From positions 1-64,000 of IMG/VR virus record IMGVR_UViG_3300037245_003482: DNA of 64,000 bases, one strand, 5' to 3'. Under the pieces are notes generated by a model, which saw only the letters and a program-made list of their open reading frames with translations, did not search any database and was not told where the DNA came from. The DNA comes from a virus. Positions 1-64,000 of this stretch are shown one piece after another (position 1 is the stretch's first letter; every line of letters begins with the position of its first letter). Made by a program: the position numbers and the translations under genes.

Positions 1-1087
1 ACCCGAAAATTTAAGGTTCCTTTTAACCGAAACCGTTACAATTACAAAAAGCGTGTGCCGTAGAATAATAGTAGAGGCAGATGAAAACAGTGGCGCAGGT
101 TTTACTTATTCAATAACTTTGGATACTATATTGTACACCTTTACTACAGGTGGGGGGGAAGACCAGGAAACAGCCATTGACGATATTATAAGCCAATTAC
201 CTGTTGCATATACGGGCACAAAGGTTGATAATAAAACATTGCGTGTTGATTCAGTGGATGACATGAGTGCCCTATGGAGTGGCACTTTCACCCTTTTAGA
301 ATTATGGAGCCCCGGGGATTTTATAAGCAACTTAACCGGGCCATTGTCTGTGCCCATTGGCAGCCTTGATACCATTATAACCAGTGTTAGTGGCTGGAAA
401 GAAATAACTAACCCTGTAGCTGGTGTGTCTGGGGCAAATGAAGAAACAGACCAGGCATTATTGCTTAGGCGCAGAAGAGAACTTATAAAAGGCAAAGCAA
501 CAGAAAGTGCAATGAAAACAGAACTTGCTAAAGTGGATAATGTTTCTTCCGTCGAAGTAGTGAGCAACCGCACAAATGCAACTGTGGATGGGCAAAATAA
601 AAAGAGTGTAGAATCTATTTTTGCAGGTGGGGATAATGATGATATTGCCCAAGCCATTTATGGAAATATAGCTGCTGGTATGGAATGGTTTGGCAGGGGT
701 GGTTTTTCTGGTATAGCAACAGACCCATCAGATGGCCAAACATTTGTAGTGCCTTTTAGTAGACCTACTGAAAAATATGTGCATGTAAGGTTTACGCGCA
801 TTGACAACACTGAACAGGCCTTGCCTTCTGATTATGTTGTTCAAATTAAAACTGCAACTGCTGTTTTTGGTGCCAGCAGATATAAACTCGGGGATGATAT
901 AATTAAAACAGAATTAGCCATCCCATTTTATGCTGTACAGGGTAGTATTTTAACTAAAACCGAATATGCATTAACTGTATTGCCAGGCGACACCCCTACC
1001 TGGCTGGAAACAGATACATTATCAGTGGGGTCTTCTGAAATTGGTATTTTTAATGAATCACGTGTAACAGTACAGGATGCACCTTAA
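1..1087 (+). CDS. Baseplate J-like protein (5' end probably outside window)
   Basis: ITNPVAGVSGANEETDQALLLRR motif and C-terminal VPFSRP..YVHV pattern typical of baseplate J; precedes wedge and fibre genes. Confidence 0.85.
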   Translation, partial: PENLRFLLTETVTITKSVCRRIIVEADENSGAGFTYSITLDTILYTFTTGGGEDQETAIDDIISQLPVAYTGTKVDNKTLRVDSVDDMSALWSGTFTLLELWSPGDFISNLTGPLSVPIGSLDTIITSVSGWKEITNPVAGVSGANEETDQALLLRRRRELIKGKATESAMKTELAKVDNVSSVEVVSNRTNATVDGQNKKSVESIFAGGDNDDIAQAIYGNIAAGMEWFGRGGFSGIATDPSDGQTFVVPFSRPTEKYVHVRFTRIDNTEQALPSDYVVQIKTATAVFGASRYKLGDDIIKTELAIPFYAVQGSILTKTEYALTVLPGDTPTWLETDTLSVGSSEIGIFNESRVTVQDAP

Positions 1088-1096
1088 GGGCAATAT

Positions 1097-1630
1097 ATGG
1101 CAAAAGAACTAGAAGAATTTGACAGCAAAGAATTGGCGTTTGATACACTCAGCAGCCAATTCCAAAAGCCTGAATTTACTAAAATTGCAAATGTGCTTGG
1201 TGCTGTATTTGATGAAATAAATGAAACCCATTTTTATATTAAAGACGGTTTTGATGTTGAAACAGCTGTGGAAAATGAGCTTACCATATTGGGTAAAGTA
1301 TGGGACGCAATAAGGGGGGGCAAGGATGACCCAACCCTCAGGGCAGAAATAAAAGTAAATGCTGCACGGGTTTCTTCAGGTACTTTCCCTGAATTAAAAG
1401 CTGCCTTGTTGACCCAGTTTGGGGGTAGTTTAGCTTTATTATATAATTTATATGCTGCAGGGGAAGAAGCAGCATATATAGCAGTAACAGATGCGGTAAT
1501 AACACAAAAAGAACTCGAGGACATAAGTGCTGCAGGTGTTGGGGTTTATTTTGGTAGTTTTTTAATTGGTGAAGATGGTTCTGAAATAATCAGTGAAGCC
1601 GATGGTGATAATATAATTGGAATTGGATAG
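1097..1630 (+). CDS. Baseplate wedge protein (DUF2612/gpI-like)
   Basis: FDVETAVENELTILGK..RGGKDDPTLR motif; lies directly after baseplate J. Confidence 0.7.
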   Translation: MAKELEEFDSKELAFDTLSSQFQKPEFTKIANVLGAVFDEINETHFYIKDGFDVETAVENELTILGKVWDAIRGGKDDPTLRAEIKVNAARVSSGTFPELKAALLTQFGGSLALLYNLYAAGEEAAYIAVTDAVITQKELEDISAAGVGVYFGSFLIGEDGSEIISEADGDNIIGIG

Positions 1631-1639
1631 GAGTAAATT

Positions 1640-3793
1640 ATGACAACGGCAAAAAGAATCCAAGAGTACCCTCTAACTGCATTTACAGAAACAGATGATA
1701 TTCTGTATTTAGCCCGAGGCACAGGGGGAGGGCCAGGAACGGATCACCACATTAAAATAGAGGATTTAGTTTACCCAAAATATTTAAGTCTTACCAGTAC
1801 AACACCAGTAGATTTAGGTACCTATAAGGGGGACCTAACAATAATGGCCAGTGGTACATTTACCATTACTTTTACTAATGAATTATTGGTTGGAAAACAA
1901 CTTGTAGTTATGAATAAAGGTACTGGAGTTATTACTTGTGCTGGCACTGTGGCTGCCTCTTTAAAAGAAGATGAATCGCTCCGTGGGATTTCTGATGGTT
2001 CTGCAATGGCAGTTACACGGCACATCTCTATGGATGCCTCGGGTAATCTTGCTGCTATTAGTGTTATTGGGAACATTACAGGTACTGGGGCACTAAGTAT
2101 AAATGGGGCTGTTAAATCAGGCACAACTGGTGCAAATGGTTCTTTAGAAGTAGGGCGTACTTCAGACGGTGCTTCAATAGGCTTTTTAACTACTGATGGC
2201 ACCCACGTACATGTATCTAATACAGGTGCTGGGGGTTCTTTAAAATTAAAGACAGCAGGTAGTGATAGGTTAATTATAGATGATTCTGGTAATGTTGGTA
2301 TTGGTGTAACACCAAGTACATTATTACATGTAGGTAAAAATCAAAATGGCAGCACCAAAGTTACAACAACAAATACTAATTCAGGAACATCAGCTTATTC
2401 AGGTATTGAAATTGAAGGGGAAAATGCTGTTGGATTTCTAAGAGCGCACTCAGATGCTAACACAGAACTTGGAAGGGGGGGCACAGTTGTACTAGGGGCT
2501 ACTGGTGGCACTGCTAATGGCCTTATACTATATGCTGCAACTGAACGTATGCGCTTCCAAGGGGTTGGTGGTGTTACTCGTATGGAGCTTAATAACAATG
2601 TTCTTGCTTTTGGAGTAGCTCCAAAAGCATGGGACAGTAATTTTGTTGCGATGGACATTGGTTCCCATGGTACGGTGATGTCACAAAATACTGGTGCTGC
2701 TACCGATGGGATCTATATAATAGACAATATATATAATGATGCCGTATGGAAACGAAAGGCAACAAAGGCATGTGGTTATTATGTGACATCAGCTGGTGTA
2801 CATAAATGGTTTAGTGACGTAAGTGGTTCAGCAGGAGTAGGCTTTACACCAACAGAGCGTATGCGATTAAATGTTGATGGGCAATTACTTATTGGTACTA
2901 CTGTAGCCCCCATAACCGCCTTTCGTCAGGTAGTATTTAATGCTGCAACCTCTTCGCTTGCAATTTATCAGACAACTGCGTCTGGAACTGGAACAGGTAA
3001 TGGCTCCTATATAGGGCACCACGATACCTCCGGTATGAAAATATGGGGGTATGAGAACCTGGGGATGACATTTGGAACTAATGACACAGAAAGGTTGACC
3101 ATAAGTGCAGCAGGTGACTTAGCAATAAACACTAACAAATTTACAGTTGCCTATGCTACGGGTAACTTAGCTATAAATACTGATAAGTTTACTGTAGCAG
3201 GGGCCACAGGCAATACAGTGGTAGCCGGGTCACTTCAAGTAGGTGGTTCTATCATAGGCGTGATCAACAGTGCTGCCTATATAGAAGACATAAGAAATTT
3301 AAGTTCAGATGCTGCTGCCCATGGACTAAAAGTAAGAACTAATAATAATAACGCGGCTACAGAATTATTACGTTTAGAAGCAGCAGCAGCTACTAGGTTC
3401 ACAGTATTTTCAGATGGTGGTGTATCTATGCCATTTATTCCTACATCAGGCTCTGGTAATGCAGTATATGTAACCGCTGCTGGGACCCTTTGGGAAAACA
3501 CATCATCCAGACGTTTTAAAACTAATATACGGGAACTTGAATTGGATACTACTAAAGTATTACAATTACAAGCTACAACATATGAGCGGAAAGATAAAGA
3601 AGGTAAAGCAATTAAAGGCTCTACGGAACACGGCCCAATTGCTGAAGATTCTGCCAAGGTAGATCCTTGCTTTGCTACTTATGACAAAGATGGCAAAACC
3701 CCCCGGGGACTACATAAAGATAATATCTTGTGGGCACTACTTGAAGAAGTTAAAAAACTACGTTCTGAAGTTAATGAACTAAAAGGAGCCTAA
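1640..3793 (+). CDS. Tail fibre with C-terminal intramolecular chaperone (peptidase S74)
   Basis: Gly/Thr-rich, repeated ERMR/GNVGIG motifs; SSRRFKTNI autocleavage motif followed by a terminal coiled coil. Confidence 0.9.
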   Translation: MTTAKRIQEYPLTAFTETDDILYLARGTGGGPGTDHHIKIEDLVYPKYLSLTSTTPVDLGTYKGDLTIMASGTFTITFTNELLVGKQLVVMNKGTGVITCAGTVAASLKEDESLRGISDGSAMAVTRHISMDASGNLAAISVIGNITGTGALSINGAVKSGTTGANGSLEVGRTSDGASIGFLTTDGTHVHVSNTGAGGSLKLKTAGSDRLIIDDSGNVGIGVTPSTLLHVGKNQNGSTKVTTTNTNSGTSAYSGIEIEGENAVGFLRAHSDANTELGRGGTVVLGATGGTANGLILYAATERMRFQGVGGVTRMELNNNVLAFGVAPKAWDSNFVAMDIGSHGTVMSQNTGAATDGIYIIDNIYNDAVWKRKATKACGYYVTSAGVHKWFSDVSGSAGVGFTPTERMRLNVDGQLLIGTTVAPITAFRQVVFNAATSSLAIYQTTASGTGTGNGSYIGHHDTSGMKIWGYENLGMTFGTNDTERLTISAAGDLAINTNKFTVAYATGNLAINTDKFTVAGATGNTVVAGSLQVGGSIIGVINSAAYIEDIRNLSSDAAAHGLKVRTNNNNAATELLRLEAAAATRFTVFSDGGVSMPFIPTSGSGNAVYVTAAGTLWENTSSRRFKTNIRELELDTTKVLQLQATTYERKDKEGKAIKGSTEHGPIAEDSAKVDPCFATYDKDGKTPRGLHKDNILWALLEEVKKLRSEVNELKGA

Positions 3794-3795
3794 TT

Positions 3796-4065
3796 ATGAC
3801 CAGTAAAGAAAAGTTAACCTATGCCCTTGGTATAATAATAGCACTAGGTACAGGGTTTCAGGGGTATGTGGTTAAAGATCTCCACACGGAATTAACTTAC
3901 ATACGGGTACAACGTGACAAGCAGACAATCATATATGATAAAAAGTTTTCTAATATAGAGATAAACTATATGACTATGAAAGCCCATGACCGGGATTTGA
4001 AACGGGTTGATGGTAATATTAAAGACCTAAATAACAAAGTGTACTTATTAATAAAGGAGAAATAA
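3796..4065 (+). CDS. Small membrane protein (N-terminal TM plus coiled coil), possible holin or lysis accessory
   Basis: YALGIIIALGTGF hydrophobic helix; RBS GGAG upstream. Confidence 0.4.
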   Translation: MTSKEKLTYALGIIIALGTGFQGYVVKDLHTELTYIRVQRDKQTIIYDKKFSNIEINYMTMKAHDRDLKRVDGNIKDLNNKVYLLIKEK

Positions 4066-4067
4066 AG

Positions 4068-4397
4068 ATGGCTATTATACCAGTAACAGAAGACGGAAAT
4101 TCAGACAAAGAGTTACGAATAACTGTAGCAGCTCCGGGCTTTTCGGATTGGTACATATTACCACAGGGAACTATTTTGACCAATGTAGAGGTTGTCCCGG
4201 GAGCCGGTGCTACATGTACTGTAGAAGCTACTATGGACAGGTTGATTAACCCAGATGGAAGCGTTGACGGAGTTGCATGGCCTCCACAGTCAGTAACTAC
4301 CAGAACACAGTATACTTTGAATGGGAGTGCTTCCTTAATTCGGTTAGTGGTTAGTGTTGGTGCTGCTGTTATGATTGTAAAAGCGGTTAAAAGTTGA
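4068..4397 (+). CDS. Hypothetical virion-associated beta-rich protein
   Basis: Tightly packed in the late operon; AGGAG RBS. Confidence 0.5.
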   Translation: MAIIPVTEDGNSDKELRITVAAPGFSDWYILPQGTILTNVEVVPGAGATCTVEATMDRLINPDGSVDGVAWPPQSVTTRTQYTLNGSASLIRLVVSVGAAVMIVKAVKS

Positions 4398-4729
4398 GCC
4401 TATGGCATGCACCCGTATGGGAGGGCTTTTGGCATCCACTTTGGACCACTACATGGAAACCTATTGAAACCCTGCTTAATACATCCACCTATTTCGATGG
4501 GGCAATATTTTTTAATGTAAATTTTGTTGGGGATGAACCTTTTACGGGTGATGTATATAATGGTGCTTTATTAATAGGAAATAGGAGTGCTTTGACAGGG
4601 GATTTTACACCTGACGCAGGTGTCCCCACAGCTGAATTAATCGAAGACCTACCATCCCCAACTAATGAGATTTTAATTGATGATGGGATAGCCGTGCATG
4701 ATGATGGCGAATTCACATTTGACCCTTAA
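4394..4729 (+). CDS. Hypothetical protein (Trp-rich N-terminus, acidic C-terminus)
   Basis: Overlapping start/stop with the upstream gene. Confidence 0.45.
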   Translation: MSLWHAPVWEGFWHPLWTTTWKPIETLLNTSTYFDGAIFFNVNFVGDEPFTGDVYNGALLIGNRSALTGDFTPDAGVPTAELIEDLPSPTNEILIDDGIAVHDDGEFTFDP

Positions 4730-4748
4730 ATAAAATGGAGCTAATACA

Positions 4749-5921
4749 ATGGCTAAATTAAAAACAATAAAACCAGACAACACTTATTTAATCCCACCAA
4801 GACCGGACAATATAACATATGTACAGGTTGCTGCTGATTTACCAGCTGTACTAACTACTGGTATATATAGACTAAAATCTAGTATTTCAGTAGCAAGTTT
4901 TGTTCTACAGGCCGGGGCACAAGTATGGATAGAGTCGGATGGGAAAAATAAAGTATTAACCCTTACAGGCACAGGTGATTTAATTGGGGATGGTACAAGT
5001 ACCCCAGGCCTTTTGGTAATGGAAGGTTTTGACGTAGCAATAACAGGCACAAATGCTACCTTATTTAATTTAAATGGGGTTCTTTTTAATTCAAGAGAAG
5101 TAAATTTCCTGTTTACTGCAACAGAAAACCAAACAATCGGAACTTTGATAAATTCACCATTATCTGTTTCATTTATTGATTCTATATTTAATGCTTTTGC
5201 TAGTGGTATTTCGGTGGATAATTCAGCAACCAGAACAGTAGCTGACCACTGTAATTTTACATCCGATAAAACGGGCACAGGTAATATTATAACAGTAGGT
5301 GCTAATTGCCCACGTTCTGAATTAACAAATCTTACTATAGATTGTGCCAATGCTGAAGCAATGTTTGATATAAACTCTGCATTTGTGGGGCAGGTTTTAG
5401 TTCAAAATTACACCAAAGTAAATGCTAGTTCAACAACCTATGCAGCAGGGGGCCTTGATAATAAAAGCATATATGTTAAAAACGATGAAAGCAAAAAGAT
5501 TGGTTCTTTTGTTGTAACTGATAACGTGGAAGAGACCGTGATAGGGACTATTAATGTTTGGGTAGACCTTAATTTAGATGCTGCTGTGGCTGGTTCAAAT
5601 ATGGAACGTTTTAGCCTTACAAATGCAACTACAGGGGAGCTTAAGGTTTTGGCATTAGACGGGTTTGTAGGAACTGGTTTCGCTTCTATTTCTGCTGTTA
5701 GCGCAGGGGGTTCCCAGATATTTGAATTCAGAATAGTTAAAGATGGTGCACCCATGGCTGATGGTGTAAAGGCCCCCAGAAGTGTGGGATCATTAGTTGG
5801 AGCCTTGCCTTTAATAGTACCAGCTGCAGGGGATACAGCTGCCCTTTTTAAAATACAGGTAAGAAACATAGATGGCACTAGTAACATAACAGTTACCGAT
5901 ATGGTATTGGTTTTACAATAG
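4749..5921 (+). CDS. Putative virion structural or receptor-binding protein
   Basis: Beta-helix-like composition, GGAG RBS, late-operon position. Confidence 0.5.
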   Translation: MAKLKTIKPDNTYLIPPRPDNITYVQVAADLPAVLTTGIYRLKSSISVASFVLQAGAQVWIESDGKNKVLTLTGTGDLIGDGTSTPGLLVMEGFDVAITGTNATLFNLNGVLFNSREVNFLFTATENQTIGTLINSPLSVSFIDSIFNAFASGISVDNSATRTVADHCNFTSDKTGTGNIITVGANCPRSELTNLTIDCANAEAMFDINSAFVGQVLVQNYTKVNASSTTYAAGGLDNKSIYVKNDESKKIGSFVVTDNVEETVIGTINVWVDLNLDAAVAGSNMERFSLTNATTGELKVLALDGFVGTGFASISAVSAGGSQIFEFRIVKDGAPMADGVKAPRSVGSLVGALPLIVPAAGDTAALFKIQVRNIDGTSNITVTDMVLVLQ

Positions 5922-5930
5922 GGAGTTATT

Positions 5931-6365
5931 ATGAAATACTTTATACAATCAAAAGAAGAACTTACTAAATTTATTCATAGTAGCCTTACAGGTTGGGTTT
6001 GCCCAATATGTAAGCGGGACTTTGCCCCTAATGGAACTGGCCCTGAGCATTCCCCTTTCGCCCGGAAAGCCTTAAAACTTTTGTGGTGGAACAAAGCTAT
6101 ACAGCGTGCCGTTTCAATCCATGATTGGCGTTGCCATTTAGGGGAACATGAATACAACCTTTCCTTTGAAGAGATAACAGCGGAGTTTGAAAAGAATGTA
6201 AAAGAAGATATGGATGCCTTTATTGCCAAATATTGGTATCGTAGATGGATTTTACAATACGTTCTATACAATTGGGTGGATGAAGTTTATGCCTGGGCTG
6301 TCTCCGGTAAACAAGGTAAAAAAGCCTTTGATAAAAATGGCTGTACTACCCCCGGGGGCAATTAA
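5931..6365 (+). CDS. DUF1353-like protein
   Basis: NGTGP...AVSIHDWRC motif resembling the (NGCG)..AxxxHDxxY signature. Confidence 0.5.
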   Translation: MKYFIQSKEELTKFIHSSLTGWVCPICKRDFAPNGTGPEHSPFARKALKLLWWNKAIQRAVSIHDWRCHLGEHEYNLSFEEITAEFEKNVKEDMDAFIAKYWYRRWILQYVLYNWVDEVYAWAVSGKQGKKAFDKNGCTTPGGN

Positions 6366-6368
6366 CAA

Positions 6369-6785
6369 ATGTACTTTATTCCCACTGTAGAATTACTCAG
6401 AGTTGAAACCAATAAAAAGTATGGTACATTGGGTCTTTTAAAAATAGGCAAACGGGTCTTTTGTATGACATTAGAGCCCGGGGATAATTCTAATAAATCC
6501 GATATATCATCTATACCAACTGGGCAGTACCCATGCAAAAAGTATTTTTCTAAGAAGTATGGCTGGACATTTGAAATAACCGATGTTACAGGCCGTACCT
6601 ACATACTTTTCCATTCAGGCAACATACTAAAGCATACCAAAGGTTGCGTGCTGCTAGGGCAACATGTGGGCAAATTATACAGTGGTAAACGTGCAGTGCT
6701 AAATTCTGGTTATACTTTTAGACTTTTCATGCGGATCTTCCGGGAAGTTGATGAGTTCCACCTTACAATTTCAGAAAGATATTAA
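6369..6785 (+). CDS. DUF5675 family protein, candidate endolysin
   Basis: TLE..SSIPTGQY, GRTYILFHSGN, TKGCVLLG motifs (HxGN...GC). Confidence 0.8.
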   Translation: MYFIPTVELLRVETNKKYGTLGLLKIGKRVFCMTLEPGDNSNKSDISSIPTGQYPCKKYFSKKYGWTFEITDVTGRTYILFHSGNILKHTKGCVLLGQHVGKLYSGKRAVLNSGYTFRLFMRIFREVDEFHLTISERY

Positions 6786-6812
6786 AAAAGGCCCTCCTTA
6801 CAGGGGCCTTTT
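6785..6812. terminator. Bidirectional intrinsic terminator
   Basis: AAAAAGGCCCT-ccttac-AGGGGCCTTTT between convergent gene blocks. Confidence 0.8.
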
Positions 6813-6862
6813 AGATGTTCTAAGTTTAATTAAGTCCTACGTGATAATATCAATTCATCATT

Positions 6863-6964
6863 CTACTGTTTAGATTATTGCTCCAGGGGTTTGGGCCGTC
6901 CCTTTGTTACCCTGGGGTAGGATTTGAACCTACAAGTAACCAATCAACATTTTTTACACAGTAG
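6863..6964 (-). ncRNA. tRNA-like structured RNA (T-arm plus looped acceptor-like stem)
   Basis: Perfect T-arm GTAGG-TTCAAAT-CCTAC, CCAGGG/CCCTGG stem, terminal CTACTGT/ACAGTAG pairing. Confidence 0.45.
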
Positions 6965-6975
6965 CATACCTGTAG

Positions 6976-7209
6976 TCAACTCTTTTCGGTTAACAGTATT
7001 GTCTCATTATTGGCTGCTGTTGAAGAACATATAAGTCCAACTTCTTTTGCGTCATATAGGACGGCTTTAGCCATTGTACTGTCTTTCACATCAGTGGAAT
7101 CCTGATATTGGATTTCTGCCCCAAAGACTATACCAGGGGTAGGTGGGGCCATTGCAAGCCCAATCCCTACCAGTACGCCCATAAGTAGCATTAGTATTAG
7201 TTTTACCAT
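6976..7209 (-). CDS. Small signal-peptide or membrane protein
   Basis: Hydrophobic N-terminus, GAGG RBS, promoter motif variant at 7259-7269. Confidence 0.5.
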   Translation of the reverse strand: MVKLILMLLMGVLVGIGLAMAPPTPGIVFGAEIQYQDSTDVKDSTMAKAVLYDAKEVGLICSSTAANNETILLTEKS

Positions 7210-7298
7210 TTTTGCCTCTTGTTTAATTATACGTTTATTGTGGCACGCCTGCCTTGTACCCCTAATATAAAAACTTTCAGGGGTAATTAGTAATTATA

Positions 7299-7571
7299 TT
7301 ATTGTTCAGTATTTTCTTTATTAATTTGGGCCACCATGTCCTTAAGGGGTACAACAATACTGGGCCCTTGTTCTTTGTCAATTGCATTCAAAAGGGGCCT
7401 GCTTTGTATTGCAGGCAAGTTTTCCAGTATAGTTACAATATTTTGCAAAAAGTCTGCAGGTACCACTACGAAAGCAGCTTGGTCAATTGGATCAGGTGCC
7501 TGGGTGCTTTTATTATCAATATTTGGGTCTTCCCCATTTACTTTTTTGTTTTCTTCATTTTCATCTGGCAT
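7299..7571 (-). CDS. Hypothetical protein
   Basis: TAATG coupling with upstream gene, GAGG RBS. Confidence 0.6.
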   Translation of the reverse strand: MPDENEENKKVNGEDPNIDNKSTQAPDPIDQAAFVVVPADFLQNIVTILENLPAIQSRPLLNAIDKEQGPSIVVPLKDMVAQINKENTEQ

Positions 7572-8251
7572 TATACTACCTCTTGTTTTTTGGGTTTATT
7601 TGTGTATTGGAATTCATCTTCAATTGCAGGATTATCAGTAACTTTAACTTCTGTGCGTCCTGTTGCCAGGTTCTTTTTCATGCTAAAAGTCCTGTCTGCA
7701 AAGGGCATTAGTGGCTTCAGGTGGTTTATTATTATCAGCTGGATGCCAAGTTCCTTGCTTAATTTACGCAATATTTTACCTGCAAGTGGCAGGTATTCAT
7801 CGCTCAAATCTTTTAATGGTTGGTCAAGTACAATTGTTTTACGCTGCCCACTAAGTTGCAAAGCAGAAAAACGCAAACCAAGTTCCATCATATTAGCAAC
7901 ACCACCCCCATCATCATCTAAGGGGTATATTTTGGTTCCATCATAATCCTCGAGGTAAATATCAACATGTGTTCTATGGTTTTTTGTACCAAAATCCATT
8001 TTAACAATATACTCACCAGGAAACACGCTGTCAACCATGGCCTGTGTTGTTTTTACCAGGGGCTGTGCCACCTTTTTATTTATTTCAGCAGCCACAGTTT
8101 CCACAAGGGCCTCTGATTTCTCAGCCTGTGTATGTTCAGTAACGGCTAATTCCATTCTAGCTTCTGCCTCTGCCAAATCAGCTAGGCAGCCTTTTTGCTG
8201 CCCCACTAATTCAGAGGTTTTTTTGTCCATTAATTCTAGTCGCCTAAGCAT
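7571..8251 (-). CDS. SbcC/Rad50/gp46-like ATPase, C-terminal half
   Basis: Coiled coil, signature-like DDGGG, Walker B IVLDQP, H-loop IIINH. Confidence 0.85.
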   Translation of the reverse strand: MLRRLELMDKKTSELVGQQKGCLADLAEAEARMELAVTEHTQAEKSEALVETVAAEINKKVAQPLVKTTQAMVDSVFPGEYIVKMDFGTKNHRTHVDIYLEDYDGTKIYPLDDDGGGVANMMELGLRFSALQLSGQRKTIVLDQPLKDLSDEYLPLAGKILRKLSKELGIQLIIINHLKPLMPFADRTFSMKKNLATGRTEVKVTDNPAIEDEFQYTNKPKKQEVV

Positions 8252-8508
8252 GGTGCCACCTTAACCCCTTTTGAAATTGTTTTTACCCATTGACACACCC
8301 CTTTGCCCACACTTATTTCTGGTACGGTATTAGCATGCTGTAGCTGGTTATAGATGGCCACTGGTACCTTTGGGTAATCATAGCATACACCACTGGTGAA
8401 CATTACCCGTAAGGTATTAGTGTCTTCTTTATAGCCAAAAGCAATTACATTGCTGCTTTTTTCCACTGGTTCACTTTCAAAACCTTCAAATTGTTCCATT
8501 AATGGCAT
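8236..8508 (-). CDS. KTSC domain protein
   Basis: SSNVIAFGY..LRVMFTSG..YDYPKVP..S.GK matches the KTSC pattern. Confidence 0.85.
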   Translation of the reverse strand: MPLMEQFEGFESEPVEKSSNVIAFGYKEDTNTLRVMFTSGVCYDYPKVPVAIYNQLQHANTVPEISVGKGVCQWVKTISKGVKVAPCLGD

Positions 8509-9111
8509 TTAATCCTCCCAGCTGGGGTTTATACGTGTGTTGTTGCATGTATCACATTCAATATCACTGCCTTTACATGTAGGGCATATTTTGCCAATTT
8601 CTGCTTTGCCAAAATTAAAACATAATTGGCATGGTTTTTTACTTTTACCATTACAAACAGGGCACACTTCCATTCTGAATATTTTAGGCCGTTGTTCATC
8701 AGGTAACTTACAGGCACAGCGGTCACATGGTTCTTGTTTCGCTGCATCAAAGGTGCACCCTTTTATTTCTGCATTCCCCTGGGCACCTATTGTCTGGTAA
8801 TACCCACACCCAGGTAAATAAGGGGCTTTATAGCTATCTATAAAAACAGTTATATCATCCAGCGCTTCAATGTACCCCTGGTATTTATCCCGTTTTAGCA
8901 GGTTGGCCAACAGTATAAGCAAATTAATTATACTAGTGCGCATGGAATCAAAACTACCCAAAAGGGCTGGCAGGGTGCTATTTTCAGCAAACAACAAAAG
9001 TGCCTCAGTGCCCATGGCTTCCAAATGCTTTTTTTGATCAGGGTACAAAAGCACCATTTGCTTGCGCATTTCGTCAATCTTTTTTTCCATTTCAGGTGTT
9101 AAGTTAATCAA
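8509..9111 (-). CDS. Zinc-finger protein (DnaJ-type CxxCxGxG-like repeats)
   Basis: CPVCNG, CQLCFNFG, CPTCKG, CDTCNN. Confidence 0.6.
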   Translation of the reverse strand: MINLTPEMEKKIDEMRKQMVLLYPDQKKHLEAMGTEALLLFAENSTLPALLGSFDSMRTSIINLLILLANLLKRDKYQGYIEALDDITVFIDSYKAPYLPGCGYYQTIGAQGNAEIKGCTFDAAKQEPCDRCACKLPDEQRPKIFRMEVCPVCNGKSKKPCQLCFNFGKAEIGKICPTCKGSDIECDTCNNTRINPSWED

Positions 9112-9350
9112 GCAACACCCCCCCGTAATAATTCATCACATTCATCTAGTATTTCATTACGCTGTTCAGCCAATTTTGTTTCCTGCGCTGTTTCCTTGGC
9201 CACAAAAGTATCCCCTTCTTCCACCGTTGTAATATTGTATTCTTTGAGCCCTTCCAATACCTGTTCAATTTCGGTGTCTACTTTGATATTGGCTTCTTTC
9301 CCACTTTCGTAAGAGGCCCTTAATTCTGTTATTCGTGCCTGTGCTTCCAT
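9108..9350 (-). CDS. Small acidic coiled-coil protein
   Basis: ORF in the SbcCD cluster with RBS. Confidence 0.55.
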   Translation of the reverse strand: MEAQARITELRASYESGKEANIKVDTEIEQVLEGLKEYNITTVEEGDTFVAKETAQETKLAEQRNEILDECDELLRGGVA

Positions 9351-9355
9351 TTGTA

Positions 9356-10255
9356 TTATCCTTTTGTTTTTAATGTAGTAGCAGCAAGCTGCACTTTTTG
9401 TAATATGTAATTACTTAAACTTTCTTCAATTTCATTAGTTGCAAGGTATGTTTCCATGTCCAACCAAAATTTCATTGTTAATTTTTCGGGTTCCTTCAGT
9501 GTTTCAAGCACTTCCATTATGCCTTTTTCACTTTCCACAATTTTTAAAATATGCTCATTTGTTGTTTCTTCAATTTGATCAGGTACATCAATCCATTTTA
9601 TGCTAAATTTAATATTGGGTTCATATTCTATTATAGCAATTTTTGGCTGATATCCTATCATGCCTGCATCTTGAATATTAAGGCACCCGGGGTTAACTAC
9701 ATGCCTGCCATCTTTTTCAAAATGGAAACTATGGTGGTAATCCCCTGTTAAAATAAGGTCATTTTGTGGATATTTATCAAGCAGCATTTCAGCATGTTCA
9801 AAAGTACCTTTATCCTGCATATACCATGGTACTGATTTTAAATCAGGGAAAATAAGCCTGTGTACAATGGGTATATTTAAGAATTCTGCTTCAAAGAATT
9901 CATTGCAATTTTCTAATAATGTTACACCTTCCATGAGCCCAAATGAACTTAATGCGCTTTTTGGTAGGTTTTTCATTTGGTGGAATTGCAGGCTGTGGTT
10001 GCCTGGCATGCATATCCAGGGCACTTTGTAATTGTACTTACGTAATGCATTGGGGATCACATTTATTACGGTCAGGGGCTGCACAGCGGTATCAAATGTG
10101 TCCCCATTGTCAACTATGTAATCAACTTCTTCCATAATTGCAGTACGTACCACAAAATCAGCAAGTTCCTGTTGGCTTTCTAGCCAATCTGCGTCTGTAC
10201 GGCAAACAGGGCGTTTTATATCCAAATGTATATCTGAAACATTTAATATTTTCAT
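9356..10255 (-). CDS. SbcD/Mre11/gp47-like metallophosphoesterase nuclease
   Basis: SDIH, GDTFD, GNH, GDYH, NPG motifs. Confidence 0.9.
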   Translation of the reverse strand: MKILNVSDIHLDIKRPVCRTDADWLESQQELADFVVRTAIMEEVDYIVDNGDTFDTAVQPLTVINVIPNALRKYNYKVPWICMPGNHSLQFHQMKNLPKSALSSFGLMEGVTLLENCNEFFEAEFLNIPIVHRLIFPDLKSVPWYMQDKGTFEHAEMLLDKYPQNDLILTGDYHHSFHFEKDGRHVVNPGCLNIQDAGMIGYQPKIAIIEYEPNIKFSIKWIDVPDQIEETTNEHILKIVESEKGIMEVLETLKEPEKLTMKFWLDMETYLATNEIEESLSNYILQKVQLAATTLKTKG

Positions 10256-10659
10256 CTGTGATTCCTTTCGTATTGCTCTTTTGAACCAAAAACAAAACGG
10301 TCCTGCGCATCCCTTTGTGCATGGTGCAAACTAAATTCTTGGGGTTCATTATAGTCTATATCTTTGGAAATAACCAAACCCCATGCAGAATCATAATCTA
10401 CCATATTCATATCTGCACTGCTTATTTTTCCACCCGTTACTTCTTCAGCATTACCTATAAGAACCCCAGTGCCTTTATGTATCGCTATTTGATTAACTTC
10501 ATTAATAGTGCATATATCTTTTGTTTTTAGGGTAAGGGTTACCCCTTTGCCAATTGTTTCAATAGATGGGCCACCTGGGTACTTATATAATTTATACCAA
10601 TAAATTTCTACATTTACAATTTCAACACCAATTATGAATTCATTAATTATTAATCTCAT
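10252..10659 (-). CDS. Hypothetical protein
   Basis: ATGA overlaps at both ends; start MRLIINE preferred over the ORF-track start. Confidence 0.55.
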   Translation of the reverse strand: MRLIINEFIIGVEIVNVEIYWYKLYKYPGGPSIETIGKGVTLTLKTKDICTINEVNQIAIHKGTGVLIGNAEEVTGGKISSADMNMVDYDSAWGLVISKDIDYNEPQEFSLHHAQRDAQDRFVFGSKEQYERNHR

Positions 10660-12032
10660 TTTAAGGCCCTCCCGGTTCCTTTGCATGCAGGGCATATTTC
10701 ACCAAGTTCCTTTTCCATTTCTTGGTGCTGTGCCATGAGTTTAACTTTCTTTTCCCCTAATATACCAAGTTTTTTGGTTAAAACACTCACTGCAGTTGTT
10801 TTGGCCTGCATTGCACATATTTCTGCCTGTAGTTCTTCTGCATCTTCCACCAGGGCCATTATTTCTACCCAATCAGGTTGCAGGGCCTTTGTTTCTTGCC
10901 CCTTTTTCAACTTATCAACTAAAGCAGTTACATTTGCTATTTTTATGCCCCTTGCTTTTATTCCTGTCTGCAACTCTTCAGCAGATTCCAACATGGGCAA
11001 AATATAGGCCCAATCTGGTTGTTGTGCTTTTATGCCTTGTGCCTTTTTCAATTTAATAACCAAAGCAGTTACAGCACCTGTGCGTGCCCCCAATGCTACT
11101 GCACCACGGTCAAGGCTTTGGGCTTCATTTATAAGTTTGCCAATTTTATCAATGTGCTGTGTGGCTTCTTTAGTTTCAAGGCACTTTTTAAATTTTGTGG
11201 TTAACGTTTCCACATGCTTTCGTCTTTCCCCAATTACAACGATTTCCTGTTGCATTTTTGTAATTTCAGCCAATAAGGTTCCAATTTTTTCCGTATTGGG
11301 GAGCTTACTTTTACGTGCCAAGAGTTCACTAAGGCTATTTTTAGCGCGTGTGACATTATCCAACACAGTAACAATACTGTTGATATCAATTTCCAAATCT
11401 TTTGCATCTTCCACTAACTCCTGTAATTCTTCCAAATACTCAAATTTGGCAGCTTTTTCTTTTAATTCTTTTAGGTTTGCTTTGAGGCGGTTTTTCTGTG
11501 TATTTGCAGCAGTTTTTAAATCGTTGCATGCAGCTATGGCATTATCTGCCTCTGTAAAATCAATAAGGCCATTTAGGAACCTGCTGGCTTCTGCCCCACC
11601 ATTGCCATCTGGGCGCAAAAGGAAAGGGGCCCCGTGTTGGCTGCCAAAATTAACTTCATTCATATCCAGTAGGGTGGTAACTTCATCTGGTACCCCTTTA
11701 CCCACCGCTTTGAGGTCTGTTCCACTTACTATGTACAAATTATCTTTAGCACCGCCTGGCCCACGGCTGCGTTCTATTACCCCATTATCCAGTTCAAGCG
11801 TGAAAGAAAATTTACCAGTTATTTTGATTTCACCTTTTTTATTTATTTCCCTGGCCCACTTACTTACATAATTGGCATTACCTGGTTTGTTTTCATTTAT
11901 TAAACGGATACCACGGTAAAAATTTGTTTTACCAGCGCGGGTATGCCCCACCAGCATATTGATGCCAGGGTGGAATTTAAGCAGTATATCTTCCCATGAT
12001 TTTAAATTTATGCCATGTGCTGATTTAATCAT
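10656..12032 (-). CDS. SbcC/Rad50/gp46-like ATPase, N-terminal half ending at the zinc hook
   Basis: Walker A GHTRAGKT, Q-loop SQH, long coiled coil, terminal CPACKG. Confidence 0.85.
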   Translation of the reverse strand: MIKSAHGINLKSWEDILLKFHPGINMLVGHTRAGKTNFYRGIRLINENKPGNANYVSKWAREINKKGEIKITGKFSFTLELDNGVIERSRGPGGAKDNLYIVSGTDLKAVGKGVPDEVTTLLDMNEVNFGSQHGAPFLLRPDGNGGAEASRFLNGLIDFTEADNAIAACNDLKTAANTQKNRLKANLKELKEKAAKFEYLEELQELVEDAKDLEIDINSIVTVLDNVTRAKNSLSELLARKSKLPNTEKIGTLLAEITKMQQEIVVIGERRKHVETLTTKFKKCLETKEATQHIDKIGKLINEAQSLDRGAVALGARTGAVTALVIKLKKAQGIKAQQPDWAYILPMLESAEELQTGIKARGIKIANVTALVDKLKKGQETKALQPDWVEIMALVEDAEELQAEICAMQAKTTAVSVLTKKLGILGEKKVKLMAQHQEMEKELGEICPACKGTGRALK

Positions 12033-12564
12033 TAATTTCCCCTTTTATATGGGTTAACACTAGTTCTTCTTTCATCATATAGGCAAGCCCGGGCCCTTCC
12101 TCTATTAATTCTTTGAATAAATTGATACGCACCTTTTTATCTTTTAATGTGTGCATTAGCTCAACTTCACCAAGCTTATTACATAAGGCAAGAGAAAGCT
12201 GTATCGCTTGAGTTGCATAAACCCAACAGTTATAGTTTTCTATTTGTGTTATATTAGGGCAAGGGTCCCCAGGTTTAATAGGGAAAAGTAAATTGAAAAC
12301 AGCACCATCTGCCAAGTGTATTTTATAATTAGGAAAAGCCCCACCATAATCAGTACAAATATCTTCTTGTTTTAGGCAATCTTGTACCTTGAGGCCCATT
12401 TCACGTACCTCCTTCATAATTTCACTGCATTTTTCACTTGGTATTACAAAGTCGTAATCACTTTCTTTTGATACTTCAGCAAAAAATGCACGACTACCAG
12501 TGAACAGAAGGTTATAAGATACCTTAGCTTTTAGCCATCTGTAAAATTCAGCTTTATTCATCAT
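12025..12564 (-). CDS. Pol-beta superfamily nucleotidyltransferase-like protein
   Basis: LFTGSRA...SDYDFVI (hGS..DxD) motif. Confidence 0.65.
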   Translation of the reverse strand: MMNKAEFYRWLKAKVSYNLLFTGSRAFFAEVSKESDYDFVIPSEKCSEIMKEVREMGLKVQDCLKQEDICTDYGGAFPNYKIHLADGAVFNLLFPIKPGDPCPNITQIENYNCWVYATQAIQLSLALCNKLGEVELMHTLKDKKVRINLFKELIEEGPGLAYMMKEELVLTHIKGEIND

Positions 12565-12724
12565 CGCCTTCCTTAAACATGCTCTGCTGATCTACCCCTT
12601 CGGTTATATCAGGCACATCCATTCTTTTGGCACATACAGAGCCCATGCCCAATGCGCGGCTTTCTGCTGTTTTCAGTGGCCGTTTGCACACTGTGCATTT
12701 ATCATACTGTGGTAATTTCTTCAT
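12554..12724 (-). CDS. DUF6011-like small Zn-binding protein
   Basis: CTVCKRPLKTAESRALGMGSVCAKR. Confidence 0.7.
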   Translation of the reverse strand: MKKLPQYDKCTVCKRPLKTAESRALGMGSVCAKRMDVPDITEGVDQQSMFKEGDDE

Positions 12725-13208
12725 GATGTACAACTCCATAGTCTGCAATTAATAGTGCATCACCCCTGCCATCCTTTGCACCGCCCCGTGGGCCATATAA
12801 TTCTTTTTCAATTGTGGGGTATTTGGCAGCAGCTTTGGCGCATGAATCTTTTTTACTTTTGCCCCATAGCCCAGCATGCCTTTCCCAACGTTGTGCATTC
12901 ACATGCATAAAAGGTATATTTTCATTATAGGCAAAAAGTATCACAATACCTTCTGCCTTGCCAATATTTTTACCTTGCTGCATGATACTATTACGGCCTG
13001 CATTTGGCCCATTTGCAATAACATGCTCTGCCCAAATGGCATCTATTGGATGTGTAGTCGAAGCAAGGGAACACAATAAAACATCTATTGCAATTGGGTC
13101 TATTTCCTTGTTTTCAAGTGGCATATCCCACACAAAGCATTCTTTTGTTTCTGTGTCAATTAGGGCAAATGCACCACTAATTCCATAATCAATTCCTAAT
13201 ACCCTCAT
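12702..13208 (-). CDS. ruvC: RuvC-like Holliday junction resolvase
   Basis: VLGIDYG, IWAE, DGRGDALLIA catalytic motifs. Confidence 0.85.
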   Translation of the reverse strand: MRVLGIDYGISGAFALIDTETKECFVWDMPLENKEIDPIAIDVLLCSLASTTHPIDAIWAEHVIANGPNAGRNSIMQQGKNIGKAEGIVILFAYNENIPFMHVNAQRWERHAGLWGKSKKDSCAKAAAKYPTIEKELYGPRGGAKDGRGDALLIADYGVVHHEEITTV

Positions 13209-13211
13209 ATA

Positions 13212-14366
13212 TTACCTGTATTTCCTTAAGGCACCTGCACCTGGTGCAGCTTTCAGTGCCGCGTCTTCTTCTTTTTCCCAGCGTTCAATTACCATTTGGT
13301 CTAATTTGTTGCGTTCTGCCTTGTTTTCTTCAAGGTAAAACCAATCCCGTATTTCCAAAAATTTACGTTCTTCCCCATTCCAGTCAAATACTGGGTTTTT
13401 AACTGTCATTTGCCCCTTATCAGAAAGCAGGTCCTTTAAGTAAATTAAATTTGTACCCACATCATCAATACCAAAGGTGTAATAGAAAAGCACATATATT
13501 ATACGGCCAGGCCGTGATGTTTTGCTTTTTTTATTGACCACCCGGGTTATGCCCCCACAACTTTTACCATTTTTCTTTGCTTTCTCAGTTGCAAATATTT
13601 TTTGCACCGCATATAGCCATTGCACTGTATGGGAAAAGAAATCCATTGCACGCCCACCACTACGTTTTTCCTTCACAGGGCTATTTGGGTCAGGATTGTC
13701 CCTTAATTGAGATAAAATAAAGTACAATGCTTTTTTATGCCTAAGTTCGCATGCTATTTTTGGAAAATGGTGCATCGAAAGGAATTTAGGTTTTTCCATT
13801 TGGTAGCTACCATCATCCTTAACCTCTTTGCCCGCCTTGTGCTTTTTCATGCGGTCCTCTGCCATGTTGTCCAGTTGTATGGAACCAACACCATCCAGGC
13901 TGTCAACTGTAAGAATGGCACTTTCTGTTGTTTTACCATCCTTGCTTACTTTTAGATTGTCAAGGAATTCACGAACTGTTGTATCAAGTTTTTGCACTGT
14001 TTTTGGTACATCTTCCCATGGCATTGTGGCATTATAGTTATACAGGTCTTCTGTGTCAAAACTGTCCCCATATTCAGTGGGCATAAAAAGGTATTTAAAA
14101 CCTTTGTTGATGTGGTTCTGATAGGCTGTTACCTCATGTGCAAATAGTGTTTTACCACTGCTTTTATCGCCCACATAATTAACAATCCATCCATATGGGT
14201 ACCCAAGCACACCTTTTTTACCCCCTGCTTGTAAATCAAGCAAAAGGGTTCCTGTGCGCGCCCTGCCCCATGGGTCTTCAACAGAATATTGTTCCAAAAA
14301 AGAAGTATCTTCAAAAACTTCATCAATGTCATCTAATTGGGCTTTTTTATCTGATGCTTTGCTCAT
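13212..14366 (-). CDS. recA: RecA/UvsX-like recombinase
   Basis: Walker A GDKSSGKT, VDSL, SQLRD, SGGRAMDF. Confidence 0.9.
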   Translation of the reverse strand: MSKASDKKAQLDDIDEVFEDTSFLEQYSVEDPWGRARTGTLLLDLQAGGKKGVLGYPYGWIVNYVGDKSSGKTLFAHEVTAYQNHINKGFKYLFMPTEYGDSFDTEDLYNYNATMPWEDVPKTVQKLDTTVREFLDNLKVSKDGKTTESAILTVDSLDGVGSIQLDNMAEDRMKKHKAGKEVKDDGSYQMEKPKFLSMHHFPKIACELRHKKALYFILSQLRDNPDPNSPVKEKRSGGRAMDFFSHTVQWLYAVQKIFATEKAKKNGKSCGGITRVVNKKSKTSRPGRIIYVLFYYTFGIDDVGTNLIYLKDLLSDKGQMTVKNPVFDWNGEERKFLEIRDWFYLEENKAERNKLDQMVIERWEKEEDAALKAAPGAGALRKYR

Positions 14367-14800
14367 TTGGCATTGCTCCTAATGGGGTTCAACTTTTGCT
14401 TTATTTCGTCAACTTTGTCCCGTGGTACAAATACCATACCAAAAAAACGTTTTGGAATTATACCCAATTTATAGGCCAATCTGTATTGAAATGTGTGGCG
14501 CCACAATTTATCAGGTTTCCCACTGTTATTAGTTTCTTTGGATAGTTTAGAAATACTATACCAGTCAGCATGCGTATTTGCTTTTAGTTTGGCAAATTCT
14601 TTGGCCTGTTCTTCATAATACAAATATTTGCAGTCTTCCCCATGGAAATCTATTATTTCCCCCAGGCTGTCTTCATATTTAGTACGTGTGTGGTATCGTA
14701 AGAATTGCCTTGCAGTATTTGCATGGTAATGCAGGCCCTCCTCTGCCAATATGCGGAGGAAGGCTGCAGTTCTTATTTTATTGTAGGGTGCGGCTGCCAT
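14363..14800 (-). CDS. Hypothetical protein, possibly DNA-binding
   Basis: Basic protein located between SSB and RecA. Confidence 0.5.
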   Translation of the reverse strand: MAAAPYNKIRTAAFLRILAEEGLHYHANTARQFLRYHTRTKYEDSLGEIIDFHGEDCKYLYYEEQAKEFAKLKANTHADWYSISKLSKETNNSGKPDKLWRHTFQYRLAYKLGIIPKRFFGMVFVPRDKVDEIKQKLNPIRSNAK

Positions 14801-14806
14801 TTTGCC

Positions 14807-15985
14807 CTACTTTGCTTTTGTTGCCTGGAAACAAGGGTTAACAACGTCACATGTTTTCTTGCCTGGGCATTTACGGTACCCACCTTCTTTTACACCAAAG
14901 AGGCGGCCTTCAGGGCATTCACCTGCAGGTGTTTCTTTTGTTTCTTCCTGTAGGGTTATTTTCACTGGTTCAGGTTGTAGAGGCTTTTCTGCTTTTTTTG
15001 ATTCAGGTTCAGCTGGTGCTTCTGCTGTCTGCGTTGCAGGCGCATGTGTTTCTGTTGTTTCTTTCGTCCCCTTCGCACCAGATGCAGGCTTTCCCGGCTC
15101 TTCCTCCTGTACTGTTTTTTGTACCCCAGGGGCAGGTGACGTTTCTTCATTAGTCACAGGTTGTGCTGTAGGCGCTTTATTGCCAAATGCAGCTGGTATT
15201 GTGCCATCAGTATAATATGCCTGCATTTCTTTACTATTGCAAACTATCATGAAAGTACTCAAATCAGTTATGCCTTCAACAAGTTCATCTGTAACAGGTT
15301 CTTCACGTGCAGGGAATTGGAATTCGCTGTAATCAAACCAATTTGCATCTTCTTCCTTGTCTGCACGGAAACTTATTGAACATCCAACAAGGTCAAGGCT
15401 TACGAAATCAATTACCTCCCCTTCTTCTTCCTTTAAGATTTTTATCTTTTTCTCAAGTTGCTCACCCCAACCAGCGCTTTTGCCAGTATATGGTGCATCC
15501 CACCAAGTAATTTGGCCAGCCTGTGGCCCTGTTATAGGTCTTAATAATATAATCCATCTACGGCTTGGTAATAGTGTACTGAATTGCCCATAAGCGGCAG
15601 CCTTTTTATCAGCCCCTTTCCCACCAGCTTTTTTCCACAAATCCCACATTTCTGTGCATAAGAAGCATGTTGGTTCAATACCTGCATCTTTCAGGCATAT
15701 GAAATTTACTTTGTCTTCCCCAACACTACGGTGGATGGGCACATCCAGATTGTACTCAAGGCATTCAAGTTCATTCACATCCTTGAGTATATGGGGGTGT
15801 TGTTCATTGCTAATGTAATAAGGTATTACATCCACGGTATTACGCCCTTTCTGTACTTCAAAACGCTTAAAAGGCAAACCATTTATGGCATAATACCCAC
15901 CAGCACTTTTACCAATGCTGGCACTGCCAACTGCTTCCTCACTTTTTTTGCGTCTTTTGTCACTTATTTTTCTAGCTCTTGCCAT
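14807..15985 (-). CDS. Single-stranded DNA-binding protein (gp32-like)
   Basis: H..VG...FICLK....CFLC Zn motif, low-complexity tail, position beside RecA. Confidence 0.7.
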   Translation of the reverse strand: MARARKISDKRRKKSEEAVGSASIGKSAGGYYAINGLPFKRFEVQKGRNTVDVIPYYISNEQHPHILKDVNELECLEYNLDVPIHRSVGEDKVNFICLKDAGIEPTCFLCTEMWDLWKKAGGKGADKKAAAYGQFSTLLPSRRWIILLRPITGPQAGQITWWDAPYTGKSAGWGEQLEKKIKILKEEEGEVIDFVSLDLVGCSISFRADKEEDANWFDYSEFQFPAREEPVTDELVEGITDLSTFMIVCNSKEMQAYYTDGTIPAAFGNKAPTAQPVTNEETSPAPGVQKTVQEEEPGKPASGAKGTKETTETHAPATQTAEAPAEPESKKAEKPLQPEPVKITLQEETKETPAGECPEGRLFGVKEGGYRKCPGKKTCDVVNPCFQATKAK

Positions 15986-15999
15986 GGTGTTGCTCCTTG

Positions 16000-16758
16000 T
16001 TATTTGTTTAATCTTTCGCGTTTTTCACGTTCAATTTCATTTGATTCTTCAGTTGTTGTGGCCCCTGGTAATATACGGGGGTCACTCCAGTAATTTTTCA
16101 CCCACAATGTAAGCAGGGCATCTAATGCATGTTTTAAATCCCCCACCTGGTCCACAGCAGAATCATATTTTATTTTTTCAATTTCAGCAGCTAAAAGTGC
16201 TTCTTCCAGTTGCACAATAACTGGTTCCATATCTATTTTGGCATCAATGTCTTCCCGGGTAGGCTCTTTTGTTTTAATATTCTGCCTACCCTGTGCCTCA
16301 TATAATTCAATATCCTTAGTTACTAAATTAACTTCTTCAATAGCGTCCTGAACATCCTTATCAGTTTTTATATAAGCATCAATGTCCTCTTTTGTGGGGT
16401 CTTTTTGTTTTCCGCTTGGCGTTGTGACTATTTTACTAGCTGCAATTTTACGCGCTTCTGCTTTTTTTGTTTCCAATTCCCCCAATGCATCACGCATGCG
16501 GTCTTTGGCTGTTAAATAATTCTGCAATGCAGGGGGAACACTCTCATCTGAAAAAGTCCTTTTATACTGGGCTATTATATCCAGTCTGATTTCACTTCTT
16601 TTTTTCTTTAAAGTTTTGGCCAGTTGTTTCACTTTTATTTTTGCTTGGCCTTGTTCCGTTGTCCAATAGTGTGAAATGTTGGAAAAATTCTCCCAGCAAG
16701 CGACCATGTCACTTTTGTCAATTTCCATGTCCTTGCTTAATAAACGAACTGTTTCCAA
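16000..16758 (-). CDS. Coiled-coil protein, possible UvsY-like recombination mediator
   Basis: PTxEDIDA.I repeats; adjacent to SSB and RecA. Confidence 0.45.
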   Translation of the reverse strand: METVRLLSKDMEIDKSDMVACWENFSNISHYWTTEQGQAKIKVKQLAKTLKKKRSEIRLDIIAQYKRTFSDESVPPALQNYLTAKDRMRDALGELETKKAEARKIAASKIVTTPSGKQKDPTKEDIDAYIKTDKDVQDAIEEVNLVTKDIELYEAQGRQNIKTKEPTREDIDAKIDMEPVIVQLEEALLAAEIEKIKYDSAVDQVGDLKHALDALLTLWVKNYWSDPRILPGATTTEESNEIEREKRERLNK

Positions 16759-16815
16759 AATAACTCCTGTTGTAATTGGGGTATGTTACTACCCCTATTA
16801 TAAAAAGAAAGGTTG

Positions 16816-17799
16816 TTAATCTTCCTCAGGTTCCAGTATATTACTGATTTTAAGCACTAATGTACCCCAGGCAGTTGATTTGTTATAGAATAATGAGCCA
16901 TCTATTAAATGGTCCAATACATCTAAATTACAATTGCTACCTTTGCCCCCTGCCAAAATGTTATTGGCTGCAGTACTAACCAGTTTGCATCGTATGCCTT
17001 CAGGGCTTGCAGTTTCCTCTTTTTTCATTGTGCCCAAAAGCGCAAATATTTCACTTTCCTTTACAGTACCACCTGGCCAGAATATTGATTTTATCAAGGT
17101 GCCCATATCCTTGGAATCAGCAGCCATGGTTGCCACAGCACCTTCATCATTAAGGCGTTCCAATGCCAATGTTTCATCAAGTTTGGAAATACTTTGAAGT
17201 AAATTAAGGGCTATTGCTGGACTGCCTTCTGCAAGTTCCACAATTTTTTCAATTACTGCATCAGCTGTTTCAAGCCCCTCACTGTCAATAACTTCCTCAA
17301 GGAGGTCTGTTATTTCCATTTCATTAAGGGGCTTCACAATAATTTTGGTAACCCTGCGCATGAATGTCTTTTTGAATTTTGAAATATCTGTGGTTCCAAA
17401 AAAGAAATAGTCAGTTGCTGGGCACCCGTCTTCCAATAATTTAAGGAAAGCTTCCTGGGCCTTTGGGGTTAATTCATGGGCCTCATCAATGAACCAGCAA
17501 CGGTTGCCAAACGGTTTTGTGCGTACATCACGCTCCATTACCCTAACATCATCAATACCACCATTTGTAACTGCATTCATTTCTATTAGGTTCATTACAT
17601 TATCACAACCAAGGTGTTTAGCTGCAATTCGTGTTAATGTTGTTTTACCGCATCCACTTGGCCCAGTCACCAAAAATACATGTTGCCCTTGTGGGTCATC
17701 CAGTTCATTCTGTAACTGCTTAACAGCTGCTGCATTACCCAGTACTTCCTCCCATGTGCCTGGGCGGTACATTTTATCATAACCAAATGTCTTAGCCAT
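16816..17799 (-). CDS. Clamp loader AAA+ ATPase (DnaX gamma/tau-like)
   Basis: YRPGTWEEVLGN, GPSGCGKTT, IDEAHEL, AFLKLLE. Confidence 0.9.
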   Translation of the reverse strand: MAKTFGYDKMYRPGTWEEVLGNAAAVKQLQNELDDPQGQHVFLVTGPSGCGKTTLTRIAAKHLGCDNVMNLIEMNAVTNGGIDDVRVMERDVRTKPFGNRCWFIDEAHELTPKAQEAFLKLLEDGCPATDYFFFGTTDISKFKKTFMRRVTKIIVKPLNEMEITDLLEEVIDSEGLETADAVIEKIVELAEGSPAIALNLLQSISKLDETLALERLNDEGAVATMAADSKDMGTLIKSIFWPGGTVKESEIFALLGTMKKEETASPEGIRCKLVSTAANNILAGGKGSNCNLDVLDHLIDGSLFYNKSTAWGTLVLKISNILEPEED

Positions 17800-18034
17800 G
17801 CAAACCATCCTTTTTTTCTAAAAGGGTACAAATGCCCTCTATTGTTTTACACGATTCTTGCCACTCTTCATCTGTTATTTCATAGTCATATTCATCTTCT
17901 ACAGCCATGGTAATTTGTATTTCATCCATACTGTCAGCCCCAATTTCTGTGAGCGTTTGCTTTTCTTCTAGGCCAGAGGGTGAAACACCCAATACAAGGC
18001 CTATAATCTCTTTTACTTTTTCTAAATGCTTCAT
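17792..18034 (-). CDS. acpP: Acyl carrier protein
   Basis: 80 aa acidic protein, IGADSMD phosphopantetheine site, MAVEDEYDYEITDEE. Confidence 0.85.
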   Translation of the reverse strand: MKHLEKVKEIIGLVLGVSPSGLEEKQTLTEIGADSMDEIQITMAVEDEYDYEITDEEWQESCKTIEGICTLLEKKDGLHG

Positions 18035-18059
18035 TCATTACCCTTTTTTGCCTTTCGTA

Positions 18060-18296
18060 TTAATACCATCTGCCCATTTTTACACCACAGGAGCTTTTTT
18101 CTTTTTTGCTTTTATGTGCCCGCTTTTTACGTGCCATAATTATTTTATTCTTAATGCGGGTGCTTTTCTTGGGGAAAAAAATACCACACCCAGTACTTAA
18201 ATAAGGGTTGTAGGTGCTTTTTCCCTGTTCTCTGTTTTCTGTTGTAGATGCAGCTGCTATTAATTTAGCAAGTTGTAATGCTATTCCTAATTTCAT
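18060..18296 (-). CDS. Small basic hypothetical protein
   Basis: GAGG RBS, operon position. Confidence 0.45.
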   Translation of the reverse strand: MKLGIALQLAKLIAAASTTENREQGKSTYNPYLSTGCGIFFPKKSTRIKNKIIMARKKRAHKSKKEKSSCGVKMGRWY

Positions 18297-18297
18297 A

Positions 18298-18681
18298 CTA
18301 TTGTCCCTCTTCCGTTTTAATTAATTTTGGTTCAGGGAATAAAGTCCCTGCTTTAACGCCTTTTTCAATTGTGTCTTTCAGTTCCTTTTTAGAAAGCTTC
18401 TTTTCCACAACTTTTTGAATAGCCTCCCATGCCCTTTTTGCAGCCCATACCTTTTTTAAATTTTTGGCATGGCTTGGCAGGCACACACTTATTGCATAAC
18501 CAAACATTGGGTTTTTATATGGCCCAATAAAATCAGCCACATTGAAAAAAAGTTCTTGGTTTTGTAGTATGCATCTTACTGCTTTTTTACGATTTGCAGG
18601 ATGTTTTACATTACAAATAAGTCTTTTATCTTTTGGGGGGTTCCCAATTCTAAATAGTTCAGTTATTAAAATCTTTGCCAT
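18298..18681 (-). CDS. Hypothetical basic protein
   Basis: ORF in operon. Confidence 0.5.
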   Translation of the reverse strand: MAKILITELFRIGNPPKDKRLICNVKHPANRKKAVRCILQNQELFFNVADFIGPYKNPMFGYAISVCLPSHAKNLKKVWAAKRAWEAIQKVVEKKLSKKELKDTIEKGVKAGTLFPEPKLIKTEEGQ

Positions 18682-18837
18682 ATGCAATTGCCTTTTGTTC
18701 AGTAAAGGGTCTTCTTTCCCTAAATTCCGATTGTTTCCCTGGGTTAAAATTTGCCACAGGTCTATGGTATCCCATTACTCTAGTCCAAATTTCACATTTA
18801 GTTCTTTCAGTATCATTAAGTATAATTGCCACACCCA

Positions 18838-19332
18838 TTAAAATAACCCGCCACCAGTTTTTATTTCTTTTATTCCTGGTATGGAGGCCATTTTTGGCTG
18901 TGTAATTACAACTGCCTTCTCCCCCTTATTATACACAGTTTTAGGCATAACAATAGGTTTTTCTGCTTTTTCTATATCAAAGGGTAAATCTTCAGGCCCA
19001 CCATTTATGTACCCACGCTCCTTTATCCTATACCTTATGGTTTTTTCCATTTCACCACTTTTAACTTTTGCCTTTATGAATATTTCTGTGTTTTCAAATA
19101 AGGTGCTTTTCTTGTAAAAAGCAAGGCCTATTACAAAAGTAGTAGTTTTTTCGTATGCCAGGTAGGTTCCCCCCTGTTTCCGTATAAAGAAGCAGAAGCC
19201 TTGGCACTCAAATTCCTCATCCAGTTCATCAGGGGGTAATGGTACTGTTTCCCACATAACCCCACGGATACCTTTCCGTTCTTCCCTTAGTTCTTTACTA
19301 CGTGTGCCACTAACAAATTTCATTATGTTCAT
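18838..19332 (-). CDS. Hypothetical protein ending GGGLF
   Basis: GGAG RBS; directly downstream of the polymerase gene. Confidence 0.6.
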   Translation of the reverse strand: MNIMKFVSGTRSKELREERKGIRGVMWETVPLPPDELDEEFECQGFCFFIRKQGGTYLAYEKTTTFVIGLAFYKKSTLFENTEIFIKAKVKSGEMEKTIRYRIKERGYINGGPEDLPFDIEKAEKPIVMPKTVYNKGEKAVVITQPKMASIPGIKEIKTGGGLF

Positions 19333-19344
19333 GTAATTACTCCA

Positions 19345-21978
19345 TTATACAGGGTTGCTGTTTACATCAAATTTTACCATTTTGGCCCAGCTTCCCCCCA
19401 CTTCTGTCATTTCACCCTCAAGTACCAATGGCACAATAATCCAGGGCCAGCGTTCCATTACGCCCTCTACACCCCAATAGCGTGAAATCCTATTGACTTC
19501 ATTTTCTTCACCTGCATAAACTTTGAATGCAAATTCATCATGTATTTCCCATGCAAGTGTGCTGCGCAGGCCCTCTTCCTTTACTTCCTTGGCTGCCTGT
19601 GCCATTGACCACAATTTCACATGGCTTGCAGGGCCCTGTGTTTTCCAGTTGCAAAATTCAGTATAACCAAAAGGGCCTGTATATCTGCACCCATTAAGCG
19701 TATCAGTGTACCCATCTATTTGGAACTTATCCCAATCTTCTTCCCTTAGGTCTTTATATTCAGGGAACCATTCCCCCCAATACCATTCATATTTGGCAAT
19801 AACATGCTTTAAAAACACTTTTGGGTCATCCCACCCTTTTTCCCTAAAATACTCCCACATAAGCGGAATAAGCTTACAATGCTTATAAAGGCTGGGGGCA
19901 ATACTAAAAGGGCTTGCCCCATAAATACCAGGAAATACAGCATCACTTTTGGTATTTTGGCGCACCACACCACGTATAATTTTGCCATCGTATTCTGTTT
20001 CCTCCATTAAAGAAACAAAATCATCCTGTAAATCAAATAAATTATGGGTCCAATCCCAGTGCATGTCGCTTTTTAAATCACTTGCATAGGCCAACCAGTT
20101 TTTATCTGGGTAATTACATGCAGCAATCATTGTTTCAAGTGCTTTGTAATCCCAGGCCATAAAGCGGTAATCATCACCCGGTTTAATGCAGCTGCGTATT
20201 ATGTTTTTAATTTTGGTATTGTGCTTTGGTACATTTTGGGCATTTGGGTTGCTGCTGTTACCTCGCAGTGTTACTGTAAGCAGTTTATAATATGGGTGCA
20301 CTTTGCCGTCAACGCATTCATGCAGGTACCCATCCAAATAAGTACCTACTATTTTTTCAAGCTTCTTAATTTCCAGTATTTCATTGGTGAATGGGTGGTT
20401 CATTTTTTCCATTACTTCAATATCAAGGGCCTGTTTCCCGCTTTTGCCACTGCCCGCCTGTTTTTTATCTACATTTTTAAGCCCTAATGTAGTGTACACA
20501 TGCTTGTAGAAATTGTTTCCACTGGTGGTTCCATCCCAACCAAGGCCAAATTCACCTTTTTTGAGTGCTTCCAGTCGTTCTTTTATTTCATGCTCAATAT
20601 CAACTTTTTGGTTTATGGCATGTTCAACATCAAATAATTGCCCCTGTATGTGCAATTCGCTTAAAGCTTCCATTTGCCCATCAAGGAGGAAATCAAAATC
20701 AAGATGAGGGTGTGCAGCAAACCATGCCTGTTGCTTTTTACGTAGTTTCCTACACCAGAAACTATCTAATGCACAATAATGGTACAGTTTGTCTTTTGGT
20801 GCATCCTGTATGCGGTTGAACCCGTTTTCATCTTTTTCCCCTTCCCCTTCTAAATAATGGGCAATATCCTCATCATAATTAAGTACCCCAAAATGCTTAT
20901 ATACAAGGTACTTTTGCCCGCATGGTTTTTGGTTATGGATCATGTGTTCCGCAAGCAGGGTGTCCCAGGCCCAATTTACCACTTTGTATTGTTCCCCCAT
21001 GTAACCTGCACGGAAATACACCCAACGGTCTTCAAATGGGTCATTATGGGCCACTTTGCCAATTTCATCATTGGTCATTACTTTCTTAAATGCTGCACAG
21101 AATTTCTCATTTTGTATAAAAAATGGCATGCACACACTTTCTTTATGATCAGCAATAGAAACACATTCGATAAAATGCCCTTCTGCCTGTGGTTTTAAGC
21201 CGCTGGTTTCAAAGTCAAATTCAATAAGTGCTTTACTGCCTGCCCAAAAATCATGCATAATATCCAGGTATTCTATGGCATCTTCTACATCCCAAATTAT
21301 ACGGGTGTCTTTTTCCTTTGGTTCATTATTTGGAAATTCATAATTTTCTGCAGTCGCCTTTGCCACAGCATTTTCAATGTCACGTTCAAAATTAAGCACT
21401 GTTACCGGGTCCACTTTTTTATTCTTTTTGTTCATTGTTCTGTGGATTTCATGGGGGCTATATGTGGGGCAGAGCCATGCCTTTAATTGTTGATCAGGTA
21501 TTGTTTCACTGTAAAAAGCATTATATGGGGTTCCATTTAGGCGCCCTGTAAGCCTGCTGTTTATTACGCCACGTGTTGCAGCACGGCCTAATAATATAAC
21601 CACACGGGGCTTTAATTGCTTAATTTCACGTAGTATATTGGGACTGCACTGGCCAATAGCAATATCGTTGGAATTAGAATCAGGGCACCTGCACCGTACA
21701 GCAGTTGTTACCCAGCAATCTTTTTCAATATGGCAATTAAATTTGCGTAAGGTGTCTTTCAGCCTGCGGAAACTATCTTCCTCTGAAAGCAATAACCCAG
21801 AAATATCATCAGCTGCACTTGGGGTATCAGTTACAATTAAAATACCCTTTTTGCCCTGCCCTTGTGCTTTTATTTTTGGATGTTTGGCATTATACTGGTG
21901 GTTGCAACCTTCACACCCTTGGGCAAAGGGACCTTTCTTTTTTGCGCCTGTACTTGTGGGGGTTGTGAAAAGTGGCAT
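19345..21978 (-). CDS. polA: Family A DNA polymerase with N-terminal UDG-like domain and 3'-5' exonuclease (SPO1-type)
   Basis: ExoI DFETSG, YCALD; motif A DYKALE, motif B RQNTK..VFPGIYG, motif C EIHDE; N-terminal CxxC..VRCRCP..C..P.VVILLG. Confidence 0.92.
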   Translation of the reverse strand: MPLFTTPTSTGAKKKGPFAQGCEGCNHQYNAKHPKIKAQGQGKKGILIVTDTPSAADDISGLLLSEEDSFRRLKDTLRKFNCHIEKDCWVTTAVRCRCPDSNSNDIAIGQCSPNILREIKQLKPRVVILLGRAATRGVINSRLTGRLNGTPYNAFYSETIPDQQLKAWLCPTYSPHEIHRTMNKKNKKVDPVTVLNFERDIENAVAKATAENYEFPNNEPKEKDTRIIWDVEDAIEYLDIMHDFWAGSKALIEFDFETSGLKPQAEGHFIECVSIADHKESVCMPFFIQNEKFCAAFKKVMTNDEIGKVAHNDPFEDRWVYFRAGYMGEQYKVVNWAWDTLLAEHMIHNQKPCGQKYLVYKHFGVLNYDEDIAHYLEGEGEKDENGFNRIQDAPKDKLYHYCALDSFWCRKLRKKQQAWFAAHPHLDFDFLLDGQMEALSELHIQGQLFDVEHAINQKVDIEHEIKERLEALKKGEFGLGWDGTTSGNNFYKHVYTTLGLKNVDKKQAGSGKSGKQALDIEVMEKMNHPFTNEILEIKKLEKIVGTYLDGYLHECVDGKVHPYYKLLTVTLRGNSSNPNAQNVPKHNTKIKNIIRSCIKPGDDYRFMAWDYKALETMIAACNYPDKNWLAYASDLKSDMHWDWTHNLFDLQDDFVSLMEETEYDGKIIRGVVRQNTKSDAVFPGIYGASPFSIAPSLYKHCKLIPLMWEYFREKGWDDPKVFLKHVIAKYEWYWGEWFPEYKDLREEDWDKFQIDGYTDTLNGCRYTGPFGYTEFCNWKTQGPASHVKLWSMAQAAKEVKEEGLRSTLAWEIHDEFAFKVYAGEENEVNRISRYWGVEGVMERWPWIIVPLVLEGEMTEVGGSWAKMVKFDVNSNPV

Positions 21979-22011
21979 AAAATTTCCTGTTTTTAAAATA
22001 TGTAATAAAAT

Positions 22012-22051
22012 GGCTGCTGCCTAAGAGATATCTCTGCGCGGGGCAGCAGCC
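22012..22051 (-). promoter_or_regulatory. GC-rich stem-loop in the polymerase leader
   Basis: GGCTGCTGCC/GGCAGCAGCC 10-bp stem enclosing the palindrome AGAGATATCTCT. Confidence 0.5.
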
Positions 22052-22080
22052 CACAAATATACTTATATGGTTATTTGTGT

Positions 22081-23223
22081 TTATTCAGGGTCGCTTAAGT
22101 TGCATATAAGGTGCCTGTAATGTTCTGCTTCAAACAGCAACACTGTAACAGGCCCTTCCCCACCCTGTATTTCAGTAACCCAGAAATCCTTTGATTTTGT
22201 GTATATGTCATGCAGAAAATCAGTGGGGTATAGGCAACTAAAACCTTCTTTGATTTTAATTCCATCTGTAGGCCAATCAAGGGCTTCTTCACTGGTGCTG
22301 TCCTTACTTTGGGAGCTTATCATCAAATGTTTTTCTGTAAACGAAAGTTTCACAAAATACAATGAAGCATTGCCATCCTTGCCACTGCTTTTTGCACTCA
22401 TAATACCCACACGTTTAATTGCATCCGGGAAACCTATTGGCAATGTGCCTGCAACAGAATCTTCCTTTTTTTCCAGGCTTGCAAAGTTTTGCAAAAATGG
22501 TACAACTTGCTTGGATGGTTCAATAGCCAATAGTGTGCAACTGAATATTGTGCCCTCAGTTGTTTTAAAATGAACCCAAACATCTTTTTCAACTTCACCA
22601 TCACTGTTGGTGTGGCATTTGGTGTAATGGGTAAATTTTTCATCCAGTTTAAGCAGCTGGCTTGTATTCTGCAGGCTAATCCAAAAATTAGCAATTTCGC
22701 CATCGTCATCCAGTAATGGGGTTTCAAAGGTGTAAATATTTGAGCGCATTGCATCCGTGCTGTACACATGGTTATCATCAAAAATTGTACCTGCATATGA
22801 CTCTTTAGCATTATCAGAAATTTCACACAGCTGCAGGGCCTCTTGAAAATCTGCGGGCAGTTCAATACTGGGGTTAATATTATGTAATTCAGTTACATAT
22901 TCAGGGGTGGCTATTTCTGTAATCCAGGACAATGTTGATTTATTGCGGCCACATTTAATAACCAGCCCTTTTTCACTTGTTTCCAGTGTTATATCATTGG
23001 ACTTGAAACTTTGTACAAGTTTAAAGAATTTTTCACCAATAATTGCCCCTGAAATACCCTCTGTGTCTATTTTAACACTGGCACAAATTGTACCATTGAA
23101 TGTATGGAGGGCACCATCACCAAAAATAATGGTGTCAGCACCTGCCAGGGTGTTTTTGCCTTTTACAATACCAGGCATTACTTTTTTAATAGCACTAAGA
23201 AGTGCTGATTTTTCGATTTGCAT
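22081..23223 (-). CDS. Sliding clamp (DnaN beta-like)
   Basis: 380 aa; MQIEKSALLSAIKKV start, YSTDAMR (ATD..R equivalent), AIKRV; between Pol and nucleotide genes. Confidence 0.75.
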   Translation of the reverse strand: MQIEKSALLSAIKKVMPGIVKGKNTLAGADTIIFGDGALHTFNGTICASVKIDTEGISGAIIGEKFFKLVQSFKSNDITLETSEKGLVIKCGRNKSTLSWITEIATPEYVTELHNINPSIELPADFQEALQLCEISDNAKESYAGTIFDDNHVYSTDAMRSNIYTFETPLLDDDGEIANFWISLQNTSQLLKLDEKFTHYTKCHTNSDGEVEKDVWVHFKTTEGTIFSCTLLAIEPSKQVVPFLQNFASLEKKEDSVAGTLPIGFPDAIKRVGIMSAKSSGKDGNASLYFVKLSFTEKHLMISSQSKDSTSEEALDWPTDGIKIKEGFSCLYPTDFLHDIYTKSKDFWVTEIQGGEGPVTVLLFEAEHYRHLICNLSDPE

Positions 23224-23660
23224 TACTGCTCCTTTTGATTTTTGTTTCTACTTATTTGTTCGTGGTCTAAGTTTGCTTCAGACCTAAATGTTCTAGTTTT
23301 TCCCAGCCCATAATTATGGTTATCCGTTACAATTTTTCTGGAATCTAAGTCTTCTAGGGCAGCCAAAGCTACGGCTGCTGTTTGAATCAATTCGGTTCTA
23401 TAATTAGCCCTGCACCTTTTGTAAGTTTCTAAGGAACTATAACCCCCTGAATCCTTATAAGCTTTTTTAGTGAATTCCATTTCGCAGACTTCTTTGCATA
23501 CCTCCCCATATTCCTCACCAAGTATACACATCCAAAATGAGGGCTCATGGTTTTGAACCCCCCATTTTTCATCCTGTTTTTGGCGTTCCCCTTTTACTTC
23601 ATTTATAATATCATTTTGCCGTATGGCTCTTTTATACTCATTCATATTTGCATCCCCCAT
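23223..23660 (-). CDS. MazG-like nucleotide pyrophosphohydrolase
   Basis: ERQKQDEKWG, ILGEEYGEV, ELIQTAAVA. Confidence 0.8.
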   Translation of the reverse strand: MGDANMNEYKRAIRQNDIINEVKGERQKQDEKWGVQNHEPSFWMCILGEEYGEVCKEVCEMEFTKKAYKDSGGYSSLETYKRCRANYRTELIQTAAVALAALEDLDSRKIVTDNHNYGLGKTRTFRSEANLDHEQISRNKNQKEQ

Positions 23661-24484
23661 TATACAGAAACCTGCCCTTTGATTGCTGGGTGGTGCTTAT
23701 ACCCAATCAACTCAAAATCCTCATAGGTAAATTCATCAATATCTTTTATTGCAGGGTTTATTTTCATGGTGGGCAATGGCAGTGGCGCCTTGCATAATTG
23801 TTCATCAACTTGTTGTAAGTGATTGTTATAAATATGGGCATCACCAAAGGTGTGGATGAAATCACCAACTTCTAAATCACATACCTGTGCAACCATCATG
23901 GTAAGTAGGGCATAGGAGGCAATATTGAACGGTGTACCCAAGAACATGTCAGCAGAACGCTGGAACATTTTACAACTTAATTTACCATTTAGCACATAAA
24001 ATTGGAAAAAACTGTGGCATGGGGGTAGTGCTGCTTCTTCAATTTCACCCGGATTCCAGGCTGTAACAATAAGTCTACGGCAATCTGGTTTGGTTTTTAT
24101 GCGTTCAATTACATTTGCAAGCTGGTCAATAAGCTTATCCTGGCCTGGGGGGCAATCTGAAGCATAATACATGGGGGGTTCCCATAAACGCCATTGTTTT
24201 CCATATACAGGCCCTAAATCGCCATTTTCGTCGGCCCATTGGTCCCAAATATGCACCCCATTATCATTAAGGTACTTAATATTTGTGGCCCCTGAAATAA
24301 TCCAAAGCAATTCATGTATAATGCCTTTTAGGAACATCTTTTTGGTTGTTACCAACGGGAACCCCTTGGAAAGATCAAAGCGCATTTGTGGCCCAAACAT
24401 GCTTATTGTGCCTGTTCCTGTGCGGTCACCCTTTTGGGCGCCTTGTTCCTTGATTTCTTTTAATAAACGTAAATATTGTCTCAT
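23660..24484 (-). CDS. thyA: Thymidylate synthase
   Basis: [32 protein letters not shown]. Confidence 0.97.
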
Positions 24485-24502
24485 TGTTTCCTCTTTGTTG
24501 TT

Positions 24503-24880
24503 TTAAAATATAACACCTTTTTCTGTAAGCTGTTCAGCAATAATACCCCAATCAGATATGTGCATTAAATTTTTATCATCAATGTAAATATCTGCACTTA
24601 TTTTGCGGCAATCCACACCATATTCCCTTATTTTACTTGGTAAATTTGTGTTAATATAATGGTGGTGTACATCCATTTCCTCCAGGAACTTTTCAACATC
24701 CCCCATGGTGCCACCTACTCTGCAGGTGTTAATTATAATAAAATGCCCTGCTCTGTACAGTTTATTGATAACATTTTTTGCCATTGGTAATATTGGGCCA
24801 ATTTCTGGGTATTTGTCTTCTGCTATTGTACCATCAAAATCAATTGCAATTACAAACCGTTTATATTCGTGCATTTTCAC
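24503..24880 (-). CDS. HAD-superfamily phosphatase
   Basis: IAIDFDGTI, TCR, K..ADIYIDDK. Confidence 0.85.
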   Translation of the reverse strand: MKMHEYKRFVIAIDFDGTIAEDKYPEIGPILPMAKNVINKLYRAGHFIIINTCRVGGTMGDVEKFLEEMDVHHHYINTNLPSKIREYGVDCRKISADIYIDDKNLMHISDWGIIAEQLTEKGVIF

Positions 24881-24883
24881 CCC

Positions 24884-25564
24884 TTAAAAAAGTCCCCATG
24901 AATTGGCCTTGATCCTTGTTTTTGATGTGGCAAACCACTCTTCCCCTATTTCTATACCCAGAAATTTACGTTGTGTGTCTTTGGCTGCCACCCCTGTTGT
25001 GCCACTCCCCATAAATGGATCAAAAATAATATCACCTGGGGAACTAAATTTAGTAATTAAATGGGCAATTAGTGGCACTGGTTTCTGTGTTGGATGGAGT
25101 GCATTTTGAGTTCTTGGGTACCTCATTATATTTGGGGTTCTTTTTCCATTTATTGCACGCTGGCCTTTTTGGGCAAATATAATAAATTCACATTGGGGAG
25201 CAAAATCATGCTTTAAATCGCCCATACCTGGTTGACCTTTGTCCCATATAAGTATATTTTTAAGAACAAAAACTTTTTCGATTATTTTTTTGAACTCATC
25301 AATTTTATGCCAACTACAGAAAAAATAGTGCCCCGTGTTGGGCTTTGCAACCCTATAGCATTGATTTATGAACTCTGGGAGCCAGTCAAGATTATCATCA
25401 TTGGCTATTTTTGCATGCTTTTCCTTTCTCATTCCCGATTGATAGTCCATACCATAAGGGGGATCTGTGCATATCATATCAACAGAAGCTGGTTTCATGC
25501 TTTTTATATAATCAAAAGAATCCCCATTAACTAAAGTATATGAATTACCAGTAACTGTTTCCAT
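24884..25564 (-). CDS. DNA amino-methyltransferase (N6A/N4C, beta class)
   Basis: TDPPY, HPTQKP, DPFMGSGTT. Confidence 0.95.
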   Translation of the reverse strand: METVTGNSYTLVNGDSFDYIKSMKPASVDMICTDPPYGMDYQSGMRKEKHAKIANDDNLDWLPEFINQCYRVAKPNTGHYFFCSWHKIDEFKKIIEKVFVLKNILIWDKGQPGMGDLKHDFAPQCEFIIFAQKGQRAINGKRTPNIMRYPRTQNALHPTQKPVPLIAHLITKFSSPGDIIFDPFMGSGTTGVAAKDTQRKFLGIEIGEEWFATSKTRIKANSWGLF

Positions 25565-26241
25565 TATTCCACCTTTTTAGGTATTTGGTTAGGGTCACTT
25601 AAATCAAATCCCATGAAATTAAACTCCCCTTTTATTCTTTGCTTCAAAGCTACAAAATAATCAGGATCTAGTTCAAACCCCACAAATTCCCCACTTTTCT
25701 GGAATCTTTCCCATGCTATTGCATGTGATCCTGATCCTAAATGTGTATCTAATATTTTGAAATCAGGTTTTGCATAGTTTTGGAGTAACCAGGAATAAAG
25801 GGCAACTGGTTTTTGTGTTGGATGAATCCGAACCTTATCTGCCCCAACAATTCTTTTTTTATAAATTTTAGCTGGTGAATTAAATGAAGTCCATGCAAAT
25901 TCACACATTGCCATTGTGAATTTTTCTGGTTGTACTTTATCCCAAACTAAAAAGCAGGGCATTGGGAAAAGATGTTCAATCATATAATTCCCACCCCAGA
26001 CAATTTGGTTTTTAGAGACGCGGAAAAGCTCTGCAAAATAGGCTTTATCTGGTATTTTTTCATCTGCGCCTGCAAACTTTTTATAATCCTTTTTGGAATT
26101 CCCTACTTTACCACCAGCCATACCTATTCCATAAGGTGGGTCCACAATTGCCAAATCAAAATAATTATCTGGGTATTGTGCCATCCCTACCATGCAATCT
26201 TGGTTGTAAATTTTACGATTGCCTACAATAAATTCATCCAT
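25564..26241 (-). CDS. DNA amino-methyltransferase (N6A/N4C, beta class)
   Basis: VDPPY, HPTQKP, DTHLGSGS. Confidence 0.95.
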   Translation of the reverse strand: MDEFIVGNRKIYNQDCMVGMAQYPDNYFDLAIVDPPYGIGMAGGKVGNSKKDYKKFAGADEKIPDKAYFAELFRVSKNQIVWGGNYMIEHLFPMPCFLVWDKVQPEKFTMAMCEFAWTSFNSPAKIYKKRIVGADKVRIHPTQKPVALYSWLLQNYAKPDFKILDTHLGSGSHAIAWERFQKSGEFVGFELDPDYFVALKQRIKGEFNFMGFDLSDPNQIPKKVE

Positions 26242-26406
26242 TTAACACCAAGAGCAAAAAGTACCTACCCCTTATATAAAAAGTTGTGCGGGTAACACTT
26301 CAAAATAAAAGCCAATGTTCAACATTTTCATATAGCCCATGTCCCCTGCAAATAACATCCTAATACTTTTTTAAAAAATAATGCATTAGTTTAAAATATT
26401 CCTTTA

Positions 26407-26417
26407 TATAATAGGGG
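26407..26417 (+). promoter_or_regulatory. Phage promoter motif TATAATAGGG(G), representative of 11 exact copies
   Basis: Copies at 16792(-), 26407, 29757, 42041, 45280, 47326, 49532, 50389, 51370, 54088, 54655; variants at 7259(-), 26268(-), 32346. Confidence 0.8.
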
Positions 26418-26432
26418 TACAAAGGAGTATTT

Positions 26433-27437
26433 ATGGGTTTATTTAACGATTGTGAAGATTTGCAGGAAACTTTTGAGTGGATTGTCGATGTGTCTAAAAC
26501 ATGCAACAACATATATAAAAAGGCATGCGAAGAAAATAAGGAACTTGCTGCTGCAATGGATGTACCATTTACTGTGCCCACTTCTGGGATGACAAAATGG
26601 GTCAAAACATTCAATGAATTAGTTGCCAAATTGGTAAAGGGCAATAAAGCTGCTTTTAATACAAAAGAACACTTGAACAAGGGGCAAGACATACAGGACC
26701 TTTTTGACCATGATCGACCAAGTGTATTAGGTGTAATTGAACACTTGGCCAGAAAATACACAAAGGCCCGTATTACACCTGGGTACAGAAAAGGTATTAC
26801 ACCTAAAAAAATCAATTTGGCCCATTTTATTTACACAGACTTCCCCCCATTTTTAGCCCAGCAGAATTTTTCACTTGCATTATATTGGCTTAACACTGAA
26901 GCACCAGGCACCCCAGATGAAAAATTCCACCAGGCACTTTATACCCTAAATAAATGTGGGGTGCATGATTACGTTATAACCCCCTTTATCATTTTATTAG
27001 GGGAACAAAACACAAACACACAAAGGGCCCGTTTACTTGACAGTATATTGCTATTTGTTTCTTGGTATGAAAAAATGAAAGCCAGTTTCAGTGTTAAAAA
27101 TTATACACCACCAGGCTGGTTCTATGTTGGTACAGCTGAAAAATTTATAAAAATGTTTTATGAGTACATTTGTGATATTTGGGGGGGCGACTTTGTGGTA
27201 TTCCCCAAACCAGTTACAGATGACCCAGAAAAATCATTATTCAGAAATTACCTCGAGTGGCTTAAACTTAATTTTAGTGTTGATTTTTTCCCAAAGGAAC
27301 AAACAAAATTTGTACCCCGTGTAACCCCCAATTATAAGCAGACAAAGGAAGAACTGCGCCTGAAGGTTACAGATCACCAAAAATGGCGTGCAGAAGTAAT
27401 GCCCAAAATAACAGCTGCTGGGTATTCTCAGGAATAA
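26433..27437 (+). CDS. Hypothetical protein (334 aa)
   Basis: Own promoter motif and AAGGAG RBS. Confidence 0.7.
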   Translation: MGLFNDCEDLQETFEWIVDVSKTCNNIYKKACEENKELAAAMDVPFTVPTSGMTKWVKTFNELVAKLVKGNKAAFNTKEHLNKGQDIQDLFDHDRPSVLGVIEHLARKYTKARITPGYRKGITPKKINLAHFIYTDFPPFLAQQNFSLALYWLNTEAPGTPDEKFHQALYTLNKCGVHDYVITPFIILLGEQNTNTQRARLLDSILLFVSWYEKMKASFSVKNYTPPGWFYVGTAEKFIKMFYEYICDIWGGDFVVFPKPVTDDPEKSLFRNYLEWLKLNFSVDFFPKEQTKFVPRVTPNYKQTKEELRLKVTDHQKWRAEVMPKITAAGYSQE

Positions 27438-27443
27438 ATTTTA

Positions 27444-27488
27444 TTTTTTAAAAAAGTGTTTGCATTTCCTTTTGCTTTTTGTTATTTT
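27444..27488 (+). promoter_or_regulatory. Sigma70-type early promoter with T6A6 upstream element
   Basis: TTTTTTAAAAAA-gtgt-TTGCAT-17bp-TATTTT; 31 bp identical at 52427-52457. Confidence 0.7.
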
Positions 27489-27521
27489 GAATTATAAGGA
27501 ATTAAGGAACTGAGGAAAACA

Positions 27522-27896
27522 ATGACTACTGGGAATAAAACAACAACAGAAGCACCTAAAAAATACCTGTATACAAATGGAAGATGGGGTTTGCGAAGAT
27601 ATTTAATAGCAAGAGAAACCGCTAAAACTTATTTTTTATATATCAATGAGGTATATGAAGAACCTGTTAGAAAAAATAAAATGAGTACAGGTACGGGTTG
27701 GCACGTTTCTTCTTATAAAGAAGAAACCCCTGAACTTTTAGCATTATGGAATAAGGCTATTTTAAGTGCAAAAGCTAAGGAAGCCTGTGATTATTTTATA
27801 GGGCATGTTAACAAATTAAGTGGAGAGTTGCAAAATCAGTTGATTGAATTGGCTGAAAGCCATAAGGATGCACATGCATCTATGGAAAGGGGTTAA
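27522..27896 (+). CDS. Hypothetical early protein
   Basis: GAGG RBS downstream of the promoter. Confidence 0.6.
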   Translation: MTTGNKTTTEAPKKYLYTNGRWGLRRYLIARETAKTYFLYINEVYEEPVRKNKMSTGTGWHVSSYKEETPELLALWNKAILSAKAKEACDYFIGHVNKLSGELQNQLIELAESHKDAHASMERG

Positions 27897-27897
27897 T

Positions 27898-28521
27898 ATG
27901 AAACAATCACAACACACTGAAAATGTAGAAGATTACATGGGCATGATACATAAGGCCGTTAAAAAAGTAAAACCAAGTGAAGCCCTTTACCAGGACCTGG
28001 TATCTGAGGGTATTTTGATTTTTTATACAGCGCTCAAATGCTTTGATGAAACCAAAGGGGCCAAATTCAGTACCCATTTAACCATACACCTGCAGCAGCT
28101 CTTCAACCGTTATTGGTACAAATACCAGGATAAGGCCTATTTGTTCAAATATAATAAGCAGCAAACTGCCTACAGTGGCCATTATGTTAATGGGGGTGAC
28201 TGTGGGGGAGAGCGTGCGGACATGGATTTTGTACAGGAACCTGTTGACGAAAACCAAAGGATGGATCTTGCTTTATTGTACACTGAACTAACACCTGATG
28301 CAAAGCACCTGCATACAGTAATTACATCAGGCACCTTAGTTGCAGAGTTTGGCAAACAACTACGCCTGACCATTACCAACCTGCTTAAAATAGTAGAAGA
28401 ATGGGGTTGGGACAGCACACGCCTAAAAGCTGCATTAATTGATTTACGTGAATTCATATATGAAATGTTTGAAAACACTGTGGAATTAGACACATTGGGC
28501 TATAAGCACAATAAACTATAA
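27898..28521 (+). CDS. Divergent sigma-70-like factor (region 2 recognisable)
   Basis: YMGMIHKAV...YQDLVSEG......LKCFDETKGAKFSTHL. Confidence 0.75.
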   Translation: MKQSQHTENVEDYMGMIHKAVKKVKPSEALYQDLVSEGILIFYTALKCFDETKGAKFSTHLTIHLQQLFNRYWYKYQDKAYLFKYNKQQTAYSGHYVNGGDCGGERADMDFVQEPVDENQRMDLALLYTELTPDAKHLHTVITSGTLVAEFGKQLRLTITNLLKIVEEWGWDSTRLKAALIDLREFIYEMFENTVELDTLGYKHNKL

Positions 28522-28530
28522 AGGAGACAT

Positions 28531-29079
28531 ATGTCTTATTACATAACGAACCCGGGCAGTGATTCTGCTGAAAAAATTGAAGCCCTTTTTAAAGAATACC
28601 AAAAATGCAGGGTACAAAGGCACAAGTTTGCAAAAGAACTTGGGGCCACAGATTACCTTGTAAGCCATCATTTCACTGAACGTGGTATTAGTGGTTTCCG
28701 TTTTGCTTCTAAAAAAGGCATATACTGCATCAATGATGAACTAAAAGCCAAAGAAGACGGAAAAGTACCTAAGGGGCTGCGTTTCGACAGAAAATTGGGT
28801 GCTTGGGTTCTTGCATTAAAAACAGCTGAAGGTAAATTACTGCAATCAAAACTTAGAGCATTGCCAAAAGTAATACCAGGTAAAGCACGGCTGCTGCTTT
28901 CCACCACAGACAACCCAGATTTAAATATTGGTGAAATAAAACGCATTGTTAAAAAGTGCCCTGTAAAAAGCTTAAGGGGCGGTTTTACCTTTATAACTGG
29001 CCTTTTTTCTAAAGGTGAAGTACCAAAAGATTGCAGGCCAATAAAAAAATCACGTTATTATTACCTTTTAGGTGAATAA
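28531..29079 (+). CDS. Hypothetical basic protein
   Basis: AAGGAG RBS, 182 aa. Confidence 0.6.
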   Translation: MSYYITNPGSDSAEKIEALFKEYQKCRVQRHKFAKELGATDYLVSHHFTERGISGFRFASKKGIYCINDELKAKEDGKVPKGLRFDRKLGAWVLALKTAEGKLLQSKLRALPKVIPGKARLLLSTTDNPDLNIGEIKRIVKKCPVKSLRGGFTFITGLFSKGEVPKDCRPIKKSRYYYLLGE

Positions 29080-29115
29080 ATAGTAACACATTACTTTTAA
29101 TATTGTATACTTACT

Positions 29116-38404: not shown

Positions 38405-38932
38405 ATGGATATAACCACCTTAGAAATGGAAATTGCAGCCGCAGATTTCTTTAATATTAGGCGTAATACAATTGTGCCTAATTTGCACTGGGGCCTTGAT
38501 TTCATGCATGAATGTGATATTTTTGTTGCTTCCCCCACTGGGCAATGTACAGAAATAGAAATAAAAGTTTCAAAAAAAGACATAATTGCAGACAAAAAGA
38601 AAAAACACAACCACATAGACAAGCTGAATAGAATAAAGAATTTCTATTTTGCTGTACCAAAAGAACTTGCTGAATTTGCACTTAGCCGCATTCCAAGCCA
38701 TGCAGGGCTATTAGTGGCTACAAAGGAAAATATAGGGGGCAAGGTTAAGGTACGGTTGAGATGTAAACGCAACTGTGTCCCAGATGCAAATGCCCGCAAA
38801 CTATACAAAGAAGAACAGGACCAAGTATTAAGGCTTAGTTCAATGCGTATATGGGCAGCAAAAGGCCAAATACATAAGTTATGTGAAGAAATACAGCAGC
38901 TAAAAGAAGAATTAAAGAAGGGCTTATTATGA
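38405..38932 (+). CDS. MmcB-like PD-(D/E)xK nuclease
   Basis: ECDIF...EIEIKVSKKDIIADKKK, FYFAVP, AGLL. Confidence 0.75.
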   Translation: MDITTLEMEIAAADFFNIRRNTIVPNLHWGLDFMHECDIFVASPTGQCTEIEIKVSKKDIIADKKKKHNHIDKLNRIKNFYFAVPKELAEFALSRIPSHAGLLVATKENIGGKVKVRLRCKRNCVPDANARKLYKEEQDQVLRLSSMRIWAAKGQIHKLCEEIQQLKEELKKGLL

Positions 38933-39673
38933 CTATAAAAACAGATGTAGTACTTGAAAATTGGAACTGGTTTACACGTACCAAGCCCAGTGGGGCAATA
39001 GAAGCAGCATGGGTATGTGGGCACCTAAAGGGGCACCCAGAATTCCCTGAAGACCCCCTTTTGAATAATATAAGGCTAAATGCCCCTTTAGACCTTAAAA
39101 ATAGGACTTTCCATTTTGGTGGGGTATTGGTGCGTTTTGGTAAATTAAACCTAAATGTAAACCCAAAACTAACAGAATTTATTGAACAGGAGTAAAAAGT
39201 GAAACAAATAAAAAGAGTAAAAGTGGCAATATTGGACAAAAAAACACCAAACAAAAATAGCACCCTTTCACATAATAAAAAACATGTTGTAAGGTTGCTG
39301 GCAACTGTACCAAATGTACCATTGCTTTTCGATAAGGATAACGTATTCCCCTATGACAAAATACCAAAGGACAAACATGTGGGAAGGGCCCACAATTTCA
39401 CAGTTGAAAAAAATGTACTTTATGCTGATTTTATCATAAAAGACGACATACAATATTTAGCCGTGAGTGAAGCAGCAGGCCCCCTTTCTGCACGTATGAC
39501 TACTGAATATGAAGAAGATGATTTAGTGTGCATCATTAATATTTACCTTTATTCTATGCAGGAAGGTGATGAAGAATGGACAGGTGTAATAGAAGGGGAA
39601 CTTGAACCATACCCAACACCAAAGGCACCACCTGAACAAAAAACAGAAGAAAAATTTAGGAAAGATTAGCATT

Positions 39674-39694
39674 AGGGGCCATTAGGCCCTTTTT
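39674..39694 (+). terminator. Intrinsic terminator
   Basis: AGGGGCC-atta-GGCCCT-TTTT. Confidence 0.6.
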
Positions 39695-41092
39695 CACCTT
39701 AATAAGGGGCAATAAATGCCAAATGACTTTGAAATAGATACAGAGTACCATGCAATAATAAAAGAAGCCTGTATTGCTGCAATGCATGGGCATTACACAG
39801 AAACAGAACCAGGGTATTACAAACGCACCATACCAAAAGTAACAAAAGGTAACAATGTACATATAGTGGCATATGAGGGCACAAAACCACCAGAACCTTG
39901 CAGCATTTTAAAGTACGAATACTACCTGCAATCCCAACCAATAATTGAAGAACTAAATGATACAGGCCCCTGTATTATTAATATGCCCCGGGTTATATTT
40001 GAGTGGGAAAAGCACCCCCGTAATTGGTTTATAAGCCAATGGGCGCATGAGTACACACTGTACAAAACAGAAGGTGGTGTGGAAGTAAAACTAAAATGCA
40101 GGCTACATAACCAACAGGCCCATGATTTAATTTATAAAATTGGGCTTAAAAATGAAAAATCAACAACATTCAGAAGTGCATCAACATGGTGTAAGGAGTT
40201 TGAATTTGCTACAGATTGATAAATTACCCTGCACCACATGCGGGGGCAAAGGAAGCATTACAGAAGTAGTTAGTTTTAATTTTGGTTTAGTGGCCTTTAT
40301 TTATGGGCATATACAACAACATAGGGATACCATATGTGAAATATGTGGTGGCAAAGGAGTAGTATAATGGATGTAGAAAGCATTGAAACAAAGCAATATC
40401 AAGTAGTACAGGTACAGGGTGTAAATATGTTCAGGTATGCCCCTGATGATTGGCGTACACAATACCAAGGGGCAAAAGTGACACCCCCCATACCTTTCAC
40501 CATAGCAGAACTGGAAGAATTGTACCAGCAGTACCTAAAGAACCATATTTGCCGGGTGTACCCTGCAAAAGATATTAAGGTACAAAAACAGCTTGATGAA
40601 GCCCCATCAGACGTGTTCCGCATTGTACAAATACTCCACCATATGAATTATGAAGGTATGCTGGGGCGCCACACAGGGCAAGCAGAAGAAATAGCCATTG
40701 CAGAAATGCTTATTAATAAATTTACGGGCACTTATGGGGAAAACAAGTACAAAGCCCTTAAAGAAGCTGTATTAAACAAAAAGAGTTGCAGGGCCTGTTG
40801 TGGTGAAGGTTTTATAGGCCTTGACGGTGTAAAAGAAATGTGCCACAGCTGCAGGGGCACAGGGGAAAGCCTGGATACTCTTATTTCCATACGCAACGAA
40901 TTGAAACATGGGGTATTGTAATGGAACCTACTTGCGTGGAACTAACAGTAATTAAAGAAAATAAGGCAAGAGAACAAAAGCGGATTGATTACTACCAGGG
41001 GCAAATTGACAAACTGGATGCAAAAGAACATATTTTAGATAACATTGCTGAAATGCAGAGGATGTATGGGTAAAGAAGAAAAAGGAGTAACT

Positions 41093-41323
41093 ATGAAATA
41101 TATACTAATCATACTACTATTGCTATTGTCAGCATGTGAAACCGTGGTAGTGGATAACAATGTGGTACCAGTTATCGTGGTACCAGGTGGCACAGGGGAT
41201 ACTTTGTACATAAGGGATACAATCCTGCAGGTGGACACAATTTACAGCGTGGACACCCTTAGAATTATAGAAAGGGATACTATATATGAAGTAATCAATG
41301 TAATAAAACTAGGCGGGGGGTAA
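41093..41323 (+). CDS. Small lipoprotein
   Basis: MKYILIILLLLLSA-C lipobox, AAGGAG RBS, DT-hydrophobic repeats. Confidence 0.75.
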   Translation: MKYILIILLLLLSACETVVVDNNVVPVIVVPGGTGDTLYIRDTILQVDTIYSVDTLRIIERDTIYEVINVIKLGGG

Positions 41324-43793
41324 CAGTATGGAAACATTTGTAGGATTGTTAGCTATAGCACTTATAATGCTGGTTACCTTTATAATATGTAAGGTAGAGG
41401 ATATGTGTTTGAAAAAGAAGCTGAAACCAAGCAGCAAAGACAGAATTATACATATGTCAGTAGTTACCCGGGTGAGAAGGGAAAATTCTAACAATGTACT
41501 AAATGTAAATTCAAGTTGCCCAACAGGTGTATGGTATGGTAAGTGCCCCCATTGTGGAGGACCATTACGTACCTACATGGGGATACATGATAGTCATTGT
41601 ATGCATTGCCGTTGTTTTATAATTTGGCCAGAGGCATAGGGCATGGAAACAATAGCTGGTATTATAGGAATTGTATTCACTGCTTTTGGTTATTTGTCAT
41701 TTTTTGCATTATGTTTGCATGTAGCTTTAATACTAATAGGTGGCTTGGGATACTTGGTATTTGTGGTCCTCTTTTACATAGTTCACATAGGCATATATGG
41801 GGCTAAAATAACTAAAGTACTTTGGGGCAAAAGGCCCTTTGGGCATGGTACCATAAGGACCGTAGAAACTAAGTGGAATAGTGGGACAAATACGGATGTG
41901 TAGTCCCTGTTATTTTAAAAAACCAATGGGATTTTGGGGCATGGCATCGTTACCTAAAAGCCCCAAATCCAACAAATTTTAAATATTTGGCAGGGTAACC
42001 TTGGGAAATTTGGGGTAACGTATTTAGTAAGGTAACTTGTTATAATAGGGGCATAGGGCCCTAAAAGGCAAAGGAGTAAGAAATGGGAGCAAAAGGCGAA
42101 GAACTAACACCAGGCACTATTGATATGGGGCATGGGGACCTACATGTGACCTATGAGACAGAATATAGTAGCATTAGTGATACAGTAGGCATTGCACAGA
42201 TTGTCAATAAGGAACAGCCTGAAATGATAGGCAAAGTACATGGGTACGGTGGGCATATTGAATTCAACAAATATGACTTGGAACAAATAGTAAAGCACTT
42301 GATTTCAGTTGGTGCAATTGATATAAGGGTGTGAAGGGGCTTAAATGTACTCAGACAAGATGACAAAGGCTATTAAGGATAATAAGGCCCAAGTAAAGCA
42401 AGGGAACATGGTGCTGCGTATACCAGGGAAGTATAGGGAAGGCATTAAGGAGCTTATGGCACCCAATAGGGGTTGCAATTTACAACAGGCATTGTGCCTA
42501 AAGGCCTGTTGTAGTGGCCCATGTTCAGAATGCTTATTACATAAAGAGTATCATGAAGAATTTGAACAATGGAGTAAAGATAAACTGGTCAAAGGGGGCC
42601 TGAATGAACATAAAAAAGGCCATTAAGGCCCAAATAAAACATAATGGCAAAGTGCTGCACATACCGGGGAAATATAGCCCAATAGATCTGGCACCAAGTA
42701 AACCTGAGTACATTAGGGCAACATTATGCATAGCAGCACAATGTGAGCCCCATAAGGGTTTTGCACATAAATGCAGGCAATGCCTATTTTACCACCAAAA
42801 GGCATTTGAACAATGGCAAAAGAAACAATTAGCACCTGGAGGGCTCAATGTTTAATACAAAAAGTTGGAAAATAATAAAACAGTTAAGTGGGGTATTATT
42901 TAACCTGGGTATGTTGGGGTTGATATTATGGATGATGTATTTTACTGCAAGCACCACCATTTGGCCTATTACAGCATTTATGGGGTGTATTGGGCTAATT
43001 TGTGCAGGAATGGGTGCGGGGCTATTCATAAAGGACTTAATTAAAGAATGGAATAAGCCAATACCAATGGGCAGTAAGGGATATGACCCAGATAACTATG
43101 TTGCTGAATGGAATAAGATGCAGGGGACCTTGGTATCAGAGGTCTTGGTTTCCAAAGCGGATTACAAAAGGCTAATAAGAAAGCATAAATTGCCCATTAG
43201 TGTGCATGATTGCCTGGATGACACAAGCATCCCAATTGGCACTGTGCGGCTAAAGTACATAATAATGCATAATGGGATATTCAAATACCTGCTGTACATG
43301 TATAGGTTCAGGAAGTTTGAAAAGGACCTGAGGGACAATACGCTTGTAGGTATAGTAGTTGAAGTAGTTGTTTATTAGGGGGTGGTATGAAAAGGCATAA
43401 TGAAGGGCTGCAGGTGGACGAAGGTGTCTGTAATTGCCCCTTTTGTGAAGAAGGCAGGAAAACACATAAAATAGCACGCACCATAGCCTACTGGGCCTGT
43501 ATAATTGCAGCCGGGGTAGTTGTGCAATCGTTATTTGGGTGGTAATATGGGCCTAGGGAATAAGATAAAAGGGTTAATGGGTATATCAATGGACCCAGCC
43601 CCAAAGCAGGCAGGCATAGGGCCTTTGGGTGTTTTATGTCGTATAATGTACCAGGATCAGTGTGAAGCCTCAACAGATACAGCAGAATACCATAGTCCAT
43701 TTGATGACCCTGAAACAATGATATTCATTGGATACCCTGAAACAGATGCACATTTTAGGCAACGGTTGCAGGCGCATTTAGAAGGTAAATAAC

Positions 43794-45272
43794 ATGGCAT
43801 ATGAAGCATATGGAATGAACCTCCAAAACAGCTATTGGTACAAAATAGAACAGGCAATGGGGGCCAGGAAGGAAGAAGCCACAGAGGCCCTGATGGAACG
43901 TGATGTCAGGATCAAAATACTGCAACTCATATGGGATGAACCAGAGGTACTGGGGCACATGGTGGGCTTTACCGATGGCACCCCAATGCATGGGCAATGG
44001 ATTAAGAAGCTTTGGGACAACCTGCAACCAGGGGAAGACAGGAACATGATGGCCCACCGTGGTAGCCTGAAAACCAGTTTCATAACACAGGTAGGCAGCC
44101 ACAGGGACCTGATATTCAATCCACACCACCGTATTGCTATCTTTCGCCCTGCACAACACCAATCAATTGATATAACCCGGGTAGTACGCAACTGGTACAA
44201 TTTGCCACCTATTATTGCATTATTAACAGAGGCACCCTTACATTTCAGCCTTAAAGAACTAACAGGCAAAGAGAAATCAATCAAATGGGGGTTCATGCCC
44301 CCTGCAATGCGCTCGAGGAAAGAAGGCAACTTAGACAGCTGGGGCATGCTTGGAACCACGGGGTACCACTATGACATAATGGTAATATGTGACATAGCAA
44401 CAATTGATGACCGCACCAGTAGGGCCAAACGGGAAAAAACCAAGGCCTTTGTGCGTGAAGTACGGAATAACATCAAAGACCCAAATGCAAATGTGCTAAT
44501 GGAAGGCACCACCTGGCACCCTGAGGATGTATGGAGTGAATGGCCTGCAGACTTCAAAGTAAATGTGTACCAAAGTGGCCTGCGAACAGATGACCAAATA
44601 ACCAAAATGAAAGACGGTTACATTAATAAAAATGGGGAATGGGTACCGGGGCTTACAGCTGTGGAATTTGGGTGCAACCAGATGCTGGAGCATTTGAACA
44701 GCGAGGACCAGATATTTGGTGACCCTGCCTATGGTAAGTTTGTTAATACACAACAACCTTCATACATGCATGTAGACGCCAAGTACAAAGGGGACCACAC
44801 TGGCGCAATAACATTATTACAAAAGCGCACAGACGGCCTGTGGAGCGGAAGGGGCTGGGTATTTGATAACCATGTGGATGAGCAATATGATTTTATTGTA
44901 ACTAACTGCATGGCCCACAATGTCCGTGTGTGCTATATGGAAGAAAATGCAGATAAGGGCCTGGTAATACGGGACCTTGTGAAACTGGGCAGGAAGAAAC
45001 GCTGCAAAACTAAGTTCCGCAATTATAATGAATCCACTGAAAAACACACCAAAATACAAAGTTGGGGCAAAAGGTATTACAACCAAATATTGTGGGATGA
45101 TAAAATGCAGCACAGTATCAATTGGAGAGGTGGGCCAACTGTGCCAAATGGGCATGCATATATAAACCAGGTCATTATGTACATGGATGGGGAAGACCTG
45201 AACGATGGCCCAGACAGCATGGCAAGCCTATTGCGGGAAATATATGACAAAAAGGGCAAAGGTTTGTGGTAA
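43794..45272 (+). CDS. terL: Terminase large subunit
   Basis: HRGSLKT Walker A variant, TGYHYD.MVICD, EGTTWHPED, RNase H-like HVD / EEN / DGPDS. Confidence 0.88.
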   Translation: MAYEAYGMNLQNSYWYKIEQAMGARKEEATEALMERDVRIKILQLIWDEPEVLGHMVGFTDGTPMHGQWIKKLWDNLQPGEDRNMMAHRGSLKTSFITQVGSHRDLIFNPHHRIAIFRPAQHQSIDITRVVRNWYNLPPIIALLTEAPLHFSLKELTGKEKSIKWGFMPPAMRSRKEGNLDSWGMLGTTGYHYDIMVICDIATIDDRTSRAKREKTKAFVREVRNNIKDPNANVLMEGTTWHPEDVWSEWPADFKVNVYQSGLRTDDQITKMKDGYINKNGEWVPGLTAVEFGCNQMLEHLNSEDQIFGDPAYGKFVNTQQPSYMHVDAKYKGDHTGAITLLQKRTDGLWSGRGWVFDNHVDEQYDFIVTNCMAHNVRVCYMEENADKGLVIRDLVKLGRKKRCKTKFRNYNESTEKHTKIQSWGKRYYNQILWDDKMQHSINWRGGPTVPNGHAYINQVIMYMDGEDLNDGPDSMASLLREIYDKKGKGLW

Positions 45273-45293
45273 AGGTTTTTATAATAGGGGTGT

Positions 45294-45388
45294 AGGCAGG
45301 TGAAGTACAGTAACCTGATGTACTTATTGGGTTAGCGCCCCTGGGGTTATATAATGCTGCTATGCAGCAGGCTCCCCAGTGCCTTTTT
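45294..45388 (+). ncRNA. Small structured RNA or leader
   Basis: Begins right after the promoter motif; AGGCA/TGCCT, AAGTACA/TGTACTT, CTGGGG/CCCCAG, GCTGC/GCAGC. Confidence 0.45.
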
Positions 45389-45402
45389 AACAGGAGTAAC
45401 AA

Positions 45403-45813
45403 ATGGAAACATCAGAAGTACTACTTAAGGAATTAACCTTTGAAGACGGCACATTAGTACACAAATGGCCCTTTGTTCAAATAGAAGACAAAGCCAAATT
45501 CTACAGGGTGTACTATAAAGAGCGTGTGCATAGTGATGGGGCAACAGAAGGAATGGGCTTTGATTTTTGCGTTGTGTACTGGATAGGCAGCGGGATACAA
45601 GGGGAACATTGGTCTGAAGAAAGTGATTGCCAGGTAGATGTGCATATGTGGGGTAATGCACTATTTGACGGTATACGACATATTTTCAATGGTGATAGTG
45701 CTAACAGCGGGTACATTTATTACCCAGATACAGGTGGCATTATTAAGGTTTTTGAGTGCCTGAGGGATTTGGAAACTAAGTACTGCAATAGCCCAGATCA
45801 TACAAAGGGGTAA
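45403..45813 (+). CDS. Hypothetical protein
   Basis: AGGAG RBS. Confidence 0.6.
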   Translation: METSEVLLKELTFEDGTLVHKWPFVQIEDKAKFYRVYYKERVHSDGATEGMGFDFCVVYWIGSGIQGEHWSEESDCQVDVHMWGNALFDGIRHIFNGDSANSGYIYYPDTGGIIKVFECLRDLETKYCNSPDHTKG

Positions 45814-45816
45814 CAA

Positions 45817-46245
45817 ATGATAACAGTAAACTTATTTTTATTAATGCTTATTGTGGCAATGGTGGCAATGATTATTGTAATGCAATGGCCCAAATCTCCT
45901 TCTGTAAAGTGGCCCAAGTACATGGAATGTGACAAAGGGAAAGAAGAAGTGCCTAGCAAAGCCATAGTGCGCCCCCAGGACGAATATGAAAGGGTAAAAA
46001 AGCTATTTGATGAAATGACCCTAGTTGAATATATAGGGCCAAATAAGGGGAATTTGGGGCCCATACCAAACCAGCCCTATGTAATAACAAAGTGGAACTG
46101 GAGCAATGCACCTCATTATTCCACAGCGGAAATATGCCAAGTACATATGGTGGGACTTAAACGTGTAAGGGATGCAGGCAGACATTCAGTACCAACACAC
46201 CAATTACAGGAATGGGGGGACAAGAATGGTAAAAGTAACAGTTAA
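45817..46245 (+). CDS. Membrane-anchored hypothetical protein
   Basis: N-terminal TM helix. Confidence 0.55.
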   Translation: MITVNLFLLMLIVAMVAMIIVMQWPKSPSVKWPKYMECDKGKEEVPSKAIVRPQDEYERVKKLFDEMTLVEYIGPNKGNLGPIPNQPYVITKWNWSNAPHYSTAEICQVHMVGLKRVRDAGRHSVPTHQLQEWGDKNGKSNS

Positions 46246-46433
46246 AGATGGTGGAATACACAAATGCACACGAGTAACCAGCATGGGCATACGTGCGGAG
46301 CATCTAGCAGTAGGTGGGCATTTGATCAATCTAGCCCAAATTGACACAGTAGAAATGGGGCAGACAGAGTGTAAAAAGTGGCCCCATATACATATGTATT
46401 TCAACAACCTATGTATTTAAACAGGAGTAACAA

Positions 46434-47312
46434 ATGAAAGAAGCACCAATGGGCCGTGCCCAAATAAAGAAAGAGCTTATACATGTGAACGCAGGGCGGA
46501 ATGAACCCCCACGCTATGCAGAAGCAATTTACTATGAACGTGAGGACAAACAGGTCATTTGTTTTTCAACCCAATTAAGTTGCAGTGTGGGTTGTGCCTT
46601 TTGTGCATCACCAGGACCAGAAAAAACAGTAAACCTTACAGCAGGGGAAATATTGGCCCAAATCAATTACTTTGGTGCTGATATCAATATGGGCAAAGTG
46701 ACCCTATTGAGCGTAATGGGGGAAGGTGAACCATTGTTAAATTATAGCAATGTGATGAAGGCCCTGAAATTGGCAGTTAAGCACGAGGCATTCCAGGGGG
46801 TAGGGGGTGTTAAAATAGCATTAAGTACCAGTGGGGCAGCCCCTGCAAAAATAAAGCAGTTGGCCAAGCATAACAGATTCTACACCAAATATGACGAGGC
46901 TCCTGTGCCATTCAAATTACAGGTTTCATTACACTTTGCTGGTATAGAAAAACGAGTGAAATATATGAAGAATGCTGCATCTTTGCGAGGGCTACAAGAA
47001 GCCTTATCCTGTTACACCAGGGACAAAGGTGCCCATGCAGCACCTGTTGAACTTAACATTGCACTTATTGATGGGGTTAATGATAGCCTGTATGATGCAG
47101 TGCTGGTAGTGGCAAATTTCCCTGAATACCATATAAAAGTCAGTAAGTACAATATGATTGAACGGGCTGAATTCAAACCTGCAACTGATCAGAAAACAGC
47201 TGCATTTGTTGCCCATTTAGATATGGTGGGTATGTCAGTTGAATATCATGAAACAGATGGCAGTGGTATTGGTGGGGCCTGTGGGCAAACCAGGGGCATG
47301 CGGAAAAGTTAA
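46434..47312 (+). CDS. RlmN/Cfr-like radical SAM methyltransferase (N-terminally short)
   Basis: CFSTQLSCSVGCAFC, MGEGEPLLN, LSTSG, LQVSLH, GVNDS, GACGQ. Confidence 0.88.
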   Translation: MKEAPMGRAQIKKELIHVNAGRNEPPRYAEAIYYEREDKQVICFSTQLSCSVGCAFCASPGPEKTVNLTAGEILAQINYFGADINMGKVTLLSVMGEGEPLLNYSNVMKALKLAVKHEAFQGVGGVKIALSTSGAAPAKIKQLAKHNRFYTKYDEAPVPFKLQVSLHFAGIEKRVKYMKNAASLRGLQEALSCYTRDKGAHAAPVELNIALIDGVNDSLYDAVLVVANFPEYHIKVSKYNMIERAEFKPATDQKTAAFVAHLDMVGMSVEYHETDGSGIGGACGQTRGMRKS

Positions 47313-47347
47313 ATAAGTAACTTTGTATAATAGGGACAAAGGCATTG

Positions 47348-47432
47348 TGGGCCGCTGCTTTTTAGGCCCAGGGCATAGGGTTGTCGCAACTGGGGGGTGA
47401 TGGCCCCAGTTAACCCCTTGCCCCATAAGCAG
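47348..47432 (+). promoter_or_regulatory. Structured 5' leader with possible pseudoknot
   Basis: TGGGCC/GGCCCA, GGGCA/TGCCC, AACTGGGG/CCCCAGTT, loop CTGCTT complementary to AAGCAG. Confidence 0.45.
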
Positions 47433-47443
47433 AAAGGAATAAT

Positions 47444-50383
47444 ATGAAAAAGAGTAAATTTAAGAAAGGTGACCGGGTGGTTGCTTTGATTAATCAGTAT
47501 AGAGCTGGTGATGTGGTAGTGAAAGCAGGGCACAAAGGCACCATATTGGAGGAAACTGATGTACCCTTTGTTGAATGGGATAAATTTGTTAATGGGCACT
47601 CAGCCAACGGTTTAGGCAAAAAGGGCCATTGTTGGTGTAATGAGGGGCACAACCTTAAAAAGGTACCTTGGTATAAAAAGCTATTAGGTTTGGGGTAATA
47701 TATGAGCAGCTTAAAACTAAAGACCAAATGGGTAAAACACCCAAAAGTACCTGTGTGGGAAAACAACAAGGGCATCCGCATCCATGTTTCAGGTGGTCTA
47801 TTAGGTAAACCAGGCACCCATTTCCTTTGTGTTGTGCGGGACCATATGGTAAAGGAACCTTACAGCTATTTCTACAAATTAACGGGTGGCAACCGAAAAC
47901 GGGCCCTTATGGCAGCAGCTGAGGAAATAGCAGCACCTGGTTCATTCTATCATGCTGTGTTTATTGGGGAACATAGCCCATTGAAAGGTTTTATTGATAC
48001 ACCTGCATTGGAGCAAATATGAGCCGTTTAAAACTAAAGACCAAATGGAAAAAATCAGGGATAGGTAGTTGGTTTAATGCTACCTATACCACCTTGTGGG
48101 TGGGCCGCCCACTAGATATTTGGTATCCAAAAAATAGCCCCATGGATATTTGGCATTCAAAAATAACTACTTCGTCCACCCCTTTGCAAATAAATACTAA
48201 GCACCCACGGTATTTGCATATGCTCAAAGTAACAGGCTGGAACTACAAAAGGGCAACAATGGGTTATGTAGAATGGCTGATATCAGGGAAAGAACTATGA
48301 GCAACAGGTACAAAGGCCGCAAAATGCCCTGGGTGTATAAGTTACAACGGGCAGAACAATCACCATGTATCAATTGTGGGATGCCTGGTAGCCATTTTAT
48401 CCCACCATCACTTGGGGAAGAAGGTTTCTTCCTATGTACAAAACCAGCCATATTGGAAATGGCGCATAGGCTTATTGAATGGAAAATAGGGCAGGAAAGC
48501 AAGAAAGGCCCATTGCCACTTAAGGACAAAATGCCTGATTACTCTGATGCAAGGGGGCCGGGCATAGCTGCTTGGGTAGAAAAGCAATGTAAGGGTATGT
48601 CGGTTAGTTATGTGCCTGGGGGTGTATTTGCCTTTAGCATAGGGGGCACAGCAGAAATGATGAATATAAAAGGTACTGTGGAAATATGAAACCAATTACA
48701 TCTATCATAGGGCTAGAATTTATACCAGGGGCCACGGTAGCATTAAAAAAGGACCAAGAACCAGTGGGGAAACTATTGGACATCTGGTGCTTTCACAATA
48801 AAGGGCCTATAGCTGTAGTTCAGTTACCCAATGGAAAAAGGGGCAACTGGGACTTATCTTTATTATTAGTAGTTGAACAAAGTGACAAGAAAGAGGAGTA
48901 ACCATGTCAGCTGAAATAATTGAACATAAGCATGAAAATGGAAATGTTTACCATACCACAGTTATCTATGATGCTATTGGAACCACGTTGCCCATATTAT
49001 CAATTATAGAGCAGTACCAAAGGACTATCCCCCCTGCACATATTATACATGTTATCTGTACTGTGGATCAAATACATCCATTCCCAGATTTCGTAGACAC
49101 CAAAACCAATACCTATTTGGATAAACCAATACACCATTCCGAAAAGTCAAAACAGATAAATTGGGACCGGGTAGCTGTATATGTAAATACACCTGAAGAT
49201 TGTGCCCAATGTGTACAACAGATAAAAGAAAGCGTGAAACAATTACCTGCTCCCCCAATTAATACCTGGAAGCTTAGAGACATACCAAACCCAACACCTG
49301 AGACACCATTTGATAAAAGAAGCTGTTATGACTGCTGCCACATAAGAGCAGCATGCAGCTTGTGGTGTGGTAATACAAAAGCTAGGAAGGCCAGGGGCAC
49401 ATCAATACCCGGGTGCATCCATTGCCCATATTGGGGGCCTGCTTGGAAAATGATAACAAAGGAATACAGGACAGCAGAATATGGTTATGTATCCAAATGG
49501 CAAAAGTTTAAGAAATTCCTTTATAACTTATTATAATAGGGGCAGGAGGCCATTATGATAGTAAAAATGGAAGTAGGTGCAAAGGTTGAAGTATTGAAAA
49601 ACTTAGGGACTAATTCCACTTTTGCCACACAGGAAACAGCGACCAGCAAAGGTGAAATAGTAGCAATAAAGTCTATTTTTTACCCTTATTTGTATGCAGT
49701 ATTAAGGGCAGATGGCAAAGAGGTTTTAGCCACAGGGGCACAAGTGAGGGTGGTGCAGGATGAATAACAGATTTGGGCTTGATGTAGCTTATTACCGTAA
49801 AGAACTAAAGGCACTTAGTGATTCATTGGTGGACAGAACACCAGAGGAACTTAATAGGTACCTTTTGACCATGGCTGGTAAGAAGCCTAGTACAAAAGAA
49901 GAGGCAACAGTAACAGTGCCCCCATATGTAAAAAGTGGGTATGCCAAGCTTATAGCAGACTTTGCTGAAGATTTACCAGAGCAGCCAAATGTGGCCAAGG
50001 TTTTGAAGCAGGCAAGGTTTACATTATGTACTATTTTCCAGGGGCATAAAGAAAGTATGTCATTGCATGGGTACCATAACCGTGTTTGTGATTTTTTGCA
50101 TGATTTAGAAATGGAACATAAAAATAGTGAAGAAAAGGAAAAAGAAGAACCAGTACCTGTCTATAACCTAGAAGGGTGGGCTAAAATACAAAAGGCCCTA
50201 GCAGAGGATAAGAACTTATCACATGCTATTCTATTCCCAGAAAAGGAACCATGGCGCAATGCTGAACTTAATGCAATGGCCCGCGCTATTGTAGGGGAAA
50301 CAATACAACCAGGCAGCAAGGATTTCTTTGTTGATTTGGTGTACAAAATATTAAAAGAAGTACAGAACAAGTTTACCCATTAA
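47444..50383 (+). other. Array of eight small hypothetical ORFs including two LKLKTKW paralogues
   Basis: Coupled ORFs starting at 47444, 47702, 48019, 48297, 48686, 48904, 49555, 49760. Confidence 0.7.
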
Positions 50384-50402
50384 CTTTATATAATAGGGGT
50401 AA

Positions 50403-50586
50403 GAGCACATTGGAAGGTGACATTGTAGTATATATGACCGCAGGAAGGACCAACTCCCAATATGGGCGAAGGAAAGTACTGGACAGGGGTTGGAAAAGCT
50501 ACAAGCATTGCATTGGTTTAATGTAACCTGGGATGCCAATGCGGGTGCCCCTTGGTACCAACAAGGGGGCGCCTTCCAATGTGCTT
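50403..50586 (+). ncRNA. Multibranch ncRNA of about 185 nt
   Basis: 17-bp terminal stem plus three internal arms; starts about 9 nt after the TATAAT motif. Confidence 0.7.
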
Positions 50587-50609
50587 TATCATTTAAAGGC
50601 TAATATGAA

Positions 50610-50683
50610 CGTGATGTAGCTCAATTGGTGGGGCGCCTTGCTTATAGGTAAGGAAGTAGGTGGTTCGATTCCATCCATCGCGG
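50610..50683 (+). tRNA. tRNA, probably Ile(UAU), with an atypical 8-nt anticodon loop and no encoded CCA
   Basis: CGTGATG-TA-GCTC/GGGC D arm-CCTTG/TAAGG-GGTGG TTCGATT CCATC-CATCGCG. Confidence 0.8.
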
Positions 50684-50701
50684 CTTTTTAAAGAGGATAA
50701 T

Positions 50702-52352
50702 ATGACCCACAATGAAGCATATGAAAAGTACCCTGAAATAATGGGCATTAATAAACCAGCAAGAATGCCCCCACCTGTTATTTTTGAACCAGCTGAAAAT
50801 GTTACGACCCTTATATTCCTTGAGATCATACAGGCAAGGGTTACAATGTGTGAAGTGTTGGCCTATGTGCTATTAGTGCAGAAACAGGCCCCAAAGCATC
50901 ATATTATTTATTTAATGGGCACTGAGTACCAATTCCACCCGTTTGTAGGCTACCACATGTTAAATGGGGGCACAATAGAGGCACAGGACCCCATTTATAC
51001 TTATGATACGTTCTTAGCTGAATTAGATATGAGCAGGATGGTACTGGCTTCTGTTAGTTGTGGGGCAGAAGCCCATTGTTTCATAGAAAGAAGAATGGAA
51101 ATAGGGTATTAGATGTCAGAAGAACTAATAATAGTAATAGCATGGGAACAGCTGCACAAGGCCCTTATTGGCTTTCGTAGGAAAATAGGGTGCAATGTAC
51201 CCATTACCCAAATAAACTTTGATAACATAGTTACAGAGGCAAATAAGGGACTGGAAAAAGAATGCCCCGGGTGTGCTATTGAACAGTTGGATTTCCAGGG
51301 GTATTTGAAACATGGGGCTATTAAAGTTAAAAACATGGGCACTGATGAGCAATTGGGCCCAGAATGTGTTATAATAGGGTAAAAGGAGTATAAAGTGGCA
51401 GATGAAAATGAAAAAGAAGCAATTGTAGAAGGAAAAGAAGAGGCTATTGATGCCATAATTGCCATAATGAAAGGGTGTAAATGCGATAAGGAAGCAGCCA
51501 TTGTGCTATTGAAGAGGGGGCAGGCAATCATACTACAGGCCTATGATACTGTTACTGAGGAAGAAATACAAACTGAACTGATACGGAGGGCATAATGCCA
51601 AAGTTTAAGAAAGGTGATACAATACGGGTGCATACACCAGATTTAATCAACGCCCTTTGTGCAAAAAGGGGAGCCATTGGTAAAATACACCATTTGTCAC
51701 TATATGGAGGAGGGGCTTACGTCAAGTTTCCAGGGTACCGAGGACTGCATTTAATTTACAACAGGGAAGCCTGTGTTATTGTGCAACCAAGCACCAGCCC
51801 AGCAGCTGCAACAATGATTGTGGGGGCCTGGTAATGCCCTTTGAACAAGCAGATGATGGTGAAATCTGGGAAGATGGCACAATGTACACGGATGACATTT
51901 GTGGGGAATGTGGCAATGAGCCTGAAGATTGTGAATGTGATGAGGAGGACTAAATGAAACAAAATTCCAAATTAGAAATAGCCCTGGGTATTGCAATGGT
52001 GTTATTTATTGCTATAAGCATGGGCATAAATTGCAGCTTCCAGAATGCAGTGGAAATTGATACCACAGTGGATACAACGCCCACAATGCACCATACAATT
52101 AGTGATTTTACTATTTATGATTATAATGTGCAATAAGGTGCGGGTATGAAATTAGTACCTGGGTGCAATTACCATACAACATGGCAAAAAGACAAAGCAA
52201 TGCGTTTTGTACTTGCCTATGTGGAAAAGGATTGGGCCATATTATTCACCAGGGGCACAAGGAAGTTATTTTGGTGTAGAGTTAAAGACCTTATTTTCAT
52301 TGAAACAAAGTACAATATTGAAAAAGGTGTTAAAATCCTGGAGCCGGGATAA
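50702..52352 (+). other. Array of small hypothetical ORFs
   Basis: ORFs starting at 50702, 51113, 51395, 51595, 51834, 51954, 52146 with RBS or coupling. Confidence 0.65.
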
Positions 52353-52382
52353 GGGCCCCCTGTAGTGAGGTGTCACTGCAAT

Positions 52383-52420
52383 GGTCCCCTGTGTTTGAAT
52401 AGGCGCATAGGGGCCTTTTT
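52383..52420 (+). terminator. Intrinsic terminator
   Basis: GGTCCCCTGTGT...GCATAGGGGCC-TTTTT. Confidence 0.7.
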
Positions 52421-52428
52421 ATTTTGTA

Positions 52429-52473
52429 TTTTTTAAAAAAGTGTTTGCATTTCCTTTGCGGATTGGTTACTTT
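52429..52473 (+). promoter_or_regulatory. Sigma70-type early promoter (copy of 27444)
   Basis: T6A6-gtgt-TTGCAT-17bp-TACTTT. Confidence 0.7.
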
Positions 52474-52500
52474 AGTAGAAAGGGAATAAAGGAGTAGGGT

Positions 52501-54601
52501 ATGTGTAACATTTGCCACGAAACAACAAATGAGAAAGAGGTGTATGATAGGCATTGTAATAAGGTGCACCCAACATGCCTGGACAACTATAATTTATGGG
52601 ATGTGGATTCTGCCTATCATTACCAATTTGAAGCGGCTAATGATAAAGAGGCTTTGGAAAAAGCGGCTGCCTTCTTACAGGAACATAAAAGTGAGTACAG
52701 GCAGAAAAATGTGGTGCAGAACATAACAGGAACCATTTTATATACTGGGGCACTTACTGCCAAGAATGTACATTATTCTGTGTTTGAATGTTGCAGTACA
52801 GTGGGGGAAGTATGATTGAGGAATTTCTTGAAGTAGGGGACCGCTGTAGTGTTAAAGGGTGTACTGGGACATTGGATGCCATTTACAAGGGTGATAAATG
52901 CACATGCAAGTGTGACAACCCACCTAATCTTCCATGTTGGTACTGCAGTAGATCTGTTCCTAAATGTGATACTTGTGGAAACAAGCCAAATGGGGGCAGC
53001 GTATGAACGCACAGAATGTATCCAAGAGCCTTAAAGGACTAATAAAAAGAAGGGTCAACACAACCCTAATGGAAATAGATTATAGTGCTAAACTAAAGGA
53101 AGTGTCCATTAAAACACACCCTGCATTCAAACGCATTGTTTTCACAGGCCTCGGTATGGAAATTGAAAAAAGGGAAGATGGCTGCAATTGCTACATTGGG
53201 CCAATACCAACCCACATAATAACCAGGGCAACTGATGTGGAAATACTTGCATGGGCCAAGAAAGACGAAGGTGCAATAATAACCTATTGGGGAAACTATG
53301 AGCACAATTAAATTAAAAACTAAATGGGCCCAATGCAAAACAAGCACAGTATGGGAAAATGAACATGATGTAAGGGTGCATATATCGGGTGAACTTATTA
53401 GAATACCTGGTTTTAAGCCACAGGAGACAGCGGCCATCGGCCTAACAAAATACAAAAAGGAAGCTGGTTACTACTGGGCTCTGAAAGCAACAGGGGGGCA
53501 ATACAAAAAGGGCCCTTATGTGTATGGCAGAAGAGTTCTACAAGATACAGAAGTGGCAGGAGGGGTTATGCCCATAATAACAATAATAGATGACCCTGTT
53601 CCAATGAAAAGTTGGGATATTGAAACAGCTGCTGGGTTTAATGCCTGCCAGTTGGTACATAGTGCAATTAAAGCAGGGGAATTGCCCATTATGGTAGCAG
53701 AGAACTGCCGCAAAGTGCACCCAGCCATACGGGGTGTACGGGGGGCAAGCAAGCCTTTTTGGGTCCAATGTTACCCATATCTAGTTATGGAACAGGTGTA
53801 TAAGGACATGGAAGCAAAAATGCCTTTCGGGCGATGGTATAGCAAAAAGCTACTAGAAGCAGCAGAAAGGTACACAAATGCCTATATCAATAAATTAATA
53901 CAAAAACAGGAAGAAGACCTTAATAAATTTGTGTCCCCTGTTATGTTGCAGGTAAAGGAATATTACAAATGACTTTATTCATTTGTGCCTTAGTATTCAT
54001 AGGGACAACAAGTATTGCACTGTTATTATGGGCATTGTTTATGTGGCTTTGTTCCAAAATACCAGAACGGTTTTGTAAATAACTTGTTATAATAGGGGTA
54101 GGAGGAATAATGGATATAAAGCTTTTAAAAGTAGGGATGCATTGCTACGTTTTAACAACGCTGCATGGGCCAACTGACAACAGCATGGGCACAAGCGTGA
54201 CAAAGTGTGAAATAAAAAGGGTAATAAATAAAGAATACCCATTTTTATATAATGTAGAACGAGTTGATGGTATATGGGCAAAACCCAAAGGGGACCAAAT
54301 AGTGCCCACTGAGGTTTTGGATGGCTCTGCCCCTAATTCTTTAAGTATTGGGTATCATGTGGAACCTGTACCAAAGAAAGAGCCTCCCCCCGCTGCTTTT
54401 GCTGGGCACAAGAAAGGAACCCAGGTTGATTATATTGGCCCTTTGAATTCATTAAGTGGCAGGTGGACTGTGCTTGGGCATGACAAATTCGGAAAACATT
54501 TTATCCTCTACAAATTAGGAAAACCTGGTATAACAGAATACAACCCTGATTCTCCCTGCTGCAACAGGGCCCATTCTTCAGAGCTTAAAGTGGTAGAATA
54601 A
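52501..54601 (+). other. Array of small hypothetical ORFs
   Basis: ORFs starting at 52501, 52812 (Cys-rich), 53003, 53298/53568, 54110. Confidence 0.65.
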
Positions 54602-54680
54602 AAGGCCCTTTTTGTTGGATTGGGTTAATTGGGGCTAATAACCCCATTTCTTTTTATAATAGGGGTACAAAGGTGGTTTT

Positions 54681-55490
54681 ATGAGTAACAACGCATTGAA
54701 TAGATACATGGATGACATAGGCAAAACTCCCCTTATGAGCAGGGAGGAAGAAAAAAGCATAATTACAAAGGCGCAGCATGGGGACATGAAGGCCCGGAAC
54801 GCATTGATACTAGCCAATATGCGTTTAGTTGTTGCAGTGGCCCTTAAATACAAAACAAAAAGCCTACAACCTGAAGACCTGATTAGCATAGGGGCATTAG
54901 GACTTATTCGGGCCATTATTGAATTTGATAACACAAGGGGCCTTAGGTTAATTTCATATGCTGTGTGGTGGATAAGAGCTGCTATTAACCAAGATTTGAA
55001 TGATGTGGATAATCTTATAAAGCTGCCCAGTAATAATGCATACATAATAAGAAAGGCCTTATTGGAAGTTGATTTAGGGTTTGCTGTACCAAAAAAGGTA
55101 GTTGCAATGATAGAAGCCAGGGACCGCATTTTTTATTTAGATAATAATGGGCCAGAAGAGTTATCCGATTTAGGACACAAACCAAAGCCTCGTGATTTAG
55201 AGTACAAAGGGTTAGAAGACACTATAGTACAAAAAATGGGGCGTGCACAGTTTAATAAAGAAATTAAGGGTAGGATTGAAAAATTACCACCAAAGCAAAA
55301 AAAGGCACTTTCATTGTACTATGGCATAGGGTATGACCACACTTATACAGTAAGGGAAGTGGGGGAAATTCTGGGGTGTTGTAGGCAAAATGTGCATCAG
55401 CTAATGAGGCAAGGTCTTACGGGGCTACGTAGGAAACTACCAAAAAGTTATTACCTTGAAAAATTACAATCAATGACAGTAAGTGAATAA
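54681..55490 (+). CDS. Sigma-70 family factor (RpoD/RpoS-like; regions 1.2, 2 and 4)
   Basis: LNRYMDDIGKTPLMSREEE, ANMRLVVAVA, DLISIG..GL, ISYAVWWIR, TVREVGEILGCCRQNVHQ. Confidence 0.93.
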   Translation: MSNNALNRYMDDIGKTPLMSREEEKSIITKAQHGDMKARNALILANMRLVVAVALKYKTKSLQPEDLISIGALGLIRAIIEFDNTRGLRLISYAVWWIRAAINQDLNDVDNLIKLPSNNAYIIRKALLEVDLGFAVPKKVVAMIEARDRIFYLDNNGPEELSDLGHKPKPRDLEYKGLEDTIVQKMGRAQFNKEIKGRIEKLPPKQKKALSLYYGIGYDHTYTVREVGEILGCCRQNVHQLMRQGLTGLRRKLPKSYYLEKLQSMTVSE

Positions 55491-55509
55491 GGGGCTAAAT
55501 GCCCCTTTT
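55489..55509. terminator. Terminator between convergent genes
   Basis: AAGGGGC-taaat-GCCCCTTTT. Confidence 0.6.
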
Positions 55510-56030
55510 GCTTTTTATTTGTTGAAGGGCCAGTTGTAGCCTGTGTTCCCTTATATCTGCAATGGTAACAGATGCCACTGGTATATGGCACCTGCCACTT
55601 AGGGGGCATTCACAGCACTTTATTTCAATAGGGTGTAAACAATTACCCTTTTGTGCCTTTATAACATTCAGTATAGTGCTTTTATTTAATTTAACTTCCA
55701 TTTTGCCCCCCTTTAAATGGTTTCGTCGTTATAAAATTTACCATGGCCTTCAGTAGGCTGCCCATGCTGTTCAATTAGCACTTCAGCAGCTGGTATTTCT
55801 TCTTCTTCATTTAGGGGCAAGGGTGCATAGGTACCCAACAGGCCAACAGAAGGCATTCCTAAAAGTTCAATTTCAGATAGTTTCATATTCAGTACCCCAA
55901 GTATATTATTTCTATGTCTCTGATCAAAGTGCCTTCCAGGTATAAAAGATCACATGCAATTGAAACACTGGTGTGGTCTTTTGCCACTTCCACACTGTCC
56001 CCTGTTGGTATGTGTACCATTAATAACATC
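55495..56030 (-). other. Three small minus-strand ORFs (55495-55701 Cys-rich, about 55713-55886, about 55890-56030)
   Basis: Downstream of a minus-strand early-type promoter. Confidence 0.5.
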
Positions 56031-56062
56031 TAGGCACTTTACTTATTTAACTGTACCTGTTT

Positions 56063-56107
56063 AATATATATATAAATTGAAGTATTTGCAAATTGTTTTT
56101 TAAAAAA
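56063..56107 (-). promoter_or_regulatory. Early-type promoter with T6A6 element
   Basis: Minus strand: TTTTTTAAAAAA-caat-TTGCAA-17bp-TATATT. Confidence 0.65.
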
Positions 56108-56219
56108 CAATGTATTAATATAAAATTATTAGGTATAGTGTTTTTGCATAAAATGGGTGCAACATAAATAGGGGTATAATGTTTTATATTTAAAGTAATA
56201 AAAGCAAAGTAGGGTGCAT

Positions 56220-57872
56220 ATGTCTGAAGGTATGAATAAAGTCGATATGCAGGTAATGATGCAGCAGGCAATGATGATGCTGGGTCAGATTACTAATAAT
56301 GACAAACAGCAAGTCAGTGGGGCCTGGGCCGATTTACGTAATGATAGCTGGGCTAATTTCAATAGCGGTATAGGCACATCTGATGACAAATCAGAAGGCA
56401 ACACATTCACTGCAGGCTATGTTACACCTGGGTCTGTTTTTGAGGCTATGTACAGGCAAGACGGTATTTCTAAAACTATCATAAAGGCCCCTGCAAAGGA
56501 TGCCACAAAAAACTGGGTGAAAATAACAGAAGACACAGACAATAAAATATTAAATGAACTAAAACGAGTAAAAGCAAAGCAGGCATTTAGCCAATTGGTA
56601 ATACATGCCCGTAAGTTTGGTGGTGGGGCTATTTTAATCCAAACCAAAATGGGGGACGCCTTAGACCAACCTATTGACCTTAATTCAGCAACAGAAATAC
56701 AAGGGCTTAAAAATTTCCACCGCTATGACTTTGAGATTTTGGAAAGTGATATTAATAGGGATGACCCAGCAGACCCCAATTATGAAGAAGTTGAACTATT
56801 CAGGCTAAGAAAAAGGCATGGTATTGGGTTTGTTGAAATACATAGGTCCCGCCTTGTTATATTAAAAGGGGAACAGTTTGACGAAGTGAACCAGGGCAGT
56901 GGTGCAGCCGGGGGTACTTTTAATACAGCTGAAAATGAGTATTGGGGGGGCAGTGTGCTTGAGGCAATGCTTGATGCCCTTGGGTATTATGGCCTTGGTA
57001 TGAAAGCTATTTCAACAATGATGCAAGAGGCCACCATTGGTAAGTTTCTAATGGCGGGCCTGCAGGACCTTTTGGCAGATATGTCAGACAGTGAAGATGT
57101 TGAAACACAACAAAAAGCATGGAAGAAATTCAATGACCGCATTAAGGCCATGGTAATGACCAAAAGTGTGATACATTCTATTTTGCTGGATGCGGAAGCC
57201 AAAGAAGATTTCAAACGAGAACAGGTTAATTTTTCAGGTATACCAGAAGTGATGAACTTGAACCAAATGCAAATATCAGGAATGTCCAGTATACCTATTA
57301 CTAAGCTATTTGGGCGTTCTCCTGGGGGTGAAAATGCCACTGGTGAAAGTGATGCAGAAAACTATAATTCTCTTTGTATTGGGATACAGGAGGATATTGA
57401 ACCAGGTGTGCAGTTTTTAGTTGACTTAATAACCAAAGGGGAAAGTAAAAATATTGTTGATTTCAACCACCCCAAAATGCCAACAGAAGAAGAACTATTG
57501 TCAATGAAGAAAACACAGTCAGAAATTGACAAAATATATGTTGCAGACACAGGAATATTAGGAGCAGAAGAAGTTAGGGCAAGCCGTTTTGGGGGGGAGG
57601 AATATAGTTTTGATACTAGCATCCAAAGCGACAAATTACCCCCTGGCACTACTGTAGAAAGTGTTGCTGCAGAGGACGCAATAGAGGTGCAGAAATACCT
57701 GGGCACCCTTGAAGGTGTGGAACAAAAGAAACTTGATGAAAAAATAGATTATGTAATCGATGCCCTTAAAATCAAAGGATTCCATAAACTTGATGAAAAA
57801 GCGCAATATGACACGCTTAAGGCAGTGGGGCATTTCACAGAAGAACAAATACAACGTATATTAGGCGCCTAA
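56220..57872 (+). CDS. Portal protein (DUF1073-type)
   Basis: DSWAN..SGIGT..DK, AR.FGGGAI, IHRSRL, WGGSVL, IPITKLFGRSPGG.NATGESD. Confidence 0.92.
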   Translation: MSEGMNKVDMQVMMQQAMMMLGQITNNDKQQVSGAWADLRNDSWANFNSGIGTSDDKSEGNTFTAGYVTPGSVFEAMYRQDGISKTIIKAPAKDATKNWVKITEDTDNKILNELKRVKAKQAFSQLVIHARKFGGGAILIQTKMGDALDQPIDLNSATEIQGLKNFHRYDFEILESDINRDDPADPNYEEVELFRLRKRHGIGFVEIHRSRLVILKGEQFDEVNQGSGAAGGTFNTAENEYWGGSVLEAMLDALGYYGLGMKAISTMMQEATIGKFLMAGLQDLLADMSDSEDVETQQKAWKKFNDRIKAMVMTKSVIHSILLDAEAKEDFKREQVNFSGIPEVMNLNQMQISGMSSIPITKLFGRSPGGENATGESDAENYNSLCIGIQEDIEPGVQFLVDLITKGESKNIVDFNHPKMPTEEELLSMKKTQSEIDKIYVADTGILGAEEVRASRFGGEEYSFDTSIQSDKLPPGTTVESVAAEDAIEVQKYLGTLEGVEQKKLDEKIDYVIDALKIKGFHKLDEKAQYDTLKAVGHFTEEQIQRILGA

Positions 57873-57875
57873 GTA

Positions 57876-58892
57876 ATGGCAGAACCTAAAGATAGTTATT
57901 TATTTTGGCCCTTGGTGCAGCACCGGGCCAAAATGTCACCCGGTGCCCGTGCACGCACAAGGGACATTATTTACAATATGCCATGGCTATTCCCCCGCCA
58001 GGCAGAGGCAGAATATGCACGCACACTTACCAAGTATTTCCAAAGTTTAATTGATGCTTTCCTGTTATTCGTGGAACCACAATATAATCAGTGGGTTTCT
58101 GATTTCAGGGTGGATGAGTACCCAGAGGATTTACTTGCCCTTACAGCTTTTATTAATAGTGTACAGGAAGAAATATTTGGCAATGTAGAAGAGTTCAGAA
58201 CAGCATACCTATTGAAAAAAGCAACTGAAATAGATGTATTTAATGTTACACAATGGGGCAAATTTACAGGGGCAGTATTAGGGGCTGATGCAAAAACAAC
58301 CTTTATTGTAGTGCAGGAACCATGGCATAAACAGGTAATTGATAATTGGATTGACCGCAATGAAGAAGTATGGACCAATGTTACCCGTGAATTCATACAC
58401 AAAAGCACCCAGATAGTACGTGGTGGCGTGGAAAATGGCCTTTTATGGACTGATACAAGGGATAAAATATTAAAAGTGCTGCCAAAGGCTAAAGTGGGCA
58501 ACCGTAGCAACCTGGCCCGTGCCAACCTTATTGCAAGGGACCAAACAGCAAAGCTTAATGCAGGGCTCACACATAGACGCATGAATGATGCAGCTTTAAA
58601 GGCATATGAATGGCTTACAGCAGGGGATGAACGTGTGCGGGGCAACCCTGCAGGCAAATATCCAAAAGCAAGGCACAGCCACTTTATGATGAATGCCAAA
58701 GTGTTGCGCTGGGATGACAATGGTGTTATTTCAGACGATAAGGGCAAAACCTGGCGCCCCAAAAAGGGCAGGGAAGAACCAGCCCAGGCAGGTATGGCAA
58801 TACAGTGCAGGTGCACACATATACCTATTTTCAGGGAGCTACTTTCTGCTGTAGATAACCATATAGATAAGAATCCATTTCTGGCTACTTAA
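57876..58892 (+). CDS. Head morphogenesis protein (SPP1 gp7/MuF-like)
   Basis: RANLIARDQTAKLN, YEWLTAGDERVR, IQCRC. Confidence 0.92.
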   Translation: MAEPKDSYLFWPLVQHRAKMSPGARARTRDIIYNMPWLFPRQAEAEYARTLTKYFQSLIDAFLLFVEPQYNQWVSDFRVDEYPEDLLALTAFINSVQEEIFGNVEEFRTAYLLKKATEIDVFNVTQWGKFTGAVLGADAKTTFIVVQEPWHKQVIDNWIDRNEEVWTNVTREFIHKSTQIVRGGVENGLLWTDTRDKILKVLPKAKVGNRSNLARANLIARDQTAKLNAGLTHRRMNDAALKAYEWLTAGDERVRGNPAGKYPKARHSHFMMNAKVLRWDDNGVISDDKGKTWRPKKGREEPAQAGMAIQCRCTHIPIFRELLSAVDNHIDKNPFLAT

Positions 58893-59073
58893 CTCACAAA
58901 AACAAATTAGGGTAATAGCAATGTAAGTATGTACAAATACTATTTTAAAAACATATATACATAAGGCATAAAAAGTGTAATTACATCTAAAGCGAGCATA
59001 AAAATACCAATAGTTCATTAACTATTAAAATATCTTTAAAGTATGGAATTTACTTAAGTTACTGGAGCTTCAA

Positions 59074-59175
59074 GTGAAAGAATTTAGAGATGGCAACAAC
59101 AGGCAAATGCCTGTAATCCCTGAAAAGCCAAAGAAAGAACCAGAAACGACTAAAAAAGAGGTTCGTAATGGCTAA
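59074..59175 (+). CDS. 33-aa small protein (not in ORF track)
   Basis: GGAG RBS plus GTG; MKEFRDGNNRQMPVIPEKPKKEPETTKKEVRNG, overlapping the next start. Confidence 0.45.
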   Translation: MKEFRDGNNRQMPVIPEKPKKEPETTKKEVRNG

Positions 59176-60514
59176 AATCAACACCTTATTTAGTACCAAC
59201 AAAACCACAAAGAAAGTAATGCGCATGGATAGTGCTGATGCACCTTCTTATCGTATTGATACAGTTGACCGTGTTGACTTTATGGGTGGTATTGTTAATA
59301 TAGGTGAAGAAGTAGCCTGGTTCAACCACATGGGTGATGAGCGTAAAAAATATGATTACGTTCCCCTTGAAAAAAATGATGAAGGGTTTTTACTTGGGCG
59401 TGGTGTTGCAACTACAATAGGTGTATTTTCGTATCAGCAAGCAGATGGTTCAATACGTAGGGAATTACGTGCCCCAGAGCATGTGTACAACCCTGAAAGT
59501 GTAGCAACCCTTAAAATGGTACCTATTACCAATGACCACCCCACAGTGGCAGTTACAGCCGAAAATGTGGACCAGTTCAAAGTGGGTAACGTAGGTGAAA
59601 ACGTTGACGCTGACCAAATGCATGGTTTTATATCAACTTCCTTAAGTATACAACAAAAACAGGCAGTACAAGATGTTGAAGGCGGCAAACGTGGCCTTTC
59701 TTGTGGTTATACCACAGACGTTGTTGAACGCTCAGGTGTTTGGGGCGGTATGGAATTTGATGCAGTACAAACGAATATAAGATACAACCACCTGGCTATT
59801 GTGGATGTAGGACGCGCAGGTGATGACGCAGTTATGAAAATGGATGGGGCTATGGTAATTGTTAAAGTTATTGACCCTGACCCTAATACCAACAATAAAC
59901 ATATAAAAACAAAGAAAAAAACAAAAAAAGGAGACAGCATGGAAGATGAAATTACTCTGGACGGGATGACTTATAAAGTACCTGCCCATGTGAAAGTTGC
60001 ATTTGACAAAGCCGTTTCTAATGCCACTAGTGCTGAAGCTGCAAAGCAGAAAGCAGATACAGCATTGGAGACAGTTACTACCGAAAAAGAAGGGATTCAA
60101 GGCAAACTTGATGCAGCTGAAAAAGAAGTAAAAGAGCTTACAGGAAAACTTGATGCAAGTGTACCTAAAGCAGATATTGCAACTTTTGCCGCAGCAACAA
60201 AACGCATTGATGATGCAGTTGCTAAATCTAAAGCAGTTGTTGTAGATGGTGCAAGCGATCTTGACAAAAAGAAAGCTGTTATTTTAGCATTGGACAAAGA
60301 TGCCAAACTTGATGAAGCTGAAGAAGCCTACATCAATGGGCAATTTGATTACATGTGCAAAAAACTTGATCAGCTTGTAAAAGCAGATGAGACTAATACA
60401 TTAGTGCTAAAACCAAGCGCTGCAACACTGAAAGTAAAAGTAGATGGGGAAGACCAGCTTACAGCTGAACAAAAACTTGACGCCAAACTTGCAAAAAAAT
60501 GGGAGAATAAATAA
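59168..60514 (+). CDS. DUF2213 prohead protease-scaffold protein
   Basis: PITNDHP, GLSCGY, IRYNHLAIVDVGRAG; coiled-coil C-terminal scaffold. Confidence 0.9.
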   Translation: MAKINTLFSTNKTTKKVMRMDSADAPSYRIDTVDRVDFMGGIVNIGEEVAWFNHMGDERKKYDYVPLEKNDEGFLLGRGVATTIGVFSYQQADGSIRRELRAPEHVYNPESVATLKMVPITNDHPTVAVTAENVDQFKVGNVGENVDADQMHGFISTSLSIQQKQAVQDVEGGKRGLSCGYTTDVVERSGVWGGMEFDAVQTNIRYNHLAIVDVGRAGDDAVMKMDGAMVIVKVIDPDPNTNNKHIKTKKKTKKGDSMEDEITLDGMTYKVPAHVKVAFDKAVSNATSAEAAKQKADTALETVTTEKEGIQGKLDAAEKEVKELTGKLDASVPKADIATFAAATKRIDDAVAKSKAVVVDGASDLDKKKAVILALDKDAKLDEAEEAYINGQFDYMCKKLDQLVKADETNTLVLKPSAATLKVKVDGEDQLTAEQKLDAKLAKKWENK

Positions 60515-61305
60515 TGACTATACCTAATGGAGAATGGGGTTACATGGAAAGAGCACGCGCAGGCATGCCTTTTGGAACAGGCCCCAAAGAGTTTATTAGT
60601 CGCAAAGTAATTGGAACCAGTGCAATCCCATTTGGGCGTGGTGTTTTTGGTTATGAAGGCGATGATCAGTTTGTGGTATTACCCAAAACTGACACAAACA
60701 CATTAACCCTTGATGGCGTACTTGTTACAGCCAATGTGTACACAGTTACTGTGAACGGTACTGATTATGTGGAAACATTTGCAACTGATTCAGCAACCAC
60801 ATTGCTGGCACTTGTGGCACAGCTTAATGCTGTTGTTGGTATTGTAGCTACTCAATCAAGCCTTATTACTACCATTACCACAAAAGGTGTGGCAATTGTT
60901 GTAACTGGTGTTGTAACCCTTGGTGCAGGCCAGGCAACAGCTACTGCAGGAACCCCCGCCATTTCAGGTGACCTTGTTTATTTGGGTGTAGCTACTACAT
61001 TACAAAAGCAAACACAGGCTCCTTCATTTGCAGACGCAAGTTTTGCACCTGGTGCAACTGAAAATGACCCAGGTGAAACAGTTTCTATTATGACCCTTGG
61101 TGGTGTTGTTGTTGAAACAGATGGTGGTACTATATTGGCACAAACACAGCTGAACGTTTTGGACACTGCTGCTGGGGTTGGTAAATTTACTCCTGCTGCA
61201 ACTTCTTCAAACAACCAATTGGTTGGTGGCCATTATTTGGAAGACCCAGCAGAAACAAACCTCTTTGTTGCCCAACTTGATGGCAGCATAACTGCACTTT
61301 CTTAA
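60514..61305 (+). CDS. Capsid decoration/cement protein
   Basis: IPFGRGV motif; between protease and major capsid protein. Confidence 0.75.
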   Translation: MTIPNGEWGYMERARAGMPFGTGPKEFISRKVIGTSAIPFGRGVFGYEGDDQFVVLPKTDTNTLTLDGVLVTANVYTVTVNGTDYVETFATDSATTLLALVAQLNAVVGIVATQSSLITTITTKGVAIVVTGVVTLGAGQATATAGTPAISGDLVYLGVATTLQKQTQAPSFADASFAPGATENDPGETVSIMTLGGVVVETDGGTILAQTQLNVLDTAAGVGKFTPAATSSNNQLVGGHYLEDPAETNLFVAQLDGSITALS

Positions 61306-61318
61306 GGAGAAATGAAAA

Positions 61319-62335
61319 ATGAACGTATTAAATCTTGACGCAAAGCCCTTTTTTCTAAGCAAAGGTGCTAATGTTGCAGATGTTGCAGGTTTCGCAGAAG
61401 GAACCTTTAAGGCAGACGCAGCAGGTACCCTTGTACTTGATGCACAGGGGCAGGTGTTTTTCCAGCGCCAATTGGAACTAATTAAAAGTGAAACTTTTGA
61501 CTTTGAATACCACGAGTTAAAAGCGGACATAATGATTCCAGTGGACACTGAGGGTGACCTTGGGGTTGAAACAATCACATACCGCAGGTTCAGCAAACGT
61601 GGCTATGCAAAAATAATTGCCGATTATGCAACTGATATTCCACGGGTTGATATCCTTGGGGAAGAAGTTACTGTAACTGTGAAAACAGTTGCTGCTGCCT
61701 ATGGGTACAACATTTTTGAAATTGCACGGGCACAACGCGCAGGTGTGGCACTTACTTCACGTAGGGCACAGACTGCAACTGATGCAATCATGGAGCGCCT
61801 TGACCGTGCTGCATGGTATGGTTCGCCTACTGATGGCCTCCAGGGCTTCTTTGATTTCCCAGGTATTTTGGAATATATTATTCCAAATGGTACAGGTGGA
61901 AATCCTGAATTTTCAACAAAAACATCTGCTGAACAACTGGAAGACCTTAATGGTAGTACTCGTTTGGTTAAAACAACCACACGGGGCAAGCGTATTGTGA
62001 ATCAGGTAATAATGCCCATTGAACAGCATGACATTATTTCAACCAAACAAAATAGTGCAGCTTCTGATATTTCAGTATTGCAGTATTTCCTTAACACACA
62101 CCCAGGTGTAAGTGTTGATTGGGTTGAAGAGTGTAAAGGTGCTGGGCCCCTTGGTGAAGACATTATGATGGCTTATGTAAAAAGCCCACGGAACCTGTAT
62201 CAAAATAGACCTGTGCCAATGATGACACTTCCACAGGAATATAAAAACATGGAATACATTGTTACGCAAATTGCGCGTACTGGTGGGCTTTCTATGCCTT
62301 TTCCACAATCAGCTGTGAAATCAGTTGGTATTTAA
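61319..62335 (+). CDS. Major capsid protein (DUF2184-type)
   Basis: FFQRQLE, GYAKII..YATDIPRVD, ARTGG; canonical position. Confidence 0.9.
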   Translation: MNVLNLDAKPFFLSKGANVADVAGFAEGTFKADAAGTLVLDAQGQVFFQRQLELIKSETFDFEYHELKADIMIPVDTEGDLGVETITYRRFSKRGYAKIIADYATDIPRVDILGEEVTVTVKTVAAAYGYNIFEIARAQRAGVALTSRRAQTATDAIMERLDRAAWYGSPTDGLQGFFDFPGILEYIIPNGTGGNPEFSTKTSAEQLEDLNGSTRLVKTTTRGKRIVNQVIMPIEQHDIISTKQNSAASDISVLQYFLNTHPGVSVDWVEECKGAGPLGEDIMMAYVKSPRNLYQNRPVPMMTLPQEYKNMEYIVTQIARTGGLSMPFPQSAVKSVGI

Positions 62336-62358
62336 CCCCATAAAAGGATGGCATTCAA

Positions 62359-63030
62359 ATGGGACAAAAAGTAATAATTGAAAATAAAAAAGCAGGGCAT
62401 GGTCTTATAGGCCTGCCTGCTATTAATGTTAGAGTTGGTACTGCTGGTAAATCAAGGGTGAAAGCTTTTAGTTTATATGCGGGGCACAATGAACTTCCAG
62501 TTGAAGTTTGGGAAGTTGTGCGTACTTTGGCACGTATTCAAAACCTCATTAAAAAAGGGGTGCTTATAGAAGTAAACCTTGATGGAGCACCAAAAGCACC
62601 TACTGCGGATGAAAAAAACAGAATACTCACACTTGATGAGTTTTTTGCTGGAATTGAAGCAGGTGAAAATGGGGTACGACCTGAACATGGGGGGCACTTC
62701 CTGGTAACACTGGATGAAAAAGTTAAACCCAACCAATTACCTACAGGGGGCATTCGATCCTTTCGCATAAAAGCAAGTTCAGAAGATGCTATTATAGTGG
62801 CCTATGGTGAATATGTTATTAAAATGGGTGGAAAACCAACTCCAAAAATTAAGGTGAAAACCCTTGAAAGTATGAATTTGGAAGAAGCTACTGAAATAAT
62901 CAAAGATACATATAACCCTAAAAATTTGAAAAATTGGGAAAAAACACTTAAAGGTGCAGACCTTCGAGTGCTTGTTCTTAATCAAATTGAAAGTATCAAG
63001 AAATATGAAGGGCCTAAATCGGAGATTTAA
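62359..63030 (+). CDS. Hypothetical head-associated protein
   Basis: Follows the capsid gene; L..G.NE..W motif. Confidence 0.55.
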   Translation: MGQKVIIENKKAGHGLIGLPAINVRVGTAGKSRVKAFSLYAGHNELPVEVWEVVRTLARIQNLIKKGVLIEVNLDGAPKAPTADEKNRILTLDEFFAGIEAGENGVRPEHGGHFLVTLDEKVKPNQLPTGGIRSFRIKASSEDAIIVAYGEYVIKMGGKPTPKIKVKTLESMNLEEATEIIKDTYNPKNLKNWEKTLKGADLRVLVLNQIESIKKYEGPKSEI

Positions 63031-63033
63031 TAA

Positions 63034-63723
63034 ATGGCGACTACTGCAGCAGAATACCTTAAACTAATAGCACCACAATTTAATGTGCGTGCCAATTGGT
63101 TCAGCCTCAGCACAGCTTTAATTACAGGTAATGTAATTAGTTGTACTGTTAATGGTCAAACTGCAATAGAAACCTATGCTAGTTCTTCAGATGAAACCCT
63201 TGATGCACTTGTATTAAAAATCACTGCGCTCCCAGTTGTAAGTACTGTGGTGCGTAGTGGTTTGGTTATTACTGTAACCACTGTACGTGATGAAATCTTA
63301 CTAAGCGCTGCGGTAACCCTTGGCGCTTCGCAAGCTGTTATTACAATTGGGCCGATTTCACTCGAGCCTCAAGCCAGTTTTTTAACGTTGGCTACATTGC
63401 AAACACATACCAAATGGTATCAAGTTAAATATGAATATGCTGTGGCATTACGTGCTGCACATCTTTTAACATTAGATGCACAGCAAGCACAACAACTCAA
63501 TCCAGACGGCACTGCCAACCCAAGTATTGGCAATGGGTCTATTACGAACCTGAAACAAGGCGACTTGGCCTTGGCCTTTGGTGCTATTTCTGAAAATACA
63601 CCTGGTGCATCCCGTGCTGCTGTGAAAGCTGATTTAAGCCGCACTATACATGGAGTAACATTATTGGGCCTTAAATACCCTGCAAATTTTACCATGATGT
63701 CAACAGGGAGCATTGGGCTATGA
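63034..63723 (+). CDS. Head-tail adaptor (DUF4054-like) with inserted domain
   Basis: IAPQF, AVALRAAHLLTL, G.I...KQGDLALAF, LSRT.HG. Confidence 0.8.
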   Translation: MATTAAEYLKLIAPQFNVRANWFSLSTALITGNVISCTVNGQTAIETYASSSDETLDALVLKITALPVVSTVVRSGLVITVTTVRDEILLSAAVTLGASQAVITIGPISLEPQASFLTLATLQTHTKWYQVKYEYAVALRAAHLLTLDAQQAQQLNPDGTANPSIGNGSITNLKQGDLALAFGAISENTPGASRAAVKADLSRTIHGVTLLGLKYPANFTMMSTGSIGL

Positions 63724-64000
63724 GTGTTAAAATTATTGACAAAGGCTGGAATAATTTTGTAAAAGGGTTGAAACAATCCAAGCCTATCACTGTTACTATT
63801 GGGCACCATAGTGATTCAGGTAAAACTAAAGATGGGAAAATTGGGCTTGCTGAATTAATGGCAACTTTTGAATTTGGAAGCAAAAAGAATAATTTGCCTG
63901 CACGGCCTGTTTATGCCACTACTTTTTCTGATAACAAACGTACAATAATGAAAACCATTATTCTTATACAGGCAAGGATGGCATCTGGGCAAATACCTTT
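63720..64000 (+). CDS. Neck/tail-completion protein (truncated by window edge)
   Basis: MSVKIIDKGW...ATFEFGS...LPARP motif. Confidence 0.7.
   Translation, partial: MSVKIIDKGWNNFVKGLKQSKPITVTIGHHSDSGKTKDGKIGLAELMATFEFGSKKNNLPARPVYATTFSDNKRTIMKTIILIQARMASGQIP

Follow-up and report, generated by a model that had tools for sequence, protein, structure and literature searches.

Only a few of the small RNAs encoded by phages have been assigned a function. The locus analysed here raises the question of what is encoded by a stretch of 184 nt (50403-50586), free of genes, that lies between a promoter-like motif and the only tRNA of an uncultivated tailed phage: an RNA with a life of its own, a leader acting in cis on the transcript that it opens, or DNA that folds incidentally. 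The phage is represented by an IMG/VR record of 74,014 bp, and its first 64 kb form the stretch of DNA called hereafter the window, whose numbering is used throughout unless another sequence is named. A sequence-only reading of the window had proposed, for this stretch, a multibranched RNA driven by a promoter and released by processing of the tRNA. The 184-nt stretch is called below the element.

A gene-free gap ahead of the single tRNA

The phage genome encodes a large terminase (43794-45272), a portal protein (56214-57872) and two sigma-70-type factors (27844-28521 and 54681-55490). Its best portal match among GenBank phages is 29% identical, and the phage has no close cultured relative. 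Genes around the element are all on the + strand and tightly packed, and the gap that harbours it is 318 nt long. It extends from the stop codon of a 207-aa orphan ORF (49760-50383, +) to the start codon of a 136-aa orphan ORF (50702-51112, +), which has its own ribosome-binding site. Found in this gap are, in order, the promoter-like motif (50380-50399), the element (50403-50586), a 23-nt A/U-rich spacer and the tRNA (50610-50684).

The 136-aa ORF matched neither Pfam nor PHROG, and was without homologue in the protein collection. It is probably carried by the same transcript as the element, since the next promoter motif is encountered only at 51370. In the ESM Atlas, both flanking proteins gave low-scoring matches only, the first at 0.87 and 0.76, values under 0.9 being leads only.

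No coding potential was observed in the element. Its + strand contains no ORF of at least 40 aa, and no gene call for the region was found among 5.8 billion protein clusters, queried via the translation of a minus-strand ORF that runs across the RNA. The only ATG-started ORF seen on the + strand has 30 codons; it opens with the ATG at 50433, closes with the TAA at 50523-50525 and could specify a basic peptide of 30 aa. Chance alone would be expected to yield a frame this long, no homologue of the peptide was found, and the only Shine-Dalgarno-like run is 13 nt upstream and buried in a 17-bp helix described below. We consider a gene for such a peptide extremely unlikely.

A promoter-type motif repeated along the genome

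The motif that precedes the element (50380-50399, +) is of a phage promoter type and is composed of TAACTT, 2 nt, TATAAT and AGGGG, the TATAAT hexamer being at 50389-50394. Its 10-mer TATAATAGGG is present in 11 exact copies in the 74-kb genome, at window positions 16802 (minus strand), 26407, 29757, 42041, 45280, 47326, 49532, 50389, 51370, 54088 and 54655; 10 of the 11 are on the + strand ahead of + strand genes. When up to one mismatch was allowed, 25 matches were counted versus 8.8 expected, and none of 100 shuffles reached 25. A longer consensus is common to the copies, TAACTT followed after 2 nt by TATAATAGGGG, with TAACTT itself standing ahead of several of the exact copies. Nearly all of them immediately precede, on the coding strand, a ribosome-binding site and a start codon, and in several the AGGAGG ribosome-binding site begins just 6-7 nt after TATAAT. 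Similar motifs are present in the relatives of the phage (see below).

The repeated motif is most likely a phage-specific class of promoter that has no spaced -35 element. A search for a T7-type polymerase gave no match to PF00940, and the control of this search also matched nowhere. Transcription is predicted to start at about 50396-50403, that is, 0 to 7 nt ahead of the closing helix of the element. The element had been described from the sequence as promoter-driven and as starting about 9 nt past the motif. The former claim is well supported in silico by a motif that is repeated genome-wide and stands directly 5' of the element; for the latter, the computed distance from the closing helix is 8 nt when measured from the end of the TATAAT hexamer and 3 nt when measured from the end of the full motif.

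Several non-coding stretches were noted beside promoter-type sequences elsewhere. Downstream of copies 45280 and 47326 there are leaders of about 100 nt (45291-45392 and 47337-47435) with GC-rich hairpins, ahead of genes. Copy 29757 is at the end of a stretch of about 700 nt (29080-29780) without convincing ORF and with several GC-rich stems. In one relative, G001, a gap of 237 nt contains tandem units of about 55 nt with a GTAACTTTTTTAAAAAAGT-like promoter-type sequence (locus L033, 6120-6330, minus strand).

Predicted fold of the element

The + strand of the element (50403-50586), folded with RNAfold, had a minimum free energy (MFE) of -73.4 kcal/mol (z -4.91), and none of 200 dinucleotide shuffles was as stable. 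The MFE and the centroid structures are both a four-way junction, closed by a helix of 17 bp. This helix, P1, joins 50403-50419 to 50570-50586 by 15 Watson-Crick and 2 G-U pairs, with pair probabilities of 0.87-1.0, except for the outermost pair (0.70).

Arm 2 (50423-50504) consists of P2 (50423-50429 with 50498-50504, 7 bp, probability about 0.9), an internal loop of 20 nt on one side and 4 nt on the other, P2a (50450-50457 with 50486-50493, 8 bp, probability about 0.5) and a purine-rich apical loop of 28 nt. Arm 3, or P3 (50505-50542), directly abuts P2 with zero linker. It is made of 6 + 4 + 4 bp, with outer pairs between 50505-50510 and 50537-50542 and GGTT/AACC further inside, and its probability is about 0.5. 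The sequences CATTGG and CCAATG recur inside the element, so that an alternative 7-bp register of P3 exists. Arm 4, or P4 (50548-50568), has a 7-bp stem (50548-50554 with 50562-50568, probability about 0.9) and a 7-nt loop; it holds a 10-nt palindrome, TTGGTACCAA, and ends 1 nt before the 3' strand of P1. The linkers of the junction measure 3, 0, 5 and 1 nt. Directly 3' of P1 comes a U-rich run, TTTATCATTT, and a consensus scan gave only a weak terminator-like score where this helix ends.

The 17-bp terminal helix and arms 2, 3 and 4 had all been described in the sequence-only reading, and each of them was recovered at the same coordinates in the MFE structure. Core pairs of P1, P2 and P4 have probabilities of at least 0.9, their terminal pairs 0.66-0.87. 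Since P2a and P3 reach only about 0.5, the inner portions of arms 2 and 3 must be regarded as uncertain.

The fold is biased towards one strand. The reverse complement is weaker (-60.8 kcal/mol, z -3.30), leaving the + strand more stable by 12.6 kcal/mol, and the non-Watson-Crick pairs of the helices, five out of five, are G-U on the + strand and would be A-C mismatches on the minus strand. When the element was folded inside 50401-50720, together with the tRNA, its structure was unaltered and the tRNA cloverleaf formed independently alongside. The G+C content of the element is 50%, versus about 40% for the genome.

Over both strands of the whole genome, 6422 segments of 184 nt were folded with a correction for G+C, and the element came out at rank 4 of 6422 (z -3.47). 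Comparably stable segments exist inside coding DNA, so that the stability of the element is high, not unique. The case for the element rests on this stability taken together with the gene-free gap, the strand bias, the raised G+C and the position. The coding segments that equal or surpass the element in GC-corrected stability (z -3.5 to -3.7) are 21989-22172 and 12858-13041, both on the minus strand, and 73670-73853 of the genome on the + strand (locus L037, 9670-9853).

Two further readings of the loops were dropped. The loops of arm 2 hold GGA-rich runs without statistical enrichment, and a CsrA-type sponge was discarded, with 7 GGA motifs in the element against about 4.6 expected by our own estimate, a difference that is not significant. 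Loop-loop pseudoknots were discarded as well, the matches being of 4-5 nt at most.

The tRNA and the ends of the transcript

The tRNA (50610-50684, +) was detected by ARAGORN and scored 44.2 bits with the Rfam tRNA model, for a cut-off of 29. It was expected from the sequence to begin 23 nt after the element and to be the only one of the phage, and both statements held, the second for the whole 74,014-bp record. Its anticodon loop is of 8 nt (CTTATAGG) and no CCA is encoded. ARAGORN assigned it a 4-base anticodon, and Infernal the anticodon UAU, after which come A37 and one extra base; UAU corresponds to Ile (AUA). The AUA codon is used 30.4 times per 1000 codons and makes up 45% of the Ile codons of the phage, a usage that an AUA-decoding tRNA fits. 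Given its good score and this match to AUA demand, this tRNA is probably in use and would therefore be matured by RNase P.

A 10-nt run, GGGGCGCCTT, is common to the 3' part of the RNA (50564-50573) and to the D-stem/anticodon-stem part of the tRNA (50630-50639). The sharing is weak (p about 0.012 by shuffling). The run contains the palindrome GGCGCC, so that its two copies could also pair together.

No promoter and no strong terminator were found between the element and the tRNA. An RNA of about 185-190 nt would be transcribed from the phage-specific promoter, opening a transcript that would run on into the single tRNA, apparently AUA-decoding, and into the small ORF. It is reasonable to expect that a cut by RNase P at the tRNA 5' terminus, 23 nt past the element, would detach everything upstream. 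The spacer (50587-50609, +), predicted to remain as a 3' tail after this cut, is largely unpaired when the whole transcript is folded (a 4-bp hairpin in the MFE structure, none in the centroid), and exonucleases would trim it back to the terminal helix of 17-18 bp. Alternatively, the 3' end could be produced by partial termination at the U-rich run that follows the closing helix. The 5' end would be at most a few nt away from the terminal helix, which would in this way hide both ends of the RNA and make it long-lived.

The position of the element at the extreme 5' end of its transcription unit could also mean that it acts only in cis, without existing as a free RNA. As a leader, it may shield the 5' end, serve as a processing signal for RNase III or RNase E, modify the polymerase in a put-like manner, or be a leaky terminator that sets the ratio of the short RNA to the tRNA and mRNA. 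The U-rich run after P1, with its weak terminator-like score, is consistent with such a leader, and promoter copies 45280 and 47326 likewise precede hairpin leaders of about 100 nt. However, these two leaders are no more stable than their shuffles (z -1.2 and -1.5), and a 184-nt four-way junction far exceeds what the protection of an end needs. No alternative pairing of the terminator/antiterminator kind was seen, and a P1 of 17 bp is too stable for switching. Excision of the tRNA would, moreover, disconnect the element from the downstream mRNA, which makes a simple cis-stabilising role unlikely, and the tRNA itself should need no 5' stabiliser. A purely cis-acting leader is, in our opinion, rather unlikely.

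Three relatives of the phage lack the locus

Homologues of the element were looked for by several means. A covariance model built on the single sequence detected only the element itself in the 74-kb genome (237 bits), with no second copy. Run with filters off, it detected nothing in three relatives of the phage (G001, L039 and L040), nor in 31 unrelated loci. With blastn in 'distant' mode, no match was obtained in 50,697 GenBank phage records and none in 72,556 plasmids. Exact-pattern scans of IMG/VR returned 0 matches each for a loop segment of the RNA, for the T-arm and acceptor of the tRNA and for its anticodon arm. The ends of the closing helix, at their own spacing, had 0 matches in the representative genomes of 185,579 prokaryote species.

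Searches with the neighbouring proteins were of similar outcome: the flanking proteins and the portal revealed no relatives in IMG/VR, an alignment of the flanking proteins none in JGI metagenomes, and a terminase alignment none in prokaryote genome contigs. The sole homologue found for the upstream 207-aa protein (P0002, 57% identical) is on a Logan contig of 4155 bp.

The three relatives are syntenic with this phage and have terminases 63-71% identical to its own. G001 was found via locus L019, one of 30 single promoter-motif matches in IMG/VR, by comparing all ORFs of the window. It is a complete genome of 67,980 bp with terminal repeats, syntenic over most of its length, at about 45-70% protein identity. 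L039 and L040 were found by terminase alignment. The terminase and portal of L039 are 63% and 56% identical to those of this phage, the same figures as for G001, and L040, a metagenome contig, is closer and collinear, with a terminase 71% identical. As to gene order, the terminase of G001 (66174-67634; L036, 6174-7637) points the opposite way from the portal and sigma genes; in the window and in L040, terminase, portal and sigma genes all have the same orientation.

No tRNA was found in G001, L039 or L040, and it is the entire locus that is missing in all three, not a locus that has diverged. In L040, where both flanking genes are recognisable, the slot is occupied by an unrelated ORF of 141 aa and has no non-coding gap. 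Since the locus is missing in the relatives, promoter, RNA, tRNA and 136-aa ORF form a lineage-specific cassette in a variable region. The relatives function without the RNA, which is therefore dispensable for the lineage, and because they run their sigma programme and their packaging motor without it, it cannot be integral to either.

A gene for a radical-SAM protein of 292 aa (46434-47312; Pfam Radical_SAM, E 7.5e-8) was noted upstream in the window. Its homologue is absent from G001 and L040, the two relatives screened; L039 spans the terminase-to-sigma region only and has no bearing on the presence of this gene. As neither the RNA, nor the tRNA, nor the radical-SAM gene has a homologue in G001 and L040, the three may have been gained together.

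Absence from 3 of 3 relatives, with an unrelated ORF in the slot of the closest one, is also what would be expected of lineage-specific DNA, inserted or recombined, that has no RNA function and folds incidentally. Such DNA could be MITE-like or a decayed remnant brought in along with the tRNA cassette. The ends of the element do form a 17-bp terminal inverted repeat, coding DNA reaches a similar stability, and the minus strand folds too (z -3.3). Yet the genome holds no second copy, no such repeat ends exist in the representative genomes of the 185,579 prokaryote species, and neither phages nor plasmids gave a match. Inserted DNA would explain poorly the folding bias towards the + strand via G-U pairs, a G+C raised like that of the neighbouring tRNA, and the precise placement behind a phage-type promoter. 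We hold an origin of this kind, without RNA function, to be unlikely. A MITE or other small repeated mobile element was rejected specifically: despite the terminal inverted repeat, the element is single-copy and has no matches elsewhere. A retron msr-msd was rejected too, as the inverted repeat is present but the 74-kb record has no RVT_1 match.

Comparison with known RNAs

Among the 4227 families of Rfam 15, only tRNA matched at gathering scores over the whole window, and when E values up to 10 were accepted over 50200-50800 (601 nt), there was no match besides the tRNA. These negative results cover 6S, SRP, RNase P, tmRNA, pRNA, Y RNA and the known ribozymes and riboswitches. The earlier remark that the branched fold does not fit 6S, SRP or RNase P is thus borne out by cmscan, no family at all being matched. 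Inside 50403-50586, no tRNA was recognised by ARAGORN or by the Rfam tRNA model (E up to 10). Y RNA/YrlA was rejected, as there is no Rfam match and no T-loop sequence in any arm. The element belongs to none of these families, and has no match in the phage records searched.

Two known RNAs had to be considered in view of the two sigma genes and of the location of the element between terminase and portal. The first is 6S RNA (RF00013 and related families), to which the element is similar in length and by its paired 5' and 3' ends, in a phage whose own sigma factors reprogram transcription. E. coli 6S is 184 nt long, exactly the length of the element. The second is the phi29 pRNA (RF00044), which is about 120-174 nt long and likewise has paired ends, a multi-helix junction, its own promoter and a place in the packaging-gene region. 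GUAC is found in the loops of P4 and P2a alike, and could allow loop-loop contacts, but a 4-nt loop match is expected by chance. Neither RNA gave a covariance-model match (E up to 10 for 6S), and the element is a four-way junction, whereas 6S is an interrupted rod whose large central bubble imitates an open promoter. A difference from phi29 is that the large terminase and the portal of this phage are of the ordinary kind. In the relatives, whose sigma, terminase and portal genes match those of the phage at 34-71% identity (terminase 63-71%, portal 56-67%), the RNA is missing, so that it cannot be an essential part of the motor. That they retain both sigma genes without it also weakens the link to the two sigma factors that the length of the RNA had suggested. 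Both 6S and pRNA were rejected as such, and a 6S-like RNA binding polymerase or sigma, or a pRNA-like packaging RNA, is extremely unlikely.

Small ribozymes often occur in phage intergenic settings near tRNA. The element, a multi-helix junction with large loops, closed by P1 and placed beside a tRNA in a phage intergenic region, might on this ground process or control the transcript of the tRNA, either as a self-cleaving ribozyme of a new kind or as an aptamer that binds a ligand. The known ribozymes and riboswitches were rejected, with no Rfam match at E up to 10 and only the weak terminator-like site where P1 ends. An expression platform was not detected, and a conserved core is not definable without homologues. 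A new ribozyme or aptamer is very unlikely.

The closest parallel in terms of genetic setting is with RNAC and RNAD, two small RNAs from the tRNA region of T4 whose roles are still unknown (PMC3014915, PMC9697503). They are, as is proposed for the element, phage-encoded non-coding RNAs that share a transcription unit with phage tRNAs and are freed by tRNA processing; at the present locus, promoter, RNA and tRNA are in line, which places the element in the tRNA transcription unit. The element differs from them in having no sequence similarity (blastn, GenBank phage records), in being promoter-proximal, larger (184 nt) and closed by 17 bp, and in accompanying one tRNA instead of a cluster.

In its junction geometry only, the element recalls the tRNA cloverleaf. 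Both are four-way junctions, with linkers of 3, 0, 5 and 1 nt here and of 2, 1, 4-5 and 0 nt in tRNA, and in both the last arm has a 7-nt loop and is followed almost at once by the 3' half of the closing helix. In contrast to tRNA, the arms of the element are two to three times longer, and it has no T-loop or D-loop sequence.

Adenovirus VA RNA and the Epstein-Barr EBERs are abundant, stable RNAs of about 160-180 nt, with a long terminal stem and a branched centre, that bind host proteins. The element, as a small viral RNA with both ends in a long stem and a branched centre, resembles them by analogy of mechanism only: they are polymerase III transcripts of eukaryotic viruses, the comparison implies no homology and predicts no binding partner.

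A possible free RNA and its role

From a fold, a strand bias and a promoter context that are directly supported, in an element of no coding potential and no known family, we infer an RNA that is transcribed, processed and stable. The explanation that we tentatively favour is a stand-alone stable RNA, freed by RNase P at the tRNA and binding a protein. Its first part, the stable RNA, is reasonably grounded; the protein-binding role is a guess. Counted in favour of a free RNA were the folding score (z -4.91), the fold being kept in the context of the transcript, the strand bias, the G+C, the promoter and the gene-free gap, to which are added a tRNA that is probably matured and the precedent of T4 RNAC and RNAD. 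Counted against it were the lack of any homologue found, the relatives that do without it, the equally stable segments of coding DNA, and the probability of only about 0.5 for P2a and P3.

From the linkers of 3, 0, 5 and 1 nt, P1 is predicted to stack on P4, and P2 on P3. Stacked in this way, the RNA would expose the purine-rich loops of arm 2, the 20-nt internal and the 28-nt apical one, as a binding surface. Its likeliest role would be that of a protein-binding scaffold or decoy made during infection.

A more ambitious proposal, drawn by analogy with VA RNA and the EBERs, is a new class of trans-acting structured phage RNA that would be a decoy or a scaffold for some protein of host or phage origin. 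Such an RNA would be made early, from a cassette that includes an unusual AUA-decoding tRNA, near the radical-SAM gene, and a defence factor that senses RNA, or an enzyme that modifies it, could be among its targets, on which it would act in the manner of VA RNA or the EBERs. We regard membership in such a new class as distinctly unlikely.

The element is an orphan, limited so far to one phage lineage, and its interpretation as a free RNA is plausible, if unproven. As a candidate from a single genome, it has the value of a lead, not of a result. If a promoter-driven folded RNA does travel with a tRNA as an accessory cassette, the locus would provide a clean and small system in which the roles of such RNAs may be approached.
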